Assembly: GCF_053078305.1 (NCBI RefSeq)
Contig: NZ_CP166879.1
Length of the DNA: 64,000 nucleotides
Direction: 5' to 3' (one strand)
Shown: positions 1 to 64,000 of the stretch, one piece after another
Layout of the letters: the number at the start of each line of letters is the position of its first letter
How positions within the stretch are numbered: the first letter of the stretch is position 1
Notes under the pieces: generated by a model
Databases searched by the model: none
What the model saw: only the letters and a program-made list of their open reading frames with translations
Told to the model about the DNA's origin: nothing
Position numbers and translations under genes: made by a program

Positions 1-1909
1 TATGCTGGGATTCACCAGGCCAGGCGCGTATTAATGGCGTCAGTTTGCGGGCGGTGTCATCGTTACCAAGAACGCCTAACGCAGTGAACGCCCAACTCTC
101 TTTCGACGGTGCGCCCGCAGTCAACCAGGCGGTAAACAGATCCCAGGCAAATTCAGCCAGTGAGTCGGCGGTACAGGCATCTTTCACCTGCAATAATCCC
201 GGATACAGGGCCTCTTCCTGAGGGAAGCGGAGCATTTCACCGAGGTGCTGGAGTGCGCTATCTGGCAGTACCTTGCTGCTATTTTTGATTTTCGGGCGAG
301 TCCATAATGGAGGTTGATAAAACAACGGTAAAGGGGGGATTTTCGCCGGGTATTTACCCACAGGACTGTTGTCGTTATTTTTATTTTGAGTTTCCCAGGG
401 CGGCGAGACTAGTACCATTGGTAGAATTTCTGAGTTTGCAAAATCTTCATTGCGACTATTCAGCAATTGCTGACATTGTTGCAATAAATTTGCCGCTTGC
501 GACGATAATCCGATGACTAATTTTTCAACCAATAAAGGATTTGCATTAAGTAATGAAACCAGCAACGTATGTTTGCGTTTATCATCTTTTTTTACCAATG
601 CTTCGGCTAATGCCGCTATCGTGGCAGAAGGAAAATTTTCGGCACTTTTTATTAGTCGTTCATAACAGCGTTTATTAGTATCGGCGGCTTCGATGAGTGC
701 CGTAATGGCCAACGGATGATTAATACATTTCAGTACGTCACCGCAATTATCTTCTTCAGCATAGGGAGCCAGGCGAGCCAGTGCCGCTATACCTTGCTCC
801 CGTAATACCGTAGCTGACCAACTGGCACCATAGGTGTTAAATACATCAATGTATTGATAGTTCTCCAGTATTTCGAGCGTGAATGGATCTGTCGCTACCA
901 GTTTCAACATTTCAAGTTGTGGAACATCTGCGACCTGGTGTAAACGATGTACGATCTCATGGGCCACTTCGGGTATTTCTGGCATTAAAATGGCAATTAA
1001 CGGTTGGCGAAAGAGTGATATATCTGGTAACGCAACGAGTAATTTTGCAATGCAATTTTGCCATACTTCTTCTTCTGCTAGTGATAAATGTTTACGCAGA
1101 CGTAAACTAAATTTGTCGTTATTCCTTCTATAACTGTCCTTGCTGCTATCTGCATAATTAATAAAGAAAGTCAAAAGTTCATCTTTATAGTCAAAATCGA
1201 AATCAATTTGCCACCAGAAGATGACAGTTTCAGTTGCGTATTCGATACCGAAGGTGCTTACAATTTCATCCAGCAACTCGGATGAGGTTTCATCATTCCA
1301 GCCCTGACAAAAACATATTTCCAGAAAAGTAAGTACCGCCATAGTACGCGCGGGTATCTCAGTCTTTTGGGCCTTAATTAAGCTGATTGCCTGGCTAATC
1401 GCATCAGCCCATTCATCAGAGCATGAGCTGTAATCGAAAGTCAGATTTTTATAATAATGATAAGTACGATTTGCCAATCGGGAAATTAAATTTTGTTTCT
1501 CGGGTTTGGTTGGTTTTTTTACTGGCTCTCCCGGCCAAAGGCGGTGGCTGAGGGCATGGCGGGCAATATTCGGGGGAAGAATAATGGGATCGTTGTCTGC
1601 CAGCCAGGGTAAACCATTAGTTGCTGCCTGGCGATTTATTGAGGCTTTTTCCTCTGTGACCAGGACTTTCTTTGCTGAGGCATCATGTGAGTGAGCGTTA
1701 GCGTCTACTTGCTCCACATACCCCTTCTTCACCTTCTCCGCAATCAGCTTCAGTTCCGCTTTTTCTGCCGCCGCAGCATCAGCAAAGCTTTTTACCTGAC
1801 TTTGCCCGTTAGTGCCGACTTTGCCCCAGTTGATATGCAGCTCGTTTCTCTGCTGCTCCACCGCCCAGAATTTATGTGATTTTTCGTCCTGATAAATATA
1901 GGTTTTCAT
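1..1909 (-). CDS. yehI: Large WGR-domain protein, N-terminal part only (gene runs off the window start); paralog of molR
   Basis: ATG at 1909 on the minus strand; translation begins MKTYIYQDEKSHKFWAVEQQRNELHINWGKVGT, a WGR-type motif. Open frame continues to position 1 with no stop. Nucleotide sequence is near-identical to the 5' end of the adjacent molR. Confidence 0.7.
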   Translation of the reverse strand, partial: MKTYIYQDEKSHKFWAVEQQRNELHINWGKVGTNGQSQVKSFADAAAAEKAELKLIAEKVKKGYVEQVDANAHSHDASAKKVLVTEEKASINRQAATNGLPWLADNDPIILPPNIARHALSHRLWPGEPVKKPTKPEKQNLISRLANRTYHYYKNLTFDYSSCSDEWADAISQAISLIKAQKTEIPARTMAVLTFLEICFCQGWNDETSSELLDEIVSTFGIEYATETVIFWWQIDFDFDYKDELLTFFINYADSSKDSYRRNNDKFSLRLRKHLSLAEEEVWQNCIAKLLVALPDISLFRQPLIAILMPEIPEVAHEIVHRLHQVADVPQLEMLKLVATDPFTLEILENYQYIDVFNTYGASWSATVLREQGIAALARLAPYAEEDNCGDVLKCINHPLAITALIEAADTNKRCYERLIKSAENFPSATIAALAEALVKKDDKRKHTLLVSLLNANPLLVEKLVIGLSSQAANLLQQCQQLLNSRNEDFANSEILPMVLVSPPWETQNKNNDNSPVGKYPAKIPPLPLFYQPPLWTRPKIKNSSKVLPDSALQHLGEMLRFPQEEALYPGLLQVKDACTADSLAEFAWDLFTAWLTAGAPSKESWAFTALGVLGNDDTARKLTPLIRAWPGESQH

Positions 1910-1921
1910 TGCTAAATCCTT

Positions 1922-4900
1922 TTAATCAAACAGTGATTCAATGTCGTTAATCAGCTCGCTGGCGGTGATGTCGTCGAGCACGGAGAAAGTGGGTGAGGAT
2001 TGTTTACCATAGCGATCATAAGGGGCGGTGATTTTTACGCTTTCGACAGGCAGCAGGTCGCTATACCCCGTTTCGCCATAAATTAATGAAAAAGGTTCTG
2101 TTTCAAGTTCGAGAGCACCATAAGGGGTAGATTTGCGCATCGCATAGACGCTGCCGCTTTCTTCCAGACGTTGCCAGCCTCTGCGTTCCAGCCCGACAAT
2201 GCGTCCGGCCTGGCAAAGCCGTCCTTGCCAGCGTGTCAGTTCGTGAGTATTACGTTCATTGTCAGCAAGGTGATAGCTACCTCGCTCGAGCTGTTGGAAA
2301 GGGGGAAGCAGTTCGTAATCAACGTAAATTTGCCTGAATGCAGCGGCGGATTCAGGGGGGATTTCCAGCACATGCGGTATACCGATGTTTCCTGCTGGCA
2401 GCGTGAATAACTCATCCTGCGCATCGCTGTAAGTGCTGTCTTCTGCCACGCGAAAACAGGTGATAAGGGCGTTTTCATCGTTATAAACCCCCCATAACAG
2501 CCGTCGGGTTAAGTGACGTACCAGCGGATGCTCCACCAGAAACAGGCGGAACTGCTCTGCCGTCCATCGTCTGCGCTGGCACATAGCCTGTTCCAGACGG
2601 GTAATTTGCTGGCTGGCGATAGCACGAACATCTTTTTTCAACTGTTTGAAGAGATTAACCGCGTCAGTTGCCTGATTTTTTTCATCGCTCTGGTTTGGTT
2701 TGGGCAAATCTTTCAGGACTTTGCCGTTTGCGTCGCGCACTACAGGTTTTAAAGTTTCGTCAAAACCAACGGTAAATTGACGTGGGCCGAAATCCAGTGT
2801 CAGCGAGCCACTGCTATCAAGCCCTAAATCCGGTGCCAGGCGATCTTCCAGTTCGGCCATAGTCAGCCCACGGTTTTCAGCGACCATATTGATTCTGTCG
2901 CTGGCATGTTCCTGTAATGCAACGAATTTAATCTTTTGCGCAATGCCATTAAGCAACATAAGCGCAATGTCGCTACCGATACTGGCTAACACATCCAGCC
3001 CGTACACCGCCCGTTTATGCTGGGATTCCCCAGGCCAGGCGCGGATAAGCGGGGTTAATTTACGCGCGGTGTCGTCATTGCCTAAAATCCCAAGCGAAGT
3101 AAATGCCCAGTTTTCTTTTGCGGGTGCGCCAGCTTCTGTCCAGGCGGTATACAGATCCCAGCCAAATTCAGCCAGTGATTTGCGGGTGAAGATTTCTCTA
3201 ATGATATCCAGCCCAGCGTAGGCGGTAATGTCGCGAGGAAAGCTCAGCATAGTGCCGAGGTGGCGCATAGCGTCATCTGACAGAGGCAGGTTGTTACTTT
3301 TAAGCCGAGGTCTGCGCCACAAGGTGAACTGATAAAAGCCGGACAGTGGGGCGATTTTAGCGGGATATTCTTCCAGTGGGTCGCTATCGAACAATGTTGC
3401 CAGCGCAGCTAAAACATCAGGTTGATTATATCCTTGCGCGATTTCCTCAATCGTTTCTCGCTGGTTTAAATTCACCAGCAGACGAAGCGCCTGGTGGGCA
3501 CAATCACGATCTTTTCCTTTTTTGCCCAGGGCCACAGGAAGTAGCCCGGCGGCGGCATGGCGTGGATAATCAGTTAGCCAGTTTCGCGCATCTTCATAAG
3601 ACATTTTTTTCTGTAATTGTTGCGCCATCGGTAAGGCCAGTTCACTGACACCGAGGAAAAAGGGGAAGAAGCACAGACGTCGTGGATCACGTTGCAGGCA
3701 GGCCATAAATGCAGGTATGGCGGCGCTACCAAAAATTGCCAGAATATTTCCCTCACCAGAGTAGTTATCTTCTTTGACTATCTGGTTAAGAAAAGAAATG
3801 GCCTGTTGACCAGGCAGGTAACAGAGGGCAATGAGATTCCAGCTTTTGTATGCATTGTTATGATATTGCACAAATTCAGCATTGAGTGCTGGAAAATCGA
3901 AGCGTAGCAGGGCATCAACGGCGCTTTGTGGCGCCGGAATTTTTTCGTATATTTTTTCTCCGCTTTCCCGCCATTTTTCAAAACCAAGATGCCACAGTAT
4001 TTGTTGCTCCGGTGTAAGCGGTATTAAGTGTTTCTCCCAGCTTGCTTTTTTGATCGGCGGCAGGTCGGTAAACAATGTTTGTTTTGTCGCCTGCTGTTGG
4101 GCTATTTGCTGGAAGTGGGTGACAAGGTAAGTACGGGTCAGTTTTTTGGTAATCTCTGGAGTGACATCAGAAACAGAAGGAACTGGAAGCACTGGAAGAT
4201 CAAACACAGGCGTATTTTTCTTTTTCTCTTTGGTCATCCAGGGCGGCGAAACAAGCAGCTCCGGCAACATATCCACAGTGGCATATTCACATTCTTCAGC
4301 TACTGGCTGCGGACGACATTCAGATAAGATGCCAGCGGCTTTGGCGTTAACCCAGGGAATAACGTCAGTGACTAACTCTGGCGTAGCGGTAATCAGTTTG
4401 ACAAGCGCTTTACGCCACTCTTTATCTTCATGTATTGCCAGCAAAGTAGCATAAGCCGCAATAGCCGCAGCGGGATGCTTTTGACTGGCCTTGCTTAAGT
4501 ATTCCAGGTGCTTTTTCTTACCAATTACACCGAGGATCAGAATTTGAATCGCATCCGGGTGATTCGTTTTCCATAGCCATTTGACAAGATTTTCAGTCTC
4601 GCTGATGCGTTCGAAGAGATAAGTGGGATTGTCAGAATGGTCTTCCGTAAACTCAAGAAGTATCCGGCTTACACCGCGCACCCCATTATTTGCCAACAAC
4701 ATTGCCAGATAAGCGCGAAAATTACGAAAATCACGATACAACGGTGGGAAGTCGTATTTTTCCACTGTACTCAGAGCAGTATCATCGGTTATCACCAGTC
4801 TTAACCAGGTCATCGCCGGGACGTTTTGATCTGCATAGCGTAGAGCTATAGCATGGGCGATATCCGGGCGTTCAGGGAGCAGTAACGCCGCAAAAGGTTG

Positions 4901-5731
4901 CCGTGCGGGGGATAGCGTCGGAATGGCGGTGAGTACTTTATCTACACAGCGTTGCCACTCATCTTCTGAAGCGAGTGAAAGATGATGACATAGACGTTGA
5001 TGCCAACTCGGCAGCGATTCTGCTTTGTGATTAGGTGGAATGATGGTGGTTACTGCGCCTTTTACTGGTTTATATTTGAGTTGAAGGGCAAAAAGGACGA
5101 TTTCAACGGCGCTTTCCAGACCACAGCGAATGACTAAGTCATCGACCAGTTCATCTGCAGAGTAAGAGTTCCAAAAACTCCAGAGCAATGCTGCATCAGA
5201 TTGCGCACTCCCTGTCTGTTGATTATCCAGAATTCGCCTTTGTAACTCAGCAAAAGCCTGCTGCCAGTTTTCTGGATAAGTGCGGTAATTGTTGTCGGGA
5301 TCATATGCCCTGGTGTTATCTGCAATACGCTTCCATATCTCACCGTCTTTGCGCAGATAATTGATCTCTCTGGGGCGAGAGCGATGAGGAAAAGCAAATC
5401 GGTTAATATCGTCAGTTACCGGAATAACTGCATCATCAGCCAGCCACGGGCGTTGGTTTTTACTCTCAGGGGAAGTTTCAACTTCAGGAGTGGCTTTGGT
5501 GATGGGGGGGATATGCACGTTTGCTGAAGCATTTTCCACATAGCCTTTTTTCGTTTTCTCCGCGATAAGCTTCAGTTTCGCTTTTTCCGCTGCTGCAACA
5601 TCAGCAAAATTTTTTACCTGGCTTTGCCCTTGGGTGCCAACTTTTCCCCAACTGATATGCAACTCGTTTCCCTGTTGCTCCACCGCCCAGAATTTATGTG
5701 ATTTTTCGTCCTGATAGATAAAGTGTCTCAT
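1922..5731 (-). CDS. molR: Large WGR-domain protein (molybdate metabolism regulator family), intact, 1269 aa
   Basis: Uninterrupted 1269-aa ORF next to metG. N-terminus MRHFIYQDEKSHKFWAVEQQGNELHISWGKVG is a WGR motif. Position matches the molR locus, which I recall as a fragmented pseudogene in K-12. Confidence 0.8.
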   Translation of the reverse strand: MRHFIYQDEKSHKFWAVEQQGNELHISWGKVGTQGQSQVKNFADVAAAEKAKLKLIAEKTKKGYVENASANVHIPPITKATPEVETSPESKNQRPWLADDAVIPVTDDINRFAFPHRSRPREINYLRKDGEIWKRIADNTRAYDPDNNYRTYPENWQQAFAELQRRILDNQQTGSAQSDAALLWSFWNSYSADELVDDLVIRCGLESAVEIVLFALQLKYKPVKGAVTTIIPPNHKAESLPSWHQRLCHHLSLASEDEWQRCVDKVLTAIPTLSPARQPFAALLLPERPDIAHAIALRYADQNVPAMTWLRLVITDDTALSTVEKYDFPPLYRDFRNFRAYLAMLLANNGVRGVSRILLEFTEDHSDNPTYLFERISETENLVKWLWKTNHPDAIQILILGVIGKKKHLEYLSKASQKHPAAAIAAYATLLAIHEDKEWRKALVKLITATPELVTDVIPWVNAKAAGILSECRPQPVAEECEYATVDMLPELLVSPPWMTKEKKKNTPVFDLPVLPVPSVSDVTPEITKKLTRTYLVTHFQQIAQQQATKQTLFTDLPPIKKASWEKHLIPLTPEQQILWHLGFEKWRESGEKIYEKIPAPQSAVDALLRFDFPALNAEFVQYHNNAYKSWNLIALCYLPGQQAISFLNQIVKEDNYSGEGNILAIFGSAAIPAFMACLQRDPRRLCFFPFFLGVSELALPMAQQLQKKMSYEDARNWLTDYPRHAAAGLLPVALGKKGKDRDCAHQALRLLVNLNQRETIEEIAQGYNQPDVLAALATLFDSDPLEEYPAKIAPLSGFYQFTLWRRPRLKSNNLPLSDDAMRHLGTMLSFPRDITAYAGLDIIREIFTRKSLAEFGWDLYTAWTEAGAPAKENWAFTSLGILGNDDTARKLTPLIRAWPGESQHKRAVYGLDVLASIGSDIALMLLNGIAQKIKFVALQEHASDRINMVAENRGLTMAELEDRLAPDLGLDSSGSLTLDFGPRQFTVGFDETLKPVVRDANGKVLKDLPKPNQSDEKNQATDAVNLFKQLKKDVRAIASQQITRLEQAMCQRRRWTAEQFRLFLVEHPLVRHLTRRLLWGVYNDENALITCFRVAEDSTYSDAQDELFTLPAGNIGIPHVLEIPPESAAAFRQIYVDYELLPPFQQLERGSYHLADNERNTHELTRWQGRLCQAGRIVGLERRGWQRLEESGSVYAMRKSTPYGALELETEPFSLIYGETGYSDLLPVESVKITAPYDRYGKQSSPTFSVLDDITASELINDIESLFD

Positions 5732-5830
5732 TCTGCATCCCTGTAATTTTATCCAGTTGAATGCAGATGCTACCAGTATTTATGCGGGTTAGAGAGAGAC
5801 AAAATCGCAAGAAAACAACTTTAGGAATAT

Positions 5831-5862
5831 ATAAAGAAAAGGCGCTGTCGATGCAGCGCCTT
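5831..5862 (-). terminator. Probable intrinsic terminator downstream of metG
   Basis: Inverted repeat ggcgctgtcgatgcagcgcc (5841-5860) followed on the minus strand by a T-rich run. Confidence 0.5.
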
Positions 5863-5871
5863 GAAGGGGGA

Positions 5872-7905
5872 TTATTTCACCTGATGACCCGGTTTAGCAC
5901 CGGCATCCGGGCTTAGCAGGAAAATATCTTTCCCGCCAGGACCGGCAGCCATCACCATGCCTTCAGAGATACCGAAGCGCATTTTACGTGGTGCCAGGTT
6001 AGCCACCATAATGGTGTGACGACCAATCAGTGCCTGCGGATCTGGGTAAGCAGAACGAATGCCGGAGAAGACATTGCGTTTTTCACCGCCGAGATCCAGC
6101 GTCAGGCGTAGCAGTTTGTCAGAACCTTCAACAAACTCTGCGTTTTCAATCAGCGCCACGCGCAGGTCAACTTTGGCGAAGTCGTCAAAGGTGATGGTTT
6201 CCTGAATCGGATCATCTGCCAGTGGGCCAGTAACTGGCGCGGCAGCTGCTTTCACTTCTTCTTTAGACGCTTCCACCAGTGCTTCAACCTGCTTCATATC
6301 TATGCGGTTATACAGCGCCTTGAACGGATTCACTTTATGGCCCAGCAGCGGTTGCTGGATACCATCCCAGGTCAGTTCTGTATTGAGGAATGCTTCTGCA
6401 CGTTCAGTCAGTTTCGGCAGTACCGGTTTCAGGTAGGTCATCAGCACGCGGAACAGGTTGATGCCCATCGAGCAAATTGCCTGCAGGTCGGCATCGCGGC
6501 CTTCCTGTTTCGCCACCACCCACGGAGCCTGTTCATCGACATAGCGGTTAGCCAGATCAGCCAGCGCCATGATTTCGCGCACTGCTTTACCAAATTCGCG
6601 GCTTTCCCACGCTTCACCAATCACTTCAGCGGCATCAGTGAAGGTTTTGTACAACTGCGGGTCAGCCAGTTCGCTTGCCAGCACACCGTCAAAACGCTTG
6701 TTGATAAAGCCCGCATTACGAGAGGCCAGGTTAACCACTTTGTTAACGATATCGGCATTCACGCGCTGAACGAAATCTTCCAGGTTGAGATCGATATCAT
6801 CAATGCGCGAAGAGAGTTTCGCAGTGTAGTAGTAACGCAGGCTGTCGGCGTCAAAATGATTCAGCCAGGTGCTGGCTTTAATAAAGGTACCGCGAGACTT
6901 GGACATCTTCGCGCCGTTCACCGTCACATAGCCGTGAACAAACAGGTTGGTCGGCTTGCGGAAGTTGCTACCTTCCAGCATTGCTGGCCAGAACAGGCTG
7001 TGGAAGTAAACGATATCTTTACCGATGAAGTGGTACAGCTCGGCGGTGGAGTCTTTCTTCCAGTATTCATCGAAGCTTACGCTATCGCCGCGCTTGTCGC
7101 ACAGATTCTTGAAAGAACCCATGTAGCCAATCGGTGCGTCCAGCCAGACGTAGAAATATTTGCCCGGCGCGTTCGGAATTTCAAAACCGAAGTACGGTGC
7201 GTCGCGGGATATATCCCACTGTTGCAGGCCAGATTCAAACCACTCCTGCATTTTGTTTGCCACCTGCTCCTGCAACGCACCGCTGCGGGTCCATGCCTGC
7301 AACATTTCGCTGAAAGAGGGCAGATCAAAGAAGAAGTGTTCAGAATCACGCATTACCGGGGTAGCGCCAGAAACCACCGATTTCGGCTCGATCAGTTCAG
7401 TCGGGCTGTAGGTCGCGCCGCAGACTTCGCAGTTATCGCCGTATTGATCCGGGGATTTACATTTCGGGCAGGTGCCTTTCACAAAACGGTCCGGCAGGAA
7501 CATGCCTTTTTCCGGATCGTACAGCTGAGAGATGGTGCGGTTTTTAATAAAACCGTTTTCTTTCAAGCGAGTATAGATAAGCTCAGACAACTGGCGGTTC
7601 TCTTCGCTGTGCGTCGAGTGATAGTTGTCATAGCTGATGTTAAAGCCTGCGAAATCAGTCTGATGCTCCTGACTCATTTCGCCAATCATCTGCTCCGGGG
7701 TGATACCAAGCTGCTGAGCTTTCAGCATGATCGGTGTACCGTGGGCATCGTCGGCGCAGATGAAGTTGACCTCGTGGCCGCGCATTCGCTGGTAACGGAC
7801 CCAGACATCAGCCTGGATGTGCTCCAGCATATGGCCGAGGTGGATTGAGCCGTTAGCGTACGGCAGTGCGCACGTCACCAGAATTTTCTTCGCGACTTGA
7901 GTCAT
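5872..7905 (-). CDS. metG: Methionine--tRNA ligase
   Basis: ORF translation contains [26 protein letters not shown] (HIGH-type motif) and KMSKS (in ...[10 protein letters not shown]...). Start taken at the MTQ methionine, 3 codons inside the track ORF. Confidence 0.95.
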
Positions 7906-8036
7906 AGTAGGCATTACTTCTTAATAGTGAAAAGGGGTTAGATAGTACCAAATGGGAAAATGTTAAGTAAGTACTTCTCTATATTCTTCAGGTAAACTAT
8001 CAGCTGATGGTTTATCTATACAAAAAAGGAGTCGGG

Positions 8037-9146
8037 ATGAACGAACAATCCCAGGCCAAATCACCAGAAGCCTTGCGCGCAATGGTCGCCGGGACACTGG
8101 CCAATTTTCAGCACCCAACCCTGAAGCATAACCTCACCACGCTGAAAGCGTTGCACCATGTCGCCTGGATGGACGACACGTTGCATGTGGAACTGGTTAT
8201 GCCATTCGTCTGGCATAGCGCGTTTGAAGAGTTAAAAGAGCAATGTAGCGCCGAACTGCTGCGTATCACCGGGGCGAAAGCTATCGACTGGAAACTGTCG
8301 CACAATATCGCCACCTTAAAACGCGTGAAGAATCAGCCGGGTATTAATGGCGTGAAGAACATCATTGCGGTCAGTTCCGGTAAAGGCGGCGTGGGTAAAT
8401 CCTCCACGGCGGTAAACCTGGCGCTGGCACTGGCGGCGGAAGGGGCGAAAGTCGGCATTCTGGACGCCGATATCTACGGCCCATCAATTCCCACCATGCT
8501 GGGCGCAGAAAATCAGCGTCCAACTTCGCCGGACGGTACCCATATGGCACCGATTATGTCTCATGGCCTGGCAACCAATTCAATTGGTTATCTGGTCACT
8601 GACGACAATGCGATGGTGTGGCGTGGACCGATGGCGAGCAAGGCGTTAATGCAGATGTTGCAGGAAACCTTGTGGCCGGATCTCGACTATCTGGTGCTTG
8701 ATATGCCGCCAGGCACCGGTGACATTCAATTGACGCTGGCGCAAAACATTCCAGTAACTGGTGCAGTCGTGGTCACCACCCCGCAGGACATCGCGTTGAT
8801 CGATGCGAAAAAAGGCATTGTGATGTTCGAGAAAGTCGAGGTTCCGGTGCTCGGTATTGTCGAGAACATGAGTGTGCATATTTGCAGTAACTGTGGTCAC
8901 CATGAACCGATTTTCGGTACCGGTGGTGCAGAGAAACTGGCTGAAAAATACCATACACAGCTGCTGGGGCAGATGCCGTTACACATCTCCTTACGTGAGG
9001 ATCTCGATAAAGGCACGCCAACGGTTATCAGCCGTCCGGAGAGCGAATTTACCGCTATCTACCGCCAGCTGGCTGACCGCGTTGCAGCTCAGCTCTACTG
9101 GCAGGGTGAAGTCATTCCAGGCGAGATTTCCTTCCGCGCGGTCTAA
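8037..9146 (+). CDS. mrp: Fe-S cluster carrier ATPase Mrp/ApbC
   Basis: Translation has the P-loop SGKGGVGKSST and a CxxC motif (CSNCGHHE). Divergent from metG as in E. coli. Start taken at MNEQSQAKSPE. Confidence 0.92.
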   Translation: MNEQSQAKSPEALRAMVAGTLANFQHPTLKHNLTTLKALHHVAWMDDTLHVELVMPFVWHSAFEELKEQCSAELLRITGAKAIDWKLSHNIATLKRVKNQPGINGVKNIIAVSSGKGGVGKSSTAVNLALALAAEGAKVGILDADIYGPSIPTMLGAENQRPTSPDGTHMAPIMSHGLATNSIGYLVTDDNAMVWRGPMASKALMQMLQETLWPDLDYLVLDMPPGTGDIQLTLAQNIPVTGAVVVTTPQDIALIDAKKGIVMFEKVEVPVLGIVENMSVHICSNCGHHEPIFGTGGAEKLAEKYHTQLLGQMPLHISLREDLDKGTPTVISRPESEFTAIYRQLADRVAAQLYWQGEVIPGEISFRAV

Positions 9147-9176
9147 CGCCTATTAACCATTCTGGTTATTCTTCAT

Positions 9177-9217
9177 ACACCGCAGAGATGTTACATTGAT
9201 GCGGTGTATTTGTTTTT
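9177..9217 (+). terminator. Probable intrinsic terminator after mrp
   Basis: Hairpin acaccgcag...ctgcggtgt followed by atttgttttt. Confidence 0.5.
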
Positions 9218-9407
9218 GCCGCATTAATGAACACTTATTTAATACTGCGAATATTCTGCGGACCTTCGTCCGAAACTCTACAAAGTCGATTGATCGTACA
9301 GGCAATGCTTCATTATCATCCTTCGTGCTGTGTAGTGGATGTACAGCTATAGTTTGTTATGCACTCATTCTATCCAGGCATAACCTTTACTACAGGGATA
9401 ACGTTCA

Positions 9408-9689
9408 ATGAATAAGTATTGGCTGTCAGGAATTATTTTTCTTGCCTATGGATTGGCTTCTCCCGCGTTCTCTTCAGAGACTGCCACATTAACGATTAAT
9501 GGCAGGATCAGTCCCCCAACATGCAGTATGGCTATGGTTAATAGTCAACCTCAACAGCATTGTGGTCAGTTAACGTATAATGTCGATACCCGTCATCAGG
9601 TTTCTTCGCCCGTCAAAGGTGTAACGACAGAAGTGGTTGTTGCAGGTAGTGATAGCAAACGTCGAATCGTGTTAAATCGCTACGATTAA
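9408..9689 (+). CDS. yehE: Small secreted protein at the head of the yeh fimbrial locus
   Basis: 93-aa ORF with an N-terminal signal-peptide-like stretch MNKYWLSGIIFLAYGLASPAFS; sits between mrp and yehD as in E. coli. Confidence 0.7.
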   Translation: MNKYWLSGIIFLAYGLASPAFSSETATLTINGRISPPTCSMAMVNSQPQQHCGQLTYNVDTRHQVSSPVKGVTTEVVVAGSDSKRRIVLNRYD

Positions 9690-9719
9690 TTTGGCAACCT
9701 GATTTTAATTGCATTTAGA

Positions 9720-9759
9720 AAGCCGAAATCATTTATATAAATGATTTCGGCTTTTTTTA
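9720..9759 (+). terminator. Probable intrinsic terminator after yehE
   Basis: Long hairpin aagccgaaatcatttatataaatgatttcggctt followed by ttttttt. Confidence 0.5.
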
Positions 9760-9982
9760 TTGATATCAACAATACCATTTACATAAATCTACATTAATTA
9801 ATAGATGCGATAAATATTTAATACTCTTAAGTATTTGTTGTATTTATATTGCAATGGTTAATTTGTTTTAAATCAATAAAACAATATGTTTACATTGCGG
9901 CAACTTTTTTGATGTGAGAAATTTGTTTCCAAGAGATACAGACTCTTAACAACCAAAAATAAATTTTATTAAGGAACATATT

Positions 9983-10525
9983 ATGAAACGTTCAATTATT
10001 GCTGCCGCTGTCTTTTCTTCTTTTTTTATGAGCGCTGGAGTATTTGCTGCAGACGTTGATGCCGGAACATTAACTATTAAAGGGAATATTGCAGAATCTC
10101 CGTGTAAATTCGAAGCGGGTGGTGATTCAGTAAGTATTAATATGCCGACTGTACCAACCACTGTCTTTGAAGGTAAAGCTAAATATTCTACCTATGATGA
10201 TGCAGTCGGTGTAACCAGCAGCATGTTAAAAATTAGCTGCCCGAAAGAAGTTGCTGGTGTAAAACTCTCGTTGATTACCAACGATAAAATAACTGGTAAC
10301 GATAAGGCGATAGCCAGTAGCAACGATACTGTGGGTTACTATCTCTATTTAGGTGATAACAGCGATGTCCTGGATGTTTCTGCACCTTTTAATATTGAGA
10401 GTTATAAAACAGCGGAAGGTCAATATGCTATTCCGTTTAAAGCAAAATACCTGAAACTGACAGATAACTCAGTGCAATCAGGTGATGTGTTATCTTCTCT
10501 GGTTATGCGTGTGGCGCAGGATTAA
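9983..10525 (+). CDS. yehD: Fimbrial major subunit (chaperone-usher pathway)
   Basis: 180 aa with signal peptide MKRSIIAAAVFSSFFMSAGVFA and a fimbrial-subunit-like C-terminus; first gene of a subunit–chaperone–usher–adhesin set. Confidence 0.85.
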   Translation: MKRSIIAAAVFSSFFMSAGVFAADVDAGTLTIKGNIAESPCKFEAGGDSVSINMPTVPTTVFEGKAKYSTYDDAVGVTSSMLKISCPKEVAGVKLSLITNDKITGNDKAIASSNDTVGYYLYLGDNSDVLDVSAPFNIESYKTAEGQYAIPFKAKYLKLTDNSVQSGDVLSSLVMRVAQD

Positions 10526-10562
10526 TAAATAAAATTGCAAGTTTCTCTAGGTAATAAACATG

Positions 10563-10588
10563 GCCGCTATCCCCATGGCGGCTTTTTA
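10563..10588 (+). terminator. Hairpin between major subunit and chaperone genes (possible attenuator)
   Basis: gccgctatccccatggcggc followed by ttttt. Confidence 0.4.
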
Positions 10589-10605
10589 ATTTAAGAGGCA
10601 TTAAG

Positions 10606-11280
10606 ATGAAAGGATTATTATCTTTACTCATTTTTTCTATGGTCCTTCCTGCACATGCCGGAATTGTTATCTACGGGACGCGCATTATTTACCCGGCAGA
10701 AAATAAAGAAGTTATGGTGCAGTTGATGAACCAGGGAAACCGTTCTTCGCTGCTGCAGGCGTGGATTGATGATGGCGATACGTCATTACCACCAGAAAAA
10801 ATTCAGGTTCCTTTCATGTTAACGCCACCAGTGGCAAAAATAGGGGCAAATTCCGGGCAGCAAGTAAAAATCAAAATTATGCCGAATAAACTGCCCACTA
10901 ATAAAGAAAGCATTTTTTATCTGAATGTTCTGGATATTCCACCAAATAGTCCAGAACAAGAAGGTAAGAATGCACTGAAGTTTGCGATGCAAAACAGAAT
11001 CAAATTGTTTTACCGGCCGGCGGGTATTGCTCCGGTAAATAAAGCGACCTTTAAAAAGTTACTGGTAAATCGCAGTGGCAATGGATTGGTGATAAAAAAT
11101 GACTCAGCTAATTGGGTGACGATTTCGGATGTCAAAGCTAATAATGTCAAAGTCAATTATGAAACTATTATGATTGCCCCCTTAGAAAGTCAGAGTGTTA
11201 ATGTCAAAAGTAATAATGCAAATAACTGGCATCTGACCATTATCGATGACCATGGCAACTATATTAGTGACAAAATTTAA
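10606..11280 (+). CDS. yehC: Fimbrial periplasmic chaperone (PapD-like)
   Basis: 224 aa with signal peptide; the yehD–yehC–yehB–yehA arrangement is typical of a chaperone-usher operon. Confidence 0.85.
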   Translation: MKGLLSLLIFSMVLPAHAGIVIYGTRIIYPAENKEVMVQLMNQGNRSSLLQAWIDDGDTSLPPEKIQVPFMLTPPVAKIGANSGQQVKIKIMPNKLPTNKESIFYLNVLDIPPNSPEQEGKNALKFAMQNRIKLFYRPAGIAPVNKATFKKLLVNRSGNGLVIKNDSANWVTISDVKANNVKVNYETIMIAPLESQSVNVKSNNANNWHLTIIDDHGNYISDKI

Positions 11281-11295
11281 TTGCAGGAGCTGCCT

Positions 11296-13776
11296 ATGTT
11301 GAGAATGACCCCACTTGCATCAGCAATCGTAGCGTTATTGCTCGGCATTGAAGCTTATGCAGCTGAAGAAACCTTTGATACCCATTTTATGATAGGTGGA
11401 ATGAAAGACCAGCAGGTTGCAAATATTCGTCTTGATGATAATCAACCCTTGCCGGGGCAGTATGACATCGATATTTATGTCAATAAGCAATGGCGCGGGA
11501 AATATGAGATCATTGTTAAAGACAACCCGCAAGAAACATGTTTATCAAGGGAAATTATCAAGCGGTTAGGCATTAATAGCGATAACTTCGCCAGCGGTAA
11601 GCAATGTTTAACATTTGAGCAACTTGTTCAGGGTGGGAGCTATACCTGGGATATCGGGGTTTTTCGTCTCGATTTCAGTGTCCCGCAGGCCTGGGTGGAA
11701 GAACTGGAAAGTGGCTATGTTCCACCGGAAAACTGGGAGCGGGGTATTAATGCGTTTTATACCTCTTATTATGTGAGTCAGTATTACAGTGACTATAAAG
11801 CGTCGGGTAATAGTAAGAGTACATATGTACGTTTTAACAGCGGGTTAAATTTACTGGGGTGGCAACTGCATTCTGATGCCAGTTTCAGTAAAACAAATAA
11901 CAATCCAGGGGTGTGGAAAAGCAATACCCTGTATCTGGAACGTGGATTTGCCCAACTTCTCGGCACGCTTCGCGTGGGTGATATGTACACATCAAGCGAT
12001 ATTTTTGATTCTGTTCGCTTCAGAGGTGTGCGGTTGTTTCGTGATATGCAGATGTTGCCTAACTCGAAACAAAATTTTACGCCACGGGTGCAGGGGATTG
12101 CTCAGAGTAACGCGCTGGTAACTATTGAACAGAATGGTTTTGTGGTTTATCAGAAAGAGGTTCCTCCTGGCCCGTTTGCGATTACAGATTTGCAGTTGGC
12201 CGGTGGTGGAGCAGATCTTGATGTCAGCGTGAAAGAGGCGGACGGTTCGGTAACCACCTATCTGGTGCCTTATGCAGCCGTGCCAAATATGCTGCAACCC
12301 GGCGTGTCGAAATATGATTTTGCGGCGGGCCGTAGCCATATTGAAGGGGCGAGCAAACAAAGTGATTTTGTCCAGGCGGGTTATCAGTATGGTTTTAATA
12401 ACTTATTGACGCTGTATGGTGGCTCGATGGTCGCGAATAATTATTACGCGTTCACTTTGGGGACTGGCTGGAATACACGCATTGGTGCCATTTCCGTCGA
12501 TGCCACGAAGTCGCATAGTAAACAAGACAACGGCGATGTGTTTGACGGGCAAAGTTATCAAATTGCCTATAACAAATTTGTGAGCCAAACGTCGACGCGT
12601 TTTGGTCTGGCGGCCTGGCGTTATTCGTCGCGTGATTATCGGACATTTAATGATCACGTTTGGGCTAACAATAAAGATAATTATCGCCGTGATGAAAACG
12701 ATGTCTATGACATTGCCGATTATTACCAGAACGATTTTGGCCGTAAAAATAGCTTTTCTGCCAATATGAGCCAGTCATTGCCAGAAGGCTGGGGTTCTGT
12801 GTCATTAAGTACGTTATGGCGAGATTACTGGGGGCGTAGCGGCAGTAGTAAGGATTATCAGTTGAGTTATTCCAACAACCTGCGACGGATAAGCTATACC
12901 CTCGCGGCAAGCCAGGCTTATGACGAGAATCATCATGAAGAGAAACGTTTTAATATTTTTATATCGATTCCCTTTGATTGGGGTGATGACGTTTCGACGC
13001 CTCGTCGGCAAATATATATGTCTAACTCAACGACGTTTGATGATCAGGGGTTTGCCTCAAATAATACGGGATTATCAGGAACAGTAGGGAGTCGGGATCA
13101 GTTCAATTATGGTGTCAACCTGAGTCATCAACATCAGGGAAATGAAACGACAGCTGGAGCGAATTTAACCTGGAACGCGCCGGTTGCGACAGTGAATGGC
13201 AGTTATAGTCAGTCGAGTACTTATCGACAGGCTGGAGCCAGTGTTTCAGGGGGCATTGTCGCCTGGTCGGGTGGCGTTAATCTGGCGAACCGTCTTTCCG
13301 AAACGTTTGCTGTGATGAATGCGCCAGGAATTAAAGATGCTTATGTCAATGGGCAAAAATATCGCACAACAAACCGTAATGGAGTGGTGGTATACGACGG
13401 AATGACACCTTATCGGGAAAATCACCTGATGCTGGATGTGTCGCAAAGCGATAGCGAAGCAGAATTGCGCGGTAACCGGAAAATTGCCGCCTCTTATCGC
13501 GGCGCGGTTGTACTGGTTAATTTTGATACCGATCAGCGCAAGCCCTGGTTTATAAAAGCGTTAAGAGCGGATGGGCAACCATTAACGTTTGGTTATGAAG
13601 TCAATGATATCCACGGTCATAATATTGGCGTTGTCGGCCAGGGAAGTCAGTTATTTATTCGCACCAATGAAGTACCGCCATCGGTTAATGTGGCAATTAA
13701 TAAGCAACAAGGACTTTCATGCACAATCACCTTCGGTAAAGAGATTGATGAAAGTAGAAATTATATTTGCCAGTAA
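11296..13776 (+). CDS. yehB: Fimbrial outer-membrane usher
   Basis: About 826 aa with a signal peptide, the size expected for a fimbrial usher. Start taken at MLRMTPLASA. Confidence 0.88.
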   Translation: MLRMTPLASAIVALLLGIEAYAAEETFDTHFMIGGMKDQQVANIRLDDNQPLPGQYDIDIYVNKQWRGKYEIIVKDNPQETCLSREIIKRLGINSDNFASGKQCLTFEQLVQGGSYTWDIGVFRLDFSVPQAWVEELESGYVPPENWERGINAFYTSYYVSQYYSDYKASGNSKSTYVRFNSGLNLLGWQLHSDASFSKTNNNPGVWKSNTLYLERGFAQLLGTLRVGDMYTSSDIFDSVRFRGVRLFRDMQMLPNSKQNFTPRVQGIAQSNALVTIEQNGFVVYQKEVPPGPFAITDLQLAGGGADLDVSVKEADGSVTTYLVPYAAVPNMLQPGVSKYDFAAGRSHIEGASKQSDFVQAGYQYGFNNLLTLYGGSMVANNYYAFTLGTGWNTRIGAISVDATKSHSKQDNGDVFDGQSYQIAYNKFVSQTSTRFGLAAWRYSSRDYRTFNDHVWANNKDNYRRDENDVYDIADYYQNDFGRKNSFSANMSQSLPEGWGSVSLSTLWRDYWGRSGSSKDYQLSYSNNLRRISYTLAASQAYDENHHEEKRFNIFISIPFDWGDDVSTPRRQIYMSNSTTFDDQGFASNNTGLSGTVGSRDQFNYGVNLSHQHQGNETTAGANLTWNAPVATVNGSYSQSSTYRQAGASVSGGIVAWSGGVNLANRLSETFAVMNAPGIKDAYVNGQKYRTTNRNGVVVYDGMTPYRENHLMLDVSQSDSEAELRGNRKIAASYRGAVVLVNFDTDQRKPWFIKALRADGQPLTFGYEVNDIHGHNIGVVGQGSQLFIRTNEVPPSVNVAINKQQGLSCTITFGKEIDESRNYICQ

Positions 13777-13791
13777 TAGTCAGGTGGTTCT

Positions 13792-14826
13792 ATGAAAATT
13801 CGCATAATGCTATTTATATTAATGATGATGGTTATGCCAGTGAGTTATGCTGCATGTTATGGCGAGTTGTCAGCACAGCATAATTTGGTTGTTCAGGGGG
13901 ATTTTGCGCTAACTCAAAATCAAACAGCAACTCATACATATACTTTTAATGATACTTCTTGCGTCAGTACTAATACAGTAGCGCAGATAGACCCCTCGGA
14001 TATTGTGATTGGACTCTATAATGACACCATCAAACTTAAGTTGCATTTTGAATGGGAGAAAAAAGGTAGCATCACGCTTTCAAATAACCAAACTAGTTTT
14101 ACGAGTGGATATAATGTCACTGTGACATCGGCAGCGAGCGATGCCATAGTGAATTTGTCTGGTGGGGGAAGTGGATCTCTCATGATTAACAGTGTCGCGA
14201 CATTAAGCAGTGCTTCATCATCTACTCGTTTGGCTGCTTTTTTACAATTTGCAGGTTGTTTTCTAGGCGGCACCTCATGGGATATCTGTGTGCAAAACTA
14301 TAAAAATGCATTATCAAAAAATGCAGGTGTCTATTCCTTTAATCTGGCATTGTCATATAACCCGATAACAACGACCTGCAAACCTGATGATTTATTAATT
14401 ACTTTAGAGAGTATTCCAATTTTACAATTACCAACCACAGGTAACAAAGCAACAATAAATAGTAAACAAGGGGATATTATTCTGCGCTGTAAAAATTTAT
14501 TAGGTCAGCAGAATCAAACATCACGGAGAATGCAGGTGTATTTATCAAGTTCTGATTTGTTAGCCGGCAGTAACACGATCCTGAAAGGTGCAGAAGATAA
14601 TGGAGTCGGATTTATTCTTGAAAGTAATGGTTCGCCAGTCACACTTTTAAATATCACTAACAGCAGTAAAGGATACACAAATTTAAAAGAAATTGCGGCA
14701 AAGTCAAAACTTACAGATACAACGGTTTCAATTCCGATAACTGCCAGTTACTACGTCTACGATACAAATAAAATTAAATCTGGCGCACTGGAGGCAACCG
14801 CATTAATCAACGTGAAATACGACTAA
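13792..14826 (+). CDS. yehA: Fimbrial adhesin-like protein
   Basis: 344 aa with signal peptide; last gene of the yeh operon. Confidence 0.8.
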   Translation: MKIRIMLFILMMMVMPVSYAACYGELSAQHNLVVQGDFALTQNQTATHTYTFNDTSCVSTNTVAQIDPSDIVIGLYNDTIKLKLHFEWEKKGSITLSNNQTSFTSGYNVTVTSAASDAIVNLSGGGSGSLMINSVATLSSASSSTRLAAFLQFAGCFLGGTSWDICVQNYKNALSKNAGVYSFNLALSYNPITTTCKPDDLLITLESIPILQLPTTGNKATINSKQGDIILRCKNLLGQQNQTSRRMQVYLSSSDLLAGSNTILKGAEDNGVGFILESNGSPVTLLNITNSSKGYTNLKEIAAKSKLTDTTVSIPITASYYVYDTNKIKSGALEATALINVKYD

Positions 14827-14882
14827 TAACAAGCAAGACGAGCAAGTGGCTAATAATAAAAAATAACAAGGTGTCTGCATTT

Positions 14883-14909
14883 CCCCCTCATGATGAGGGG
14901 GCTTTTTTT
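14883..14909 (+). terminator. Intrinsic terminator after yehA
   Basis: Perfect palindrome ccccctcatgatgaggggg followed by cttttttta. Confidence 0.55.
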
Positions 14910-15246
14910 AGCGATGATAAAAAATCTCACCGTCGTAGGCTTTAATGATTTTACCGTCGGTGTCGCTGATCAACACGTACGCGCCACCCATATAGGTCCA
15001 GTGGGTTCCGGCGTCAGGTGCGGGCAGGTTACGCAACTGCCACTGCTTAATGTTGTACTCATCGGTACGGTACATTTCTGGTACTGTGTCCCCTGGTTTG
15101 AAATGCTTAAAGTCAGCAATGAAACTGCTTAACTCATACTTAGAAATTCCCGAGGTATTGGTCGAACCCGCGGTGGCTGGTGCGGCCCAGGCGGCACTGG
15201 TAACCAGCAAAAGCGCACCCAGCAACATCTTATATTTAATGGTCAT
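14908..15246 (-). CDS. rcnB: Periplasmic protein involved in Ni/Co homeostasis
   Basis: Start taken at MTIKYKMLLGALLLVTSAAWA (signal peptide), inside a longer track ORF; adjacent to rcnA. Confidence 0.8.
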   Translation of the reverse strand: MTIKYKMLLGALLLVTSAAWAAPATAGSTNTSGISKYELSSFIADFKHFKPGDTVPEMYRTDEYNIKQWQLRNLPAPDAGTHWTYMGGAYVLISDTDGKIIKAYDGEIFYHR

Positions 15247-15463
15247 AAATTCTCCACTTTGGGGATCTGTAATATCAGTCGCATATCTTTCATGCCATAC
15301 AATATAACTGACAAGAGATATTTTGTTAGTCATCCCGTGATTTCGTAAAAAGTGTAAATGAAAGGATGTAGCAAAAGCATCCTCATTGAGCGAGAAGTGA
15401 GCGGAATAAGCTGATTTAAGAATCATCCTGGGCTAAAAGGATAGCGAAGCCCAGGTGATTGTT

Positions 15464-16288
15464 TTATCTCATAATACCCATAAAGCCATGCACTCCCATA
15501 TACACCCCAACTAAGCCAATCAACAGACTGGAAAAATAGGGGGCGCGTTTAGCGAGAGTGTTAAATCCGCTCCAGCGTTTTGCGACCTGCTGAACGCTGA
15601 TTGCTGCGCTAACGCCTACGGTGACAAGCGTTAACGCCAGGCCAATGCTGAAACTGACGACCAGTGTTGCGCCCAGTGTCAGGGCTTTCAACTGAATGCA
15701 AATCAACAGCACGGTAATTGCTGCCGGGCAGGGGATAAGGCCACCGGTTAAGCCAAATAGCAAAATTTGCCAGTTGGTGACCTCTCTACCATCAAAGCGT
15801 CGTTTAATGTCATTGGCATGGGCTCGTGCATGGGCATCCTGATACTCGCCATGTTCGTGATGGTGATGATGTCCATGGTCGTGGTGATCTTCGTGATCGT
15901 GATGATGATGCTCATAATCATGCCCGTGCATATTCTCCAGCCAGTTGCGTTCGCCGCGCCAGGTACGCCAGAACATCCAGAACGCGGTGCCAATAATGAT
16001 CACTGCGGAAATCAACTGGAGCCACGGTTCTGCTGATTGAGCAGTAAAGCGCTTGCTGATCACCATCCCGCCAAAGGCAATCAACCAGACCACCGCGGTA
16101 TGCGAAATAGTTGCTGCCAGTCCGAGCATCACCGCCTGTTTAATGGTGCCTTTGATGGCGATGATAAACGCCGCCATCATCGTTTTTGAGTGCCCTGGTT
16201 CCAGGCCATGAAGCGCACCAAGTAAGATGGCGCTGGGGATGAAGAACCAGGCGTTTCCTTGCTGAAGAAGAGTTGTAAATTCGGTCAT
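15464..16288 (-). CDS. rcnA: Nickel/cobalt efflux permease
   Basis: 274-aa membrane protein with a very histidine-rich loop (HGHDYEHHHHDHEDHHDHGHHHHHEHGEY). Confidence 0.92.
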   Translation of the reverse strand: MTEFTTLLQQGNAWFFIPSAILLGALHGLEPGHSKTMMAAFIIAIKGTIKQAVMLGLAATISHTAVVWLIAFGGMVISKRFTAQSAEPWLQLISAVIIIGTAFWMFWRTWRGERNWLENMHGHDYEHHHHDHEDHHDHGHHHHHEHGEYQDAHARAHANDIKRRFDGREVTNWQILLFGLTGGLIPCPAAITVLLICIQLKALTLGATLVVSFSIGLALTLVTVGVSAAISVQQVAKRWSGFNTLAKRAPYFSSLLIGLVGVYMGVHGFMGIMR

Positions 16289-16325
16289 GATAATAATTCT
16301 TAGTATTAATTAGGTAATCTGATTC

Positions 16326-16360
16326 TACTCCCCCCCAGTACCTGATACTACCCCCCAGTA
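16326..16360. promoter_or_regulatory. Two RcnR operator sites (TACT-G/C tract-AGTA) in the rcnA–rcnR divergent promoter region
   Basis: tactcccccccagta (16326-16340) and tactaccccccagta (16346-16360). These match the G-tract palindromes I recall as RcnR binding sites. Confidence 0.7.
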
Positions 16361-16408
16361 GATTAATAGTGCTATGATTTTTCATATTCTTGTTAACCAG
16401 GTGTTGCC

Positions 16409-16681
16409 ATGTCTCATACAATCCGTGATAAACAGAAACTGAAAGCGCGTGCCAGTAAGATTCAGGGCCAGGTCGTGGCGCTCAAGAATATGCTCGACGA
16501 GCCGCACGAATGCGCTGCAGTTTTACAACAGATTGCTGCTATCCGTGGCGCGGTAAACGGTCTGATGCGGGAAGTGATTAAAGGTCATCTAACGGAACAT
16601 ATCGTTCACCAGGGGGATGAGCTAAAACGTGAAGAAGATCTGGATGTCGTTCTGAAGGTGCTGGATTCATATATCAAATAA
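16409..16681 (+). CDS. rcnR: Ni/Co-responsive transcriptional repressor (CsoR/RcnR family)
   Basis: 90 aa; divergent from rcnA. Confidence 0.9.
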
Positions 16682-16770
16682 TTTATTAACGCTATTGTAA
16701 AACTGCCGTTTTTCCTCGTTTACAACGCGTGCGCTGGACATTACCATCTTCCTCTGCGATTTATCATCGC

Positions 16771-16903
16771 AACCAAACGACTCGGGGTGCCCTTCTGCGT
16801 GAAGGCTGAGAAATACCCGTATCACCTGATCTGGATAATGCCAGCGTAGGGAAGTCACGGACCACCAGGTCATTGCTTCTTCACGCTATGGCAGGAGCAA
16901 ACT
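16771..16903 (+). ncRNA. TPP (thi-box) riboswitch in the thiM leader
   Basis: The leader aaccaaacgactcggggtgcccttctgcgtgaaggctgagaaatacccgtatcacctgatctggataatgccagcgtagggaa contains the conserved thi-box elements (ctgaga, acctgatctggataatgccagcg) immediately upstream of the thiM ATG. Confidence 0.85.
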
Positions 16904-17692
16904 ATGCAAGTCGACCTGCTGAGTTCCGCGCAATCTGCGCACACGTTACACCTTTTTCACCAACATTCCCCTCTTGTGCACTGCATGACCAACGATGTGG
17001 TGCAAACCTTTACTGCCAATACCTTGCTGGCGCTCGGTGCATCGCCAGCGATGGTTATCGAAACCGAAGAGGCCAGTCAGTTTGCGGCTATTGCCAGTGC
17101 GTTGCTGATTAACGTTGGCACGCTGACGCAGCTACGCGCACAGGCGATGTGTGCCGCCGTTGAGCAAGCAAAAAGCTCTCAAACACCCTGGACGCTTGAT
17201 CCAGTAGCGGTTGGTGCGCTCGATTATCGTCGCCGTTTTTGTCTGGAAGTTCTGTCTCATAAGCCAACCGCCATACGTGGTAATGCTTCGGAAATCATGG
17301 CATTAGCTGGCATTGCTAATGGCGGACGGGGAGTGGATACCACTGACGCCGCAGCTAACGCGATACCCGCTGCACAAACACTGGCACGGGAAACTGGCGC
17401 AATCGTCGTGGTCACTGGCGAGATGGATTATGTTACCGATGGACATCGTATCATTGGTATTCACGGTGGCGATCCGTTAATGACCAAAGTGGTAGGAACT
17501 GGCTGTGCATTATCGGCGGTTGTCGCTGCCTGCTGTGCGTTACCAGGCGATACGCTGGAAAATGTCGCATCTGCCTGTCACTGGATGAAACAAGCCGGAG
17601 AGCGCGCAGTCGCCAGAAGCGAGGGGCCAGGCAGTTTTGTTCCACATTTCCTTGATGCGCTCTGGCAATTGACGCAGGAGGTGCAGGCATGA
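16904..17692 (+). CDS. thiM: Hydroxyethylthiazole kinase
   Basis: 262 aa; follows the TPP riboswitch and overlaps thiD by 4 bp. Confidence 0.93.
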
Positions 17693-18489
17693 AACGAATT
17701 AACGCTCTGACGATTGCCGGTACTGATCCGAGTGGTGGTGCGGGGATTCAGGCCGATCTTAAAACCTTCTCGGCACTTGGCGCTTATGGTTGCTCAGTTA
17801 TTACTGCACTGGTGGCGCAAAATACCCGTGGCGTACAGTCGGTGTATCGCATTGAGCCTGATTTTGTCGCCGCCCAGCTCGATTCGGTGTTCAGCGATGT
17901 GCGAATCGACACCACTAAAATCGGTATGTTGGCGGAAACCGATATTGTTGAAGCGGTGGCAGAACGGTTGCAACGTTATCAGATCCAAAACGTGGTACTC
18001 GACACCGTTATGCTGGCAAAAAGCGGCGACCCACTGCTTTCACCTTCGGCAGTTGCCACGCTACGCAGTCGATTATTGCCACAGGTTTCATTAATAACGC
18101 CAAACTTGCCCGAAGCAGCCGCCTTGCTCGACGCGCCACACGCGCGCACCGAACAGGAAATGCTGGAACAAGGACGATCGCTGTTGGCGATGGGCTGTGG
18201 CGCAGTGCTAATGAAAGGTGGTCATCTGGATGATGAGCAAAGCCCGGACTGGCTGTTTACCCGCGAGGGTGAACAACGGTTTACCGCACCGCGCATTATG
18301 ACCAAAAACACCCACGGCACTGGTTGTACACTCTCTGCGGCGTTGGCTGCACTACGCCCGCGCCATACAAACTGGGCTGACACCGTACAGGAGGCAAAAA
18401 GCTGGCTTTCATCGGCGTTAGCCCAGGCCGACACGCTGGAAGTTGGTCACGGTATTGGTCCGGTTCACCACTTCCACGCCTGGTGGTGA
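17689..18489 (+). CDS. thiD: Hydroxymethylpyrimidine / phosphomethylpyrimidine kinase
   Basis: 266 aa; translationally coupled to thiM. Confidence 0.93.
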
Positions 18490-18544
18490 GCACCGTACTA
18501 TAGCTGCTTTGGTTATTGTCAGCCTTTGGCACTGACATTCAGGG

Positions 18545-19372
18545 ATGAAACCAATGCAGCTAAGAATTACCAGTCGAAAAAAACTCACCGCTCTATTATG
18601 CGCTCTTGGGCTAATTTCCATCGTTGCAATTTATCCGCGTCAGACGGTGAATTTTTTCTATTCGACAGCAATTCAGATTAAAGACTACATCCACTTCTAC
18701 GGTTATCGCCCGGTTAAATCTTTCGCTATTCGCATTCCTGCCAGTTACACCATTCACGGAATAGATGTTTCGCGCTGGCAGGAGCGGATCGACTGGCAGC
18801 GGGTGGCAAAAATGCGCGACAACGGTATCCGCTTACAGTTTGCTTTTATTAAGGCGACGGAAGGCGAAAAGCTGGTGGACCCGTATTTTTCGCGTAACTG
18901 GCAACTAAGCCGCGAAAATGGCCTGCTGCGCTGGGCGTATCATTATTTCTCCCCGTCGGTAGCAGCGCCTGTTCAGGCGCGATTATTTCTGCAAACGGTG
19001 GATTTCTCACAAGGCGATTTCCCTGCCGTGCTGGACGTAGAAGAACGGGGAAAATTATCGGCAAAAGAATTACGCAAGCGGGTAAGTCAGTGGCTAAAAA
19101 TGGTCGAAAAAAGTACGGGAAAAAAGCCGATTATTTACTCAGGAGCCGTTTTTTATCACACCAATCTGGCGGGCTACTTCAATGAATATCCGTGGTGGGT
19201 GGCGCACTACTATCAACGTCGTCCGGACAATGACGGAATGGCCTGGCGCTTCTGGCAGCATTCCGACCGTGGACAGGTAGATGGCATCAATGGTCCGGTG
19301 GATTTTAATGTGTTTAATGGCACGGTGGAGGAGTTGCAGACATTCGTTGATGGGATTAAAGAAACGCCTTAA
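18545..19372 (+). CDS. yegX: Glycoside hydrolase family 25-like (lysozyme-like) protein
   Basis: 275-aa ORF with an N-terminal hydrophobic segment; position matches yegX. The true start may be a few codons downstream. Confidence 0.7.
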   Translation: MKPMQLRITSRKKLTALLCALGLISIVAIYPRQTVNFFYSTAIQIKDYIHFYGYRPVKSFAIRIPASYTIHGIDVSRWQERIDWQRVAKMRDNGIRLQFAFIKATEGEKLVDPYFSRNWQLSRENGLLRWAYHYFSPSVAAPVQARLFLQTVDFSQGDFPAVLDVEERGKLSAKELRKRVSQWLKMVEKSTGKKPIIYSGAVFYHTNLAGYFNEYPWWVAHYYQRRPDNDGMAWRFWQHSDRGQVDGINGPVDFNVFNGTVEELQTFVDGIKETP

Positions 19373-19423
19373 ATAAGAAGCAGTGATATACTCCCACCAG
19401 ACTCCCTGGCAGGAAAAAGACAA

Positions 19424-20170
19424 ATGGAACAAGCGCATACCCAGCTGATTGCCCAACTGAACGAGCGTATTTTAGCGGCGGATAACACGCCGCTTTATAT
19501 TAAGTTTGCCGAAACGGTAAAAAATGCCGTGCGCAGCGGGGTGCTGGAGCATGGCAATATTTTGCCCGGTGAGCGTGATTTAAGTCAGTTAACCGGCGTT
19601 TCACGCATTACGGTGCGCAAGGCGATGCAGGCGCTGGAAGAAGAGGGTGTGGTGACGCGTTCGCGCGGTTACGGCACGCAGATCAACAACATCTTCGAAT
19701 ACTCGTTGAAAGAAGCGCGAGGTTTTTCTCAGCAGGTGGTATTGCGCGGGAAAAAGCCCGATACGCTATGGGTTAACAAGCGTGTCGTAAAATGTCCCGA
19801 AGAAGTCGCGCAGCAGCTGGCGGTCGAAGCGGGAAGTGATGTCTTTTTGCTTAAGCGTATTCGCTATGTCGATGAAGAAGCGGTATCGATTGAGGAATCA
19901 TGGGTTCCGGCGCATTTAATTCATGATGTTGATGCCATCGGAATTTCTCTTTATGACTATTTCCGCAGCCAGCACATTTACCCACAACGTACACGTTCCC
20001 GCGTTAGCGCCCGGATGCCAGATGCCGAGTTTCAGTCACATATTCAGTTAGATAGCAAAATACCGGTGCTGGTGATCAAGCAAGTGGCGCTTGACCAACA
20101 GCAACGGCCTATTGAATACAGCATTAGCCACTGTCGCAGCGATCTATACGTTTTTGTGTGCGAGGAGTAG
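19424..20170 (+). CDS. yegW: GntR-family transcriptional regulator
   Basis: 248 aa; N-terminal helix-turn-helix region and a C-terminal effector-binding region. Confidence 0.8.
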   Translation: MEQAHTQLIAQLNERILAADNTPLYIKFAETVKNAVRSGVLEHGNILPGERDLSQLTGVSRITVRKAMQALEEEGVVTRSRGYGTQINNIFEYSLKEARGFSQQVVLRGKKPDTLWVNKRVVKCPEEVAQQLAVEAGSDVFLLKRIRYVDEEAVSIEESWVPAHLIHDVDAIGISLYDYFRSQHIYPQRTRSRVSARMPDAEFQSHIQLDSKIPVLVIKQVALDQQQRPIEYSISHCRSDLYVFVCEE

Positions 20171-21109
20171 TTCCTCGCGCGTTGGCGCACAATCACCGCC
20201 CCGATGCCCGACAACCCACGACGCCACTGCATTGCCCAGTAATACGGCATCCGCCAGTGGCAGACCAGAGGCCAGCCCGGCAAGTACGCCACCGGCATGA
20301 CTGTCGCCCGCCCCAATGGTGTCGACAACTTGCGTTGGAAATGCCGGAATGCAGCCAGAAGCGTCGTTGCTGAAATACCATGCGCCTTCTTTATCGAGAC
20401 GAACGATCAACGGCGCGGCAAATTTCTCCTGCCATTGCTTGCCAAGTGTTGTTATCTCTGCGGATAAAGCAAAACGTTCGGCGGCAATCTCAGCCTCTTG
20501 ACGATTGAGTGACACTAAAGGGCGACAGGCCATGATCCGCGCCAGTAATGCATCCGGGATATCGCCAATACGTGGGCCAAAATCGATAAACGGCGTCACG
20601 TCTTGCAGCTCTTCCAGCCATTCCACTAACAATTCGCCGCAGGGCGAGGCCAGTTGATAACCGGAAAAATAGAGCAGGCTGCCAGGCGCAACGGTTAATC
20701 GCGCCAGCCACTGGCGATTCCACTGATTTTCCACACCGCTGAATGACATAAAAGTACGTTCGCCATCCGGCTCAACCAGCGCCAGACACCAGCCGTTATC
20801 GCCTTCGGCGTTATCGATCAGGCTGATTAACCCCTCTTTCGCCATCCGGTTGCGAATAATCTCCGCCCACACGCCCTGACCGAGCGGCAAGGCATTACCC
20901 GCTTCGATGCCGAGGCGCTTTAACGCCACGGCAATATTCAGTGCGCAGCCGCCAACGTTAACGCTCTGCTGTTTCAGTTCGATATCGCACCCACGCCAGG
21001 GGAGGGCATAAGCGTCGGCGATCACGTCAATGACCGCCGCGCCGACGACCATCACCGGCTGACGCGTGGTTAATTCAGGCAGCAGCGTGTGTAATCGAGC
21101 GCCGCTCAT
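20144..21109 (-). CDS. yegV: PfkB-family sugar/nucleoside kinase
   Basis: 321 aa with a PfkB-type motif (DTIGAGDSHAGG). Confidence 0.8.
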   Translation of the reverse strand: MSGARLHTLLPELTTRQPVMVVGAAVIDVIADAYALPWRGCDIELKQQSVNVGGCALNIAVALKRLGIEAGNALPLGQGVWAEIIRNRMAKEGLISLIDNAEGDNGWCLALVEPDGERTFMSFSGVENQWNRQWLARLTVAPGSLLYFSGYQLASPCGELLVEWLEELQDVTPFIDFGPRIGDIPDALLARIMACRPLVSLNRQEAEIAAERFALSAEITTLGKQWQEKFAAPLIVRLDKEGAWYFSNDASGCIPAFPTQVVDTIGAGDSHAGGVLAGLASGLPLADAVLLGNAVASWVVGHRGGDCAPTREELLLAHKNV

Positions 21110-22110
21110 ACCGCCTCCCGTTGTTGACGATATTTCGCCAGCGCTGTGGCATAGCGGTTGAAATCAAGCTGATTTACTGCATCCAGTTCCGCCTTTAACG
21201 CAGGATCGATAGCGTTAACGCCATGCAACGCGCCGCAAATTGCCGTCGCCATAGCTCCTATGGTGTCTGTGTCGCCGCCAAGGTTAGCGCACAGGACGGC
21301 GCAGCGATTCGGGTCGGTTTGTGCCAGTTCAACCAGCGCAATGGCGCACGGAACGGACTCAATAGTGCTGGTACCTGCGCCAACGACCTGGTAAAGCTGT
21401 TCGCAGGCGGATTCGGTGCCGTCGGCATTGCGCACAATTTTCAGCGCAATCTCCAGACGTGCTGCCAGTGAGGCGCTGAAGGTAGTGATGCGTTTTTGCT
21501 GTGCATGTCGCGCAATTGAAGGCAGTGAATCAACAATCGCTGACCAGCTTTCTCCGTCAATGGCACGAGAAATCGCCCATGCGATGACAACCGCGCCTGC
21601 AACCGCCAGATCGGATTTATGGGTCGGGCTGGACGCCAGCGCCACATCATCAATAAAGGAATCAACATCGTGCGCCGGAAGCAAACAACCTAATGGCGAG
21701 ACGCGCATCGCTGCGCCGTTGGTCACGCCGTTGTTTTCCAGTTCAGCAACGGGTTTACCGTCGCGAATGGCGTTGAGAGCAATCTTCGAGGTCGGACCTA
21801 GTACGTTTTTGTTAAAGGCGTCGAAACGCAGCGCCCAGTCGAGAATATTACGCCCAATCAGATTCGGGTCGATCTTGCCTTCACGTTCCAGTAACGCATC
21901 CGCCAGACACAGCGCCATCGAGGTATCGTCGGTGAATTCGGCGCGGTTAAAATAACAGGCCGCGTTATTCTCCTTTGGTCCAGGCAGAAAACGGTCAATC
22001 CAGCCAAAGTGTGCTTTAACGCGGCTGCGTGGCCAAAGCTCGGAGGGCATCCCCATCGCATCCCCTAACGCCTGCCCATAAAGAGCACCGAGAATACGTT
22101 CTGTTTTCAT
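21106..22110 (-). CDS. yegU: ADP-ribosylglycohydrolase-family protein
   Basis: 334 aa; overlaps yegV and yegT in an operon-like arrangement. Confidence 0.8.
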   Translation of the reverse strand: MKTERILGALYGQALGDAMGMPSELWPRSRVKAHFGWIDRFLPGPKENNAACYFNRAEFTDDTSMALCLADALLEREGKIDPNLIGRNILDWALRFDAFNKNVLGPTSKIALNAIRDGKPVAELENNGVTNGAAMRVSPLGCLLPAHDVDSFIDDVALASSPTHKSDLAVAGAVVIAWAISRAIDGESWSAIVDSLPSIARHAQQKRITTFSASLAARLEIALKIVRNADGTESACEQLYQVVGAGTSTIESVPCAIALVELAQTDPNRCAVLCANLGGDTDTIGAMATAICGALHGVNAIDPALKAELDAVNQLDFNRYATALAKYRQQREAV

Positions 22111-23384
22111 TTAACTTCCCCTTGTGTCAACGCAATATTGCGATCATCGACCTTGATAGCCGTAATTTCGTTGTCGGATTCGCGGAAAAAAATCATGAAC
22201 AGCACGGCGATAATGGCAATCATCACCGCGCCAAAAGTCCACATCCCGGACCAGTTGAAAGTCAGTCCGTTTACCGGTTCCTGATAAGCGAACATCTTTT
22301 CCATCATCACACCGCCAAGACGATAGCCGAGCAAACTGCCGAAGCCCTGGCAGCAGAGCGTGATCAGCCCCTGCGCGGCGGTACGCATATGCACGGGGGC
22401 TTTTTTATCGACATAGATGTAAGCGGTAACGTAGTAAAAATCGTAACTTACGCCGTGAAGCAAAATACCGAGGAACAGTAACGCGTAGGTGAAATATTCA
22501 TCCGCACTACCGTAAATAAAGAAGCCATAGCGGATCGCAGCAGTGATCAGACCAAGCAATAATACCTTTTTGATACCAAAGCGTTTAGTGAAAAACGGCA
22601 ATGCCAGCATAAAGAAGATTTCAGAGAACTGGCCGAGCGTCATCCAGCCGGTGGCGTTTTTCATGCCAACTTCGGTCAGATAACCGTTGGCAAAGATGTA
22701 ATAGAACGCCAGTGGCATCGCAAACAGGAATGAACAGAAGAAAAAGACGAGGAAGTTTTTATCGCGCAGCAGGATCAGCGCATCCAGGCCGAGCATGACT
22801 TTAATGTCCATTTTGCCGGTGCTTTTTGGTGGCGTGTCGGGCAGGAAAAACGCAAACACACCGAGCAGAGCAGAACTTCCGGCGGTAATCAGCAGCGGGA
22901 TGTTAGTCGGTGAGATATCGGCATACCCCAGCATTTGCGGCAAGAAACCACATGCCAGACCGGAGGCAATCCAGCCGATAGTGCCCATCACACGAATGCG
23001 CGGGAAATCACGCTCCACATCCGGCACGTTGGCAAAAGCGATACTGTTAGTCAGCGCAATGGTCGGCATATAGGTTAGCGAGTAGGCCAGCAGTAACGGG
23101 AAGAACCCGGCAAAAGTGGTCTGTTGCGCAGCGAAATACATCAGCAGCGCGCCTGCGAACATCAATACCGCCAGCACTTTTTGCGCCGAGAAAAAGCGGT
23201 CAGTGATGGAGCCAACCAGAATTGGCGACAGGATCGCCGCAATGGCTGTGCAGGCATACGACCAGCCAATTTCTCCGGCACTAAAACCGCTTTTACTTAA
23301 CCACAACCACAATGGCACAAACCACGCGCCCCAGATAAACCATTCAACAAACATCATGAACGACAGCTTTGCTGTTGTTTTCAT
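22107..23384 (-). CDS. yegT: MFS nucleoside transporter-like permease
   Basis: 425-aa polytopic membrane protein. Confidence 0.85.
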   Translation of the reverse strand: MKTTAKLSFMMFVEWFIWGAWFVPLWLWLSKSGFSAGEIGWSYACTAIAAILSPILVGSITDRFFSAQKVLAVLMFAGALLMYFAAQQTTFAGFFPLLLAYSLTYMPTIALTNSIAFANVPDVERDFPRIRVMGTIGWIASGLACGFLPQMLGYADISPTNIPLLITAGSSALLGVFAFFLPDTPPKSTGKMDIKVMLGLDALILLRDKNFLVFFFCSFLFAMPLAFYYIFANGYLTEVGMKNATGWMTLGQFSEIFFMLALPFFTKRFGIKKVLLLGLITAAIRYGFFIYGSADEYFTYALLFLGILLHGVSYDFYYVTAYIYVDKKAPVHMRTAAQGLITLCCQGFGSLLGYRLGGVMMEKMFAYQEPVNGLTFNWSGMWTFGAVMIAIIAVLFMIFFRESDNEITAIKVDDRNIALTQGEVK

Positions 23385-23640
23385 CTTTTAATTCCTTCAT
23401 GACAGGTAATGTAAGGTACGCGATGACAATACCACTTAATAATACCTTTTAAATACCTTCGCGGTGAAAACTTGACCGCGCTAACATTTTTTCTGATGAA
23501 TCGAGCCAACAGAAAACGCTGAAAAAACATCCAAAAGATGGAAAAACTCGCCCGTAACGACCAGGATTATGATTGCCCGCAAAAGGCGGGCCAGGACAAT
23601 CCATAGCCGATATCCAATCGGAATTTACGGGAGCATAGTA

Positions 23641-24693
23641 ATGACAGATATTGCGCAGTTGCTTGGCAAAGACGCCGACAACCTTTTACAGCACCGTTGT
23701 ATGACTATTCCTTCTGACCAGCTTTATCTCCCCGGACATGACTACGTAGACCGCGTGATGATTGACAATAATCGCCCGCCAGCGGTGTTACGTAATATGC
23801 AGACGTTGTACAACACCGGGCGTCTGGCTGGCACAGGATATCTTTCTATTCTGCCCGTTGACCAGGGCGTTGAGCACTCTGCCGGAGCTTCATTTGCTGC
23901 TAACCCGCTCTACTTTGACCCGAAAAACATTGTTGAACTGGCGATCGAAGCGGGCTGTAACTGTGTGGCGTCAACTTACGGCGTGTTGGCGTCGGTATCG
24001 CGGCGTTACGCGCATCGCATTCCATTTCTCGTCAAACTTAATCACAACGAGACGCTAAGTTACCCGAATACCTACGATCAAACGCTGTATGCCAGCGTGG
24101 AGCAGGCGTTCAACATGGGTGCGGTGGCGGTTGGTGCGACTATCTATTTTGGCTCGGAAGAGTCACGTCGCCAGATTGAAGAAATTTCTGCGGCTTTTGA
24201 ACGTGCGCACGAGCTGGGCATGGTGACAGTGCTGTGGGCCTATTTGCGTAACTCCGCCTTTAAGAAAGATGGCGTTGATTACCATGTCTCCGCCGACCTG
24301 ACTGGTCAGGCGAACCATCTGGCGGCAACCATAGGTGCAGATATCGTCAAACAAAAAATGGCGGAAAATAACGGCGGCTATAAAGCAATTAATTACGGTT
24401 ATACCGACGATCGCGTGTACAGCAAGTTAACCAGCGAAAACCCGATTGATCTGGTGCGTTATCAGTTAGCTAACTGCTATATGGGCCGGGCCGGGTTGAT
24501 AAACTCCGGCGGTGCTGCAGGCGGTGAAACTGACCTCAGCGATGCAGTGCGTACTGCGGTTATCAACAAACGCGCTGGCGGAATGGGGCTGATTCTTGGA
24601 CGTAAGGCGTTCAAGAAATCGATGGCTGAAGGCGTGAAACTGATTAACGCCGTGCAGGACGTTTATCTCGATAGCAAAATTACTATTGCCTGA
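23641..24693 (+). CDS. fbaB: Fructose-bisphosphate aldolase class I
   Basis: Start taken at [18 protein letters not shown], 24 codons inside the track ORF. Confidence 0.9.
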
Positions 24694-24845
24694 TACGCCT
24701 CATACGAACAGCACCACCCCGTAGGACGGATAAGGCGTTTACACTGCATCCGGCAACCTATGCCTGATGCGACGCGGAAGCGTCTTATCATGCCTACGCA
24801 GCGCTGCCACATATGTTTACGCCGCATCCGGCATAAAAACACGCA
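24690..24845. repeat. Cluster of REP (BIME-like) extragenic palindromes
   Basis: Repeated gcctgatgcgacgc / gcatccggca-type palindromic units between fbaB and gatY. Confidence 0.6.
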
Positions 24846-24944
24846 CACTTCGTTACGGCTTCCCCTGGGAGGCCGTTTTTTTTGCCTGTCATTCTGGTTT
24901 AATTTTCATATTGTCGTTTTTGTGATCGTTATCTCGACATTTAA

Positions 24945-27144
<2,200 letters not shown>

Positions 27145-27153
27145 GGACGGTAT

Positions 27154-27606
27154 ATGACTAACCTGTTTGTTCGTAGCGGAATTTCTTTTGTCGATCGTAG
27201 CGAAGTTTTAACCCATATCGGTAATGAGATGCTCGCGAAAGGTGTGGTTCATGATACCTGGCCACAGGCATTAATTGCAAGAGAAGCAGAATTCCCTACT
27301 GGGATAATGCTTGAGCAGCACGCCATTGCAATACCGCATTGTGAGGCGATTCATGCTAAGTCGTCAGCCATTTATCTGTTAAGGCCAACAAATAAAGTTC
27401 ATTTTCAGCAAGCGGATGATGATAATGACGTGGCGGTATCGTTGGTTATTGCGTTGATTGTGGAAAATCCGCAGCAGCAATTGAAACTTTTACGCTGTTT
27501 ATTTGGCAAGTTACAACAGCCCGATATCGTTGAGACACTAATCACTCTTCCTGAAACTCAGTTAAAGGAATACTTCACAAAGTATGTTTTAGATTCAGAC
27601 GAATAA
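27154..27606 (+). CDS. gatA: Galactitol PTS enzyme IIA
   Basis: 150 aa. Confidence 0.93.
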   Translation: MTNLFVRSGISFVDRSEVLTHIGNEMLAKGVVHDTWPQALIAREAEFPTGIMLEQHAIAIPHCEAIHAKSSAIYLLRPTNKVHFQQADDDNDVAVSLVIALIVENPQQQLKLLRCLFGKLQQPDIVETLITLPETQLKEYFTKYVLDSDE

Positions 27607-27636
27607 ATCCCTCTGTAACAATAAAAAGGACTATTT

Positions 27637-27921
27637 ATGAAACGCAAAATTATTGTCGCTTGCGGAGGCGCGGTTGCGACCTCTACGATGGCGGCGGAAG
27701 AAATTAAAGAGTTGTGTCAGAGTCATAATATTCCTGTTGAATTAATCCAGTGTCGGGTTAATGAAATAGAAACCTATATGGATGGCGTGCATTTGATATG
27801 CACCACTGCCAAAGTGGATCGTAGTTTTGGCGATATTCCATTAGTTCACGGCATGCCTTTTGTTTCTGGTGTCGGTATCGAAGCATTACAAAATAAAATT
27901 CTGACTATCTTACAGGGGTGA
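27637..27921 (+). CDS. gatB: Galactitol PTS enzyme IIB
   Basis: 94 aa; N-terminal cysteine ([11 protein letters not shown]). Confidence 0.93.
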
Positions 27922-27924
27922 CCT

Positions 27925-29280
27925 ATGTTTTCAGAAGTCATGCGTTATATTCTCGATCTCGGCCCTACGGTGATGTTGCCGATTGTCATCATTATTTTTT
28001 CTAAAATTTTAGGCATGAAGGCAGGCGATTGCTTTAAAGCGGGTCTGCATATCGGGATTGGCTTTGTTGGCATTGGCCTTGTGATTGGCTTAATGCTGGA
28101 TTCCATTGGCCCGGCGGCGAAAGCGATGGCGGAAAATTTCGACCTGAATCTGCATGTGGTCGATGTCGGCTGGCCGGGCTCTTCACCAATGACCTGGGCG
28201 TCGCAAATTGCGCTGGTGGCGATTCCGATTGCGATTCTGGTTAACGTGGCGATGTTACTGACCCGTATGACGCGGGTGGTAAATGTTGATATCTGGAATA
28301 TCTGGCATATGACCTTCACCGGCGCGTTGCTGCATCTGGCAACCGGTTCATGGATGATAGGGATGGCGGGAGTGGTAATTCACGCGGCGTTTGTTTATAA
28401 GCTCGGCGACTGGTTTGCCCGCGATACCCGAAATTTCTTTGAGCTGGAAGGCATTGCTATTCCGCACGGTACGTCGGCGTATATGGGGCCGATTGCGGTG
28501 CTGGTCGATGCCATTATCGAGAAAATCCCAGGCGTAAACCGTATTAAATTTAGCGCCGACGATATTCAGCGCAAATTTGGCCCGTTTGGCGAGCCTGTCA
28601 CCGTGGGTTTTGTGATGGGGCTGATTATCGGCATCCTCGCGGATTACGATGTCAAAGGTGTATTGCAGCTGGCGGTAAAAACGGCGGCAGTTATGCTGCT
28701 GATGCCACGGGTGATTAAACCCATCATGGATGGTTTAACGCCCATCGCTAAGCAGGCCCGTAGTCGTTTACAGGCGAAGTTCGGCGGTCAGGAGTTCCTG
28801 ATTGGCCTGGATCCCGCATTACTGCTGGGGCATACGGCGGTGGTATCGGCAAGCCTGATTTTTATTCCACTCACCATTTTAATTGCTGTTTGTGTGCCGG
28901 GTAATCAGGTGCTGCCGTTTGGCGATCTTGCCACTATCGGCTTCTTCGTGGCGATGGCGGTCGCGGTGCATCGTGGAAATCTGTTCCGCACCTTAATCTC
29001 GGGTGTCATCATTATGAGCATCACCCTGTGGATCGCGACGCAAACTATTGGTTTGCACACCCAACTGGCGGCTAATGCTGGGGCGTTAAAAGCCGGGGGT
29101 ATGGTGGCTTCAATGGATCAGGGCGGTTCTCCCATTACCTGGTTACTGATTCAGGTTTTCTCCCCGCAAAATATTCCCGGTTTCATTATTATCGGCGCAA
29201 TTTATCTTACCGGTATTTTCATGACCTGGCGTAGAGCGCGTGGCTTTATTAAACAAGAGAAAGTCGTTCTCGCAGAATAA
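27925..29280 (+). CDS. gatC: Galactitol PTS enzyme IIC
   Basis: 451-aa membrane protein. Confidence 0.93.
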   Translation: MFSEVMRYILDLGPTVMLPIVIIIFSKILGMKAGDCFKAGLHIGIGFVGIGLVIGLMLDSIGPAAKAMAENFDLNLHVVDVGWPGSSPMTWASQIALVAIPIAILVNVAMLLTRMTRVVNVDIWNIWHMTFTGALLHLATGSWMIGMAGVVIHAAFVYKLGDWFARDTRNFFELEGIAIPHGTSAYMGPIAVLVDAIIEKIPGVNRIKFSADDIQRKFGPFGEPVTVGFVMGLIIGILADYDVKGVLQLAVKTAAVMLLMPRVIKPIMDGLTPIAKQARSRLQAKFGGQEFLIGLDPALLLGHTAVVSASLIFIPLTILIAVCVPGNQVLPFGDLATIGFFVAMAVAVHRGNLFRTLISGVIIMSITLWIATQTIGLHTQLAANAGALKAGGMVASMDQGGSPITWLLIQVFSPQNIPGFIIIGAIYLTGIFMTWRRARGFIKQEKVVLAE

Positions 29281-29327
29281 TTTTTACCTGAGGGGGAGGT
29301 TATCCCCCTTAACAATCAGGAGTTTTT

Positions 29328-30368
29328 ATGAAATCAGTGGTGAATGATACTGATGGTATCGTGCGCGTTGCAGAAAGCGTCATTCCTGAAATTAAACATC
29401 AGGATGAGGTGCGGGTAAAAATTGCCAGCTCGGGCTTATGTGGTTCCGATTTACCCAGGATATTTAAAAATGGTGCACATTATTATCCAATAACGTTAGG
29501 CCATGAATTTAGCGGCTATATTGATGCGGTGGGATCCGGTGTTGATGATTTACATCCTGGCGATGCGGTTGCCTGTGTGCCGTTATTACCCTGTTTTACT
29601 TGTCCAGAGTGTCTGAAAGGGTTTTATTCCCAGTGCGCAAAATATGATTTTATTGGCTCACGGCGTGATGGTGGATTTGCCGAATATATTGTCGTTAAGC
29701 GGAAAAATGTCTTTGCTCTACCCACGGATATGCCTATTGAGGATGGGGCTTTTATTGAACCGATTACCGTTGGCCTGCATGCTTTTCATTTAGCGCAAGG
29801 TTGTGAGAATAAAAACGTTATTATTATTGGTGCCGGAACCATTGGCCTGCTGGCTATTCAGTGCGCTGTCGCGCTGGGAGCAAAGAGTGTGACGGCGATC
29901 GACATTAGCTCAGAAAAACTGGCACTGGCAAAATCTTTCGGTGCGATGCAAACATTTAACAGTAGCGAAATGAGCGCGCCGCAAATGCAGGGCGTTTTAC
30001 GCGAGCTGCGCTTTAATCAGCTTATCCTCGAGACGGCTGGCGTACCGCAAACTGTGGAACTGGCGGTAGAGATTGCCGGTCCTCATGCCCAACTGGCGCT
30101 GGTGGGCACGTTGCATCAGGATCTGCATTTAACATCGGCAACGTTTGGCAAAATATTGCGTAAAGAGCTGACGGTTATCGGCAGTTGGATGAACTACTCC
30201 AGCCCTTGGCCGGGGCAGGAGTGGGAAACGGCGAGCCGGTTGCTGACAGAACGTAAGTTAAGCCTGGAGCCATTAATCGCTCACCGTGGAAGCTTTGAAA
30301 GCTTCGCCCAGGCGGTGCGTGACATAGCTCGTAATGCTATGCCGGGCAAAGTGTTGCTCATTCCCTGA
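29328..30368 (+). CDS. gatD: Galactitol-1-phosphate 5-dehydrogenase (Zn-dependent)
   Basis: 346 aa with a Zn-ADH-like motif (GHEFSGYI) and a GxGxxG Rossmann signature. Confidence 0.93.
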   Translation: MKSVVNDTDGIVRVAESVIPEIKHQDEVRVKIASSGLCGSDLPRIFKNGAHYYPITLGHEFSGYIDAVGSGVDDLHPGDAVACVPLLPCFTCPECLKGFYSQCAKYDFIGSRRDGGFAEYIVVKRKNVFALPTDMPIEDGAFIEPITVGLHAFHLAQGCENKNVIIIGAGTIGLLAIQCAVALGAKSVTAIDISSEKLALAKSFGAMQTFNSSEMSAPQMQGVLRELRFNQLILETAGVPQTVELAVEIAGPHAQLALVGTLHQDLHLTSATFGKILRKELTVIGSWMNYSSPWPGQEWETASRLLTERKLSLEPLIAHRGSFESFAQAVRDIARNAMPGKVLLIP

Positions 30369-30467
30369 AACCGCGGGCCAGCGTGATGCTGGCCCGGTAT
30401 TGTGCAAAACAGATCATTCACCAATGGTCCCCCTTCGTTTACACTAGCCACAATTGAATATGGGTAA

Positions 30468-31247
30468 ATGACGATGAATTCATTCGAGCGAAGGAATAAG
30501 ATCATCCAATTAGTGAATGAACAGGGAACCGTGCTTGTTCAGGATCTGGCGGGAGTATTTGCTGCCTCGGAAGCGACAATCCGTGCCGATTTGCGCTTTC
30601 TCGAACAAAAAGGCGTGGTTACGCGCTTTCATGGCGGTGCGGCGAAAATAATGTCCGGTAATAGTGAAACCGAGACCCAGGAAGTCGGGTTTAAAGAGCG
30701 ATTTCAGCTCGCCAGCGCGCCAAAAAACAGAATAGCGCAGGCGGCAGTCAAAATGATCCACGAAGGGATGACCGTTATTCTCGACAGCGGAAGTACGACA
30801 ATGCTTATCGCCGAAGGATTAATGACCGCCAAAAATATCACGGTGATTACCAACAGTCTCCCGGCAGCGTTTGCCCTTTCCGAAAATAAAGATATTACTC
30901 TGGTCGTCTGTGGTGGCACCGTCCGCCATAAAACGCGCTCGATGCATGGTTTCATTGCCGAGCGTTCATTGCAGGATATTAATGCCGATTTAATGTTTGT
31001 CGGTGCTGATGGTATTGATGCGGTTAATGGTATTACGACCTTTAATGAAGGTTATTCGATTAGCGGGGCGATGGTCACCGCCGCTAATAAAGTGATTGCC
31101 GTTCTCGATTCATCGAAATTTAACCGTCGCGGTTTTAATCAGGTACTGCCAATCGAAAAAATTGACATTATTATTACCGATGATGCTGTGTCAGAGGTGG
31201 ATAAACTGGCATTGCAGAAGACACGGGTAAAATTAATTACGGTGTAG
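30468..31247 (+). CDS. gatR: DeoR-family repressor of the gat operon, intact
   Basis: Continuous 259-aa ORF. I recall this gene being interrupted by an IS element in K-12; it is uninterrupted here. Confidence 0.88.
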   Translation: MTMNSFERRNKIIQLVNEQGTVLVQDLAGVFAASEATIRADLRFLEQKGVVTRFHGGAAKIMSGNSETETQEVGFKERFQLASAPKNRIAQAAVKMIHEGMTVILDSGSTTMLIAEGLMTAKNITVITNSLPAAFALSENKDITLVVCGGTVRHKTRSMHGFIAERSLQDINADLMFVGADGIDAVNGITTFNEGYSISGAMVTAANKVIAVLDSSKFNRRGFNQVLPIEKIDIIITDDAVSEVDKLALQKTRVKLITV

Positions 31248-31254
31248 TATTGTT

Positions 31255-31295
31255 CTGTATGCCGGATAAGGTGTTTACACCGCATCCGGCATTAC
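31255..31295. repeat. REP element
   Basis: gccggataaggtgtttacaccgcatccggc palindromic unit. Confidence 0.5.
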
Positions 31296-31328
31296 GGATT
31301 CTCCCTGGTTCAAGAGAGAATAGTTTGA

Positions 31329-32228
31329 TTAACGCAATAATGGACAATCTGGTGGTAATCGACAACGCAACGCCGCCGGAAGTATTTCAATATGGAAGTT
31401 TTGCCCACTCAACGGTTCGCCATCAAGATTAAAAGTGATTTCGTGTGGGGCTTGTATATCAAACCACGACGAAGCGCCTTCGATAATATTCGGGTTATCT
31501 TCGTCAGATTTTAAGGTTGATACGAGAGCCGGAAGAATTTCATCGCCGGTAAAAATGCGCAGTTGCAGCAAGCCATCGTTAATTAACGCGTTCGGGCACA
31601 ATTGTTGACCGCCACCGGCCTGACGCCCGTTACCAATACCAATGACCAGGGCGTCACCTTGCCAGTGAAAGTTTTCACCGCGGATTTCACAACGGTCCGG
31701 TTGCAGAGTATCCATGCGCATTAAGCCATGAATGATGTAAGAGACGCCACCCAGCGCGGCTTTTAATTTTTCCGGCGTTTCTGTGGTAATACGCGTCCCA
31801 AATCCGCCTGTCGCCATATTAATAAAACAGGTTTGTTTGTTGACCTGCGCCATATCTATCGCAATGGCGTTACCGGCAATTGCCAGTTTCAGCGCCTTAT
31901 CCAGTGCCTCAGGAATCCCTACACTGGTGGCAAAATCATTGGCGGTTCCTAATGGCAAAATTCCCAGCGCGGGTATGTCATCCCCCTCACACTGAATCAA
32001 CGCCGTAGAAACTTCATTAATGGTGCCATCGCCACCACCGGCAATCACCGTTGCGACGCCCAACTTCCGGGCCTCCTCTACATATCGTGCGGCATCGCCT
32101 TTCTCCCAGGTGACCCGCACATGGATCGTCATTCCTTCCTCACGCAACAGCATAATTGCTTCGCGCAATGGTAAATTGTCAGTACTTTTGCCATTAAGAA
32201 TCAGTAAGCTGGCGGGAAATTCTGCCAT
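31329..32228 (-). CDS. yegS: Lipid kinase (DAG-kinase-like catalytic domain)
   Basis: 299 aa containing a GGDGT motif. Confidence 0.9.
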
Positions 32229-32633
32229 GATCGTATGTGCCTTTATGATTGGTCTGTAGATAGTGTAGAGCAGAAAAGAAAAGGTGGAGTCAGAACAGGA
32301 TGAAAGTCGGAGGATAAATAGTCAGTTCAAGTATGGAGGATTCAGTGGTTACCACCAGGAGCTTGCAATGGGGACAGCGAATACTAACGGCAGCCACCGA
32401 TAAATTTCAAAAAAGAGCATATACCTAATATTCAACTAAACAGTGGCATCTTCAATATAATATATTAAAGCCTCCATGGAGTTACCCGGAAGGGCCTCCA
32501 TGTCCGTAATTCCTACTTATGTAGGAAATGTTGTACAGAACATTTATTATAATCCTATTCAATTATAATAATCATGCCATTATTATATTTAAACACTAGA
32601 GAGTGTCGTTGGTATTTAATGGGGGAAGGTGAG

Positions 32634-32951
32634 GTGAACAAGATAGCTGCTATATCATTAATTAGTGTTTTTCTTATGTCTGGTTGTGCTGTGCATAATG
32701 ATGAGACAAGTATCGGTAAATTTGGCCTTGCATATAAAAGTAATATTCAGCGTAAACTCGATAACCAATACTACACCGAAGCCGAAGCTTCTTTAGCCAG
32801 GGGCAGAATATCTGGTGCAGAAAATATAGTAAAAAATGATGCAGCCCATTTCTGTGTTACTCAGGGCAAAAAAATGCAGATAGTTGACCTGAAGACAGAA
32901 GGTGCAGGATTACATGGCGTCGCTCGTCTGACATTCAAATGTGGAGAGTGA
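32634..32951 (+). CDS. yegR: Small lipoprotein
   Basis: Start taken at the GTG giving MNKIAAISLISVFLMSGCAV (lipobox LMSGC), inside a longer track ORF. Confidence 0.65.
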   Translation: MNKIAAISLISVFLMSGCAVHNDETSIGKFGLAYKSNIQRKLDNQYYTEAEASLARGRISGAENIVKNDAAHFCVTQGKKMQIVDLKTEGAGLHGVARLTFKCGE

Positions 32952-33109
32952 GAATATTTTTTGGTAAGCGTCAAACATGCGCGTTCTGGTTGTGCTTAGC
33001 CGGAACCTGTGCGAGCACGATGCCAATAAGTGAAAGGCATCGTGCTATGAAGGGAAATTCTATCGATGTGGTCAATGGAAGATGGTTACCAGAGATAGGG
33101 CTTATGCAT

Positions 33110-33196
33110 AAAAAATAAGCCCGTGTAAGGGAGATTACACAGGCTAAGGAGGTGGTTCCTGGTACAGCTAGCATTTTATGGGTTATGTTTTTCAGC
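33110..33196 (-). ncRNA. cyaR: CyaR (RyeE) Hfq-dependent small RNA
   Basis: The minus strand reads gctgaaaaacataacccataaaatgctagctgtaccaggaaccacctccttagcctgtgtaatctcccttacacgggcttatttttt, which matches the CyaR sequence as I remember it, including its terminator hairpin and U-tail. Confidence 0.85.
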
Positions 33197-33280
33197 GAAA
33201 CGGATGATAACCTTAATAAATGCAGCTGTATGTGATCGGTTTCTAAGAATTTTCCATCCGGGAAAAATAATCGAAATTAA

Positions 33281-34642
33281 TCACTTACCGTGTGGGTTAC
33301 GCGTGGTTTCCCCGGAGAAATTACGCATCAGCAGAGCGTAATTGAGCTCAAGATCCTGCGGGACCGGGAGCCACACAGTATAACCATCGCCTGGTGCGAC
33401 CGGCATCGCTTCGCCTTTGGCGTTTTCCATATGCTCAAGGGTAAAGTTAATGTTGCCTTGCGGCGTCATCAGCTCAAGGCTGTCGCCAACGGAGAATTTA
33501 TTTTTCACCGCTACCGCCGCGAGGTCCCCCTTGCGCTCACCGGTAAACTCACCAACAAACTGCTGGCGGTCAGAAACCGAATAACCGTATTCGTAGTTCT
33601 GATAATCGTCGTGAGTATGACGACGCAGGAAACCTTCGGTATAGCCACGATGCGCCAGACCTTCCAGAGTTTCCAGCAGGCTGGTATCGAACGGTTTGCC
33701 CGCAGCGGCATCATCGATAGCTTTACGATAAACCTGTGCGGTGCGTGCGCAATAGTAGAAAGATTTAGTACGGCCTTCGATCTTCAGCGAATGCACGCCC
33801 ATTTTGGTCAGGCGCTCAACGTGGGCGATGGCACGCAGATCTTTCGAGTTCATAATGTAAGTGCCGTGTTCGTCTTCAAACGCGGTCATATACTCGCCCG
33901 GACGCTGGGCCTCTTCGATCATAAACACTTTGTCGGTTGGCGCGCCAATACCAAGCGTAGGCTCAACGTTTTGCACCGGAATCGGCTCGTACTTGTGTAC
34001 GATGTTGCCAACGTCATCTTCTTTACCTTCCTGTACGTTGTACTCCCAGCGGCAGGCGTTGGTGCAGGTTCCCTGGTTCGGGTCGCGTTTGTTAATGTAG
34101 CCCGAGAGCAGGCAGCGGCCGGAGTAGGCCATGCACAGTGCGCCGTGAACGAAGATCTCGATCTCCATATCCGGCACCTGATTGCGGATCTCTTCAATCT
34201 CTTCCAGCGACAGCTCGCGAGAGAGGATCACGCGGGTCAGGCCCATTTGCTGCCAGAATTTCACCGTCGCCCAGTTCACGGCGTTAGCCTGTACCGAGAG
34301 ATGGATCGGCATTTCAGGGAAGTGCTCACGCACCAGCATAATCAGCCCTGGATCGGACATAATCAGCGCATCCGGCCCCATTTCCACCACCGGTTTCAGG
34401 TCACGGATAAAGGTTTTCAGCTTGGCGTTGTGCGGTGCAATGTTGACCACGACATAAAACTTTTTCCCCAGCGCGTGGGCTTCATTGATGCCGAGCTGAA
34501 GGTTTTCGTGGTTGAATTCGTTGTTGCGCACACGCAGGGAGTAACGCGGCTGGCCCGCATAAACAGCATCTGCGCCATAAGCGAAAGCGTAACGCATATT
34601 TTTCAGCGTTCCCGCCGGGGAAAGGAGTTCCGGTTTAAACAT
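33281..34642 (-). CDS. yegQ: Peptidase U32-family protein
   Basis: 453 aa. Confidence 0.9.
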   Translation of the reverse strand: MFKPELLSPAGTLKNMRYAFAYGADAVYAGQPRYSLRVRNNEFNHENLQLGINEAHALGKKFYVVVNIAPHNAKLKTFIRDLKPVVEMGPDALIMSDPGLIMLVREHFPEMPIHLSVQANAVNWATVKFWQQMGLTRVILSRELSLEEIEEIRNQVPDMEIEIFVHGALCMAYSGRCLLSGYINKRDPNQGTCTNACRWEYNVQEGKEDDVGNIVHKYEPIPVQNVEPTLGIGAPTDKVFMIEEAQRPGEYMTAFEDEHGTYIMNSKDLRAIAHVERLTKMGVHSLKIEGRTKSFYYCARTAQVYRKAIDDAAAGKPFDTSLLETLEGLAHRGYTEGFLRRHTHDDYQNYEYGYSVSDRQQFVGEFTGERKGDLAAVAVKNKFSVGDSLELMTPQGNINFTLEHMENAKGEAMPVAPGDGYTVWLPVPQDLELNYALLMRNFSGETTRNPHGK

Positions 34643-34744
34643 AATTCTCTCGTTCTGATGACAGGTCAGATCCGCTTCACCTGATGAAGCGGTTAGGGGA
34701 GTGCCCCCACTTTAAGGGCGGGCATTGTAGCGCAATCGGCGGGT

Positions 34745-35041
34745 TTAGCTCCAGTGTAAATGTCTGGTGGCGTCCTGGTTTTGGTTAAGGATACGAATGA
34801 CGATAATTTCCCCTGGTGATTGCAGGAAATAAATTACGTGGCGTTCAAAAGGAAGAACAAAAATACCTTCGCCTAATTCAGGTCTGGGCGTACCTATATT
34901 ATTGTTACTCAGAATCTGGAGAACGTCTGAAAGATGTTCCACATATCTGTCGGCTTGTGGTTCGCCGAAATGGTGATAACTGTAATACCAGATGCCTTCT
35001 AAATCCTCATTGGCTTTTGGCATGAGTTTAATAATACGCAC
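34745..35041 (-). CDS. ParE/RelE-superfamily type II toxin
   Basis: 98 aa; N-terminus MRIIKLMPKANEDLEGIWYY resembles ParE toxins. Its start lies 2 bp after the stop of the upstream antitoxin ORF. Confidence 0.65.
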   Translation of the reverse strand: MRIIKLMPKANEDLEGIWYYSYHHFGEPQADRYVEHLSDVLQILSNNNIGTPRPELGEGIFVLPFERHVIYFLQSPGEIIVIRILNQNQDATRHLHWS

Positions 35042-35042
35042 A

Positions 35043-35294
35043 TTATTTCCTTATCCCTGCTTTCACCTTCCGTAAAAACGCGTCCTTTTCCCACGGCTGA
35101 GCTTCACCACTACTCAACCCTTCTGCAAGCATGTCACGTAATGCTTGCAGGCGAGACTCTGCTTGCTTTTCTCGAAGTAAGCGCAGTGACTCACGGATCA
35201 CTTCGCTTTGGGTGCGATAGTCGCCGGATTCAATTAAGGACTCGATAAATTCACGCAACTCATCGCCGAGATCAACCGTCATCGTTCTGGCCAT
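35043..35294 (-). CDS. ParD-like (ribbon-helix-helix) antitoxin
   Basis: 83 aa, acidic and helical (MARTMTVDLGDELREFIESLIESGDYRTQSEVIRESLRLLREKQ); sits immediately upstream of the toxin on the same strand. Confidence 0.65.
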   Translation of the reverse strand: MARTMTVDLGDELREFIESLIESGDYRTQSEVIRESLRLLREKQAESRLQALRDMLAEGLSSGEAQPWEKDAFLRKVKAGIRK

Positions 35295-35537
35295 GTTTAT
35301 GCTCTCCTGTAAGTAAAAATCTTACATCAGTGTATGTCATAAACCGGATAGCGTCACGAAAAGTATTAGAAGATATTTTGGCAGATGAACATGTTCAGGA
35401 GGATAAGCATGGAGATGTTAAACAAAGAAAGCACAATGAGTATTCATCAGTGTCCACTATTTTAATGGCGCAGGTAAATAAATAAGCGTTATTTGGAAAT
35501 AAAGCCGGACGCCAACAACCCACGCCCGGCATCGTAA

Positions 35538-35870
35538 TTACGTATTGTCTTTCACCGTCTGGCTTGTGCCATTGGCTTTAACGGAGGCAATTCCGGTTTC
35601 ACGAGATTGCGCGGTGGCATACATCTGGCTGGAGCCGATAATTTGATGATTGGCGGCTTTCAGATTGAAATAGAATTTGCCGTTGCTTGCCGTTTTTTTC
35701 TCATAGCGTTCTTCTTGCGGGCTGTTGCTACGCACCGACGCGATGCCCTTTTCCGCAGAGGCTTTTGAAGTATACAGCTCGCTGGTGAGGATAGTCTCAC
35801 CATTGCCCGCTTTTAGCACAAACCGGAACTGATTATCACTGCTCTTACTGAGTTCAAACCAACCAGCCAT
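35538..35870 (-). CDS. yegP: UPF0339-family protein
   Basis: Start taken at MAGWFELSKSSDNQFRFVLKAGNGE; shows the tandem internal repeat typical of this family. Confidence 0.8.
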   Translation of the reverse strand: MAGWFELSKSSDNQFRFVLKAGNGETILTSELYTSKASAEKGIASVRSNSPQEERYEKKTASNGKFYFNLKAANHQIIGSSQMYATAQSRETGIASVKANGTSQTVKDNT

Positions 35871-36060
35871 AATGACTCCTTGATTGAAATTGTGTATCGA
35901 AAACAGCATCTAAAGGTGCTGTTTACCGATTAAAGTATGAGCGATTTTCTGATGCCTGCCAGGGCGGAGAGATAATGTCAGTTTGCTGACCATGCGTGGG
36001 ATAATGTTGCCGGATCGGGTCTGAACGCCATCTCCGGCTAACAAAGTCATGTCGCTAAAA

Positions 36061-36783
36061 CTAAACGATGCGGCAGGCGTCGGCTTCCCAGCGGTAACCA
36101 ACGCCGTAAACGGCGCGGATAAATGACTGTTCGGCGTCGAGAGATTCCAGCTTGCGGCGCAGGTTTTTAATGTGGCTGTCGATGGTGCGGTCGGTTACTA
36201 CGCGGTAGTCGTCATAAAGATGATTGAGCAATTGCTCGCGGGAGAACACTTTTCCTGGTTCATGAGAGAGCGTTTTCAGCAGACGAAATTCCGCAGGCGT
36301 CAGGTCAAGCATTTTACCGCGCCATGAAGCCTGAAAACGGCCTTCGTCGATAATCAACGGGCTTTCAGCATCCTGTTGTTGCAACTCACGCTGCGGTTTG
36401 CAACGGCGCAAAATGGTTTTGACACGCGCTACCACTTCCCGTGGGCTGTACGGCTTGCAGATGTAGTCATCTGCGCCAATCTCCAGCCCCAGCAGGCGGT
36501 CGATCTCTTCGATTTTTGCTGTCACCATCACGATAGGAATGTCAGAAAAACGACGAATTTCCCGGCACAGCGTCAGGCCATCGGTGCCAGGGAGCATCAG
36601 ATCCAACAGGATCAGATCCGGTGGTGTCTGGCGCACATACGGCAGTACCTGATCGCCGTGACTGATAAGCGTCGGCGCATAGCTCGCAGCACGCAGATAA
36701 TCAATGAGCAACTGCCCCAGCTTCGGTTCATCTTCCACGATCAAAATACGCGGTGTGTTTTCGTCGATTGGTAACTCGGTCAT
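36061..36783 (-). CDS. baeR: Envelope-stress response regulator (OmpR family)
   Basis: 240 aa with receiver-domain motifs (LIVEDEP ... [11 protein letters not shown]) and a winged-helix C-terminus. Confidence 0.95.
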
Positions 36784-38183
36784 ACTTCTCTCTGTAAATC
36801 CCGTTCCAGCGGTAACTCTACTGTAATGCTTACCCCGCCAAAAGGCGAATGGGCGGCAATAATGCGGCCATTATGTGCTTCAACAATGTTCAGGCAAATC
36901 GCCAGCCCCAGCCCGGAACCGCCGCTGGCACGGTTGCGGGAACCTTCGGTGCGATAAAAACGTTCAAACAATTTTTGTAGCTGATCGTCACTGACACCTG
37001 GCGCACTGTCGGCAAAGGTCAGGCGCACCGTTTTGTCGTGCTGCTCGGCAGAGATTTTCAGGCTGCCGCCGCTGTCAGTGTAGCGCAGGCTGTTTTCCAG
37101 TAAGTTATTGAACAACTGCATTAAACGGTCGCGATCGCCAAATACGGTAATACTGTCTGGCAGGGAAAATTGCAGTTTCAGGCCACGGCTGGCGAATCGT
37201 TCGCGAAATGCGCCGCCCGCCACTTCCAGCAGTGGGATCAAATCTACCGGTGCTTTTTGATAGGCGAGAGCGCCTTCATCAGACATCGACAACTGATGAA
37301 GATCGTCAACCAGTTTGGTCAGTGTACCGACCTCCGCCTGTAAAGACGCCACCGTCTCCGGCGTGAATTTACGCACGCCATCCTGAATGGCTTCCAGTTC
37401 ACCGCGCAGCACCGCTAATGGCGTACGCAGTTCGTGAGAAATATCGGCCATAAAATCGCGCCGCATTTGCTGGTTTTTCTCCAGCGTGCTGGCGAGCTGG
37501 TTGAAGTCTTGCGCCAGTTTGCCCAGTTCATCTTCACTGGTGGGCGTTACGCGGGTAGTGAAATCGCCCGCCGCCAGTTTGTGCGTGCCGTCTACCAGCC
37601 GTTTGACCGGGGCCAAAAGACCACGCGCCAGCAGAAAGGTGGCGAGCGCCGCGAGTAACGTTGCCAGGGCGACAATCAGCCAGCTGGTTTGCCGTTGTTG
37701 TTTATCGAAATTGATATCAGTATTGCGGGTCAGCCGCTCAACGGGGGAGGCAATCACCGCGCCCACTTCCGCACCGTTGACCAGAATGGGTCGCCGTGTA
37801 CCGTCAGGTGGAATCGGCGCTCGCGGACCAACCAGCACCTTGTTGTTTTGATCAACCACCCAGAACTGAGTACGCCAGCCGTGTGGTGGCATACCCGGGC
37901 CGGGTTTATCTTCCGAATTATCGTGTTCAAATGAACGCAGGATCTGAAAGACAAAGCGATCATTGTTGCGCAGGAAGCGCCAGTTGCCATGCTGCGCATA
38001 CTGCTCGCCAAGCGCATCACTTAACAGTTGTAATCGCTGTTCATTACCATGCTTGATGTAATCAATAAAGCCACGCTCAAAACTGATACGCACCGCCCAG
38101 TGCATACTGATCAGCAAGACAATGCAGGTGGCGAAAATCGCCAGAAACAGTTTGCCGGTAATACCGGGTCGCCAGAACTTCAT
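36780..38183 (-). CDS. baeS: Envelope-stress sensor histidine kinase
   Basis: 467 aa with an H-box (ISHELRTPL) and an ATPase domain; 4-bp overlap with baeR. Confidence 0.95.
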
Positions 38184-39595
38184 TGCGCGCTCCTTTTTCG
38201 CCGCGAAATAGCTACATTTTGATGCGTATCGTTCGGCACTCTGGCAAAGATGAACGCCGGAAGGGCGATGATAAACGCCATGCTAAGCCAGGTGTACATA
38301 AAGACGGTTTGTGTGGTGCCGCTGTCGACGCTGACATGCTGCGAACCAAAAAGTCCCAGCAACAGCCCGGCGATGGTGACGCCGATACTCATCGACAATT
38401 GCATAATCATCGACAGCAGACTGTTGCCGCTGCTCGCCAGGTTGTCCGGGAGATCTTTCAGCGTCAGGGTGTTCATGGAGGAGAAACGGGTCGAGTTGAC
38501 CATCCCTTGTAAAAACAGGACGAACGGCAAAACGTAGTACCAGCCCAGCAGCGCGGTGGTCATAAACAACAGGCTGACCAGCGACAGGCCCAGCGTGGTC
38601 GCCACCAGTACCCGACGATAACCAAAGCGATTCACTACCTGCACCACAATCCGCTTCATTCCCATGCTGCCGAGCACCATCGGGATCATCATCAGTCCGG
38701 CATGAAACGGCGAGAAACCGAGGCCAATTTGCAGGAACACCGGCGTCATAAAGGGCAACATGCCGCTGCCGATACGTCCGGCAAAACTCCCCGCCAGACC
38801 CAGCGAAAAGGTACGAGTACGGAACAGTTTCAAACTGAACAGGGCGCGGTTGTTGTTTCTGGCGTGCAGCAGATAAAGCGCAATGGCTACCACGCCCACC
38901 GCGACCAGTCCTGCGATTGCCAGCGTCGGTAAGCCCGTACCTTTACTGCCATCCAGCGCCAGGGTTAATACCGCCATGCCAACCGCCAGCAATAAAAAAC
39001 CTGAGAGATCGAAGCGCCGCGTCTGCATGGTGTAGTTCGGCATTAACATCAATGTGGCGATCGCACCAATAATTCCCACCGGAATGTTGATCAAAAAGAT
39101 CCAGTGCCACGACGCGTACTCCACCAGCAGGCCGCCGAGCGCCGGACCGAGCAGCGGACCGACCTGACCGGGTAACGTGACAAAGGTCATCGCCGCCATA
39201 TATTGCTCGCGCGGTACGATTTTCATCACCGTAAGCCTTCCGACCGGCACCATCATCGCACCGCCAACGCCCTGTAACGCGCGTGCCAGCAACAGTTCGT
39301 TCAGCGTGCCGGAAAGCGCGCAAAACAATGAACCGAGAGTAAACAGCACGATGGCGGTAAAGAAAATATTGCGCACGCCGACCTTGTCCGCCAGCCAGCC
39401 GCTGGCGGGCAGCATCACCGCCACGGTCAGCACATAAGAGACAATGACCATGTGCATATGCAACGGACTTTCCCCGAGGCTTTGCGCCATTGAGGGAAGG
39501 GCGGTGTTTACGATGGTGGTGTCCAGCGACTGCATAAAGAAGCCGAAAGCCACAATCCACAATTGCCAGCGGGTGCTGTCAGGAAGATCTGTCAT
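38180..39595 (-). CDS. mdtD: MFS efflux transporter
   Basis: 471 aa; last transporter gene of the mdtABCD–baeSR operon. Confidence 0.93.
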
Positions 39596-42500
39596 TTACT
39601 CGGTTACCGTTTGTTTAGGTTTACGCGAAAAACGCAGCCGCAGACGGTCGAAAAAGAGATACACCACCGGCGTGGTATACAGCGTCAGGAGCTGGCTCAT
39701 TACCAGACCGCCGACAATGGTGATCCCCAGGGGTTGCCGCAGCTCAGAGCCGTCACCGCCCGACAATACCAGCGGCAGCGCACCAAACAGCGCCGCCAGG
39801 GTGGTCATCATAATCGGGCGAAAACGCAGCAGACAGGCCTGGAAAATAGCTTCCTGCGGCGTCAGGTTACCGTGCCGTTGGGCTTCGAGCGCAAAATCGA
39901 CCATCATAATGGCGTTTTTCTTCACGATGCCGATTAATAACATAATCCCTATCAGGGCGATTAGGCTGAACGGGGCATTGAACAGCTCCAGCGCCAGCAG
40001 CGCTCCAACGCCCGCCGAGGGCAGGGTGGAGAGAATCGTCAGCGGATGTACGTAACTCTCGTAAAGGATACCCAGCACGATATACACCGTGGCGATGGCG
40101 GCGATAATCAGGATCACCTGTGAGTTCATCGTCTCCTGGAACACCTGCGCCGTGCCGGCAAAACTGCCGCGCACCGTCGAAGGCACACCAAGCTGGGTCA
40201 TTGCGCGATCGATCGCCGCACTGGCGTCCGAGAGCGATTTTCCGGTCGGCAGGTTAAACGAGATGGTCGAGGCTGCCGATAATCCCTGATGATTCACCGA
40301 TAGCGGAGCATTCGCCGGTTGCCATTTAGCGAAATACGACAGCGGGATCGCTTTGCCTTCGTTATTGATAACGAACATTTTTTCCAGTGCACTGATGTCC
40401 TGGGTATAGCGCGGATCCACTTCCATCACCACTTTATACTGGTTCATCGGCTGGTAAATGGTCGAGATTTGCCGCTGACCGAAGGCGTTATTTAACAGGC
40501 TGTTGGCGGCCTGCACGTCGATTCCCAGCCGTGCCATCGTGTCGCGATCGTAAACCAGATTCATCTCCGCGCCGTTATCCTGCTGATCGGAGTTCACGTC
40601 CGCCAGTTCCGGCAATGTCGCCAGTTTTTTGCGGATTTTCGGCTCCCATTCGCGCAGTGCCGCCAGGTCGTCGGATAACAACGTGTACTGGTAGCTGGCG
40701 TTCGACTGACGTCCGCCAACGCGAATATCCTGTACCGCCATCAGGAACAGATTCGCCCCCGGTTCTTTTGCCAGCTTCACGCGCAAACGGTCGATAATTT
40801 GCTGCGCCGTTTCGCTGCGTTCGTCGCGTGACTTCAGAGTGATAAACATCATCCCACTGTTAACTCGTGAACCGCCGGTAAAGCCGGTGACATTATCCAC
40901 TGCCGGATCGTCACGGATAATTTTCATGAAATCCTGCAATTTGCCGCGCATTGCCTGAAACGAAATACTCTGATCTGCCTGTATCCCGCCCATCAACACG
41001 CCGGTGTCCTGCTCCGGGAAGAAGGTTTTCGGGATCGAGATATACAGCCAGATATTCAGTGCAATGGTGCCAAGCAGCACCACGCCCACCAGACGGGTAT
41101 GATTGAGCACCCATTTCAGCGACTTACCATAGCCTTGTTGCAGGGCTACCAACATGCGACCAAAACCACGCAGTCGCTTTTGCTCACGCGGCTTGCTGGC
41201 TTTCAGCATCCAGCCACACATCATTGGCGTTAGCGTCAGGGAAACCAGCAGCGAAATCCCAATGGCGACAGAAAGCGTCACGGCAAATTCGCGTAACAGG
41301 CGACCCGGCAATCCGCCCATCAACAGCAGCGGCAGGAACACCGCCACCAGTGACAGACTCATCGACAGCACCGTAAAGCCGACTTCACGGGTGCCTTGCA
41401 GCGCGGCCTGTAGTGGTTTCATTCCCGCTTCCAGATGACGGGCAATGTTTTCCAGCACCACGATGGCGTCATCCACCACAAAGCCTGTGGCGATGGTGAG
41501 CGCCATTAACGACAGGTTATTGAGACTGAATCCGCACAGGTACATCGCCGCAAACGTACCAATCAGCGAAACCGGCACTGCAACGGCGGGAATAATAGTG
41601 GCGCGACCCGAGCGCAGGAATAAAAAGACCACCAGAATCACCAGCGCCACCGAGATAATCAGCGTTTGCTCGACTTCTTCCAGCGAGGCGCGAATGGTGG
41701 GGGAGCGATCCTGAGCAATTTGCAGATCAATCGCCGCCGGAATGGTTTCCTGCAACTCCGGTAATTTTGCCCGGATGCTGTCAACCGTCTGGATAATATT
41801 GGCTTCCGGCAGCTTGCGGATCATCAGCAAAATAGCCGGTTTGGCGTTGGTCATCCCGGCGTTGCGCACATCCTGCACCGAGTCGGTCACCGTCGCCACA
41901 TCGCCCAGACGAACCGCGCCGCCGTTGTTGTAATGAATAATCAACGGCTGATATTCAGCGGCGGTTTTTAGCTCATCATTGGTCTGGATCTGCCAGCGGT
42001 GAGTGCCATCTTCCAGCGCCCCCTGCGGTTTACGCACGTTGGCATTGCTGATGGCAGTGCGTACGTCGTCCAGCGACACGCCCTGATTAAACAGCGCCTG
42101 CGGGTTCAGCCCGACGCGCACGGCGGGCAGCGAGCTGCCGCCGACATCGACATCACCGACGCCGTCGATTTGCGAAATCGTCGGAGCCAGCTGCGTCGAG
42201 GCGAAATCGTACAATTCACCCTGCGAATAAGTATCGGAGGTTAGCGTCAGGATCATAATTGGCGCATCCGACGGGTTCGCTTTGCGATAAGTCGGGCGGC
42301 TGGGCATCCCACTGGGCAGCAGACTTTGTGCGGCGTTGATCGCCGCCTGCACATCACGCGCTGCGCCGTTGATATCCCGGTCAAAATCAAACTGCAAAAT
42401 AATGCGCGTGCTGCCGAGCGAACTGCTGGAGGTCATTTCACTGACCCCGGCAATGCGCCCAAGTGAGCGCTCCAGCGGCGTGGCAACGGCAGACGCCATT

Positions 42501-42673
42501 GTCTCCGGCGACGCACCGGGCAGCGAGGCGCTGACCATAATCACCGGAAAATCGACCTGCGGCAGCGGGGCGACCGGCAGCATACGGAAACCCAGTATGC
42601 CGCACAGGGTAATGGCAACCGACAGTAAAATCGTCGCCACCGGGCGGTAAATGAAGAGGGCAAAAAACTTCAC
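39596..42673 (-). CDS. mdtC: RND multidrug efflux pump subunit
   Basis: 1025 aa. Confidence 0.95.
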
Positions 42674-45600
42674 TTACGCCTCCTCTTCATGACGGGCAAA
42701 GCGGCTTTTGGTCCACAATGCCAGACGGTCAAACAGCAGATAAATCACCGGCGTGGTGAACAGCGTCAGCACCTGGCTGACAATCAGGCCGCCGACCATG
42801 CCGATACCTAACGGACGACGCAGTTCCGCGCCGACCCCGGTACTCAACATCAGCGGCAGCGCGCCAAGCAGAGCCGCCAGGGTGGTCATCAGGATCGGAC
42901 GAAAACGCAACAGACAAGCCTGGTAGATTGCATCGCGCGGCGACATGCCTTGCTCGCGCTCAGCAGCCAGCGCGAAGTCGATCATCATGATGGCGTTCTT
43001 CTTCACGATACCGATCAGCAAAATAATGCCGATAATTGCGATCACATCCAGTTCGCTACCGGCAATCAGTAACGCCAGCAGTGCGCCGACCCCTGCCGTG
43101 GGCAACGTCGAGAGAATGGTGATTGGATGAATAAAGCTCTCGTACAGAATGCCGAGCACGATATACATCGCCACCACCGCCGCGACAATCAGCCAGACAG
43201 TGCTGCCCAGCGCCGACTGGAAGGCGAGGGTGCTGCCCTGGAACTGCGTGGTGATATCCACCGGCAGATTCAGCGTCTTTTCGGTGTCCATAATCGCCTG
43301 CACCGCATCGCCCAGCGAATAGTTATCTGGCACGTTAAAGGAGATGGTCGTTACCGGGAACTGATCCAGATGGTTGATGGAGAGCGGTGCAAAACGCTGC
43401 TCAATTTTGGCAATCGAACTTAGCGGAACCACGCCACCGTCGCTGCTGGTCAGGCGAATAGTATCCAGCGCCGCAAGCCCTGGGGTATTTTCGGTGTTGT
43501 GCTCCAGCACCACGCGATACTGGTTAGCCTGAGTATAAATAGTGGAAATCAGCCGCTGACCAAATGCGTTGTACAGGGCGTTATCGACGTCCGCCATGCT
43601 GATCCCCAGACGGCTGGCGCTGTCGCGATCAACATTGACATACGCCACCAGCCCTTTGTCCTGCCAGTCGCTGGAGACATCAGAAAGCTGTGGCAGCTGC
43701 TGGAGTTTTTCCATCAACTGTGGCACCCAGGTACTGAGCGCATCCAGTGACGTGGCCTGCAAGGTAAACTGGTACTGGGTGCGGCTGACCTGAGTATCAA
43801 TAGTCAGATCCTGCGTTGGTTGCAGGAAGAGATCGATGCCCGGCACTTTATCCACCGCCGTTTGCAGACGGGCGATGACTTTTTGCACCCGATCATCACG
43901 TTCATCCAGCGGTTTGAGGTTGATCTGTAAACGCGCACTGTTCAGCGACGGGTTAGTGCCATCAACGCCCACAAATGAGGTCAGACTTTGCACTGCCGGA
44001 TCCTGCAAAATCACGTCCGCGACCTGGCGTTGCCGCTGGGCCATATTGGCAAAGGAGCTGGATTGCGGTGCCTGCAAAGTGCCCTGAATAATGCCGTTAT
44101 CCTGTACCGGGAAGAAACCTTTCGGAATGAACACCCACAATAGAACGCTAAGCAGCAGCGTGCTGAGCGCCACGCTTAAGGTCAGCCACGGATGATTCAG
44201 CACTTTCGTTAGTCCACGACCATAGGCGGCGATTATCCTGTCGAACATTCTTTCCGAGGCACGGGAGAAGCGGTTCTGTTTACGCAGCGACTCCTGGCTG
44301 AGCATCCGTGCGCACATCATCGGTGTCAGGGTTAGCGACACCACGGCTGAGATTAAAATCGCTACCGCCAGGGTAATAGCAAATTCGCGGAACAGTCGCC
44401 CGACGATATCGCCCATAAACAGCAGTGGGATCAACACCGCAATCAGCGAGAAGGTCAGCGAGATAATGGTAAAGCCGATTTCACCTGCGCCTTTGAGCGC
44501 CGCCGCCAACGGTTTTTCGCCTTTTTCGATATAGCGGGAAATATTTTCGATCACCACGATGGCGTCATCGACCACGAACCCGGTGGCGATAGTTAACGCC
44601 ATCAGCGTCAGGTTATTGATTGAAAAATCGAGAAACACCATGACCGCGAAGGTGCCGATTAACGACAGCGGCACTGCGACGCCGGGAATGATGGTCGCCG
44701 GAATATTGCGCAAAAACAGGTAGATAATCATTACTACCAGCGCGATAGCCATCATCAATTCAAACTGAGTATCGTCGACGGATGCGCGGATATTGGTGGT
44801 ACGGTCAGAAAGTACCGTCACCTTCACCGATTTCGGCAAACTCTCGGTGAGCTGTGGCAGCATCTGCCGGATGCTGTCGGCGGTGGAGATAATGTTAGCA
44901 CCGGGCTGGCGCTGAACATTCATCACAATGGCCTGTTCTTTGTTCGCCCATGCGCCGAGCCAGCTGTTTTCTGCACCTTGCTCTACAGTTGCGACATCGC
45001 CCAGACGAATCGGCGCGCCGTTCTGGTAGGCGATGATTAGCTGGCGATACTCTTCGGCGGATTGCATCTGGTCGTTAGCGGAAAGCGTGACCGCACGGGA
45101 AGGGCCGTCGAGGCTACCTTTTGCCGAGTTAACGTTAGCGCCGGTAATGGCGGTTCGCACGGTTTCGCTGGTCAGGCCGAGGGCGGCAATCGCCTGAGCG
45201 TTAAGTTTGACGCGAACAGCCGGACGCTGGCCGCCGGAAAGCGTCACCAGGCCGACGCCGGAAATCTGCGAGATTTTCTGCGCGACGCGGGTTTCCACCA
45301 TATCTTCCACTTGCGTCATCGGCATGGCTGTTGAGGTGACGGCGAGCGTCATGATCGGCGGATCTGCCGGGTTCACTTTGCTGTAAACCGGCGGGTTAGG
45401 CAGATCGCTCGGCAACAAGTTGGTCGCAGCGTTAATCGCGGCCTGCACTTCCTGCTCGGCGACATCGAGCGGTAATGTTAGCTGGAACTGTAAAGTGATA
45501 ACTGACGCACCGCCGGAACTTTGCGACGACATCTGTTTCAGGCCAGACATCTGCCCGAACTGGCGTTCGAGCGGCGCGGTAACGGCAGAGGTCATGACAT

Positions 45601-45796
45601 CCGGGCTCGCACCTGGGTAGAGCGTGACCACCTGAATGGTCGGATAGTCCACTTCCGGCAGCGCCGAAACGGGCAGGGCGCGATAACCGATAATCCCGGC
45701 GAGTAAGATCGCCACCATCAGCAGCGTGGTGGCCACAGGACGCATAATAAACAGGCGCGACGGGCCACCTGTGCTGCTCGGGGGTAACACCTGCAT
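42674..45796 (-). CDS. mdtB: RND multidrug efflux pump subunit
   Basis: 1040 aa. Confidence 0.95.
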
Positions 45797-47043
45797 CAGG
45801 AGCGAGCTCCTTTTTTCGCGTATTCGCGGCTGGTGGCTTTCTCTTCCGGAGTGGTGGCGCTCTGGGCTTCCACCACTTCCACTTTCGCCCCTTCGGTCAG
45901 GCGATCAATGCCGTCTGTCACCACGCGATCGCCCGCAGAAATACCTGCGCGGATCACCACTTTCTGACTGTCCTGAATGCCCGGCGTCACCAGATGTTTG
46001 CTGACCTTGTTTTCGCTATTCAGCACCCAGACAAAATGGCCTTCATTGCCCATTTGCAGGGCGGCTGTTGGGATCACTACGGCGTTTTGTTCGGTGTCGA
46101 CTAACATGCGCGCGTTAACAAACTGATTGGGAAACAGCGCATCATCCTGATTATTAAAGCGTGCTTTCACTTTAATCGTACCGGTAGTGGCATCGATTTG
46201 GTTATCGAGACTTAACAGCGTGCCTTCACTTAATTTCTTTGAATTGGTGCGATCCCAGGCTTCTACCACCAGCGGTTTTCCGGATTTCTGCGCCTGCACG
46301 ACGGTAGCGATATCGCTTTCCGGCAGGGTAAAGAGCAAATCGATAGGATGCGTCTGGGTGATCACCACGATCCCGGTGGTATCACCACTGGAGATTTGGT
46401 TACCAACATCAACCTGCTTGAGACCAACGCGACCATCGACTGGTGCGGTGATGCGGCTCCAGTCGAGTTGCAGCTGCGCGCTGGCGACGCTTGCTTCATC
46501 AGCCTTAATGGTGCCTTCGGTTTCACTGACCAGTGCCTGTTGGGCATCCAGCTCCTGACGGGATACGAGATTGGTTTTTGCCAGTTGCTGATAACGCGCC
46601 AGATCACGGCGGGCGTTAGCAAGCGTGGCTTTATCTTTTGCCAGTTGGCCCTGGGCTTGTGCTAATGCAACTTTGAACTGGCTGGGGTCAATTTCTGCCA
46701 GTAAATCGCCTGCTTTGACCTGCTGGCCTTCCTGGAAATGTAACGCCATCAGTTGACCATCCACGCGGCTGCGCACCGTAACAGTATTAGCGGCGGTAAT
46801 GGTGCCAAGCCCGGTGAGGTAACGCGGAACTGCCTGTTCTACGGCGGTCGCCGCCTGAACCGGGGCTAATGGGCCGGAACGCATACCACGGCGACCACCC
46901 GCAGGTGGGTGCTGCGCTTGTTTCGTCGCACCTGGTGCTGCGCTCTGGGGTTCATTGCGGCCTTGCCAGAACCAGAATGCGGCGATGGCGGCGATAACCA
47001 CCACGATTACGATTACCCAACGGGATTTATAACTGCCTTTCAT
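45796..47043 (-). CDS. mdtA: RND efflux membrane-fusion (periplasmic adaptor) protein
   Basis: Start taken at [25 protein letters not shown], inside a longer track ORF. Confidence 0.92.
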
Positions 47044-47254
47044 CGTTAAGAGTTTCTCTTCCTGAAACGTTTCGCGGAATGATACTAGTGTAGCCAGCCA
47101 ATAAGGGAGAAAAATGGAGGAATTATGAAACACTGTCGGGAATCGTCTGAATGGCGGGCACATTTGCGAGCACGCATCCAGTAATAACACAGGAAACTAT
47201 TTTATCTACGCGTTAGCGATAGACTGCATGCATGGCGAAAGGAGGTAAGCCGAC

Positions 47255-47400
47255 GATTTCAGCGGGATGCTGAAACGGGAAAGCCCCTCCCGAGGAAGGG
47301 GTCTTAAATAAGGAAAGGGTCATGATGAAGATACTCATCATCGTGGTGCTCTTAGTGATTAGCTACCCAGCATACTAAGACTACCAGGGCGGGGGAAACC
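47255..47400 (-). ncRNA. Sib-family antisense RNA, copy 1 (ends approximate)
   Basis: Placed by analogy: Sib RNAs are transcribed opposite to, and fully overlap, the ibs ORF. Ends cannot be fixed from sequence alone. Confidence 0.4.
47322..47378 (+). CDS. Ibs-family type I toxin, copy 1 (18 aa: MMKILIIVVLLVISYPAY)
   Basis: Mini-ORF preceded by aaggaaagggtc; the peptide has the characteristic Ibs hydrophobic sequence. Confidence 0.8.
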   Translation: MMKILIIVVLLVISYPAY

Positions 47401-47582
47401 CCGCTCTACCCTCACTCCTGAAAGTATGCCTTCACGTTCAGAATGTCAATCCGCAGGCTTTGCAGTCTGCGATCCTGCCAGCAAATATTCTTTGCGAGAC
47501 GTTACGCAATAATAACACAGGAAACTATTTTATCTACGCGTTAGCGATAGACTGAATTCAGGGCGAAAGGAGGTAAGCCGAC

Positions 47583-47728
47583 GATTTCAGCGGGACGCTG
47601 AAACGGGAAAGCCCCTCCCGAGGAAGGGGCCTTAAATAAGGAAAGGGTCATGATGAAGTGGATCATCATCGTGGTGCGCTTAGTCATAAGCTTCCCGGCT
47701 TACTAAGACTACCAGGGCGGGGGAAACC
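47583..47728 (-). ncRNA. Sib-family antisense RNA, copy 2 (ends approximate)
   Basis: As copy 1. Confidence 0.4.
47650..47706 (+). CDS. Ibs-family type I toxin, copy 2 (18 aa: MMKWIIIVVRLVISFPAY)
   Basis: Same position within repeat unit 2. Confidence 0.8.
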   Translation: MMKWIIIVVRLVISFPAY

Positions 47729-47919
47729 CCGCTCTACCCTCACTCCTGAAAGTATGCCTTCACGATAAGATTGTCAATCTGCAGGCTTTGCAGTCTGCGA
47801 TCCTGCCAGCAAATATTCTTTGCGAGTCGTTACGCAATAATCATAGAGGGAACTATTTTGTTCACGCGTTAGCGATAGACTGCATTCAGGGCGAAAGGAG
47901 GTAAGCCGACGATTTCAGC

Positions 47920-48070
47920 GGGACGCTGAAACGGGAAACACTCTCCCGGAGAAGAGGGCTTTTAATAAGGAAAGGGTTATGATGAAGCACGTCATCATAC
48001 TGGTGATACTCTTGGTGATTAGCTTCCAGGCTTACTAAGAACACCAGGGGGAGGGGGAAACCTCTCCCTA
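47920..48070 (-). ncRNA. Sib-family antisense RNA, copy 3 (ends approximate)
   Basis: As copy 1. Confidence 0.4.
47989..48048 (+). CDS. Ibs-family type I toxin, copy 3 (19 aa: MMKHVIILVILLVISFQAY)
   Basis: Same position within repeat unit 3. Confidence 0.8.
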
Positions 48071-48258
48071 ACCCTCACTCCTGAAATTATGTCACTCCGC
48101 CCTTAGTGTCAATCGACGGCTCTCCGTTCTTGCGAGGCGAATAGCAAAATTTTCTGCGCCGCCGGGCCTAATTCTGAAAGTTTCTTCGTTTGCTCTTATT
48201 TCATTATTGCAATCGGTATGATACCGGACCTCAATAATTCTCTAAGAAAGGATTTCTT

Positions 48259-48918
48259 ATGAGCGAACAAATCACGTTTGCCACCAGCGATTTTGCCAGT
48301 AACCCGGAACCACGTTGCCCCTGCATTTTGCTGCTGGATGTTTCTGGTTCGATGAACGGTAGACCCATTAATGAACTTAACGCCGGATTGGTTACCTTTC
48401 GCGATGAGCTGCTTGCCGACCCGCTGGCCTTAAAAAGAGTGGAACTTGGTATTGTGACGTTCGGCCCGGTGCATGTGGAACAACCCTTTACCAGCGCCGC
48501 TAATTTTTTCCCGCCCATCCTGTTTGCCCAGGGCGATACACCAATGGGTGCCGCCATTACCAAAGCCCTGGATATGGTAGAGGAGCGGAAACGTGAGTAT
48601 CGTGCAAATGGTATTTCGTATTATCGCCCGTGGATTTTCCTGATCACCGATGGTGCACCAACCGATGAGTGGCAGGCTGCCGCCAACAAAGTGTTTCAGG
48701 GGGAAGAAGATAAGAAGTTTGCCTTCTTTTCCATCGGTGTTCAGGGGGCGGATATTAAGACTCTGGCACAAATCAGCGTTCGTCAGCCTTTGCCACTGCA
48801 GGGATTACAATTCCGTGAACTGTTTAGCTGGTTATCCAGTTCGCTGCGTTCGGTTTCCCGCTCCACGCCGGGAACGGAAGTTGTGCTGGAAGCGCCAAAA
48901 GGCTGGACGTCAGTTTGA
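48259..48918 (+). CDS. yegL: von Willebrand factor A (vWA) domain protein, TerY-like
   Basis: 219 aa; a MIDAS-type motif DxSxS is visible in [12 protein letters not shown]. Confidence 0.85.
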
Positions 48919-49676
48919 GCTGGCGTCTGGTTTATGCATCCGCTGTTGGAACGTCGCACATTAGCGCTGATTTACCTTGTCAGGATGCCTGCCAGATGCA
49001 GGTTGCCTGGCTAAATGACCAGCAGCCATTACTGGTGATGTTCCTTGCTGATGGCGCAGGCAGTGTCTCGCAGGGTGGCGAAGGCGCGATGCTTGCCATC
49101 AATGAAGCGATGGCTTATGTGTCGCAAAAAGTGCAGCACGGTGAATTTGGACTCAATGATATCCTCGCCACGGATATTGTGCTGACCGTTCGTCAGCGAC
49201 TTTTTGCCGAGGCAGAAGCCAAAGCATTAGCAGTTCGCGATTTTGCCTGCACGTTTCTGGGATTGATTTCATCGGCTAACGGCACCTTGATTATGCAAAT
49301 TGGCGACGGCGGTGTAGTGGTGGATTTTGGTCGTGGTCTGGAACTGCCGCTTACGCCGATGGTGGGTGAATATGCCAATATGACGCATTTCATTAGCGAT
49401 GAAGATGCTGTTTCCAGACTGGAAACTTTCACCAGCACTGAGCGTGCGCATAAAGTTGCAGCATTTACGGATGGTATTCAGCGACTGGCGTTAAATATGC
49501 TGGATAATTCTCCGCATGTGCCTTTCTTTACCCCGTTTTTCAATGGACTGGCGGCAGCAACGCAGGAACAACTCGATTTATTACCTGAATTGTTAAAGCA
49601 GTTTTTGTCGAGCCCGGCGGTAAACGAGCGTACCGATGATGATAAAACGTTGGCACTGGCGCTGTGGTTACCATGA
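48915..49676 (+). CDS. yegK: PP2C-family Ser/Thr protein phosphatase
   Basis: 253 aa; its start overlaps the yegL stop (apparent TTG start). Contains the PP2C-type metal-binding motif ...FLADGAGS... Confidence 0.82.
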
Positions 49677-51613
49677 AACCCACTTTATATACTGCTACTG
49701 GTGAGTGCATTACGCCAGGCCGTGAACTGGGCAAAGGTGGCGAAGGCGCGGTTTATGATATCAATGAGTTTGTCGATAGCGTCGCCAAGATTTATCACAC
49801 GCCGCCACCCGCCTTAAAACAGGACAAACTTGCCTTTATGGCTGCGACAGCTGACGCGCAGTTGTTGAATTATGTCGCCTGGCCGCAGGCAACGCTTCAC
49901 GGTGGACGAGGCGGAAAAGTTATCGGTTTTATGATGCCAAAAGTTTCTGGTAAAGAACCGATTCATATGATCTATAGCCCGGCACATCGTCGCCAGAGTT
50001 ACCCTCATTGTGCGTGGGATTTTCTACTCTATGTTGCGCGCAATATTGCTTCATCTTTTGCTACGGTTCACGAGCACGGGCACGTCGTGGGTGACGTAAA
50101 CCAGAACAGCTTTATGGTAGGTCGCGACAGCAAAGTGGTGTTGATTGATAGCGACTCCTTTCAGATTAACGCTAATGGCACGTTGCATTTATGCGAAGTT
50201 GGCGTGTCGCATTTTACGCCGCCAGAGCTACAAACCTTGCCATCATTTGTCGGCTTTGAACGCACCGCGAATCACGATAATTTTGGCCTTGCGTTGCTGA
50301 TTTTTCACGTCTTGTTTGGTGGGCGGCATCCTTATTCTGGTGTGCCGCTTATCTCTGATGCGGGTAATGCGCTGGAGACGGATATTGCCCATTTCCGTTA
50401 TGCCTACGCGTCAGATAATCAGCGGCGTGGTTTAAAACCGCCGCCACGATCTATTCCGCTGTCGATGTTACCGGGCGATGTTGAAGCCATGTTTCAGCAG
50501 GCATTCACGGAAAGTGGCGTGGCAACGGGGCGTCCGACGGCTAAAGCGTGGGTAGCGGCACTGGACTCTCTACGCCAACAGTTAAAGAAATGTACCGTTT
50601 CAGCAATGCATGTTTACCCCGCTCATTTGACTGATTGCCCGTGGTGTACGCTGGATAATCAAGGCGTTATCTATTTTATTGATCTCGGCGAAGAGGTCAT
50701 TACCACCAGTGGTGATTTTGTGCTGGCGAAAGTCTGGGCGATGGTGATGGCGTCAGTAGCACCGCCAGCATTGCAATTGCCATTACCCGATCATTTCCAA
50801 CCGACTGGCAGGCCGCTTCCTTTAGGCCTGTTACGGCGCGAATACATCATTCTGATTGAGATCGCACTGTCAGCGTTATCGCTGTTGCTTTGCGGCCTTC
50901 AGGCAGAACCGCGTTATATTATTTTGGTTCCTGTGCTGGCGGCTATCTGGATTATTGGCAGTCTGACAAGCAAAGCTTATAAAGCAGAAATCCAGCAACG
51001 CCGTGAGGCATTTAATCGCGCGAAAATGGACTATGACCATTTAGTCAGCCAGATCCAACAGTTGGGCGGGCTGGAAGGTTTTATCGCCAAACGGACGATG
51101 CTCGAAAAAATGAAGGACGAAATGCTCGGGTTACCGGAAGAAGAAAAACGTGCTCTGGCAGCACTTCACGACACCGCAAGGGAACGGCAGAAGCAGAAGT
51201 TTCTGGAGGGATTTTTTATTGATGTTGCCTCTATTCCCGGCGTTGGCCCTGCGCGTAAAGCGGCGTTACGGTCCTTTGGTATTGAAACAGCAGCGGATGT
51301 TACCCGTCGTGGGGTTAAGCAAGTGAAAGGGTTTGGTGATCATCTGACCCAGGCAGTTATCGACTGGAAAGCAAGTTGCGAACGCCGTTTTGTGTTCAGG
51401 CCGAATGAAGCGGTAACGCCAGCAGACAGACAAGCGGTAATGGCGAAAATGACCGCCAAACGACATCGGCTGGAATCGACGTTGACTGTCGGCGCGACAG
51501 AGTTGCAGCGATTTCGCCTTCATGCTCCAGCACGGACCATGCCGTTGATGGAACCTTTACGTCAGGCGGCAGAAAAACTGGCTCAGGCGCAAGCAGATTT
51601 AAGCCGCTGCTGA
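49664..51613 (+). CDS. yegI: Atypical Ser/Thr protein kinase-like protein with C-terminal membrane and coiled-coil regions
   Basis: 649-aa track ORF; the likely start is the ATG at 49673, overlapping the yegK stop as ATGA. Degenerate kinase motifs: GKGGEGAVYD (Gly-rich loop), VAKIYH, HVVGDVNQNS (catalytic-loop-like), IDSDSF (DFG-like). Confidence 0.82.
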   Translation: MVTMKPTLYTATGECITPGRELGKGGEGAVYDINEFVDSVAKIYHTPPPALKQDKLAFMAATADAQLLNYVAWPQATLHGGRGGKVIGFMMPKVSGKEPIHMIYSPAHRRQSYPHCAWDFLLYVARNIASSFATVHEHGHVVGDVNQNSFMVGRDSKVVLIDSDSFQINANGTLHLCEVGVSHFTPPELQTLPSFVGFERTANHDNFGLALLIFHVLFGGRHPYSGVPLISDAGNALETDIAHFRYAYASDNQRRGLKPPPRSIPLSMLPGDVEAMFQQAFTESGVATGRPTAKAWVAALDSLRQQLKKCTVSAMHVYPAHLTDCPWCTLDNQGVIYFIDLGEEVITTSGDFVLAKVWAMVMASVAPPALQLPLPDHFQPTGRPLPLGLLRREYIILIEIALSALSLLLCGLQAEPRYIILVPVLAAIWIIGSLTSKAYKAEIQQRREAFNRAKMDYDHLVSQIQQLGGLEGFIAKRTMLEKMKDEMLGLPEEEKRALAALHDTARERQKQKFLEGFFIDVASIPGVGPARKAALRSFGIETAADVTRRGVKQVKGFGDHLTQAVIDWKASCERRFVFRPNEAVTPADRQAVMAKMTAKRHRLESTLTVGATELQRFRLHAPARTMPLMEPLRQAAEKLAQAQADLSRC

Positions 51614-51625
51614 GCCATTTTTCAA

Positions 51626-52978
51626 TTAACGAAACACCACTTCCGCCCAGCGTGCCAGCCCGGCGGTGACGGAGCCAAAGTCATCGCCGCCTGCAATCGG
51701 AATGCCCGGCAACTGTTCTGCCAGCGCTTTTTTAATCAGCGGCGAACGGGCGCTACCGCCGGTCAGGTAGATGACATCCGGTTTTTCCTGGGCGTTATCC
51801 AGGGCCAGTTGCACCTGTTCCAGAATCCGCGCCAGTGGCTGGCTGAGGGCGCTTTCCAGCCCTTGCTGGCTAATCAGCGTAGCCAGTTCATCGCTGATAA
51901 ACGGCAGTGAGGCGCGGATTTCCGCTACGCTTGAAAGAGCAATTTTGCACTCTTCTGCGCTACGCACCAGGCGATAGCTTAAACGCTGACGCCAGACTTT
52001 CTGTAGCAGGGCCACTTTTTCCGGTTCGCGGGCATCGCGTACCAGATCGTTAAGCAGACGACCGTTGGCACTACTGTAGAAATCACTCTGCGCAGGAACG
52101 TCGTTGATGGCAACCGCATTCCACCACGGCAGAATCGGCAGGGCGATGCCTTTTTCGGTTTCGCCGCCCATGCCCAGTAACGGCATCAGGTTTTTAAACG
52201 CCAGCGCGATATCCAGATCGTTACCGCCAATACGGCAACCACTGTGACCCAGCAGGCTGGCTTCACGATCGAGACGCGAACGCCACTGCGGCCCCATCAG
52301 CAGCAATGAACAGTCAGTCGTACCACCGCCGATATCCACCACCAGCACCCGTTTTTCTTCCTGCAAAGTCGCTTCGTAATCCAGCCCTGCCGCTACCGGC
52401 TCGTACTGGAATACCACATCCTTAAACCCGGCACGCTTCGCCGCGCGTTCCAGAATCCCTTGCGCCTGGGCGTTTGCTTCATCGCCGCCCAGCCCCTGGA
52501 AGTTGATCGGGCGACCAATCACCGCCTGAGTAATCGCTTCTGGCAGCTGCGCCTGCGCCTGCTGGCGAATGTGCAACATCATTGCGCAGACCAGATCCTC
52601 AAACAGCGCTACCTGCTGCGGTTTTAAGCCGCTGGCACCGAGGAACGATTTTGGTGATTTCACAAACCACACTTCTTCTGGATCATCAATGTACTGTGCC
52701 AGTGAGGAAAGACCGAACTGCACGCTTTTCGCCGTAACATCGATATCTTCTTCGCGGTTATAACGAATCGCCCGACGCAACAGCGCCTGCGTTTCATCGT
52801 CGTCTGCCGGAACATCATGATGGCGGTACAGCCATTCGCTTACCGCTTCACGCGTTGGCGCGCAAAGCATTGAAGGCAGCAGCGTGCTGTCGTTTTCCAT
52901 TTTTAGCAAGTGCGGTTTACCGTCACGCATGACCGCCACTGAACAGTTTGCTGTACCGTAATCAAAACCAATAAACAC
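51626..52978 (-). CDS. yegD: Hsp70/actin-fold ATPase-family protein
   Basis: N-terminal FIGFDYGTANCSVAV is an Hsp70-like phosphate-1 motif; convergent with yegI. Start taken at the GTG giving about 450 aa. Confidence 0.82.
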   Translation of the reverse strand: MFIGFDYGTANCSVAVMRDGKPHLLKMENDSTLLPSMLCAPTREAVSEWLYRHHDVPADDDETQALLRRAIRYNREEDIDVTAKSVQFGLSSLAQYIDDPEEVWFVKSPKSFLGASGLKPQQVALFEDLVCAMMLHIRQQAQAQLPEAITQAVIGRPINFQGLGGDEANAQAQGILERAAKRAGFKDVVFQYEPVAAGLDYEATLQEEKRVLVVDIGGGTTDCSLLLMGPQWRSRLDREASLLGHSGCRIGGNDLDIALAFKNLMPLLGMGGETEKGIALPILPWWNAVAINDVPAQSDFYSSANGRLLNDLVRDAREPEKVALLQKVWRQRLSYRLVRSAEECKIALSSVAEIRASLPFISDELATLISQQGLESALSQPLARILEQVQLALDNAQEKPDVIYLTGGSARSPLIKKALAEQLPGIPIAGGDDFGSVTAGLARWAEVVFR

Positions 52979-53111
52979 GAAATAATCCCCATGCCGGTGA
53001 AGAAGGGGCGTGACTTTAGCGAAATGTTGCCGTCGCGACAACCGGAATATGAAAGCAAAGCGCAGCGTCTGAATAACGTTTATGCTGAAAGCGGATAAAC
53101 AAGGAGATGCG

Positions 53112-53960
53112 ATGTATACCCTGAACTGGCAGCCGCCGTATGACTGGTCGTGGATGTTGGGATTTCTCGCCGCCCGTGCAGTGAGTGGTGTGGAAACGGT
53201 CGCGGACAGTTATTATGCCCGTAGTCTGGCGGTGGGCGAATATCGCGGCGTGGTGACTGCTATTCCGGATATAGCCCGCCATACTCTGCACATAAATTTA
53301 AGTGCAGATTTAGAACCCGTTGCCGCTGAGTGTCTGGCGAAAATGAGCCGCCTGCTTGATCTGCAATGTAACCCGCAGATTGTTAACGGTGCGTTGGGCA
53401 AGTTAGGCGCGGCGCGGCCCGGATTGCGTTTACCCGGCAGTGTTGATGCTTTTGAGCAGGGCGTGCGGGCGATTTTAGGCCAACTGGTGAGCGTGGCGAT
53501 GGCGGCAAAATTGACCGCCAGAGTGGCACAGCTTTATGGCGAACGGCTGGATGATTTTCCGGAGTATATCTGCTTCCCCACGCCTCAGCGGCTGGCAGCA
53601 GCCGACCCGCAGGCATTAAAAGCGTTAGGCATGCCGTTGAAACGGGCAGAGGCACTGATTCATCTGGCAAATGCGGCGCTGGAGGGCAGCTTACCAATGA
53701 CAATTCCGGGCGATGTGGAGCAGGCGATGAAAACGCTGCAAACTTTTCCGGGTATCGGGCGCTGGACGGCGAATTATTTCGCCTTGCGCGGCTGGCAGGC
53801 GAAAGATGTTTTCCTGCCGGATGATTATCTGATTAAACAGCGATTTCCGGGAATGACACCGGCACAAATCCGCCGTTATGCCGAGCGCTGGAAGCCCTGG
53901 CGTTCTTATGCGCTGTTGCATATCTGGTATACGGAAGGCTGGCAGCCAGACGAAGCATGA
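53112..53960 (+). CDS. alkA: 3-methyladenine DNA glycosylase II
   Basis: Start taken at MYTLNWQPPYDW; contains the helix-hairpin-helix glycosylase region (FPGIGRWTANYFALRG). Confidence 0.92.
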   Translation: MYTLNWQPPYDWSWMLGFLAARAVSGVETVADSYYARSLAVGEYRGVVTAIPDIARHTLHINLSADLEPVAAECLAKMSRLLDLQCNPQIVNGALGKLGAARPGLRLPGSVDAFEQGVRAILGQLVSVAMAAKLTARVAQLYGERLDDFPEYICFPTPQRLAAADPQALKALGMPLKRAEALIHLANAALEGSLPMTIPGDVEQAMKTLQTFPGIGRWTANYFALRGWQAKDVFLPDDYLIKQRFPGMTPAQIRRYAERWKPWRSYALLHIWYTEGWQPDEA

Positions 53961-54007
53961 CGTTGGTCGCCGGAAGCGGTGCGAGCGCCTTGCGGAATGA
54001 GCGATTT

Positions 54008-54045
54008 GTAGGCCTGATAAGACGCGTTAGCGTCGCATCAGGCAA
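54008..54045. repeat. REP element
   Basis: gcctgataagacgcgttagcgtcgcatcaggc palindrome. Confidence 0.55.
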
Positions 54046-54060
54046 TGGGCAAACGCTCCC

Positions 54061-57000
54061 TCAGTTAATCGCGAAATAACTGCTATTCACCAGCAAATCC
54101 AGCGGTTGGGCATCGGCAATCACATCACCATAAATCAGATCGACGCCGATGCCAGAAAGCGTATCCATCACTAAGGGTAAAACGACTGGCCCGGCGATGG
54201 TTTTCATCCCGAGTCGCTGAGCGTGCCCCTGAATAATCGTAATCAGCATCTCATCCATCAAATTACCCTGCACGTTGGCGCATAACTCACCATCAAGTAG
54301 CAGATAATCTGCCATATTCGCTTTCAGCGAGTTGAAGATTTGCAGATCGCGGCCCACCTGGCTGAGCACTATCCGACATCCCGCCAGCCGCAGTTTTTGC
54401 ACGCTTTCTGCGTGATCTAAAATCGCTTCAGCCGGAATAATCAGATGTAATAACCGTGGTGGTAGAGGGCTATTTTCCAGCTGCTCAAGCAGATCATTCA
54501 CCAGCGTGGCGCTACTCAAACCGGCAACGGAAAGGGGGAGGGCGATGCTTATGCCTTTACTGGCAACTGCTTTTGCGGCCTGCTGGAAAAATTCGTGGAA
54601 TACCCTGCGGTCAAGAGCATGGCTAAGCGCCGGATCGCTGAAGCTACGACGAAATGTTTGTTCATCAATAATCTCGCCTTCGCAACTCCAGAGCTTAAGT
54701 GAAATCAGCCACAAATTACGCGCTTCCGGGATCCGTGGCGAAGCGACACCGTGGGCGAGCATCATCAACTGATTCTCTTTAATCATCCGCCACTGTTCAT
54801 CAAGCGATATCGCCGCCCGTTCGCTATGTGCGGCAGCTTGCTGCGGTTCGTAAACCGTCACCCGGCCCCGGCCACCATTTTTGGAGGCATAACAGGCGAT
54901 ATCAGCCTGCGACATCACTTCTGCCGCCTGATGATTGTTGTCATCGATCAAGGTAATCCCGGCGCTGGCACCTACCCGATGTACCCGGCCTTCCCATATA
55001 AAGTGATAGTCATTCACAGCACTGATAATACGTGTAGCGATAAAACGAGCGCTTTCAACATTGCAGTCTGGCAGCAGCAGACCAAATTCATCACCGCCGA
55101 GCCGCGCCAGCACGTCACTGGAGCGCAGCATACTCAGCATCAACGACGCCAGTTCGCGCAGCAAAGCGTCGCCCGCCGCATGCCCGGCGCTGTCATTCAC
55201 CGCTTTAAAGCGATCAAGATCGATAAACACCAGTGCATGTCGCTGATGCGTACTGTTTACCGTTTGCAGCAGGATACGCAGTTGTTTCTCAAAACTGGCG
55301 CGGTTGGCGAGATGCGTCAGTGCATCATGGGAGGCGCTGTAGCTCAGCTGGCGCAGCATTTTGCGTGATTCGGTAACGTCCTGAATCACCAGAACCGAAC
55401 CAATATTGCTGCCGTCCAGAGTACTTAACGGCGTAATACTGTAATGCACGTCGTAACTGCCGCCGCTCCGACAGTGCAACACCACATCTTGTTCGATCGC
55501 GGAACGTGAGGTGTCGGCACTGTAAATATTCTCCATTAATGGCCCGTTGTCGCCAAAAGTAATATGCAACACCGTCAGGAGCGGAACACCTAATGCTTCT
55601 TCCTGCGTCCAGCCGCTCATCTTCTCCGCCACTGGATTCATAAAGGTAATTTTCATCGCCATATCAATACAGACCACGGCTTCGCCGATGGAGTCCAGCG
55701 TAATGTGCAGGCGCTCTTTTTCCTGAAACAATGCCTCGTTAAGCTGTTTCACTTCGGTCATATCCATATTGATGCCGAGGAGACGTTCGACTTCGCCTTC
55801 TTTATTCAGTACCCGGTTGGCGAGGGCGCGGATATGGCGGATGCCATCTTTCACGGCAATGCGAAATTCCAGCTTAAAGGGCGAGCGCGATTGCAATGAA
55901 TCGCGAATCACTTTTTCGGCGTGTTGGCGATCTTCCGGCAGCACGCACTCGTACCACACTTGCCAGTTCGGTTTGATATGCGGAGGAATTTCATACAGCT
56001 CGAACATCCGCTTATCCCAGCTAAAAATATTCGGCTTCAGCTCCCACTCCCAGATGCCAATCCCGCCCGCTTCGTTAGCCAGCGTGATGCGTTCCATCAG
56101 TTGCTGATTCACCTGTTCGGTGCGTTTTAGCTCGTTAATGTCTTCAATCTGAGCGATAAAATAGAGCGGCGTGCCATCCGTGTGGCGCACCAGTGAGACG
56201 GCAAGCAACGCCCAGACAACATCGCCATTGCGGTTGTAGTAACGTTTTTCCATTGAATAGGTGTTTATTTCACCGCTTATCAGCTTTTCAACCTGTTGGA
56301 GATCTTTATTGAGATCCTCCGGCCAGGTCAGTTGCTGGAAGGTGAGTCCGCGCAGCTCTTCCTGACTGTAACCGAGAAACTGGCAGAGTGCTTTGTTGGA
56401 TTGCAGCCATTGTCCCTCGGTGCCCACTAACGCCATGCCGATAGCGGAATATTCCATCGCGTTTCGAAAGCGGGTTTCGCTTTCGGAAATGTGTTTGCGT
56501 TCCGCACGAAAGGCATACATCACCATCGTCATGATGTTGGCGGGCAGCAGGATCAGCAAAAACGGTAGCCACGGCATATGGCTCATCAGGTACGTACGCG
56601 GCGTAGCAAGCAGGGAGGGATCCGCGGCCATCATCAGCGACACCATCATCACCGTGGTAAGGAAGATCAAAAAGGCTTCCATTCGTGGCAGGCGCACGGC
56701 GCTCCACATCAACAGCACAATAATGAAAGTAAAAGGCCACGGCAGATACAGCATCGAAAGCCAGCTTAACGTCAGTGTGATGGCTAACGTGAGCAGCGAC
56801 TCAAAAAGCAACCGTGGGTTGCGATGGCGCAGCAGATAGTGTGGTTTAAATAACAATCCCAGCGGCACCAGTGCCAGAGCGCCGATGGATTCTGACAGTA
56901 CCCATATCAAAAATGCCCTGAGAGGATCGTCTCCGGGCGTCAGCAGGACAACCAGAACACCCCCCAACAGAGGTGGAACAATGGCGCTGCCGAGTGCCAG

Positions 57001-57378
57001 ACGCAGCCAGTCAGCCAGATTTTGCAAGGGGTTATACCACGGCAGCAATTTACGTAGCAGCACTGCCCCGACCACGGCTTCAACAATATTGATGGTCGTC
57101 CAGGTCATGTTCAGCGAGCTGGTGGAAAAAAGCAGGATGGATGCGGCGATATTTCCCAGCGAACAGCTCAGCGCAATTCCCGGCCACATGCGCCCGGCAT
57201 GGCGATAAAACGCCACCATCATGATGGACGTCGGGAACCACAGTGGGGCGAGTTGGGTGCCAAACTGCGAAAGCTCAAGCGAGAAAAGGGTAAAGATAAA
57301 CGAGACTAAACCTAAACTGACCAGGTGAAGCAGCGGGTGGGGCAGGGCAATTAATACATGCTGTGATTGTTTGCTCAT
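54061..57378 (-). CDS. dgcE: Diguanylate cyclase with membrane sensor, PAS, GGDEF and EAL-like domains
   Basis: 1105 aa; hydrophobic N-terminal sensor region, a GGDEF motif (RLGGDEFG) and a C-terminal EAL-like region. Confidence 0.92.
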   Translation of the reverse strand: MSKQSQHVLIALPHPLLHLVSLGLVSFIFTLFSLELSQFGTQLAPLWFPTSIMMVAFYRHAGRMWPGIALSCSLGNIAASILLFSTSSLNMTWTTINIVEAVVGAVLLRKLLPWYNPLQNLADWLRLALGSAIVPPLLGGVLVVLLTPGDDPLRAFLIWVLSESIGALALVPLGLLFKPHYLLRHRNPRLLFESLLTLAITLTLSWLSMLYLPWPFTFIIVLLMWSAVRLPRMEAFLIFLTTVMMVSLMMAADPSLLATPRTYLMSHMPWLPFLLILLPANIMTMVMYAFRAERKHISESETRFRNAMEYSAIGMALVGTEGQWLQSNKALCQFLGYSQEELRGLTFQQLTWPEDLNKDLQQVEKLISGEINTYSMEKRYYNRNGDVVWALLAVSLVRHTDGTPLYFIAQIEDINELKRTEQVNQQLMERITLANEAGGIGIWEWELKPNIFSWDKRMFELYEIPPHIKPNWQVWYECVLPEDRQHAEKVIRDSLQSRSPFKLEFRIAVKDGIRHIRALANRVLNKEGEVERLLGINMDMTEVKQLNEALFQEKERLHITLDSIGEAVVCIDMAMKITFMNPVAEKMSGWTQEEALGVPLLTVLHITFGDNGPLMENIYSADTSRSAIEQDVVLHCRSGGSYDVHYSITPLSTLDGSNIGSVLVIQDVTESRKMLRQLSYSASHDALTHLANRASFEKQLRILLQTVNSTHQRHALVFIDLDRFKAVNDSAGHAAGDALLRELASLMLSMLRSSDVLARLGGDEFGLLLPDCNVESARFIATRIISAVNDYHFIWEGRVHRVGASAGITLIDDNNHQAAEVMSQADIACYASKNGGRGRVTVYEPQQAAAHSERAAISLDEQWRMIKENQLMMLAHGVASPRIPEARNLWLISLKLWSCEGEIIDEQTFRRSFSDPALSHALDRRVFHEFFQQAAKAVASKGISIALPLSVAGLSSATLVNDLLEQLENSPLPPRLLHLIIPAEAILDHAESVQKLRLAGCRIVLSQVGRDLQIFNSLKANMADYLLLDGELCANVQGNLMDEMLITIIQGHAQRLGMKTIAGPVVLPLVMDTLSGIGVDLIYGDVIADAQPLDLLVNSSYFAIN

Positions 57379-57695
57379 TACCGCTTTATCCGCAAGGCCA
57401 GGTCGCCAGTATTCGTTTCTGTGTTTATGCTAGTACAAAAGTTTTACATTTTATATGCGAATTGCTCATAAAGTGACGTAAAGGCGGATAATTTGCGCAA
57501 CTGCGTATAACATTTTTTACCTTACATAAAACTAATCAACGTAATTTGCCACCGGGAATTCTTTGTCAACAATTAACTCTGAGCGCGCGGCAACGCTATT
57601 CGACTGGTATCAGGCGGATGAAATCCCTATAATTGCCGCGTTTGGCGCTTCGTCGCCCCCTTCCTAACATCCAGGTTAATCAGGTCGCTAAATAT

Positions 57696-58337
57696 ATGAC
57701 TGATCAGTCTCATCAGTGCGTCATTATCGGTATCGCTGGCGCATCGGCTTCCGGCAAGAGTCTTATTGCCAGTACCCTTTATCGTGAATTACGTGAGCAA
57801 GTCGGTGATGAACACATCGGCGTAATTCCCGAAGACTGCTATTACAAAGATCAAAGCCATCTGTCGATGGAAGAACGCGTTAAGACCAACTACGACCATC
57901 CCAGCGCGATGGATCACAGCCTGCTGCTTGAGCATTTACAAGCGTTGAAACGCGGCTCGGCAATTGACCTGCCGGTTTACAGCTATGTTGAACATACGCG
58001 TATGAAAGAAACGGTGACGGTTGAGCCGAAGAAGGTCATCATTCTCGAAGGCATTTTGTTGCTGACGGATGCGCGTTTGCGTGACGAACTTAACTTCTCC
58101 ATTTTCGTTGATACCCCGCTGGATATCTGCCTGATGCGCCGCATCAAGCGTGACGTTAACGAGCGTGGGCGTTCAATGGATTCCGTGATGGCGCAATATC
58201 AAAAAACCGTGCGCCCGATGTTCCTGCAATTCATTGAGCCTTCTAAACAATATGCGGACATTATCGTGCCGCGCGGCGGGAAAAACCGCATCGCGATCGA
58301 TATATTGAAAGCGAAAATAAGTCAGTTCTTTGAATAA
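57696..58337 (+). CDS. udk: Uridine/cytidine kinase
   Basis: Start taken at [22 protein letters not shown] (P-loop). Confidence 0.95.
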
Positions 58338-58428
58338 GCTTGATAAATTGTGTACCGTTCAGTGATAACCTGGTATGCCCTTGACGTAATTGGCGTTAAG
58401 GGAGTGATGCGCGAAAGGAGAAAATGCC

Positions 58429-59010
58429 ATGCGTCTGTGTGACCGAGATATTGAAGCCTGGCTTGATGAAGGCCGTTTGTCGATCAACCCACGTCCGCCA
58501 GTGGAGCGTATTAACGGCGCGACGGTGGATGTACGCCTGGGCAATAAATTTCGTACCTTCCGTGGTCACACGGCAGCGTTTATCGATCTGAGCGGTCCCA
58601 AAGATGAAGTGAGCGCCGCGCTTGACCGCGTGATGAGCGATGAGATCGTTCTCGACGAGGGCGAGGCGTTCTATCTTCACCCAGGAGAGCTGGCGCTGGC
58701 GGTGACGCTGGAGTCGGTGACGCTGCCAGCCGATCTGGTGGGCTGGCTGGACGGGCGTTCCTCTTTGGCGCGTCTGGGGCTGATGGTGCACGTCACCGCA
58801 CACCGTATCGATCCGGGCTGGTCTGGCTGCATTGTGCTGGAGTTCTACAACTCCGGTAAGCTGCCGCTGGCGCTGCGTCCGGGCATGTTAATTGGTGCGC
58901 TGAGCTTTGAGCCGCTTTCCGGCCCGGCGGCGCGACCTTACAACCGCCGTGAAGATGCGAAATATCGCAACCAGCAGGGCGCGGTAGCCAGCCGAATCGA
59001 TAAAGACTAA
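58429..59010 (+). CDS. dcd: dCTP deaminase
   Basis: 193 aa beginning [17 protein letters not shown]. Confidence 0.95.
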
Positions 59011-59031
59011 TTCAGGCCCATTGAGGATACC

Positions 59032-60885
59032 ATGAGACGATTTCTGACGACGCTGATGATACTCCTGGTCGTGCTGGTGGCCGGGTTATCTGCGTTAGTG
59101 TTGCTGGTGAATCCGAATGATTTCCGCGACTATATGGTCAAGCAAGTTGCTGCACGTAGCGGTTATCAATTGCAGCTCGACGGGCCACTGCGTTGGCACG
59201 TCTGGCCGCAGCTTAGTATCCTCTCCGGGCGAATGTCTCTCACCGCCCAGGGCGCGAGCCAGCCACTGGTTCGCGCCGACAACATGCGCCTGGACGTGGC
59301 GCTTTTACCACTACTGAGTCATCAACTGAGCGTTAAGCAGGTGATGCTAAAAGGGGCAGTGATCCAACTGACGCCGCAGACGGAAGCGGTGCGCAGTGAA
59401 GACGCTCCGGTTGCACCGCGCGACAATACCTTGCCGGATCTGTCAGACGATCGCGGATGGTCGTTTGATATATCCAGTCTTAAGGTGGCGGACAGCGTTC
59501 TGGTGTTCCAGCATGAAGATGACGAGCAGGTGACAATCCGCAATATCCGCCTGCAAATGGAACAAGATCCCCAACATCGTGGCTCATTTGAGTTTTCCGG
59601 GCGGGTTAATCGCGATCAGCGCGATCTCACGATATCCCTTAACGGTACGGTAGATGCTTCTGATTATCCGCATGATTTAACGGCGGCTATTGAACAAATT
59701 AACTGGCAGTTGCAGGGTGCAGATTTACCAAAACAAGGTATTCAGGGGCAGGGGAGTTTCCAGGCCCAGTGGCAGGAGTCACATAAACGCCTTTCATTTA
59801 ACCAAATTAGTTTGACCGCCAATGATAGTACGCTGAGCGGGCAAGCACAGGTCACGCTGACAGAGAAACCGGAATGGCAGCTGAGACTGCAATTCCCGCA
59901 ACTGAATCTTGACAACCTCATCCCGCTTAATGAAACCGCGAATGGTGAAAACGGTGCCGCGCAGCAGGGGCAGAGCCAATCAACGTTGCCGCGCCCGGTC
60001 ATTTCTTCGCGTATTGATGAACCGGCCTATCAGGGACTGCAAGGCTTTACGGCTGATATTTTGTTGCAGGCCAGTAACGTGCGCTGGCGCGGAATGAATT
60101 TTACAGATGTTGCCACGCAAATGACCAACAAGTCGGGTTTGCTGGAAATTACTCAACTGCAGGGCAAACTTAACGGTGGACAGGTTTCACTGCCGGGCAC
60201 GCTGGACGCGACATCAATAAATCCGCGGATAAACTTCCAGCCACGGCTGGAAAACGTTGAGATTGGTACCATTCTGAAGGCGTTTAACTATCCGATTTCG
60301 TTGACCGGAAAGATGTCACTGGCTGGTGATTTCTCCGGTGCTGACATAGATGCCGACGCATTCCGCCACAACTGGCAAGGACAGGCACATGTCGAAATGA
60401 CCGACACGCGCATGGAAGGGATGAACTTCCAGCAGATGATTCAGCAAGCGGTAGAACGTAATGGTGGTGATGTGAAGGCCGCTGAAAACTTCGATAACGT
60501 AACGCGTCTTGACCGCTTTACCACCGATTTGACGTTGAAGGATGGCGTCGTGACGTTAAACGACATGCAAGGTCAATCGCCTGTGCTGGCGCTGACAGGG
60601 GAAGGCATGTTGAATCTGGCAGATCAAACCTGCGACACCCAGTTTGATATTCGGGTCGTGGGTGGCTGGAACGGGGAAAGCAAACTGATTGATTTCCTCA
60701 AAGAAACGCCAGTACCGCTGCGGGTTTATGGCAACTGGCAGCAACTCAATTACAGTCTGCAAGTGGATCAGTTACTGCGCAAACATCTACAGGACGAAGC
60801 GAAACGTCGCCTGAATGACTGGGCCGAGCGGAATAAAGATTCCCGCAATGGCAAAGATGTGAAGAAGTTGCTGGAGAAGATGTAG
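59032..60885 (+). CDS. asmA: Outer-membrane assembly protein AsmA
   Basis: 617 aa with an N-terminal membrane anchor. Confidence 0.9.
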   Translation: MRRFLTTLMILLVVLVAGLSALVLLVNPNDFRDYMVKQVAARSGYQLQLDGPLRWHVWPQLSILSGRMSLTAQGASQPLVRADNMRLDVALLPLLSHQLSVKQVMLKGAVIQLTPQTEAVRSEDAPVAPRDNTLPDLSDDRGWSFDISSLKVADSVLVFQHEDDEQVTIRNIRLQMEQDPQHRGSFEFSGRVNRDQRDLTISLNGTVDASDYPHDLTAAIEQINWQLQGADLPKQGIQGQGSFQAQWQESHKRLSFNQISLTANDSTLSGQAQVTLTEKPEWQLRLQFPQLNLDNLIPLNETANGENGAAQQGQSQSTLPRPVISSRIDEPAYQGLQGFTADILLQASNVRWRGMNFTDVATQMTNKSGLLEITQLQGKLNGGQVSLPGTLDATSINPRINFQPRLENVEIGTILKAFNYPISLTGKMSLAGDFSGADIDADAFRHNWQGQAHVEMTDTRMEGMNFQQMIQQAVERNGGDVKAAENFDNVTRLDRFTTDLTLKDGVVTLNDMQGQSPVLALTGEGMLNLADQTCDTQFDIRVVGGWNGESKLIDFLKETPVPLRVYGNWQQLNYSLQVDQLLRKHLQDEAKRRLNDWAERNKDSRNGKDVKKLLEKM

Positions 60886-60902
60886 GTTACCAGGTGACCT
60901 GT

Positions 60903-60945
60903 CCTGTAGGCCTGATAAGACGCGTAAAGCGTCGCATCAGGCGTT
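60903..60945. repeat. REP element
   Basis: gcctgataagacgcgtaaagcgtcgcatcaggc palindrome. Confidence 0.55.
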
Positions 60946-61335
60946 CGCGGCGGCACCATTATATTCTGAATATGTAAGATCGAAGGCTGTTCCGTTCACT
61001 TGATGTTCCTCACTACTATGGAACGCTCAAGCCGGTGAACGTGCCAGGGTGGCTCAATCGCCACCACCCTGGCAACCCGGGCTCCCGGCGGTAAATCGCC
61101 GCTGGCGCGGTTCCCTCATCTTATTCCTTTCGGCTATCGGGTATGGGCGCGAGGTAACATCCCTGTAAAACGCGCCCTCAGCCCACATCCATGTGGGCTG
61201 CCCCGGCCTACAGGAAACGATTCGGCGATTTACAGCCGGACCCACCCCCCGCTGTAATGTCCATGTACCACAGACAACGCTTCATTGCTGAAGTTATAAG
61301 GCGTTACGCAGCATCGGGTAAAATGACCGATACCA

Positions 61336-62337
61336 TCACACCTCGTACTCCATCTCGCCATCCTTACGCAGCGGTATAATCTGCACCTTCTGCACGCGAT
61401 GGCTTTCTACCTGCAACGTTTTAAGCAAATAATCCCCCACCTGAACTTCTTCGCCAGGTTTTGGAATACGCTGCAAATATTCCATCAACAGCCCGGCAAT
61501 GGTGTGATATTCACGTTTTTCATCCAGCGGCAGCGGCACATATTGCACCAGATCCTCCAGCGGCATATGACCATTCGCCGTCCAGGAACCGTCCGCATTC
61601 TTCTGAATATCATGGCGGGCGTCGATCTCTTCCACTTCGTTCGGTAAGTTACCGGCAATGGTTTCAGTGACGTCACTTAATGTCACAATCCCTTCCACCG
61701 AGCCAAACTCATCCACCACAAAAGCAAAGTGCGTGCGGGCATTACGGAACTGCTCCAGGGCAGGTAACAACGGCAAGGTTTCCGGGAACACCAGCGGCTG
61801 GCGAATCAACACCCGCAGGTTGAGCGGTTCGCCACGCAGAGACTGTTGTAGCAGGTCGATAACGTGAACAACACCGAGCAAATCTTCTGCGTCATCGCCA
61901 TCAGTAACCACCAGCCGCGTATGCTGATTTCGCTCCAGTAACTGGCGGATCTCGTCTTCCGGCGCGTTGAGATCGATATGCTCAATATCGTGGCGCGACG
62001 TCATAATGCTGCTGACGGTACGCTGGTTAAGATTAAGTACCCGCTCAATCATCCGCCGTTCCTGCGGATTAAAGATCTGCTGGTTACCATGATCCACCAG
62101 CATGGACGCGGTTTCGGCGTCCAGTTCCGCATCTTCTTTTTGCCCGCTAAGCAGGCGCATTACCGCTTCGGTAGTCCGCTGGCGCAGCGTCTGGTTAGCG
62201 GAAAGAAAACGTCGCCGGTTAAAGATAGCCAACTGATTGAGCGCCTCGATCATCACCGAGAAACCAATAGCAGCGTACAGGTAGCCTTTCGGAATGACGA
62301 ATATAGCGCGGCGATTTTTTTGATACCGATTTGCATT
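61336..62337 (-). pseudogene. yegH: yegH-like CBS/CorC-domain membrane protein, 5'-truncated: C-terminal ~330 codons present, N-terminal membrane domain missing
   Basis: The frame continues upstream of the GTG at 62256 (...FVIPKGYLYAAIGFSVMIEALNQ...) but hits a TGA at 62338-62340 and then diverges into AT-rich DNA. As I recall, full-length YegH has an N-terminal TerC-like membrane domain of about 200 aa that is absent here. Confidence 0.6.
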
Positions 62338-62429
62338 TCATTTGATACCGCTGAAAAACGCCGATACGCAACTTATTTGATACTAAATCGGCGCTTTTCT
62401 TTTGAGTTTTAGAATGAGTTTTTAAGCGC

Positions 62430-63167
62430 TCATTCACTCTCTTTCAAACCAGTTTTAACTGTTTGTGGTTTTGGGTAAGGCTGGACTTTGAATAGCTTTG
62501 TGTTGAGGCGTTTTCTGGCCCTCTTGTTCAGAAACCGGATGTAACGAAACTGTCGGAACTTATGCACACTGGCTCTGTCGATATTAGCCCTCAGATGTTC
62601 ACCTCGTTGTCCGCCTCGTTTAATGGCATTCCTGCAAATCTCGTGATACCACTCGCCATCAAGTTCATAGAATGTTGATTCATGGCTGCCTACATAATCA
62701 AAATTGCTTGCCTGATACACGACACCAAGACAGCCACAACGCTCATCTGCAAACGACTGAACCCACTGTACCTGCGGATAAAGATGCCTGATTAGCTTGA
62801 GCGCGTAACTGATTGCCCTTGATTCGGAGTTTCTCGGCATACAGTCATGCATCCATAGCCGGTTAAGCTCCATATATTCTCGGTTCTGCGTACCCGTTAC
62901 GACGCGTGCACCACTGTTTGGGTTAAGGGCGTAACCCCATTGCATTACGCCAACAAGTTCCCGTTCTGAAAATATACCCAGATGAAGGTAGGAATTATTT
63001 ACGAAACGGTGGCTGTAATGTTTATTGACGATAACCAGTCTGGCCAGCCAGCAACTTATTGTCTCAACCCGCAACTCACGGGAGCCATAACCAACGATAT
63101 TGTCGTTATAGCGAATAAGTTCAGGCGTGCTGATGATTCGGGATGTGACTTGCTTTCTGTTCCCCAC
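62430..63167 (-). CDS. Mom-like DNA modification protein (putative adenine-modifying acyltransferase)
   Basis: 245-aa ORF directly downstream of, and overlapping, the com-like gene, as in phage Mu com–mom. Assigned by context; I could not verify Mom sequence similarity. Confidence 0.5.
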
Positions 63168-63321
63168 GACAGGATTTCCTTGTGTATGTGGGGTGCTCTG
63201 TGGCGCTCGGAGATGTGATTTGATTGAGGGTTTTACAGCGCGGACATTTTACTTCCAGATAACTGAAACTGGCCCGTGCCAGTAGCTTATTGCAGTGTCG
63301 GCACCGTATGTTTCGATACAT
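63121..63321 (-). CDS. Com-like zinc-finger translational activator
   Basis: [30 protein letters not shown] closely parallels the Mu Com zinc finger as I recall it (IRCKNCNKLLFKADSFDHIEIRCPRCK). Start taken at the internal Met of an 81-aa track ORF. Confidence 0.7.
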
Positions 63322-63361
63322 GGCCGCATAACCTCCTGCTTTGTTGTTGATGTCTTTCTCA

Positions 63362-63510
63362 TGCAATCGATCGACAAAAACGATCGATTCGATTTGTTTA
63401 ATTGATACAACAAATAGATTGAAAAGTCATCAATAATGATTCAGGGAGGTGATTATTTACTTAAAGAAAACGAAGAGTTAGGTGGTGAAAATGATCATAA
63501 AATGATCATT
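63362..63510. promoter_or_regulatory. GATC-rich region upstream of com/mom (candidate Dam-methylation-dependent promoter control)
   Basis: Four GATC sites within ~140 bp (63369, 63382, 63493, 63504), arranged as palindromes tcgatcga / cgatcg and an inverted pair tgatca-taaaa-tgatca. Confidence 0.5.
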
Positions 63511-63730
63511 TTATTGACTTTTTATACAGTGAAGGTAGGATCGCGCGTATATGTAGTATGTTTCAAATCAATGGGATACTACATACATAAAGGGCGACCC
63601 AGATAGCGCGAACTATTCTGGGCCGATTTAGACAATTTTGCATCAATGCTTTACTTCGAGCTCGTGGCGTATCCTATGATATTCCCCGGTCTCCTGTAAA
63701 GCAGAGATGCATAAAAAGGAGATCTTTATC

Positions 63731-63901
63731 ATGGATAAAGAGCCTGTTTGCCCTGCCTGTAAGACTCCCTTACAGCTCATCTATCGCCGTTCTCGATCTC
63801 AAAATGGCAAGACATACAAACCAAAAAATGCTTCCTGTTTCAGGATGCTGATATGTCCTGCCTGTTCTCCCCGGAGGGAAAATACACAAAACGTGCATTA
63901 A
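63731..63901 (+). CDS. Small zinc-ribbon protein (two CPAC motifs)
   Basis: Strong RBS aaggag 10 nt upstream of the ATG at 63731; translation MDKEPVCPACKTPLQLIYRRSRSQNGKTYKPKNASCFRMLICPACSPRREN. Confidence 0.4.
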   Translation: MDKEPVCPACKTPLQLIYRRSRSQNGKTYKPKNASCFRMLICPACSPRRENTQNVH

Positions 63902-64000
63902 CAAATTCACCCGGCAGGGAAACCTGCCGGTCGGTATTGTTACATCATAGTACCGTCAGTTCCGGGCTGAACCGGCTCTGGTTGCTCTACGGGTTGAGGC

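Follow-up and report, generated by a model that had tools for sequence, protein, structure and literature searches.

The interval between yegS and yegQ/trhP described here is very probably an ordinary unoccupied P2 attachment site (locI) at the 3′ end of the small RNA gene cyaR, with the 800 bp beside it being the remains of an older P2-like prophage that has collapsed. The attachment site lies in the cyaR terminator, at positions 33109–33136 of the window, by which we mean the whole analysed stretch of DNA of 64,000 nucleotides, and not the AT-rich spacer between yegS and yegR. The lack of the genes ogrK and yegZ, which K-12 carries at this place, is ordinary and already known strain variation. 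Most E. coli genomes have the P2 attachment site unoccupied, as the window does; it is K-12 that is exceptional.

Results and Discussion

Positions 32229–33280 correspond exactly to the gap between the lipid kinase gene yegS (31329–32228, minus strand, ORF of 299 aa) and yegQ/trhP (33281–34642, minus strand, ORF of 453 aa). Both genes were named according to RefSeq annotation, in the case of yegS that of a 99.9% identical record. The sRNA gene cyaR (ryeE; 33113–33198, minus strand), whose upstream neighbour is yegQ, lies 83 nt downstream of the yegQ stop. It was assigned by Rfam family RF00112, matched at full length (model positions 1–85) with 100.7 bits compared to a gathering score of 47, and by the coordinates of its terminator; the earlier note, made from the letters alone, had likewise placed CyaR on the minus strand beside yegQ. 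RNA families other than CyaR were not found in 32200–33300 with Rfam at a permissive E-value. The promoter region of cyaR is 98% identical to that of K-12 over 249 nt. The terminator exhibits a stem of 11 pairs (33145–33118) followed by a T-tail (33117–33108).

The only other gene of the interval to be discussed is yegR (32634–32951, plus strand), an ORF of 105 aa that encodes a small putative lipoprotein and was assigned from the K-12 annotation. Its start codon, GTG, is that of the K-12 gene, and it shows an N-terminal lipobox-like signal (...FLMSGC), and some RefSeq records carry the name 'lipoprotein YegR', which agrees with the lipoprotein gene that had been noted there. From the yegR stop to cyaR it is only 161 bp.

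The 28 nucleotides at 33109–33136 (TAAAAAATAAGCCCGTGTAAGGGAGATT, plus strand) are identical at 28 of 28 positions to the P2 attP core at 24355–24382 of AF063097, annotated as attP and as the Int core site. Membership in locI was defined by identity to the P2 attP core over 27 nt, and this identity is present here. The copy is the only intact one in the 64-kb window; it is a single core with non-phage DNA on either side and no phage genes. When the window was searched by blastn with the D–ogr–attP–int–C segment of P2, the 28-nt attP core was the only match to P2 DNA. Within the RNA gene the core comprises the loop, the 3′ arm of the stem and the U-tract of the cyaR terminator. It lies at the chromosomal position that is occupied in K-12 and unfilled in E. 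coli C, and it is at the same 28 nucleotides that the K-12 remnant, like the prophages of other strains, interrupts the chromosome. Judging from sequence identity and from these occupied sites, 33109–33136 probably acts as attB. According to established P2 biology the P2 integrase, a tyrosine recombinase, would together with IHF recombine attP with this core. The cyaR terminator would stay intact in lysogens, because the phage brings an identical copy of the core.

In K-12 (NC_000913), cyaR at 2167114–2167200 is followed by the 'cryptic prophage PR-X' at 2167183–2167811 and then by yegR and yegS. This element of 629 bp between cyaR and yegR holds ogrK and the yegZ pseudogene, and its annotation thus agrees with the gene order that the earlier note had given for K-12. 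Window positions 33350–33102 align with K-12 2166960–2167208, and 33127–32150 with 2167812–2168790. The two sequences are colinear at about 97–98% identity, with PR-X as the sole difference. Over 641 nt the K-12 insertion is 96.7% identical to P2, covering a D′ fragment, ogr and the P arm. It is flanked towards cyaR by a complete core and towards yegR by a partial one of 19–20 nt, and both breakpoints map to 33109–33136 in the window.

The absence of ogrK and yegZ, which had been claimed for this DNA, was borne out by translated searches. With P2 Ogr, K-12 OgrK, the gpD C-terminus, yegZ and Int as tblastn queries, the best hit in the whole 64-kb window had E=0.38. Within 32100–33400 the same queries gave at best 18 residues at an E-value of about 0.07, located inside yegS. 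A blastn search of the window for D, ogr, int and C likewise returned nothing significant. The combination that marks PR-X, an ogr-type ORF and a gpD C-terminal fragment between cyaR and yegR, is not found in the window. What the earlier note had named as a refutation, ogr-like or P2 gpD-like coding sequence in the interval, thus did not come up, and its observation stands.

It had been proposed that the AT-rich, palindromic stretch 32230–32580 is the empty site, or a scar at the place where ogrK and yegZ would be, a reading to which we attach hardly any probability. This stretch is the yegS–yegR intergenic region. With 38.5% GC it is indeed relatively AT-rich, but the low GC content is concentrated at about 32400–32700 (30–32%), and 32200–32400 has about 46%. 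Palindromes and a direct repeat do exist, with GCCTCCATG occurring twice, at 32470 and 32494, and CTCCATGGAG also being present. Their folds at 32470–32502 are, however, no more stable than those of shuffled sequences (z −1.5 and −1.3; 14 and 19 of 200 shuffles as stable), and they are not remnants of an attachment site. AT-rich inverted repeats at 32544–32593 are low-complexity sequence.

The comparison with K-12 decides the matter, since this stretch has a colinear counterpart of about 97% identity in K-12, where ogrK and yegZ sit elsewhere. The stretch is therefore not where these genes would be; the K-12 insertion breaks at 33109–33136, outside the stretch and about 530 bp to the right of it. 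The alignment to K-12 that had been suggested as a check thus verifies the lack of PR-X and by itself refutes the proposed location. Examination of 32230–32580 for attachment-site remnants, the second suggested check, did reveal a decayed att-like sequence at 32315–32371, consisting of a core copy and a copy of the P′ flank. To this extent the idea of a scar holds. K-12 possesses the relic as well, so that it cannot have been left by ogrK and yegZ, and it belongs to a far older event. We therefore continue with the site in the cyaR terminator, and come back to the relic below.

The state of this site was surveyed in 5,426 complete E. coli genomes with a 100-nt probe centred on the core. The probe is contiguous, corresponding to an empty site, in 4,145 of them (76%). 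A junction of the K-12 type, composed of D′, partial core and flank, occurs in 358 genomes, and every one of these that was sampled is a laboratory K-12 derivative. A split probe was observed in about 920 genomes (about 17%), a figure that is an upper bound for other occupants, given that some splits are local sequence variation. The sampled split cases are P2-like prophages at the core. Junctions of the attL side, in the order yegR–flank–core–int–C–cox, were found in ON470606 and EC-7215 (L004, L009), and junctions of the attR side, in the order tape measure–tail–D–ogr–core–cyaR, in O157:H7 H6437 and PCP06022 (L140, L141).

Such heavy use of the core, with up to the above share of genomes holding an occupant other than the K-12 remnant, raises the question whether the lineage of the window once had a K-12-type remnant or a full P2 prophage and lost it precisely, leaving a healed excision site. 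Precise excision by Int and Cox would leave no trace of a past prophage. The K-12 remnant, however, is without int and its second core is truncated, which makes its precise excision unlikely, and it is confined to the 358 genomes mentioned, with the sampled ones all being laboratory strains. The uninterrupted state in 76% of the genomes extends over diverse strains, and parsimony makes it the ancestral one in E. coli. A healed excision site is accordingly very unlikely in our estimation, and we regard the window as carrying an ordinary unoccupied locI.

To place the interval among related bacteria, one genome per species was scanned for the conserved CyaR motif, which gave 120 Enterobacterales loci. 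Of those among the 120 that include sequence upstream, nearly all keep the synteny of yegQ and cyaR. The usual order is yegQ–cyaR–yegS without yegR, and in most loci holding yegS the distance from the CyaR motif to the start of this gene is about 130–200 nt, reaching about 600 nt in some genera. Two non-coli Escherichia, CP089930 'E69' (L064) and Escherichia sp. E1V33 (L092), have yegS directly after cyaR. The window aligns with both over 33400–33110 and 32309–31900, and the 800 bp between these blocks are missing in them. The insertion point of this 'yegR island' (32309–33108) coincides precisely with the P2 core's outer edge, and the island is absent from these two genomes and from most other genera. 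A search with island DNA in the 120 cyaR loci matched only Escherichia and the loci of yegR homologues. The island has 40.1% GC compared to 50.4% for the window, and its interior is present at a coverage of at least 80% in 5,409 of the 5,426 E. coli genomes. Among non-coli Escherichia the distribution of the island is patchy. The remaining part of the gap, the ancestral cyaR–yegS spacer (32229–32308), ends with ...GGATGAAAGTC and aligns with L064 and L092. There its equivalent lies 7 nt from the cyaR terminator, and no yegR intervenes. Originally, this spacer probably served as the attachment site's bacterial arm.

Both ends of the island show similarity to the arms of P2. At the yegS side, 32315–32371 (plus strand) resembles an attL-type junction, that is a core copy followed by a flank similar to the P′-proximal sequence, with 39 of 58 positions identical to P2 attP (1501–1558 of L002). 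The core copy itself, 32315–32342, is in direct orientation, begins 6 nt from the ancestral flank GGATGAAAGTC and matches at 18 of 28 positions; counted on aligned sequences, the matches are 19/28 in K-12 and 22/28 in Escherichia sp. MOD1-EC7003 (L114). The attL relic reaches a local score of 18, which none of 5000 dinucleotide shuffles attained (z 7.6). In the whole window only the true core scores higher. A core-like match at most 10 nt from the predicted spot occurred in 12 of 20000 shuffles.

At the cyaR side, a relic of the P2 P arm was located at 33049–33097 (plus strand), which contains the 3′ half of the ogr terminator, an Int arm-binding site and the start of the IHF site. Its alignment with P2 1425–1473 has a local score of 21 (z 11; none of 5000 shuffles). 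Within it, TCGATGTGGTCAATG (33063–33077) is an exact match to the annotated Int arm-binding site of P2 and lies 31 nt from the core. The motif of this region fits the arm-repeat consensus tgTGGaCa given for P2-type phages (PMC3448106). By its sequence, 33049–33097 would be the present 'bacterial' arm of attB. A perfect 11-bp hairpin (33014–33046), 62 nt after the yegR stop, is found in the position that the ogr terminator has in P2. It is predicted at −23.8 kcal/mol (z −6.3), and none of 200 shuffles was as stable. It has no T-run and was not called as an intrinsic terminator.

Additional information comes from Escherichia sp. MOD1-EC7003, in which the island is present and yegR is largely deleted, with both ends better kept. 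Its core and P′ copy is identical to P2 at 45 of 58 positions (78%). Its P arm shows 51/78 identity (65%) with the full P2 spacing including the region of the IHF site, in comparison to which the E. coli P arm exhibits a 16-nt deletion at that region. Overall, the ends follow the order B–core–P′ ... P–core–cyaR, which is exactly the topology of integrated P2. Direct repeats of the core, P′ and P arms in prophage topology and a precise empty site in relatives are thus all present, and phage genes or pseudogenes were not found inside the island. It is from the ends, and only from these, that we infer a fossil P2-like prophage, because both match P2 arms in the topology of an integrated prophage; the comparative support for this is strong. 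Today's attB is then probably the attR of that fossil prophage.

Similarity of the island ends to P2 could have arisen otherwise. Phages might have taken up the host flank by aberrant excision, or a chance resemblance in AT-rich DNA might have come together with an unrelated insertion of yegR. In favour of these readings, the island is without phage genes, the yegR homologues are not phage-borne, and the score of the attL relic is only slightly over that of the best background segment, a chance segment in yegS with a score of 16. Against this, each end resembles the arm that it should, in the order and orientation of an integrated P2, with core and P′ at the yegS side and P and core at the cyaR side. 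The matched stretch of the P arm is an annotated Int arm-binding site that fits the consensus, the insertion point falls exactly at the edge of the core, and three control arm pairings were not significant. In Escherichia sp. MOD1-EC7003 the P arm is fuller, including the IHF-site region, and the core with its P′ copy is closer to P2. It is the position, the orientation and this better-preserved copy that give the attL relic its weight, while its score alone is modest. Both alternatives taken together are considered very unlikely, and we keep to the interpretation of the island as a fossil prophage.

The origin of yegR was followed separately. No match was obtained in the local Pfam-A copy, and the precomputed annotation lists the gene as PF27694:YegR. 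Homologues are almost all from E. coli and Shigella. In 50,697 phage records, tblastn and blastn found only two matches to yegR, both in records with host flank. In IMG/VR, yegR was met as host flank at or near an end of 80 prophage contigs; all 80 matches are E. coli yegR (94–99% identical), nearly all of them at most about 1.6 kb from the contig edge. Distant YegR homologues (48–59% identical) reside in unrelated chromosomal or IS-flanked contexts. The gene as phage cargo is therefore a notion that these searches leave unsupported and do not refute. According to literature, inactivation of yegR gave no phenotype in glucose-limited chemostats (PMC3708739).

A further possibility is that the leftover arm site TCGATGTGGTCAATG might still recruit the P2 integrase and add to the preference for locI, and that yegR came as cargo of the phage; we hold this extended proposal to be speculative and rather unlikely. 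What the sequence does suggest is the presence of a relic arm site in the classical 'attB', with a conceivable effect on the preference of integration.

As to significance, K-12 is an atypical reference at the P2 site. A free site is what most E. coli have, as was broadly known once the P2 attachment sites had been mapped; its presence in the window matters little. With its reading as a fossil, the island joins the familiar class of prophage remnants, which is a modest addition. In the searchable literature, outside which two key older papers lie, a description of a yegR fossil was not found. The island explains why E. coli and a close relative alone have the orphan, low-GC gene yegR in the space from cyaR to yegS. 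It also points to phage erosion at a single sRNA terminator in several successive layers, which is of modest interest for genome evolution and annotation. Speculatively, repeated integration and erosion, as represented by the fossil island, PR-X, the E. albertii remnant described below and live prophages, would then have delivered genes like yegR.

Comparison with Known Systems

The arrangement at cyaR is similar to that of phages in the 3′ ends of sRNA, tRNA and tmRNA genes. There, likewise, core and RNA-gene terminator overlap, and thanks to the phage copy the RNA stays whole. Phages of the 186 type integrate in tRNA genes. Fels-2 and SopE-phi integrate in ssrA (PMC3448106), and the sdsR locus serves as an attachment site (PMC3333887). 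P2-type integrases mostly integrate 'between other genes' (PMC3448106). In the present case the target differs in being the gene of an Hfq-dependent sRNA, and not a tRNA-like gene.

The closest counterpart is locI of E. coli C, the classical host of P2. Its attB was reportedly described as the preferred site of P2 integration (Yu et al. 1989; Barreiro and Haggard-Ljungquist 1992). It occupies the same place between yegR, cyaR and yegQ, shares its flanks with the window, and its core is identical to attP. E. coli C and the window are colinear with 97.5% identity; in E. coli C the A-run of the core is longer by one A, at its outer edge.

For K-12 derivatives, Barreiro and Haggard-Ljungquist are said to have reported in 1992 that they carry a P2-like remnant at the P2 attachment site. 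The title of that paper (J Bacteriol 174:4086) is cited in PMC8421802 and PMC3091744. PR-X uses the same core and demonstrates the order of an occupied and then eroded site, D′ fragment–ogr–P arm–core–cyaR. It is young, as expressed by its 96.7% identity to P2, restricted to 358 of the 5,426 genomes and absent from the window. The yegR island, in contrast, is an old element that has become fixed in E. coli and no longer has phage genes.

Another remnant at the cyaR site is found in E. albertii NBRC 107761, where the cyaR core is followed by a P2-like P arm, cargo and yegS. The cargo differs from the contents of the E. coli island and comprises three ORFs of 258, 269 and 181 aa, which by size, order and sequence we tentatively take to be cdtABC, together with apparent IS fragments that are IS-like by eye. 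In several Citrobacter and Enterobacter loci, Ogr or gpD stands next to cyaR. Because of the E. albertii remnant and of these neighbours in Citrobacter and Enterobacter, repeated P2-type traffic at the cyaR terminator is regarded as a general feature.

At the edge of the core, the 28-nt unoccupied attB site of phage P2 (locI), an 8-bp hairpin was found on the plus strand of the window (33098-33122, z -3.9). The neighboring P-arm relic (33049-33097) carries a 16-nt deletion specific to E. coli, by which GGGCTTAT was formed beside the ATAAGCCC of the core; these two sequences give the hairpin, which extends over the attB edge. Comparison with P2 and with Escherichia sp. MOD1-EC7003 revealed the hairpin in neither of them.

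Further variation was observed on the yegR side. Many E. coli strains, among them BCE049 and ST131, exhibit an additional AT-rich block of 170 bp immediately 3' of the yegR stop codon (positions 1063-1236 of the comparison locus L007; corresponding junction at 32956 in the window). Since Escherichia sp. MOD1-EC7003 carries the same block as well, it has probably been deleted in the window, in K-12 and in E. coli C. In E. coli EcPNK006 the decayed attL relic of the yegR island, the inferred fossil P2-like prophage, is interrupted by an IS2 element (positions 1261-2489 of locus L008), with the insertion point corresponding to approximately 32337 in the window.

A further probable remnant lies in E. 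albertii NBRC 107761 (locus L013, positions 4903-8412). There the cyaR core is followed by a P2-like P arm, and the stretch from this arm to yegS holds three ORFs of 258, 269 and 181 aa as well as apparent IS fragments, the latter judged by eye. The ORFs, likewise judged by eye, look like cdtA, cdtB and cdtC; they would then form a toxin operon, a P2-type remnant that stayed behind at the site corresponding to the core in the window.

One further comparison locus, the 9.7-kb contig JAIJJM010000051, originates from a metagenome-assembled genome labeled 'Collinsella sp.'. It begins with cyaR and encodes Ogr (100% identical) and gpD (98%); the bin is almost certainly contaminated by an E. coli P2 prophage.

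Elsewhere in the window, a TPP riboswitch was detected as an ordinary feature (16773-16869, plus strand; 71.2 bits, gathering score 54.3). Several other loci can be compared with K-12. The gene of the DeoR-family galactitol repressor, gatR (259 aa; 30468-31247, plus strand), is whole in the window, whereas it is interrupted by IS3E in K-12. The yegQ-yegP spacer, in K-12 only 146 bp long, houses a toxin/antitoxin pair on the minus strand (34745-35294), assigned by Pfam as ParE (98 aa, E 1.8e-13) and ParD (83 aa, E 4.3e-19), and this 895-bp spacer was found whole in 1,843 of 5,426 complete E. coli genomes. Three tandem copies of the SIB RNA (Sib antitoxin) were found on the minus strand, at 47307-47449, 47635-47777 and 47964-48112, all scoring high enough for the Rfam gathering threshold (136-147 bits). 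With presumably two copies at the corresponding K-12 locus, SibA and SibB, the window may differ from K-12 in SIB copy number.

Follow-up and report, generated by a model that had tools for sequence, protein, structure and literature searches.

Between yegP and yegQ lie two small genes that very probably form an ordinary chromosomal type II toxin–antitoxin operon, encoding a ParD antitoxin (PF03693) and a ParE toxin. They were studied in a window of 64,000 nucleotides of E. coli DNA (contig NZ_CP166879.1, assembly GCF_053078305.1), where both are on the minus strand. The antitoxin gene, parD (35294..35043), encodes 83 aa and runs from an ATG start at 35294 to a TAA stop at 35045–35043. The toxin gene, parE (35041..34745), encodes 98 aa, starts with GTG and ends with TAA, and the gap between the parD stop and the parE GTG is exactly one base (35042). 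The flanking genes, yegQ/trhP (34642..33281) and yegP (35870..35538), are also on the minus strand. Two small, adjacent and co-oriented genes with the antitoxin first and a 1 nt gap have the layout of a type II toxin–antitoxin operon. The initial annotation of this region described two small same-strand ORFs 1 bp apart within 34700–35330, between yegQ and yegP; both ORFs are real and both flanks are as described. It also placed the pair directly next to the CyaR sRNA, which is incorrect, as CyaR (33198..33113; Rfam score 100.7 bits) lies beyond yegQ, about 1.5 kb away. An Rfam scan of positions 32500–36500 gave no match to a structured RNA besides CyaR.

The module itself is already known. The exact ParE and ParD sequences are present in public databases, each in at least 1000 contigs, under the names 'RelE/ParE family toxin' and 'ParD family antitoxin', and RefSeq names both proteins correctly. 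Searches of the literature by accession and by gene neighbours found no publication on this yegP–yegQ locus. Neither protein matched the defence-system models of PADLOC.

The antitoxin and its start codon

ParD scores 69.2 bits against the Pfam model ParD_antitoxin (PF03693; cut-off 21, E = 4.3e-19), with residues 1–78 aligned to profile positions 1–76, and 88.4 bits against TIGR02606 (cut-off 46.2, E = 2.3e-25). It matches seven ParD chains in the PDB, the best of which is PrpA (7YCS; E = 1.9e-27, ~60 % identity). The N-terminal part is a ribbon-helix-helix (RHH) domain: residues 2–53 align with the crystallised RHH fragment of PrpA (residues 2–54) with an E value of 8e-18, and the generic RHH_1 model gives 18.6 bits, slightly under its cut-off of 20.5. 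The curated profile matches and the alignment to solved ParD complexes bear out the proposal that the upstream ORF is a ParD/RHH antitoxin. Its earlier description as acidic and helical is only roughly right, as the protein has a pI of 5.5 and a net charge of about -1.

The automatic annotation of parD differs between alleles. PGAP gives a 98 aa ParD that starts at an upstream ATG in the common allele and calls the gene 'frameshifted' in the window's allele; this flag was found in both of the annotated genomes with the window's allele that were checked (XH990 and O55:H7 DEC5E). We rejected the upstream start. It lies within the conserved promoter/operator, has no ribosome-binding site and is out of frame both in the window's allele and in E. 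whittamii. It also disagrees with the homologues and with both family profiles, all of which begin at MARTMTV. The start of ParD, ATGGCCAGA, is common to the plasmid and E. whittamii homologues, and there is a Shine–Dalgarno sequence, GGAGAG (35302..35307, minus strand), 7 nt upstream of the ATG. At this site the common E. coli allele has GGCGGG, with one base fewer. Because the profiles, the homologues and the ribosome-binding site all point to the ATG at 35294, this is the true start of parD. The gene itself is intact, and its flagging as a pseudogene is an artefact of annotation.

The toxin

ParE scores 51.3 bits against the Pfam model ParE_toxin (PF05016; cut-off 23, E = 1.8e-13), with residues 4–90 covering positions 1–88 of the 89 in the profile. 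Both ORFs are therefore above the curated thresholds of the Pfam families that had been suggested for them. A search of NCBIfam with the toxin gave no match at E ≤ 0.01. In the PDB, the sequence matches of the toxin are ParE proteins only, namely five solved toxins: PrpT (7YCS), M. tuberculosis ParE1, Caulobacter ParE1, V. cholerae ParE2 and Mesorhizobium ParE; the ParD chains matched by the antitoxin are the partners of these toxins. PrpT is the best of these (E = 2.3e-12, 32 % identity).

An AlphaFold model of the toxin was built from 11 homologues and has a mean pLDDT of 90. The order of its elements is beta-alpha-alpha-beta-beta-beta, with an N-terminal strand (residues 3–6), two long helices (8–25 and 27–46) and three strands (60–65, 68–74 and 78–86), followed by a 4-residue turn (91–94). 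When this model was compared with the PDB using Foldseek, ranks 1–23 were all ParE-type structures with TM scores of 0.65–0.87, the top score being that of PrpT, and structures of RelE, YoeB and YafQ appeared from rank 24 onwards (TM 0.5–0.66). The conserved residues of the family are kept. The profile, the matches to solved complexes and the predicted fold agree with the claim that the downstream ORF is a ParE-like toxin and, taken together, indicate that the 98 aa protein is a ParE and not a RelE-type RNase, with DNA gyrase as its putative target.

Members of the ParE family are described as targeting gyrase, in the case of V. cholerae ParE2 (VcParE2) via an alpha-hairpin. Trp25 of this hairpin is a key gyrase-contact residue of VcParE2, and the position is weakly conserved across the family. 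Phe25 of the toxin, likewise aromatic, aligns with Trp25, and PrpT also has Phe there. The effect of Phe25 is uncertain, since only a Tyr substitution of Trp25 kept full toxicity in VcParE2.

Candidate promoter and likely operator

There is a candidate parDE promoter upstream of the genes (35329..35357, minus strand), in which GTGACG (35357–35352) and TACACT (35334–35329) are separated by a 17 nt spacer. It matches the consensus at 8/12 positions, which is under the threshold of the scanner, and the consensus scan of positions 34500–36100 of the window gave no promoter-like site on the minus strand. We aligned the promoters of eight copies of the module, three from Escherichia chromosomes and five from plasmids (of Klebsiella, E. 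coli, Enterobacter and Salmonella). All of them except that of the Enterobacter plasmid fit a promoter of the form (T/G)(T/G)GACG-17-TA(A/C)ACT. The exception lacks the GACG of the -35, which the other seven retain, and the A-ACT of the -10 occupies the corresponding positions in all eight.

The same alignment points to an operator. The motif ACTGA-(T/C)GTAAGA-N6-CTTA(C/T)A is invariant or nearly so in all eight promoters, and the sequences flanking it have diverged. In the window this element (35308..35331, minus strand) reads ACTGA-TGTAAG-ATTTTTA-CTTACA and contains the inverted repeat TGTAAG/CTTACA. Its conservation across diverged promoters suggests that the palindrome is the likely operator for ParD, and the candidate promoter would put it just downstream of the -10. 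Its core, TGTAA, resembles the motif bound by PrpA, TTTG(T/A)AAT.

The inserted segment and its distribution

The genes lie in an accessory segment of 772 bp (34734..35505) that stands in place of ~24 bp of the ancestral spacer between yegP and yegQ, as defined by alignment with the empty sites of O157:H7 EDL933 and K-12. The initial annotation had suggested an accessory insertion of ~600 bp; it was right about the insertion and underestimated its size. On the left, the segment begins 11 nt beyond the stop codon of parE, and on the right it extends to the foot of the terminator stem of yegP. Its G+C content is 42.7 %, compared with 50.4 % for the window. The upstream part (35295..35505; 211 bp) is non-coding and AT-rich (35 % G+C) and holds the candidate promoter and operator. 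Two 1 bp indels and one 13 bp indel distinguish the two E. coli alleles in this part, and a plus-strand ORF of 51 aa (35330..35485) was rejected as a gene because indels between the two alleles break its frame.

The ends of the segment have neither a target-site duplication nor terminal inverted repeats, and no ORF for a recombinase was found within the 772 bp; we therefore rejected the possibility that the module is the cargo of a transposon or IS element. The search for repeats at the segment ends gave short two-copy matches only, among them a 17 nt inverted match (82 %) between the 3' end of parE and the yegP terminator, and these were taken as chance.

The module is not a core feature of E. 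coli. The initial annotation placed no genes between yegP and yegQ in K-12, and the yegP–trhP spacer of MG1655 is indeed empty (146 bp). When the interval was compared across 5426 complete E. coli genomes, it showed a presence/absence polymorphism: the parDE segment is at the site in 1843 (34 %), always as a single chromosomal copy, the spacer is empty in 3182 (59 %) and about 400 have other content. The window's allele (≥99 % identity) is found in 99 genomes and the second allele (95–99 %) in 1744. The other content includes a 5.3 kb island of four genes in SF-166 and an IS3 element in BKQWHE; HS-01 was left out because its region is garbled, with many homopolymer runs, and was taken as an assembly artefact. 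The module is present in O55:H7 and absent from O157:H7 EDL933.

For other species, species-representative genomes were scanned with YegP as the query. There is a short empty spacer in E. albertii, Citrobacter, Kluyvera and Lelliottia, and E. albertii has an identical ~24 bp filler, parts of which are also conserved in Citrobacter. Since the outgroups are empty and the filler is kept, the empty site is the ancestral state and the polymorphism reflects an insertion here rather than a deletion elsewhere. In E. whittamii the site holds an intact pair, and in two other Escherichia representatives parD is missing and parE is reduced to 3' fragments. The insertion is thus old, being shared with E. 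whittamii and degraded in these two lineages, and the module is maintained in some Escherichia lineages and decaying in others. Its presence in 34 % of genomes, the empty outgroups and the low G+C content are as expected of a horizontally acquired, accessory type II module.

Purifying selection acts on both genes: comparison of E. coli with E. whittamii gives pN/pS values of 0.03 (ParD) and 0.12 (ParE). The two E. coli alleles show six differences in the genes, none of which changes an amino acid, and the toxin protein is identical. Synonymous divergence is about 0.15 for parDE, compared with 0.54 for yegP and 0.24 for yegQ; these values rest on small counts, and the low value for parDE hints at later exchange between the species.

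These data point to a history in which 772 bp of AT-rich foreign DNA entered an ancestor of Escherichia after the split from E. albertii. The parDE module now segregates, present or absent, at one fixed site; homologous recombination via the conserved flanks has probably spread it, and selection keeps it intact in some lineages.

Possible effect of the insertion on yegQ/trhP

The empty site of K-12 contains a promoter-like sequence just upstream of yegQ, TTTACC-17-TACAAT, detected by a consensus scan in which 0.2 sites were expected by chance. The predicted -10, TACAAT (34729..34724, minus strand), is retained in the window, and the predicted -35, TTTACC, is within the ~24 bp replaced by the segment. 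The insertion thus removes the predicted -35 of the yegQ/trhP promoter. There is no intrinsic terminator between parE and yegQ; a hairpin at 34672–34692 was considered and rejected as it has no U-tract, and the spacer shows no exceptional fold (z = -0.96). With the predicted -35 replaced, no other promoter-like site and no terminator, read-through from the parDE promoter may transcribe yegQ/trhP in strains that carry the module.

Proposed mechanism and related systems

We infer toxicity, neutralisation, the gyrase target and operator binding from homology to characterised systems. One promoter just upstream of parD would drive both genes. A ParD dimer, formed via the N-terminal RHH domain, would bind TGTAAG-N7-CTTACA near the -10 and repress the operon, as suggested by the comparative conservation of this element. 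By homology, the C-terminal part of ParD would wrap and neutralise ParE, probably in a ParE:ParD2:ParE heterotetramer like that of PrpT/PrpA. The weak GTG of parE, one base past the parD stop, probably couples translation of the two genes and would keep the toxin below the antitoxin. If ParD were lost, free ParE would, as in other members of its family, poison DNA gyrase via the alpha-hairpin, leading to DNA breaks, SOS induction and filamentation.

The closest characterised relative, and the best solved match for both proteins, is PrpT/PrpA of the Pseudoalteromonas rubra plasmid pMBL6842 (7YCS, 7YCU, 7YCV and 7YCW), for which the structure of the heterotetramer has been described (PMC9731233). 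Protein sizes are similar, with 98 aa for the toxin and, for the antitoxin, 86 aa in PrpA compared with 83 in ParD, the antitoxin gene is first in both and the N-terminal strand of PrpA, RTMTVD, is the same as that of ParD. Overproduction of PrpT in E. coli causes growth inhibition and filamentation, and PrpA neutralises PrpT and represses the promoter (PMC7848731). [quoted passage not shown] Additionally, PrpA controls plasmid copy number via the iterons of the origin, for which the E. coli chromosome has no known counterpart.

Other ParE-type systems are more distant. ParDE1 of Caulobacter (3KXE), ParDE2 of V. cholerae (7R5A) and ParDE1 of M. tuberculosis (8C24) share the Pfam families, fold and gene order, but the identity between the toxins is just 26–31 %, the oligomeric states of the complexes vary and the genomic contexts are different. 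PaaA2–ParE2 of E. coli O157:H7 (5CW7 and 5CZF) also has a ParE-type toxin, but its ParE2 is only 16–17 % identical, its antitoxin is unrelated and it is a three-gene prophage module. ParDE-I of the IncI1 plasmid pJIE512b is a further example of a ParE-type toxin in E. coli; ParE-I has 93 aa (282 bp gene) and is reported to be 15 % identical to Caulobacter ParE1 (PMC6614396).

Alternative explanations

The PGAP name 'RelE/ParE family' is compatible with a toxin that acts as a RelE-like, ribosome-dependent mRNA endonuclease rather than as a gyrase poison, as ParE and RelE belong to a common superfamily and Pfam model and RelE-type structures were also recovered by Foldseek. We regard this as highly improbable, given that the 23 structures ranked above them are ParE-type and score higher, up to 0.87, and that the toxin matches ParE toxins alone when PDB sequences are searched. 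Additionally, its pI is 5.8, whereas ribosome-binding RelE toxins are strongly basic. According to the reviewed literature, a full C-terminal helix is essential for RelE activity and absent in ParE, and the last helical element of our model is the 4-residue turn at 91–94. The partner of the toxin is also a ParD of PF03693, the second most common ParE-associated antitoxin family. A different question is whether this ParE is still active. The module could be domesticated or inert, with a ParE that is no longer toxic to E. coli, and it could be hitch-hiking or be kept for another purpose that is served by ParD or by the operon promoter, for example in driving yegQ/trhP. Chromosomal ParE toxins that are not measurably toxic in E. 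coli do exist (PMC6813445), the loss of the predicted yegQ -35 and the lack of a terminator mean that read-through could matter to the host, and loss of the toxin is evidently possible, as two Escherichia lineages retain mere remnants. Purifying selection on the toxin, the identical protein in both E. coli alleles and the retention of the residues conserved in the family argue against inertness, however, and make it very unlikely. In both remnant lineages, moreover, parD is gone and only the 3' part of parE is left, as would be expected if loss of the antitoxin alone were lethal while the toxin is active.

The relatives of the module suggest a further role, which would add to the basic toxin–antitoxin mechanism and not replace it. 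Outside Escherichia chromosomes, the nearest relatives are ParD/ParE pairs of Enterobacteriaceae plasmids, most of which are typed as conjugative, and 617 plasmid records encode a ParD that is 80–95 % identical to the chromosomal protein. We found no characterisation of these plasmid pairs in the literature searched. In K. aerogenes pC9_001 (WP_151585807/WP_151585804) ParD is 90 % identical and ParE about 65 % (63/96 residues). The DNA-binding domain of ParD (residues 1–54) is 100 % identical to that of pC9_001 even though synonymous sites are saturated (pS about 1), and chromosomal and plasmid promoters have their operator element in common, which makes cross-regulation biochemically plausible. 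The pC9_001 copy, the only one examined in context, is about 1.4 kb from the gene for the RepB replication initiator, an arrangement that resembles prpAT, whose antitoxin binds the iterons of the origin (PMC7848731). It is thus conceivable that the main role of the module today is interaction with plasmids, chromosomal ParD acting in trans on the related parDE of conjugative plasmids to repress their promoters, possibly to neutralise their ParE (anti-addiction, an established concept; reviewed in PMC7354431 and PMC7167474) or to disturb copy control of the PrpA type. However, the chromosomal and pC9_001 toxins share only about 65 % of their residues, and about 7/28 positions, plus the tail, differ in the C-terminal, toxin-binding part of ParD. 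Cross-neutralisation is uncertain given these differences, as ParD/ParE pairs are often highly specific. The gene arrangement also differs, in that ParD has 86–88 aa and a 14 nt overlap with parE in the three annotated plasmid copies, whereas the chromosomal genes are 1 nt apart. We consider plasmid interaction rather unlikely as the main role.

Significance

That the pair is an ordinary chromosomal ParDE operon carries little weight alone, as it is one more such module and the pipelines annotate it properly. The analysis does correct a recurring call of an antitoxin pseudogene in RefSeq. The locus is also a polymorphism at a fixed site with intact, empty and decayed states, and this makes it suitable for studying how chromosomal toxin–antitoxin modules are gained, retained and lost. 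According to a population study, E. coli acquires ParDE-family modules before mutations to quinolone resistance arise; this locus may or may not be one of them.

The module may affect its host in two ways that can be tested, through cross-talk with related modules on plasmids and through a change in the transcription of yegQ/trhP. We think it unlikely that both apply, that is, that ParD acts in trans on plasmid parDE and that yegQ/trhP has come under the auto-regulated parDE promoter. If this were true, ParD would perhaps blunt post-segregational killing by plasmids or their copy-number control, and the third of E. coli that carries the module would be set apart by its plasmid compatibility and its regulation of trhP.

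Coding status of parD

The RefSeq annotation pipeline (PGAP) labels the parD gene of the window's allele a 'frameshifted' pseudogene (window 35295-35340; same region in XH990, L001 2944-3241, and O55:H7 DEC5E, L090 910-1207). The PGAP reference ParD model takes as its start codon an upstream ATG whose frame matches parD in the commoner allele only, and the window holds an intact 83-aa ORF from the ATG at 35294.

Relatives of the pair are found on plasmids, where ParD proteins of 80-95% identity are present in 617 records. Comparison of the window (34745-35294) with the locus on Klebsiella aerogenes plasmid pC9_001 (L091, 2248-2797) shows that residues 1-54 of the two ParD proteins are identical despite saturated synonymous sites, and that the toxins share approximately 65% identity. 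In some E. coli plasmid records the match is limited to ParD residues 1-51 and no gene is annotated there.

Distribution and decay of the module

In two representatives of non-coli Escherichia species, Escherichia sp. E1V33 (L010, 1354-1700) and 'E. coli' SCPM-O-B-8794 (L012, 4331-4785), all that is left of the module between yegP and yegQ is the 3' part of parE, disrupted by frameshifts, and parD is absent. These fragments are what remains of the same insertion after decay. Within E. coli, O55:H7 DEC5E (L090) carries the module as the window's allele, whereas O157:H7 EDL933 (L002) has an empty spacer of the ancestral type. This suggests that allele replacement through recombination has taken place in the O55:H7/O157:H7 lineage. 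The copy of the region in HS-01 (L007, 2362-3243) is full of long homopolymer runs and aligns well in its promoter-proximal part only; this garbled copy probably arose during assembly or polishing of the sequence.

Approximately 7% of complete genomes have neither parDE nor an empty site. Alternative cargo is seen in the same yegQ-yegP spacer of E. coli strains SF-166 and BKQWHE. The former has a 5.3 kb island of four genes (L005, 1677-7003), encoding PcfJ-domain, DUF1266, DUF4034 and hypothetical proteins, in which the PADLOC defence-system models found no matches; the latter has an IS3 element (L006, 6044-7450).

Surrounding region

On the cyaR side of yegQ (window ~33199-33280 and downstream of CyaR; K-12 equivalent, L008 4184-4821), the P2-like remnant PR-X (ogrK, yegZ) adjoins cyaR in K-12. 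In the near-identical XH990 the yegR-yegQ gap is only ~330 bp, so PR-X appears to be lacking in this strain. The XH990 annotation places a tandem array of three type I Ibs toxin genes upstream of mdtA (L089, 32723-33439), ~12 kb from the ParDE pair; their counterpart in the window, projected from XH990, would lie at ~47300-48040.

Possible effect on the predicted yegQ/trhP promoter

The yegQ/trhP leader of ~90 nt (window 34643-34733, minus strand) shows almost no variation over the range from E. coli to Citrobacter and is far more conserved than the adjoining 3' region of yegP. It contains a perfect 8-bp hairpin (34672-34692), has an unremarkable folding energy and matched no Rfam family.

The module joins the remnant of the predicted yegQ/trhP promoter (window 34724-34733; K-12 equivalent, L008 2559-2587) at position 34734. 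The insertion has replaced the -35 element (TTTACC) of the predicted promoter, and the -10 element (TACAAT) is retained. There is no terminator in the parE-yegQ interval and therefore, in strains that carry the module, transcription from the parDE promoter may read through into yegQ.

Follow-up and report, generated by a model that had tools for sequence, protein, structure and literature searches.

Three head-to-tail units of about 328 bp (47163-48150 of the 64,000-nucleotide stretch of DNA analysed, hereafter the window) fill the spacer between mdtA and yegL, and the array is almost certainly the chromosomal E. coli ibs/sib type I toxin-antitoxin locus in a three-unit allelic form, ordered ibsB-like 1, ibsB-like 2 and ibsA (Table 1). 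The array was assigned to ibs/sib because its units, on the alignment to K-12 ibsA/ibsB and sibA/sibB that a preliminary description of this DNA had suggested, are homologous end to end to K-12 ibsA/sibA and ibsB/sibB and lie between the same flanking genes, because the Rfam and Pfam matches exceed their cut-offs, and because PGAP calls the same three coding sequences in relatives. The sole strain-specific element is one non-synonymous SNP, in unit 2, whose functional effect is uncertain. The identity of the parts, their arrangement, their family membership and their frequency in the population were established directly in this analysis.

The repeats were delimited using Tandem Repeats Finder, which reported a single array (47182-48091, period 328, 2.8 copies, 89% matches, score 1407), and a repeat search, in which units 1 and 2 were 91% identical across 300 nt, a 143-nt upstream part was found as three in-register copies (91% and 83%), and an 85-nt part containing the ORF was likewise found as three in-register copies (88% and 71%). 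Both bear out the preliminary description, which had given three tandem copies of a ~328-bp unit. Against the K-12 ibsB unit, unit 1 reaches 95.7% identity and unit 2 93.6%; against their O157:H7 counterparts (units 1 and 2) the values are 98.2% and 97.6%, and unit 3 is 97.9% identical to the K-12 ibsA unit. The mdtA-yegL spacer is longer than that of K-12 MG1655 (1,215 nt against 887 nt) by exactly one 328-nt unit. The 64-kb window as a whole is colinear with E. coli, without IS insertions, and a Shigella origin was rejected on these grounds.

Table 1. Features of the three-unit array and its boundaries (positions in the window).
Feature	Length	Coordinates	Strand	Basis and remarks
mdtA		45796-47043	-	Left boundary; start codon at 47043; from ORF, translation and relatives' annotation
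Repeat unit 1	328 bp	47163-47490		Adjoins mdtA; repeat search and Tandem Repeats Finder
Sib sRNA 1, SibB-like	~136 nt	47278-47413	-	Ends by homology to K-12 sibB; -35 TTGACA at 47449-47444
ibs ORF 1	18 codons + stop	47322-47378	+	MMKILIIVVLLVISYPAY, RefSeq WP_012767742.1
Repeat unit 2	328 bp	47491-47818		Repeat search and Tandem Repeats Finder
Sib sRNA 2, SibB-like	~136 nt	47606-47741	-	Ends by K-12 Sib homology; -35 TTGACA at 47777-47772
ibs ORF 2	18 codons + stop	47650-47706	+	MMKWIIIVVRLVISFPAY, WP_012767741.1 with L10R
Repeat unit 3, ibsA/sibA unit	~332 bp	47819-48150		Adjoins yegL; repeats and K-12 alignment
SibA sRNA (Sib 3)	~144 nt	47933-48076	-	Ends by K-12 Sib homology; -35 TTGACA at 48112-48107
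ibsA ORF (unit 3)	19 codons + stop	47979-48038	+	MMKHVIILVILLVISFQAY
yegL, vWA-domain protein		48259-48918	+	Right boundary

Each unit carries one ibs ORF. All three translations are exactly those given in the preliminary description, which had called them hydrophobic Ibs-type ORFs of 18-19 codons, and the RBS that it had ascribed to each ORF was found as AAGGAAAGGG, 3 nt before each ATGATG. The peptides, padded with six upstream in-frame residues for use as queries, matched the Pfam family PF13956 (Ibs_toxin) over profile positions 1-19 of 19 in all three cases, with scores of 33.3 (ORF 1), 35.6 (ORF 2) and 49.4 bits (ORF 3) and a cut-off of 27; NCBIfam held no model matching the Ibs peptides. 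In relatives, O157:H7 among them, PGAP labels each of the three coding sequences either ibsA or 'type I toxin-antitoxin system Ibs family toxin', in agreement with precomputed Pfam hits. The peptides of units 1 and 3 conform to the Ibs pattern (MM(K/R) start, uninterrupted hydrophobic core, S-aromatic-x-A-Y tail), and that of unit 2 fits it except for the uninterrupted core, which is broken by Arg10. The 60-nt ORF of unit 1 is identical in 1,119 E. coli records. Unit 3 encodes K-12 IbsA exactly (WP_010723109.1), its ORF having one private synonymous change at 48014, so the Gln earlier described as a replacement of Pro in copy 3 is the ordinary IbsA residue and no substitution.

On the opposite strand, a scan of the whole window matched the Rfam model RF00113 (SIB_RNA, gathering score 56) at 47307-47449 (140.1 bits), 47635-47777 (136.3 bits) and 47964-48112 (146.5 bits), all three on the minus strand, covering model positions 1-147 of 147 and lying far outside chance expectation (E = 1e-28 to 1e-30). 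Sib 1 is identical to K-12 SibB at 128/136 positions, Sib 2 to SibB at 129/136, and Sib 3 to SibA at 141/144, and each span, with its ends placed by homology, contains the whole of its antisense ibs ORF, RBS included. The predicted fold of Sib 1 has a 5'/3' closing stem, internal hairpins and a terminator hairpin. The conserved flanking hairpins remarked on earlier could be matched to these elements, the upstream one (GCCCCTCCCGAGGAAGGGGC) being the Sib terminator on the other strand and the downstream one (GCGGGGGAAACCCCGC) the 5' stem-loop of Sib. An exact TTGACA lies ~36 nt upstream of each Sib. In units 2 and 3 the putative promoter, read from this -35 hexamer down to the start site, matches K-12 sibB (unit 2) or sibA (unit 3) at every base; the -10 element is either CATACT/CATAAT at 15-nt spacing or TACTTT/TAATTT at 17 nt. 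The putative terminator hairpins are G+C-rich, and the U-tract that follows them is interrupted. Neither Sib promoters nor terminators were called in a scan for sigma-70 consensus promoters and terminators, the promoters being missed because their -10 elements are weak or oddly spaced. An Rfam scan of the array at permissive thresholds returned the three SIB_RNA matches only, and the conserved 140 nt upstream gave no match. Outside K-12, annotation pipelines pick up the very short Ibs ORFs but not the Sib RNAs.

The target recognition segments TRD1 and TRD2 were mapped onto the window from published work (Han 2010, PMC2943612). Of the 11 positions at which Sib 1 and Sib 2 differ, the 23-nt TRD1 zone accounts for 6 and the hairpin loop over codons 4-5 for another 4; the TRD2 zone has no difference between them, and there they have 28 uninterrupted identical nucleotides in common. 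Sib paralogues are expected to diverge where discrimination is needed (Han 2010, PMC2943612), and the placing of these differences fits this expectation. Judged from these sequences, units 1 and 2 may cross-repress via TRD2.

To place the array among other strains, the region was searched against 5,426 complete E. coli genomes and was matched in 5,419. Sixty rows were taken at even steps down the match ranking, and annotated Ibs coding sequences under the match were counted: three units were found in 27/60, two in 26/60, four in 4/60, one in 2/60, and the locus was absent from 1/60. Three units is thus the plurality state at the locus, about as common as two, and strains with three include O157:H7, O103:H2, O111:H8 and APEC O78. 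The contrast drawn in the preliminary description, three units where K-12 has two, is correct as to K-12, but three units are no oddity; rather, it is K-12 that is unrepresentative at this locus. Its further statement that copy number varies between strains agrees both with the 1 to 4 units in the sampled rows and with published counts of five Ibs in K-12, six in O157:H7 EDL933 and seven in O157:H7 Sakai (Fozo 2010, PMC2887945). Tandem duplication is likewise recorded as typical of ibs-sib (Fozo 2010, PMC2887945). Because both the variation in Ibs number and the tandem duplication are on record, the three-unit finding is correct but known; the array is a standard, published allelic form of a well-studied locus, annotated in thousands of genomes.

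For analysis of how the units are related, 18 units from seven strains were aligned, and the sites separating unit 1 from unit 2 were scored. Scored against APEC O78 units 1 and 2, the K-12 ibsB unit matches unit 1 at its first 15 sites and unit 2 at the remaining 14, changing over once, ~95 nt upstream of the ATG; without the junction columns beside mdtA the counts are 6 and then 14 (P ~5e-5 for so clean an ordering). The K-12 ibsB unit is therefore a chimera of unit 1 (5') and unit 2 (3'), which indicates, on the alignment, that the K-12 two-unit form arose by unit loss. A unit1/unit3 chimera makes up the locus of the single-unit strain Tig228, and the four-unit strain EP91A has a mosaic extra unit. 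The chimeras in K-12 ibsB and Tig228 and the mosaic unit in EP91A carry the mark of unequal homologous recombination between units, through which copy number at the locus (1 to 4) changes. Within the window, a 5-SNP tract at 47514-47535, where the upstream part of unit 2 is identical to unit 1 and strain A16 differs at all five positions, looks like gene conversion. Beyond E. coli, ibs is found beside mdtA in Citrobacter, Kluyvera, Pseudocitrobacter, Salmonella diarizonae and other Escherichia, mostly in one copy.

Two other accounts of the array were weighed against its assignment as a long-standing three-unit ibs/sib allele. The tandem layout, with exactly one unit more than in K-12, is what a recent duplication specific to the source strain would produce, but such an event is highly improbable: units 1 and 2 differ by ~8-9%, orthologous unit-1 and unit-2 alleles are found in O157:H7, A16 and many other strains, ~45% of sampled genomes have three units, and the recombinant is the K-12 unit and not the reverse. 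The unit-2 allele is also present outside E. coli, in Escherichia whittamii, which carries the Leu form of the unit-2 peptide, and the unit-2 type is for this reason old and no fresh duplicate. The preliminary description was accordingly right that the units are diverged rather than freshly duplicated, as seen in the 91-92% identity of units 1 and 2, the alleles common to many strains and the E. whittamii peptide. That the repeats are non-coding REP/BIME-like intergenic elements in which small ORFs arose by chance would agree with the repeat structure itself and nothing further, and can be given practically no credence, since the Rfam and Pfam matches are well clear of the curated cut-offs and the units align base for base with K-12 loci that have been characterised by experiment.

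As a three-unit ibs/sib locus, the array has the arrangement of a type I system, with perfect complementarity between each Sib and its ibs; transcription, repression (at the level of translation, from the K-12 work) and toxicity are inferred from published studies of K-12 ibsC/sibC and Salmonella ibsA, and on these the following would be expected. The plus strand of each unit would give a short ibs mRNA of ~155-162 nt, starting near 47259, 47587 and 47915 (starts placed by homology to ibsC/ibsD, whose +1 sites are encoded in T7 primers used by Han et al.; the published length of the ibsC mRNA is ~160 nt), and encoding a hydrophobic inner-membrane peptide of 18-19 residues. In the predicted fold of the ibs2 mRNA, the RBS region is paired with the 3' end (z = -3.1). 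The minus strand would give an abundant Sib of 136-144 nt, perfectly complementary to the RBS and the entire ORF, which would make first contact with the mRNA via TRD1, in the ORF, and TRD2, which covers the start region, both of them variable segments, and then block ribosome binding or translation, the duplex being exposed to RNase III; the toxin would therefore normally not be made. If over-produced, the peptide would insert in the inner membrane, with depolarisation and a drop in ATP. Growth arrest with membrane depolarisation on over-production is known for K-12 IbsA, IbsC and IbsE and for Salmonella IbsA, and the reported target of Salmonella IbsA is the Fo a and b subunits of ATP synthase (bioRxiv 10.1101/2025.05.26.656083). 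No convincing ibs promoter was identified in the A/B-type unit sequence, and upstream of the 5' UTR the A/B-type units bear no relation to ibsC/D/E, whose promoters have been mapped.

The strain-specific change lies at base 47678 on the plus strand, where a private T>G converts codon CTC to CGC (Leu10>Arg) on the common allele MMKWIIIVVLLVISFPAY (WP_012767741.1), which is present in O157:H7, strain A16 and others. The charged Arg that had been pointed out in copy 2 is thus real, and amounts to one T>G on a widespread allele. No exact match to the 60-nt ORF of unit 2 was found in the 5,426 complete E. coli genomes, among which 2,054 records matched at 95-99% identity, the best of them differing by a single base; an exact 32-mer centred on the 47678 change was absent from GTDB species representatives and JGI metagenomes. 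From every complete E. coli genome the window as a whole diverges by 1.3-2% (the nearest being 98.2-98.7% identical over long stretches), and a private SNP in a 60-nt ORF is unremarkable because of this divergence. The Arg is residue 10 of 18, midway along the hydrophobic helix, and in the DNA alignment its codon aligns with CTC Leu11 of the 19-residue Ibs peptides. On the antisense RNA, the same base is nt 64 of Sib 2, within the TRD1-homologous zone, where the change costs ~3 kcal/mol in the predicted fold; pairing of Sib 2 with its cognate mRNA stays perfect because the RNA is cis-encoded.

Leu11 is reported to be invariant in K-12 and Salmonella Ibs, and L11A to abolish the activity of Salmonella IbsA (preprint, bioRxiv 10.1101/2025.05.26.656083). 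Since Arg replaces the residue aligned with this required Leu11, the unit 2 toxin may be weakened. A refinement of the main explanation, which it does not replace, is that the assignment holds but that, through L10R, the unit 2 peptide is impaired in membrane insertion or target binding or has lost it, leaving two live toxins and three antitoxin RNAs; we place this slightly below an even chance. It is favoured by the position of the Arg at the centre of the hydrophobic helix, by the loss of the CTC Leu equivalent to the invariant Leu11, by reviews of IbsC mutagenesis in which toxicity is set by the hydrophobic centre of IbsC, by the fact that the Arg allele was seen in no other sequence searched, and by the sporadic occurrence of other core-disrupting variants in single genomes (Arg7 in Citrobacter amalonaticus S646, Pro11 in C. 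braakii). Against it, the peptide still passes the Pfam model at 35.6 bits, Ibs toxicity tolerates many changes, with even a frameshifted ibsC reported as toxic, and alignment in the N-terminal register would set the Arg against Ile10 and not Leu11. That the G at 47678 is instead a sequencing or assembly error, unit 2 really being the common Leu allele, is improbable: a single base unique among all sequences searched, in tandem repeats of 91% identity that are prone to mis-polishing, is what such an error would look like, but private differences run at ~1-2% window-wide, including the ibsA SNP at 48014, so that a real SNP is expected at such a rate, and no unit has G at the homologous position as a source of mis-mapping. 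It is also conceivable, though we consider it unlikely, that Arg10 marks a real, naturally attenuated toxin, with intact Sib 2 retained as a backup repressor of unit 1 via TRD2; if true, unit 2 would show such a tandem module caught in the course of decay into a spare antitoxin. Arg10 is one private SNP in an array that is standard in all else; it provides a natural variant with which to ask whether 18-residue IbsB-type peptides depend on the central Leu for their toxicity.

Among known systems close to the array, K-12 ibsA-sibA/ibsB-sibB (QUAD1a/1b; b4667/b4436 and b4668/b4437) has the same locus, flanking genes and unit architecture but one unit fewer, and its IbsB (MMKLLIIVVLLVISFPAY) exactly matches neither unit 1 nor unit 2. 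The three-unit arrays of O157:H7, A16 and many B1/E-type strains have the same unit order and identical peptides 1 and 3. Over a 1.38-kb region the window is 97-99.3% identical to the O157:H7/A16-type arrays, from which it differs by Arg10 in place of Leu10 in peptide 2, the synonymous ibsA change and the 47514-47535 tract. The K-12 tandem pair ibsD-sibD/ibsE-sibE and ibsC-sibC, the latter being the mechanistic model, belong to the same family and have the same antisense overlap of RBS and ORF. Differences are concentrated in TRD1 both between SibD and SibE (5/15) and between Sib 1 and Sib 2 of the window (6/11), whereas TRD2 has 3 differences in the former pair and none in the latter.

Salmonella Typhimurium IbsA is likewise an Ibs peptide opposed by an antisense SibA; it has 19 residues, of which the third is basic and the eleventh is Leu (bioRxiv 10.1101/2025.05.26.656083); its gene, unlike those of the window, is single-copy and lies at the yqiK-rfaE locus, and it is for the Salmonella peptide that the Fo target is reported. 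The Ldr/Rdl (LDR repeats) and Zor/Orz systems of E. coli are also tandem chromosomal type I modules of strain-dependent copy number, but their peptides and RNAs are unrelated to Ibs and Sib, and Rdl and Orz pair with the 5' UTR, whereas Sib overlaps the whole ORF.

Over its full 64 kb, the window is colinear with the chromosomes of E. coli. Its identity to the closest genome in a set of 5,426 complete ones reaches only 98.2–98.7%, and which strain is closest differs from one segment to another. The window's lineage is therefore unrepresented among these genomes. Within the tandem ibs/sib array, two private single-base changes were located in unit 3, the A-type unit (ibsA/sibA), of which the synonymous one alters the TRD1 zone of SibA (the segment of the antitoxin RNA that pairs inside the ibs ORF), and its base is carried by none of the 4,445 matching records. 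At 47514–47535, five clustered differences from A16, the nearest strain and likewise a carrier of a three-unit array, were observed, and the upstream region of unit 2 has the state of unit 1 there. A16 differs from the unit-1 state at all five positions, and on sequence comparison the cluster resembles a short tract of gene conversion from one unit to another.

Each unit carries a segment of ~143 nt upstream of the ibs RBS, ~96 nt of which lie upstream of the predicted ibs start. Between A-type and B-type (ibsB-like) units, this segment is 83% conserved, compared with 71% for the ORF/Sib part, and it possibly has a role in the ibs promoter or in regulation. No match to it was found in Rfam, and its sequence is unrelated to the upstream regions of ibsC, ibsD and ibsE.

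Features located in the window and in comparison records (positions are those of the window unless a record is named)
Feature	Position	Strand	Remarks
TPP riboswitch	16773–16869	+	Rfam RF00059, 71.2 bits
yegR-like ORF	32574–32951		directly adjoins CyaR sRNA
CyaR sRNA	33113–33198	-	Rfam, 100.7 bits
parE/parD type II toxin–antitoxin pair	34745–35294	-	between yegQ (trhP) and yegP
~143-nt segments upstream of ibs RBS	47163–47305, 47491–47633, 47819–47961		one per unit
Private single-base change, unit 3	47940		in terminator stem of SibA
Private single-base change, unit 3	48014		ibsA codon 12, TTA>TTG, synonymous
Ibs variant MMKYVIRLVILLVISLPAY, Arg7	L038, about 290–350		Citrobacter amalonaticus S646, beside mdtA
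Ibs variant MMKQVIILVIPLVISLPAY, Pro11	L035, about 1305–1363		C. braakii ATCC 51113, beside mdtA

Elsewhere in the window, the parE/parD pair (domain scores of 51 bits for ParE_toxin and 69 bits for ParD_antitoxin) is apparently intact. The ParD gene of A16 is annotated as frameshifted, and the yegQ–yegP spacer of K-12 is just 146 nt. In K-12, cyaR is followed by a remnant of the cryptic prophage PR-X (ogrK, yegZ), which appears to be missing beside cyaR in the window.

Disruptive one-off Ibs variants beside mdtA were also seen in other species, among GTDB species representatives (both are listed in the table). In non-K-12 genomes, the tiny ibs CDSs are annotated by PGAP (RefSeq records L002–L007 and L014), and none of these records has a Sib ncRNA annotation, so that in them the antitoxin genes are unannotated outside K-12. 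When E. coli genomes were searched with the array region, ten matches fell on plasmid-typed records.

Follow-up and report, generated by a model that had tools for sequence, protein, structure and literature searches.

The yegL–pphC–yegI operon of Escherichia: a divergent TerY-P-type cassette that may act as a phospho-switch against invading DNA

Which cellular function is exerted by three overlapping genes of Escherichia that encode a vWA protein, a PP2C phosphatase and an atypical Ser/Thr kinase, and how are these genes related to the TerY-P triads of other bacteria? The locus is known: in Escherichia the triad has been annotated before, as the operon yegL–pphC(yegK)–yegI, and the enzymes YegI and PphC have been characterised biochemically (bioRxiv 10.1101/819920, 10.1101/303594). 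We analysed it in a window of 64,000 nucleotides, meaning the whole stretch of DNA under study (contig NZ_CP166879.1 of RefSeq assembly GCF_053078305.1). According to the ORF list and the RefSeq annotation the cassette is composed as follows:

48259-48918, + strand: yegL, 219 aa, a metal-binding vWA protein
48915-49676, + strand: pphC (yegK), 253 aa, a PP2C phosphatase
49673-51613, + strand: yegI, 646 aa counted from the ATG, a Ser/Thr kinase anchored in the membrane, with a tail of DNA-binding type

Read directly from the sequence, the yegL stop and the pphC start overlap in TTGA (48915-48918), and the pphC stop and the yegI start overlap in ATGA (49673-49676). In the RefSeq annotation of E. 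coli O157:H7 TR01 all three genes appear with identical lengths and identical overlaps. A 4-nt overlap of yegL and yegK occurs in 39 of 51 loci, a set that holds some duplicate records; this recurrence exceeds chance, by which a start codon is expected at one fixed in-frame position in approximately 5% of loci. In the same set the yegK/yegI junction is mostly a 4-nt overlap or a gap of at most 9 nt. An earlier sequence-only reading of this DNA had proposed one operon of overlapping genes, which agrees with both junctions, with RefSeq and with the overlaps recurring in other loci. It had placed the right-hand end at 53041, which corresponds to the longest yegD ORF, while the annotated yegD reaches only to 52978.

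The motifs on which this reading was based are present in all three proteins, i.e., DVSGSM in YegL, ADGAGS in PphC and the degenerate kinase residues K39, VGDVNQNS and DSD in YegI. The Pfam searches it had suggested returned the vWA and PP2C families (PF00092 and PF13672), but not the Pkinase family for YegI. In YegL, DVSGSM comprises residues 27-32 (nt 48337-48354), and the assignment as a vWA protein with a MIDAS is borne out by matches to PF00092 (3.9e-9) and PF13519 (5.5e-7) and by a complete metal site, D27-x-S29-x-S31 (nt 48337-48351), T94 and D131, with conservation of these five residues at 95% or more among 39 homologues. The nearest annotated relatives in tblastn searches are plasmid TerY and TerY-C proteins. 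By sequence comparison, YegL is the best-conserved and most constrained member of the triad: across loci the identity to the window proteins amounts to 49-85% for YegL, 31-67% for PphC and 33-62% for YegI. An N-terminal peptide, F12..R19, is family-specific, and residues 191-202 form a Ser-rich C-terminal tail. In PphC, ADGAGS corresponds to residues 45-50 (nt 49047-49064; DGAGS, nt 49050-49064), PF13672 matches with 2.2e-47, and at least 95% of 40 homologues share the metal-site residues D46, G47, D131, D186 and D241-243. Its identity as a PP2C enzyme is moreover established by published work, in which phosphatase activity and dephosphorylation of YegI were demonstrated (bioRxiv 10.1101/303594); PphC is in turn phosphorylated in vitro by YegI (bioRxiv 10.1101/819920, 10.1101/303594).

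The third protein, YegI, is the most elaborate one. Its AF2 model has a mean pLDDT of 87.5 over the whole chain, and the following parts can be delineated, all on the + strand:

49673-50572, + strand: kinase domain, residues 1-300 (AF2 model, Foldseek, alignment)
50591-50647, + strand: Zn-ribbon-like module, C307-x5-H313-x4-H318-x3-C322-P-W-C325 (alignment)
50843-50971, + strand: tight two-helix membrane hairpin, TM1 391-409 and TM2 415-433 (hydropathy; AF2 helices 389-408 and 413-465)
50972-51208, + strand: helical, coiled-coil-like stalk after TM2, residues 434-512 (AF2)
51215-51385, + strand: (HhH)2 domain, residues 515-571, IPGVGPARKAAL... and VKGFGDHLTQAV... (PF14520, AF2, Foldseek)
51419-51604, + strand: C-terminal long helix, residues 583-644 (AF2, alignment conservation)

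The kinase domain contains a P-loop GKGGEG (20-25), K39, a catalytic loop VGDVNQNS (139-146) and DSD (159-161) at the DFG position; K39, D141, N143, D159 and D161 are invariant in 27 YegI-family sequences. The canonical HRD..N / DFG signature is absent, PF00069 gives no match at E <= 10, and profile matches to LanL, PD-T4-6 and TTK are weak; by a published count seven of ten invariant kinase residues are found (bioRxiv 10.1101/819920). In Foldseek searches against the PDB, PknB, PknA, Eph and Aurora kinases were returned with a probability of 1.0 and TM-scores to the target of 0.6-0.7. The view of YegI as a degenerate, atypical kinase is in line with the match of its model to PknB and PknA and with its published activity, the dependence of which on K39 and D141 was described together with the DSD loop and a two-pass topology (bioRxiv 10.1101/819920). 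According to published work YegI is a Ser/Thr kinase of the inner membrane that faces the cytoplasm, prefers Mn2+ and is activated by autophosphorylation of activation-loop serines, and PphC strips these phosphates. In the putative metal-binding module following the kinase domain, C307, H313, C322 and C325 are invariant in the 27 sequences and H318 in a 12-sequence set. In alignment the segment falls on the C..CPYC of the kinase from the ter cluster, and it is modelled as a beta-hairpin and helix (residues 304-329); a match to a zinc-ribbon profile was not obtained. A membrane/coiled-coil region in the C-terminal half, which had been suggested before, is recovered as the TM hairpin by hydropathy and AF2 and as the helical stalk by AF2 (helices 413-465, 467-485 and 487-512, pLDDT ~90). 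The loop between TM1 and TM2 is only ~5 residues long, so that a periplasmic sensor domain is absent, and PhoA-LacZ fusion mapping placed both termini in the cytoplasm (bioRxiv 10.1101/819920). The published second-order autophosphorylation kinetics fit dimerisation. The (HhH)2 domain is the best-conserved stretch of the C-terminal half, with 0 differences in 65 residues compared to K-12. It is matched by PF14520 (HHH_5) with 2.6e-4, is modelled with a pLDDT of 90.4, and its top Foldseek matches are the (HhH)2 modules of Rad51, Dmc1, RadA, LigA, DisA, RuvA and NusA-AR2 (probability up to 0.98, rmsd 2.5-3.0 A, but E > 0.1 and, taken alone, not significant). From profile and model it is predicted to be a domain of the kind that binds DNA, and YegI may do so by analogy. 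The final helix terminates in a conserved AQAQADL.

YegI and PphC resemble the Hanks-type pairs PknB/PstP, PrkC/PrpC and Stk1/Stp1 in their bilobed kinase fold, in activation-loop autophosphorylation and in a cognate PP2C from the same operon that dephosphorylates the kinase. They differ from these pairs, since YegI lacks an extracellular PASTA-type or other sensor, shows VGDxxQxS where HRDxxxxN and DSD where DFG would be canonical, is overlooked by the Pfam Pkinase profile, has a vWA gene as its obligatory partner and carries an HhH tail in the cytoplasm.

The sequence-only reading had compared the composition of the operon with that of TerY-P triads. The TerY-P triad of the ter cluster was defined by Anantharaman, Iyer and Aravind in 2012, as later accounts describe (PMC11090510, PMC4978471), and as a prototype we used that of the Salmonella IncHI2 plasmid NZ_CP149279.1 (L055). 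The relationship extends beyond composition: each protein aligns with its counterpart and the order vWA, PP2C, kinase is the same. YegL and the ter-cluster TerY share 31% identity (E 1e-26), including the C-terminal F..W.S.S tail; full-length PphC aligns with the C-terminal domain of the ter-cluster PP2C (E 2e-5), and the C-lobe of YegI together with its Zn-ribbon-like C..CP[WY]C module aligns with the ter kinase (E 6e-5). Because all three proteins are homologous to those of the ter cluster in the same order, yegLKI represents a true but divergent TerY-P triad. The divergence is considerable. In the ter cluster TerY occurs as three paralogues, with a TerD-family gene interspersed between them; the PP2C has 545 aa and an additional domain at its N-terminus, and the kinase of 499 aa is soluble. 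In yegLKI, by contrast, there is only one vWA gene, the PP2C is of minimal size, and the kinase continues into membrane hairpin, stalk and (HhH)2. Furthermore, the ter triad is embedded in ter and biosynthetic genes, and the only shared neighbour is a DUF4236 gene recurring near both; TerD/TerZ-family or ter biosynthetic genes were found neither at the E. coli locus nor among recurrent neighbours elsewhere.

That such triads protect against phages is reported for other subfamilies (PMC7699616, PMC11090510, PMC10889362). The stand-alone TerY-P of Gao et al. 2020 (Science), which is modelled in PADLOC-DB, guards against T7-like phages according to PMC7699616 and PMC11090510. Like yegLKI, it is a three-gene cassette of vWA, PP2C and Ser/Thr kinase able to act alone, and it occurs in defence islands; its kinase, however, ends in an OB fold (PMC11090510), which AF2, PF14520 and Foldseek do not show for YegI, where TM hairpin, stalk or coil, (HhH)2 and the long helix follow instead. 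In PADLOC, YegL matches the TerY model with E = 0.017 (12.6 bits), the sole match to a TerY-P-named model, PphC matches no model, and YegI matches, weakly, only the kinase models PD-T4-6 and MkoA, which belong to other systems. With this TerY score and an (HhH)2 in place of the OB fold, assignment of yegLKI to the experimentally validated defence subfamily was rejected. As a control, the PADLOC TerY-P model also misses the IncHI2 ter-cluster prototype, so its coverage of TerY-P is narrow. A triad variant of P. aeruginosa that was found by hand is protective though missed by PADLOC and DefenseFinder (PMC10889362), which shows that divergent triads can be functional defences. Compared by description, this variant and the CnuH/CnuE-linked triads share with yegLKI the combination of vWA, PP2C and kinase; a zinc ribbon follows their kinase domain, where YegI has its Zn-ribbon-like module. 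They adjoin CnuH/CnuE helicase-nuclease genes or co-occur with Druantia III and Mokosh, whereas yegLKI-type triads, unlike the CnuH/CnuE-linked ones, lack a conserved fourth gene.

How is the cassette distributed? The synteny survey that had been suggested returned linked genes in the order L-K-I with tight spacing in ~40 of 43 genome loci and in all of ten further contexts; throughout seven phyla the genes are passed on as a single, closely coupled unit, and no fourth conserved gene was found among the recurrent neighbours. The subfamily exceeds 3000 clusters at 50% identity and is also located on megaplasmids of Pseudomonas, Cupriavidus and Ralstonia. Its patchy occurrence across the seven phyla and an identity of 50-60% between E. 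coli and Betaproteobacteria point to horizontal spread rather than to vertical housekeeping descent. Outside Escherichia, relatives of yegLKI are often found in defence islands or on mobile elements: six of nine informative loci have defence or mobile neighbours, a raw count taken without a genome-wide background. These six are:

Locus L045: GmrSD, type I RM, BrnA, SymE
Locus L047: BrxR, SLFN-type helicase, ScoMcrA, JetB, SNase
Locus L048: AbiH, KAP NTPase, Tn7-like element
Locus L049: type I RM, Mrr
Locus L057: GmrSD, NERD-kinase protein, MmeI-type methylase
Locus L058: AbiJ

Taken together, our leading explanation, held tentatively and with slightly less than even confidence, is that yegLKI constitutes a self-contained, horizontally spread TerY-P-type phospho-switch which most probably protects against invading DNA. 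In the resting state, YegI would be kept off by PphC. A nucleic-acid-related cue at the inner membrane, most likely phage DNA to which the (HhH)2 of YegI binds during entry or replication, would cause stalk-mediated YegI dimers to autophosphorylate; active YegI would then phosphorylate YegL and/or other targets, and the metal site of YegL might engage a conserved cellular or phage ligand, by which infection would be blocked or DNA metabolism disturbed. In Escherichia, the cassette would have turned into a fixed, weakly expressed chromosomal resident. Three elements of this scheme are inferred, namely that the HhH domain binds DNA, that YegL becomes phosphorylated, and what the trigger is. From the genomic contexts and homologies, phage defence is a plausible reading; the literature searched contained no phage link or phage phenotype for yegLKI. 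Several observations count against it: conservation of YegL is far above that usual for defence proteins, PADLOC is blind to the triad, transcription is undetected in laboratory conditions, K-12 tolerates the yegJ insertion, and some strains have a frameshifted yegI or a deleted triad.

An alternative, possible but on the whole doubtful, is a housekeeping stress-signalling module that responds to metal or tellurite-type oxidants or to membrane or DNA damage through Ser/Thr phosphorylation and has no part in immunity. In E. coli the triad is core, single-copy and fixed between housekeeping genes, with an ordinary GC content near the genome average, which is unlike a typical accessory defence system and fits a stress module. 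The dN/dS of all three genes is 0.04-0.24 at dS up to 0.8, which indicates sustained purifying selection, strongest on YegL, and hence genes that are still functional. The complete MIDAS metal site of YegL, the homology to a triad embedded in a tellurite-resistance cluster and the original TerY-P proposal of a hypothesised metal-sensing phosphorylation switch (PMC11090510) point in the same direction, as do the L051 triad, which lies among housekeeping genes, and the stress-related neighbours alkA (alkylation repair) and yegD in E. coli. Moreover, YegL and YegI, each when overproduced, figure among DNA-damage-up proteins (bioRxiv 10.1101/354589), a link to DNA that equally speaks for the leading explanation. 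Against this, TerD/TerZ-type genes are missing near the triad in Escherichia and in the other loci covered, the patchy spread indicates horizontal transfer, the frequent neighbours are defence genes, Tn7-like elements and megaplasmids, and an inducing stress was not found in published work.

A further explanation, which we judge improbable, is that the Escherichia triad goes back to one acquisition between mdtA and yegD and is now a near-silent, roleless, domesticated remnant heading for loss. Its transcription is undetectable or very low under laboratory conditions, and the intact operon is of the B/O157 type, while in the K-12 lineage it is interrupted by yegJ, an insertion that replaces the N-terminus of YegI. 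In AR Bank #0346 yegI is frameshifted, E. coli 19-5 has lost the triad by a clean deletion while retaining yegD, yegI mutations are reported to recur in long-term evolution lines, and pphC starts in the window with the weaker TTG in comparison to GTG in seven other Escherichia loci. However, at least 80% of the triad is kept in 5402 of 5426 complete E. coli genomes (99.6%), the window proteins retain every catalytic and MIDAS residue, the purified enzymes are active, and the dN/dS values given above likewise argue against decay.

The sequence-only reading had further regarded yegD as a possible partner and the adjacent toxin array as the sign of a defence neighbourhood. These neighbours are:

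47163-48112, Sib on the - strand, Ibs on the + strand: Sib/Ibs type I toxin-antitoxin array of three 328-bp tandem units
51626-52978, - strand: yegD, Hsp70/actin-fold ATPase, 450 aa (full-length match to NF008673, 810 bits)

The array is real, with three SIB_RNA matches on the - strand (47307-48112; Rfam RF00113, 136-147 bits) and Ibs ORFs on the + strand in direct repeats of 328 bp that are also annotated as CDSs in RefSeq. Its reading as the sign of a defence neighbourhood is not supported, since its adjacency to the triad is Escherichia-specific and the E. coli flanks mdtABCD, yegD, alkA and dgcE are housekeeping genes; known defence genes were not found among the Escherichia neighbours (mdtABCD, Sib/Ibs, yegD, alkA, dgcE). 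A four-gene functional unit, in which YegD serves as kinase substrate or as chaperone of a membrane complex, deserves very little credence: in every Escherichia locus yegD directly adjoins the triad in convergent orientation, the stop codons being 12 bp apart, and it is strongly induced by overexpressed yegJ, which lies inside the K-12 triad (PMC13232886), but it is on the opposite strand and thus not co-transcribed, adjoins the triad only in Escherichia with no homologue within 8-10 kb in any of ~45 loci elsewhere, is absent beside the triad of Klebsiella spallanzanii at its other genomic site, and was kept in 19-5, so that co-occurrence fails both ways and the unit is not supported.

New in this analysis are the recurrence of L-K-I order and spacing, YegL as the best-conserved member, the homology to ter-cluster genes, the PADLOC blind spot, the architecture of YegI, the defence contexts in six of nine loci, the core status in E. 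coli and the local nature of the adjacency to yegD and Sib/Ibs. A bolder proposal, which we consider unlikely, is that yegLKI is a distinct, widespread immune sensor undetected by defence-finding models, in which the cytoplasmic (HhH)2 tail of the inner-membrane kinase detects phage DNA upon entry or replication at the membrane and the kinase signals via the ultra-conserved YegL. If true, almost all E. coli would have an anti-phage system in their core genome that has escaped recognition, with K-12 having lost its activity through the yegJ insertion, and the missing function of the only Hanks-type kinase/PP2C pair of E. coli would be supplied.

PphC and YegI are the only PP2C/eukaryote-like Ser/Thr kinase pair described in E. 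coli, and together with YegL they are now placed in a conserved, mobile TerY-P-type cassette with relatives located beside genes for restriction and abortive infection. Neither this subfamily nor the prototype from the ter cluster is recognised by standard defence-finder models. The placement yields a concrete hypothesis, namely defence against invading DNA sensed by a membrane-tethered HhH domain; should the defence reading be wrong, near-universal retention in E. coli under purifying selection would still point to an unrecognised stress-signalling function.

The locus, part of an Escherichia chromosome segment and 98% identical to that of E. coli O157:H7 and other strains, runs in the order mdtB-mdtA, Sib/Ibs array, yegL, pphC, yegI, yegD, alkA and dgcE. 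The three open reading frames that the sequence-only reading had proposed as a coupled operon, here called yegLKI, lie at the positions it gave, and the RefSeq annotation agrees with them in gene content, lengths and overlaps; yegD, which the sequence-only reading had taken to reach 53041, extends only to 52978.

Genes of the triad and the convergent neighbour
48259-48918, yegL, ORF for a vWA protein, RefSeq gene of equal length
48915-49676, pphC (yegK), ORF for a PP2C phosphatase, RefSeq gene of equal length
49673-51613, yegI, ORF for a Ser/Thr kinase, RefSeq gene of equal length
51626-52978, yegD, convergent to yegI, 450 aa, full-length NF008673 match

The stop/start overlaps TTGA (48915-48918) and ATGA (49673-49676) can be seen in the sequence, as can the motifs DVSGSM at YegL residues 27-32 and ADGAGS at PphC residues 45-50. 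The start codon of pphC is TTG in the window (48915-48917) and GTG in all seven other Escherichia loci compared, and because TTG is the weaker start, translation of the phosphatase relative to the kinase may be lowered. Scans for a promoter upstream of yegL and for a terminator-like site between yegI and yegD, whose stop codons are separated by 12 bp (51613-51626), returned nothing above the shuffled expectation. Transcripts of yegI or yegD would run antisense into the convergent partner. The GC profile of the locus is unremarkable and gives no compositional sign of recent acquisition.

The assignment to the TerY-P type was borne out by direct comparison with the tellurite-resistance (ter) cluster of IncHI2 plasmids, which is ordered DUF4236, terW, VWA, TerD, VWA, TerY-C, PP2C and kinase. 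YegL is 31% identical to TerY of this cluster (E 1e-26), full-length PphC matches its C-terminal PP2C domain (E 2e-5), and YegI residues 202-338 match the C-lobe of its kinase together with the C..CPYC zinc ribbon (E 6e-5). Since all three members are homologous to the ter-cluster triad, yegLKI is a genuine but divergent TerY-P triad. It is set apart from the ter-cluster version by its single vWA gene, its minimal PP2C protein and a longer kinase, to which a membrane hairpin, stalk and (HhH)2 domain are added. A PADLOC scan of the three proteins and YegD gave no usable call: the TerY model reached only E = 0.017 against YegL, PphC was without any match, and YegI matched kinase models of other systems weakly. 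yegLKI therefore does not belong to the subfamily that Gao et al. tested, in which the kinase is said to end in an OB fold (PMC11090510). A reading of the PADLOC result as evidence against TerY-P membership was dropped, because the prototype triad of the IncHI2 ter cluster is missed as well, which makes the negative uninformative on the wider family. Defence-finder models miss the yegLKI subfamily.

Profile searches recovered the vWA and PP2C domains that had been predicted, with YegL matching Pfam VWA (3.9e-9) and also VWA_2, and PphC matching PP2C_2 (2.2e-47). In the family alignment the complete MIDAS set of YegL (D27, S29, S31, T94, D131) is at least 95% conserved, and so are the almost invariant N-terminal peptide F12-A-x-N-P-E-P-R19 (48292-48318), which is missing from the ter-cluster TerY proteins, and the Ser-rich C-terminal tail W191-L-S-x-S ... 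V-S-x-S202 (48829-48864); peptide and tail are candidate docking or phospho-acceptor sites, and within the tail the candidates for phosphorylation by YegI are the conserved serines S193, S195, S200 and S202. A sequence search of solved structures gave nothing useful for YegL. PphC is an active PP2C that dephosphorylates YegI (bioRxiv 10.1101/303594).

For YegI the expected Pkinase profile match did not appear, and the kinase assignment stands on the predicted fold and on published activity. The full-length protein gave only a weak HHH_5 match in Pfam, besides weak matches to the kinase regions of LanL (NCBIfam, 3e-6) and PD-T4-6 (PADLOC, 2e-4) and marginal ones to the catalytic loops of TTK and PknE among the sequences of solved structures (PDB, ~0.02). 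No solved structure of this family exists, and the missing Pfam kinase match made structure prediction necessary. An AlphaFold2 model built on 27 homologues (mean pLDDT 87.5) matches PknB, PknA and many eukaryotic kinases over residues 1-300 with probability 1.0 and TM-scores of 0.6-0.7. This fold agrees with the published biochemistry, according to which YegI autophosphorylates on serines with a preference for Mn2+, requires K39 and D141, carries VGDxxQxS where canonical kinases have HRD..N and DSD where they have DFG, and crosses the inner membrane twice with both termini in the cytoplasm (bioRxiv 10.1101/819920). The kinase domain is followed by C307-x5-H313-x4-H318-x3-C322-P-W-C325, whose Cys and His positions vary little or not at all across the family; as the model shows a small hairpin and a helix here, residues 307-325 are predicted to be a Zn-ribbon-like module. 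Only about five residues connect the two hydrophobic helices (391-409 and 415-433), too few to accommodate a periplasmic sensor. Beyond a long helical stalk (434-512) lie residues 515-571, the best-conserved portion of the C-terminal half, with two helix-hairpin-helix motifs. Modelled alone, this C-terminal subdomain reached a pLDDT of 90.4 and matched Pfam HHH_5 at 2.6e-4. Its best Foldseek matches are the (HhH)2 modules of Rad51, Dmc1, RadA, LigA, DisA, RuvA and NusA-AR2, with rmsd values of 2.5-3 A and all E-values >0.1, and were taken only as support for the Pfam match. The protein ends in a long helix (583-644), and database names already call it a helix-hairpin-helix protein with a kinase domain.

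The core of kinase and Zn ribbon (YegI residues 1-330) also occurs on Sphingobium/Sphingomonas plasmids (matches H96, H97 and H115) where it is fused to another C-terminal module that bears the annotation 'topoisomerase DNA-binding C4 zinc finger', an indication that kinases of this family can exchange one nucleic-acid-binding tail for another. Together with the TerY-P versions in the literature that carry an OB fold (PMC11090510) or a zinc ribbon, these plasmid modules suggest that a nucleic-acid-binding tail may be a recurring theme of these kinases.

The triad is widely conserved as a unit. When one genome was scanned per species, YegI relatives turned up at 43 loci, in Escherichia species, Klebsiella spallanzanii, many Burkholderiales, the actinobacterium Georgenia, and in Acidobacteria, Cyanobacteria, Planctomycetes, Myxococcota and Lentisphaerae. 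Homologues of yegL, yegK and yegI are found in the same order and with tight spacing in about 40 of these 43, the exceptions being one kinase alone, one rearranged locus and contig ends, so that the linkage expected from the synteny check was found; the order vWA, PP2C, kinase also holds in 10/10 further contexts recovered by exact-protein look-up. The 4-nt yegL/yegK overlap recurs in 39 of 51 loci, and in most of them yegK and yegI likewise overlap or lie a few bases apart. Conservation is highest in YegL, at 49-85% identity to the protein of the window and this even in Planctomycetes; PphC shows 31-67% and YegI 33-62%. At E <= 1e-30 the large YegI family comprises 3220 clusters (50% identity); of the top 150, the majority align colinearly along ~640 residues. 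Clustering of the flanking ORFs revealed no fourth gene travelling with the triad; several apparently recurrent clusters were dropped as antisense ORFs inside yegL/yegK in GC-rich genomes or as mixtures of unrelated proteins. Occasional recurring neighbours are DUF4236 proteins, a secreted SNase-type nuclease and a BrxR/WYL regulator. DUF4236 may be an occasional accessory component common to TerY-P variants. Several Burkholderiales loci carry, directly upstream of yegL, a gene of staphylococcal-nuclease type whose encoded N-terminus resembles a signal peptide.

Recurring neighbours, by compared locus
DUF4236 gene just upstream of the triad, distant taxa: L008 3578-4750
the same: L012 3331-4473
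the same: L033 4746-5987
the same: L038 5005-6330
the same: L050 3962-5182
DUF4236 gene beside terW and TerY, IncHI2 ter cluster (NZ_CP149279.1): L055 1813-3021
SNase-type gene: L006 5932-6474
the same: L047 7932-8474
the same: L050 7917-8501

In Escherichia the triad is flanked by housekeeping genes and the Sib/Ibs array. Recognised defence or mobile genes lie within 10 kb in 6 of 9 informative non-Escherichia contexts, which is an association only and not a statistic; one context holds housekeeping genes only.

Non-Escherichia contexts with defence or mobile genes
K. spallanzanii: GmrSD, type I RM, BrnA, SymE
Piscinibacter: SNase, BrxR, SLFN-type helicase, MazG-like, ScoMcrA/NOV_C, JetB
Chromobacterium: AbiH, KAP NTPase, Tn7-like transposon
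Metagenomic contig: type I RM, Mrr
Further context L057: GmrSD, NERD-kinase giant protein, MmeI-type methylase
Further context L058: AbiJ

The YegI family is also found on megaplasmids of Pseudomonas (including pQBR103), Cupriavidus and Ralstonia. A search of a phage genome collection gave one weak partial match alone; the family is essentially absent from phage genomes, and the triad is not phage-borne.

Kinase and phosphatase are established as an antagonistic pair, the kinase being membrane-anchored and facing the cytoplasm, and the cassette is established to be inherited as a unit with YegL. Mechanistically, PphC might keep YegI inactive until some signal at the inner membrane lets stalk-mediated dimers autophosphorylate, the (HhH)2 tail could give this signal or a tether via DNA binding, and YegL would act via its MIDAS site as substrate and/or output adaptor. 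A genome-wide screen lists overproduced YegL and overproduced YegI among the proteins that raise endogenous DNA damage (bioRxiv 10.1101/354589), which fits an output touching DNA metabolism. We tentatively rate protection against invading DNA as the likeliest role, at slightly below an even chance, because other TerY-P subfamilies protect against T7-like phages (PMC7699616, PMC11090510, PMC10889362) and relatives of the triad lie in defence islands; a literature search found no paper linking yegLKI to phage. Ranked second, and rather unlikely, is a housekeeping stress switch; this reading gains from the extreme degree to which YegL is conserved, from the triad's kinship with the ter cluster and from its core status in E. 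coli, where it is present at >=80% coverage in 5402/5426 complete genomes as a single chromosomal copy.

That the triad is a decaying remnant is improbable. Purifying selection acts on all three genes (dN/dS 0.04-0.10 for yegL, 0.14-0.24 for pphC and 0.10-0.14 for yegI). Signs of dispensability are seen in the K-12 lineage, where yegJ is inserted and the N-terminus of YegI replaced (L052 4983-5444 and 5644-7590), in AR Bank #0346, where yegI is frameshifted (L053 4915-6857), and in strain 19-5, from which the triad is cleanly deleted, leaving 108 nt of the yegI 3' end (L060 9027-9134) and an intact yegD. Within Escherichia pphC is by far the most diverged gene of the locus, with 81-97% amino-acid identity versus 96-99% for yegL (window 48915-49676 against L001-L004, L015, L052 and L053), and its two allele groups carry different RefSeq names. 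The window triad (48259-51613) reaches a best identity of ~98% among the 5426 genomes, with a species range down to 94.6%, and is thus a rather diverse locus for a core gene set.

A unit coupled to yegD, which the sequence-only reading had offered as partner or target, is very improbable, since yegD, alkA and mdtA homologues accompany the triad in Escherichia only, the K. spallanzanii triad sits elsewhere in the genome and yegD outlives the deletion in strain 19-5; the induction of yegD by yegJ overexpression in K-12 (PMC13232886) is the only hint of a link. We take yegD to be adjacent to the triad without belonging to it. The Sib/Ibs array (47163-48112), likewise excluded as a component, had been read as typical of a defence or stress neighbourhood and is a local Escherichia feature; it has three 328-bp tandem units in the window, as in O157:H7, and two in K-12, so that its copy number varies between lineages.

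Earlier publications already cover the locus with its annotation, how PphC and YegI work as enzymes, the two-pass topology of YegI and the concept of TerY-P, so that the biochemistry of two of the three genes is known and, considering also the database naming, the finding as such is known. Added here are evidence for the triad as a conserved three-gene cassette homologous to the ter-cluster prototype, the YegI domain map, the ruling out of yegD and Sib/Ibs as parts of the system, the defence-island setting of relatives, and the observation that defence-finder models overlook this subfamily. As stated, the finding is of moderate-to-low interest, and it would be of more if protection against invading DNA proved true.

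Follow-up and report, generated by a model that had tools for sequence, protein, structure and literature searches.

Sequence comparison places a REP element and a diverged copy of the TRIP1 repeat in the asmA-yegH spacer of Escherichia coli

Results

Sequence comparison identified the asmA-yegH spacer as a REP element followed by a TRIP1 repeat copy that has diverged and had not been catalogued before; it is a repeat-family element and not a demonstrated small-RNA gene. The copy is a new member of an already known family, and for K-12 annotation the locus represents a fourth, partial, uncatalogued TRIP1 copy. By analogy with its tested paralogues, we consider it probable that the TRIP1 copy acts at the DNA level as a single-strand foldback, and that it would be a weak or inactive trigger of replication gaps.

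The spacer and its REP element

We analysed a window of 64,000 nt (the whole stretch of DNA studied; contig NZ_CP166879.1, assembly GCF_053078305.1). The spacer covers positions 60886-61335 (450 bp) and contains no credible ORF, in agreement with the roughly 450 bp lacking a convincing reading frame in a first-pass annotation made from the sequence alone. It is flanked by the convergent genes asmA (59032-60885, plus strand) and yegH (61336-62301, minus strand, stop at 61336). The convergence had been recognized in that annotation, but the gene named yegH is only a 3' fragment with CBS and CorC_HlyC domains, interrupted by the end of a Mu-like prophage.

A REP element had also been proposed within an interval starting at 60960. 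The REP is real but lies upstream of that start, at 60902-60946, as a single unit with inverted repeats at 60910-60923 and 60929-60942 and a right arm that is shortened in this allele; the complete palindrome (TGTAGGCCTGATAAGACGCG...CGTCGCATCAGGCCTACA) is visible in a REP-only allele of 67 bp. It shows the imperfect palindrome of about 35 nt of the REP consensus that is repeated across the genome, and spacer query positions 18-57 (40 nt, the REP) matched other loci, with 100% identity at an unrelated locus. The REP-derived Rfam family naRNA4 scored 33.1 bits at the REP, short of the 59.5 bits that its gathering score requires. REP/BIME sequences and the directly adjoining TRIP1-like element are alike in being extragenic palindromic repeats between convergent genes. 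However, a REP is about 35 nt long with a single hairpin and hundreds of copies, whereas the TRIP1-like element is about 265 nt long, has several helices and occurs in 1-10 copies.

A consensus scan of 60700-61600 returned 0 sigma-70-like promoters and 0 intrinsic-terminator-like sites. In an Rfam scan at a permissive threshold every match was sub-threshold, and the match to Afu_514 was set aside as chance. Literature searches on asmA, yegH and intergenic, and on RSA, Box C and ERIC repeats, returned nothing relevant. As no promoter- or terminator-like site was found, the element is probably not an independent small-RNA gene. The interval does contain ORFs of 39-63 codons (for example, a 63-codon ORF at 61054-61245 on the minus strand) that might encode a small protein. 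Within these ORFs, however, the paralogues differ by 1-nt and 2-nt indels (alignments A5 and A6), and the substitutions compensate within base pairs and show no codon pattern. Because the indels break the frame, a coding ORF was rejected, and a small protein appears extremely improbable.

Fold of the element

Alignments and BLAST delimited the whole TRIP1/RRS-family element to about 60990-61258 (about 265 bp, 61% G+C), with bounds taken from alignments with TRIP1a, TRIP1c, TRIP1d, the proX copy and copies from E. albertii, Citrobacter and Klebsiella. The sense strand of the element is the minus strand, on which both the G-rich tract and the GGA loops lie; the element runs in the same direction as yegH, about 80-95 nt downstream of its stop. 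All structural features below are given on the minus strand. Domain I, the first Y (61085-61239), was defined by inverted repeats, the minimum-free-energy fold and covariation. It consists of a 17-bp closing stem P1 (61085-61101 with 61223-61239, 94% complementary), a small hairpin (61099-61110), an interrupted rod P2 (61118-61141 with 61202-61221) and two tip hairpins. Tip hairpin 1 (61179-61200) has the stem CAGCCCAC/GUGGGCUG and the loop context ACAUGGAUGU at 61185-61194; tip hairpin 2 (61145-61177) has the stem GGGCGCG.../...CGCGCCC and the loop context ACAGGGAUGU at 61157-61166. Hairpin hp3 (61042-61074) reads GGGUUGCCAGGGUGGUGG in this copy. Domain II, the second Y (60992-61042), has a stem of 60993-60999 with 61035-61041 and an inner hairpin at 61005-61024.

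Of the two hairpins described in the first-pass annotation, ccagggtgg...ccaccctgg at 61044-61072 proved exact and extends to 11-bp arms (61042-61052 and 61064-61074); the second, gcccacatccatgtgggc, exists at 61181-61198 instead of 61186-61203, within a full stem of 61179-61200. The P1 closing stem and the third hairpin at 61145-61177 had gone unnoticed there, and closing stem and tip hairpins together form a Y-shaped structure. The strong structure claimed for the region was borne out: the interval 61030-61270 folded with -119.5 kcal/mol on the minus strand (z -4.1) and -105.6 kcal/mol on the plus strand (z -3.9). The structure is well beyond chance, since 0/200 shuffles folded as well on either strand. 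The minimum-free-energy fold, the consensus folds and the covariation measured against controls all support a double-Y fold.

Membership in the TRIP1 family

Copies of the core of the element (about 61047-61231) occur at further E. coli loci with 83-85% identity; a genome has a median of 3 such places and at most 10. Of the two possibilities raised initially, a small RNA or a repeat-family element, this recurrence upholds the second. In BLAST, the core matched the aqpZ-lysO copy (TRIP1a) along 177-187 nt at 83-85% identity. TRIP1a, TRIP1c and TRIP1d could also be aligned with the element in full length, and in these alignments the similarity to the three copies extends beyond the two loops. 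TRIP1 repeats, an enterobacterial family of GC-rich foldbacks, are known from E. coli (Rudd 1999; Li et al. 2024, PMC10888264), where five loci have been catalogued: aqpZ-ybjE, putP-efeU, dusC-mdtQ, alx-sstT and copA-ybaP (PMC10888264). They are intergenic, 146-273 bp long, have 62-65% G+C and a double-Y fold, and all lie 38-96 bp after a stop codon (PMC10888264). TRIP1a in the aqpZ-lysO spacer is RRS-lysO and TRIP1c is RRS-dusC; these are near-identical and the two best TRIP1 copies (Pham et al. 2023, 2024).

The present element resembles TRIP1 in homology, length (about 265 bp against 146-273 bp), G+C content (61% against 62-65%), an intergenic position tens of bases past a stop codon and the double-Y fold; internal-deletion variants occur in both, TRIP1b carrying an internal deletion of 125 bp. 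It differs in that asmA-yegH lies outside the five catalogued loci, which has no bearing on homology, and in that it matches TRIP1a at only about 85% across some 185 nt. Because this match spans only about 185 nt, the 80%-coverage filter of the published survey (PMC10888264) would miss the copy. Together with the proX-MFS copy and the Citrobacter torD-yeiP copy, it forms a distinct subfamily. A search of a phage collection gave no match to the element. The matches in a plasmid collection were chromosomes or chromosome fragments filed as plasmids and are therefore no evidence of mobility.

Covariation across paralogues

We aligned 10 copies from three genera, Escherichia, Citrobacter and Klebsiella (alignment A6). 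Across these copies, 98% of paired cells were able to pair, and compensatory changes on both sides were found in 28 of 65 pairs. Shuffles gave 11.3 ± 2.0 such pairs (0/500 reached 28), and slid controls gave 2-5. In tip hairpin 1 (columns 50-71), compensatory changes occurred in 5 of 9 pairs, and the loop UGGA was unchanged in 10/10 sequences. Tip hairpin 2 retained the loop CA-N-GGA-Y-G in 10/10, while Citrobacter and Klebsiella have G-C in place of A-U as its closing pair (columns 85/94); the invariant CA-N-GGA-Y-G applies to both tip loops. In hp3 (columns 180-213), the two arms, one G-rich and one C-rich, covary; the G-run itself covaries as one hairpin arm. The Domain II stem (columns 214-221/257-264) showed compensatory changes in 4 of 8 pairs. 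The pairing and the compensatory changes in the ten copies indicate that the structure is under selection. Hairpin conservation, whose absence across strains had been proposed initially, together with a lack of transcription, as a refutation, thus holds across paralogues and genera, but not at the locus itself across strains, since the element has been lost, partly or wholly, from most E. coli.

Alleles in E. coli genomes

The intact form was present in 1424 of 5426 complete E. coli genomes (about 26%). At least four alleles have arisen independently by loss or replacement: one of 273 bp, one of 292 bp, a 67-bp form with the REP only, and one in which a toxin-antitoxin cassette takes the place of the element. 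In the 292-bp allele, Domain I is removed at the base of P1. The K-12-type allele carries a 177-bp deletion between 8-bp direct repeats (ATCGGGTA, left copy at 61136-61143 and right copy at 61313-61320), with which both loops are gone. We rejected an insertion in the window as the cause of this difference; it is a deletion inside the repeat, because the paralogues span the junction. The instability seen in the 292-bp and 177-bp alleles and in the 125-bp deletion of TRIP1b is consistent with hairpin-driven deletion. These natural alleles (intact, Domain I excised, 177-bp deletion, REP-only and toxin-antitoxin-replaced) provide ready-made test material.

Such frequent loss could also mean that the element is an inert relic, a dead remnant of a repeat that was formerly mobile or duplicated, with an inherited structure that is decaying and no function at this locus. 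The number of independent loss alleles and the minority of genomes with an intact form suit this explanation, as do the missing G4 tract, an orientation that is wrong for an RRS, and the comparison with the 67-bp allele, which gave neither a clean empty site nor a target-site duplication. The same comparison led us to reject a MITE insertion with target-site duplication. However, the intact allele pairs nearly perfectly, and it differs from its closest relatives, the proX and Citrobacter copies, by compensatory, not random, changes with unchanged loops. We therefore hold an inert relic to be unlikely.

The REP and the foldback might instead form a barrier that works in both directions where the asmA and yegH transcripts converge, blocking read-through and shielding 3' ends from exonucleases as REPs do. 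The placement between convergent genes would suit such a transcript-end module, as would the very stable hairpins on both strands, the position of all TRIP1 copies 38-96 bp past a stop codon and the failure of the 60700-61600 scan to find a canonical intrinsic terminator on either strand. On the other hand, a REP-only spacer of 67 bp suffices in some strains, TRIP1a is located after the apparent terminator of aqpZ itself, and the loop conservation and the elaborate two-domain fold would be left unexplained. A role at transcript ends is accordingly improbable in our estimate, more so than an inert relic.

Comparison with RRS and a proposed DNA-level foldback

RRS elements were recognized in 2023-2024 as triggers of programmed post-replication gaps, at least one of them conditionally essential, and a single G-quadruplex tract has been held responsible for their activity (Pham et al. 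2023, 2024; Kusi-Appauh et al. 2026). Wherever placed, they give rise to RecA/SSB-bound lagging-strand gaps. The complementary strand also triggers gaps in vitro, in about two-thirds of encounters, and with an inverted RRS gaps were not detectable in vivo. In K-12, the RRS pair lies inverted at 0.915 and 2.229 Mb, about 650 kb on either side of dif. The present copy belongs to the same repeat family (RRS being TRIP1a/c), has equal hairpins and shares the Ter-proximal region.

It differs from RRS-lysO and RRS-dusC in several respects. First, the RRS G4 motif 5'-GGGGGTGCAGGGGGCGGCGG-3' had no match on the sense strand with up to 3 mismatches; the site homologous to the G4 tract reads GGGTTGCCAGGGTGGTGG in this copy, and the G4Hunter maximum was 1.04, compared to 1.84 in TRIP1a. 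Second, the sense strand, co-directional with yegH, corresponds to the K-12 top strand at 2.139 Mb, whereas that of RRS-dusC is the bottom strand on the same replichore; the G-rich strand is thus the leading-strand template and not, as in RRS, the lagging-strand template. The plus strand of the window has a net positive GC skew. Third, the copy lies outside the symmetric 650-kb pair: it maps to the equivalent of 2.1395 Mb in K-12, some 550 kb away from dif, which we take to be at about 1.59 Mb there. In K-12 coordinates it lies about 90 kb to the dif side of RRS-dusC, in opposite orientation.

We propose that, by analogy with the tested paralogues, the element would snap into a very stable single-strand structure once the duplex is opened. 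The folded structure may then bring lagging-strand synthesis to a stall, with a post-replication gap as the result, and it would favour both hairpin-mediated deletion at the site and recombination between copies. Any effect of this copy on replication is inferred from its paralogues. Against such a DNA-level reading, the features to which Pham et al. link RRS activity, the G4 motif and the orientation, are missing here. Given the missing G4 tract and an orientation opposite to that of RRS-dusC, a weak or inactive gap trigger, and a dispensable one, is what would be expected, and the repeated loss in E. coli lineages would fit such a copy. The copy is clearly not essential, because it is frequently deleted, and MG1655 data are uninformative for it, because K-12 carries the 177-bp deletion.

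The feature under selection is not the G4, because the G4-less subfamily (the window, proX and Citrobacter copies) still keeps the fold. A paralogue and subfamily lacking both the G4 tract and the RRS orientation but keeping the fold, with compensatory changes, and both GGA loops points to fold and loops as the conserved core of the family. A model of a stable hairpin only leaves unexplained why GGA is retained in both loops while the stems change across three genera.

Possible relation to CsrA sites and TwoAYGGAY

The two tip loops resemble CsrA sites. CsrA/RsmE binding sequences reportedly follow the consensus A/U-C-A-N-G-G-A-N-G-U/A, with RUACARGGAUGU obtained by SELEX, and dual-site binding of CsrA is said to occur at spacings of 10-63 nt. 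On the minus strand, ACAUGGAUGU (61194-61185) and ACAGGGAUGU (61166-61157) both lie in loops, with a GGA-GGA spacing of 28 nt. Both fit the first consensus, and the second loop matches 11/12 positions of the SELEX consensus. By sequence and predicted fold, the element offers two GGA hairpin loops within A/UCANGGANGU/A at a spacing inside the 10-63 nt range. In an alternative reading at the RNA level, Domain I would be an enterobacterial relative of the TwoAYGGAY motif, and its GGA-sense transcript, either the yegH 3' UTR or read-through from the prophage mom gene, would present two high-affinity CsrA sites 28 nt apart for one dimer to bridge. Such a transcript would sequester CsrA or tie the mRNA stability of the neighbouring transporter to CsrA. 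Like the CsrB, CsrC and RsmY/Z RNAs and the dual-site mRNA leaders, the element has GGA in loops, the preferred ACA-N-GGA-U-GU context and a spacing that suits one dimer. The sponge RNAs (CsrB, CsrC, RsmY/Z), in contrast, have 9-22 sites against 2 per element, and the stems of the element are far longer and more perfect.

The evidence on a role as RNA is divided, and we regard it as doubtful. GGA was unchanged in both loops of the 10 copies from three genera while the stems covaried. On the GGA strand, the ten-copy alignment contained 10 G-U cells versus 2 A-C cells, although this excess, about 8 events against 2, is weak. Four of six E. coli copies are co-directional with, and just 3' of, yegH, alx, dusC and proX, whereas TRIP1a and TRIP1b lie antisense to the genes on either side. 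The stems are almost purely Watson-Crick, unusual for RNA, with 304 such cells versus 3 G-U and 2 A-C in the six-copy alignment of Domain I, counts that are uninformative as a strand test. In addition, gene-level tables of K-12 CsrA CLIP give "No" for asmA, ybjE, ygaY and dusC, and effects on DNA account for the RRS phenotypes published to date. A DNA-level foldback remains our preferred reading.

TwoAYGGAY (Rfam RF01731, Weinberg et al. 2010) shares with Domain I a long closing stem with two adjacent A-Y/R-GGA-Y hairpins, the modelled strand, multiple copies per genome and a putative reciprocal covariance-model link through a Pseudomonas fluorescens element. It differs in that TRIP1 adds the rod P2 and a second domain and scores 27-31 bits instead of 43: the Rfam model aligned to the minus strand at 61092-61235 with 27.0 bits (E 0.13) and to TRIP1a in K-12 with 30.6 bits, both below the gathering score of 43 bits. 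Loop 1 (AUGGAU) fits the motif; loop 2 is AGGGAU, with R in place of Y, in E. coli and ACGGAC in Klebsiella, and P1 has 17 bp. AGGGAU and AGGGAC loops are also present in Weinberg's Psychromonas members.

We searched loci pre-selected for two loops with a covariance model of Domain I (R1; 61084-61241, minus strand). R1 matched TwoAYGGAY-type elements of non-enteric Gammaproteobacteria at E 7e-8 to 1e-3. At P. fluorescens L116 4651-4743, R1 scored 38.3 bits, and the Rfam TwoAYGGAY model scored 43.0, equal to its gathering score. Among these pre-selected loci, R1 did not match the 68-bit Psychromonas member at E ≤ 1. We tentatively suggest, with low confidence but somewhat more than for the CsrA role, that Domain I of TRIP1/RRS could be the enterobacterial branch of a far larger superfamily in the Gammaproteobacteria that includes TwoAYGGAY, in which the Y-fold and two invariant A-N-GGA loops, and not a G-quadruplex, would be selected. 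If so, the elements might be RNAs that bind a CsrA/RsmA dimer, giving RRS a role at the RNA level and TwoAYGGAY a function; or the "TwoAYGGAY RNA" might be a DNA-level programmed-gap element like RRS, far outside the enterics. The link from the present element to both TwoAYGGAY and the CsrA consensus is a testable lead for an RNA motif that has been an orphan for 16 years.

Enclosing pairs around two-loop motifs numbered 27, compared to a mean of 17 with shuffled flanks, only a modest enrichment. In 92 non-enteric elements, G-U counts were equal (429 versus 382), but the GGA strand folded 4.9 kcal/mol better (p = 2e-7), possibly as an effect of the loop parameters.

Structure of the asmA-yegH spacer

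The structure of the asmA-yegH spacer is real and is accounted for by a REP and a diverged, uncatalogued TRIP1/RRS-family repeat (RRS, replication risk sequence). As the first-pass annotation had described, the spacer is long (450 bp) and holds no convincing ORF between asmA (59032-60885, plus strand) and the yegH stop codon (61336, minus strand); coding was rejected, the ORFs being short and disrupted by indels among paralogues. The first hairpin named there was found exactly at 61044-61072, while the second exists 5 nt lower than claimed, at 61181-61198. The REP was recovered by repeat search and Rfam at 60902-60946, ahead of the start coordinate of the flagged region. The repeat search added three features, a 17-bp closing stem, a third hairpin and a 10-nt direct repeat. 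Unusually strong structure was confirmed on both strands of 61030-61270, with folding energies of -119.5 kcal/mol (minus, z = -4.1) and -105.6 kcal/mol (plus, z = -3.9), and 0/200 shuffles as good in either case. A sequence scan of the spacer found neither a sigma-70-like promoter nor an intrinsic-terminator-like site.

The suggestion of a repeat family was borne out, since about 61047-61231 recurred at 83-85% identity in the aqpZ-lysO spacer of K-12 and in the proX-MFS spacer, with identical hairpin loops and paired changes as the stem differences. The 450-bp query found matches in 5425 of 5426 complete E. coli genomes, the median being 3 places per genome; similar copies occur at other loci, but the spacer itself was kept at >=80% in only 1424 of 5426. 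The repeat at aqpZ-ybjE is known as TRIP1a (Rudd 1999); TRIP1 repeats (146-273 bp, 62-65% G+C, 'double-Y' fold) lie 38-96 bp past stop codons, mediate inversions and are catalogued at aqpZ-ybjE, putP-efeU, dusC-mdtQ, alx-sstT and copA-ybaP (Li et al. 2024, PMC10888264). Neither asmA-yegH nor proX-MFS is among these five loci. TRIP1a and TRIP1c are RRS-lysO and RRS-dusC, repeats of 222 bp that both lie about 650 kb from dif (Pham 2023, 2024; Kusi-Appauh et al. 2026).

The element spans about 61258-60990 on the minus strand, the G-rich, GGA-loop sense, on which all its hairpins are given. Domain I, the first of two Y-shaped foldbacks, has a closing stem P1 (61223-61239 with 61085-61101; 17 bp, 94% complementary), an interrupted rod P2 (61202-61221 with 61118-61141), two tip hairpins at 61200-61179 (loop context ACAUGGAUGU) and 61177-61145 (loop context ACAGGGAUGU; the third hairpin, unseen in the first pass), and a small hairpin at 61110-61099. 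It is followed by the hairpin hp3 (61074-61042) and by Domain II, whose stem (61041-61035 with 60999-60993) encloses an inner hairpin. The 10-nt direct repeat corresponds to the loops of the two tip hairpins, ACATCCCTGT and ACATCCATGT. An 11-nt stretch within the repeat, GGCCTACAGGA (61205-61215), is the complement of the sequence flanking the REP on its left (60902-60912), and the REP of the window allele has its right arm cut away at the start of the TRIP1-like block. The window copy lies directly 3' of yegH (61336-62301) and TRIP1d directly 3' of alx (L129 88-1413); both genes encode TerC-family membrane proteins, a shared neighbour type that may be coincidence. A K. pneumoniae record (CP125156.1, 5.37 Mb, filed as plasmid) matched the element in at least 12 places, exceeding E. 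coli; among the collection's 'plasmid' records, several are entire chromosomes or chromosome fragments.

Conservation of the fold and loops

We aligned ten copies (window, TRIP1a, TRIP1c, TRIP1d, proX, E. albertii, C. freundii torD-yeiP, two K. pneumoniae and one K. aerogenes), of which the C. freundii and three Klebsiella copies were taken from plasmid entries that are really pieces of chromosome, and scored pairing on the 65 pairs of the RNAalifold consensus. Standard pairs filled 98.0% of cells compared to 89.6% in shuffles. Both sides had changed in 28 of the 65 pairs, compared to 11.3 +/- 2.0 in shuffles (0/500 reached 28) and only 2-5 pairs when partners were slid by 1-3 columns. These results demonstrate that the fold of the TRIP1-like copies is maintained. 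Both tip loops carried CA-N-GGA-Y-G in 10/10 copies, with closing pairs shifting from A-U to G-C. There were 10 G-U cells versus 2 A-C, weakly favouring folding of the GGA strand. Domain I alone, in an earlier six-copy alignment, gave 304 Watson-Crick, 3 G-U and 2 A-C cells; such near-pure pairing is expected for DNA hairpins and also compatible with RNA.

Comparison with active RRS

[quoted passage not shown] 2026). According to the same papers, about two-thirds of in vitro encounters with the complementary strand still led to gaps, and gaps were not detectable with an inverted RRS in vivo. The window copy had no match to the RRS G4 motif with <=3 mismatches allowed, carrying GGGTTGCCAGGGTGGTGG at the corresponding site, and its G4Hunter maximum was 1.04 (TRIP1a, 1.84; Klebsiella, 1.76); together with the proX and Citrobacter copies it forms a subfamily without the G4 tract. 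The G-run forms the 5' arm of hp3 in every copy, covarying with a C-rich partner (columns 180-213 of the ten-copy alignment), so quadruplex and hairpin would compete. The sense strand of the window copy runs in the direction of yegH, the K-12 top strand at 2.1395 Mb, whereas that of RRS-dusC at 2.229 Mb is the bottom strand, the lagging-strand template according to the RRS papers; a working RRS thus has the opposite orientation to the window copy. GC skew of the window plus strand was net positive, as expected for this orientation.

The best-supported mechanism is the family's DNA-level one, in which TRIP1-family sequence would fold on becoming single-stranded. The window copy, being G4-less, inverted and often deleted, probably has weak or no activity. 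The conserved GGA loops lie outside the reach of this model, and their unexplained conservation keeps alive an RNA or protein-recognition reading, which we consider unlikely. Both tip loops match the consensus for CsrA/RsmE, A/UCANGGANGU/A, and their 28-nt spacing suits a single CsrA dimer. Gene-level K-12 CsrA CLIP tables showed no peaks for neighbouring genes, which counts weakly against CsrA binding because strand-specific intergenic peaks lie beyond such tables. The cited RRS/TRIP1 papers mention neither TwoAYGGAY nor CsrA.

Relationship of Domain I to TwoAYGGAY

The Rfam scan proposed in the first pass placed TwoAYGGAY (RF01731) on the minus strand of Domain I, with the model aligned along its whole length, but at 27.0 bits (TRIP1a, 30.6 bits), both below the gathering score of 43. 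Domain I appears related to TwoAYGGAY, yet is not a threshold-passing member. Its architecture is in line with Weinberg's description, in which the motif has two AYGGAY loops and a P1 that is frequently very long, and with his Psychromonas members, among whose loops are AGGGAU and AGGGAC.

When one genome per species was scanned for paired ACAKGGATGT motifs at a spacing of 12-40 nt, at least 120 loci emerged, among the matches listed mostly in Gammaproteobacteria, often several per genome, and mostly without an Rfam match. Printed folds showed two hairpins and near-perfect closing stems of 20-30 bp, with only moderate closing-stem enrichment over shuffled flanks. Many-copy examples within L007-L126 were Pseudoxanthomonas kaohsiungensis (L095-L104), Shewanella electrodiphila (L056-L062) and Firmicutes MAG HGW-3 (L033-L040), and the modules often shared GAGCnUACAkGGAUGUAcUUGCrGCGUGUC. 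Carriers include Xanthomonadales, for which we know of no described Rsm/Csr sponge RNA. Searched against loci pre-selected for the two loops, a covariance model of Domain I gave its best-reported match in Salinicola (41.5 bits, E 7e-8), with the junction strings GCCGGG and CCGACCCGA-AGC shared. It also matched several Pseudoxanthomonas elements and P. fluorescens (38.3 bits; Rfam TwoAYGGAY there 43.0, equal to the gathering score), and did not match a 68-bit Psychromonas TwoAYGGAY member.

Alleles of the spacer and the interrupted yegH

A flank-to-flank sample of 60 genomes and direct alignments revealed five alleles, with approximate shares. The 273-bp K-12 type (~48%) has a 177-bp deletion that lies between two ATCGGGTA repeats (61136-43 and 61313-20) and removes both GGA hairpins. 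The intact 451-bp allele of the window accounted for ~20%, a 292-bp allele with Domain I excised at the foot of P1 for ~8%, and a 67-bp allele of one complete REP and nothing else, in B2, Nissle-type strains, for ~5%. In ~18% the flanks lay >700 bp apart; in the single locus of this class that was inspected, from O157:H7 (NE1127, L131 4201-4945), RelE/ParE toxin and HTH antitoxin genes replace the REP and TRIP1-like repeat. These results indicate that the window copy is dispensable and prone to hairpin-mediated deletion. Neither a clean empty site nor a target duplication was seen among the aligned alleles, and recent transposition is therefore not indicated.

The 67-bp spacer occurs in SC455 (L130 501-567) and Nissle-derived SYNB1934. 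K-12 carries at asmA-yegH (2139486-2139758; L002 2501-2773) an unrecognised partial TRIP1-like copy. An internal deletion has cost it the two GGA hairpins, as in TRIP1b, and what is left comprises Domain II, hp3 and the 3' half of Domain I. The yegH gene of the window is interrupted, with homology to the intact gene ending at 62301; 62302-64000 is the right-hand end of a Mu-like prophage, com included. The same segment in Stx phage records is annotated 'inserted Bacteriophage Mu-like phage'. At 62430-63167 on the minus strand, this prophage end has a Mom-family ORF (Pfam PF25680, E 1e-76), directed toward the TRIP1-like element.
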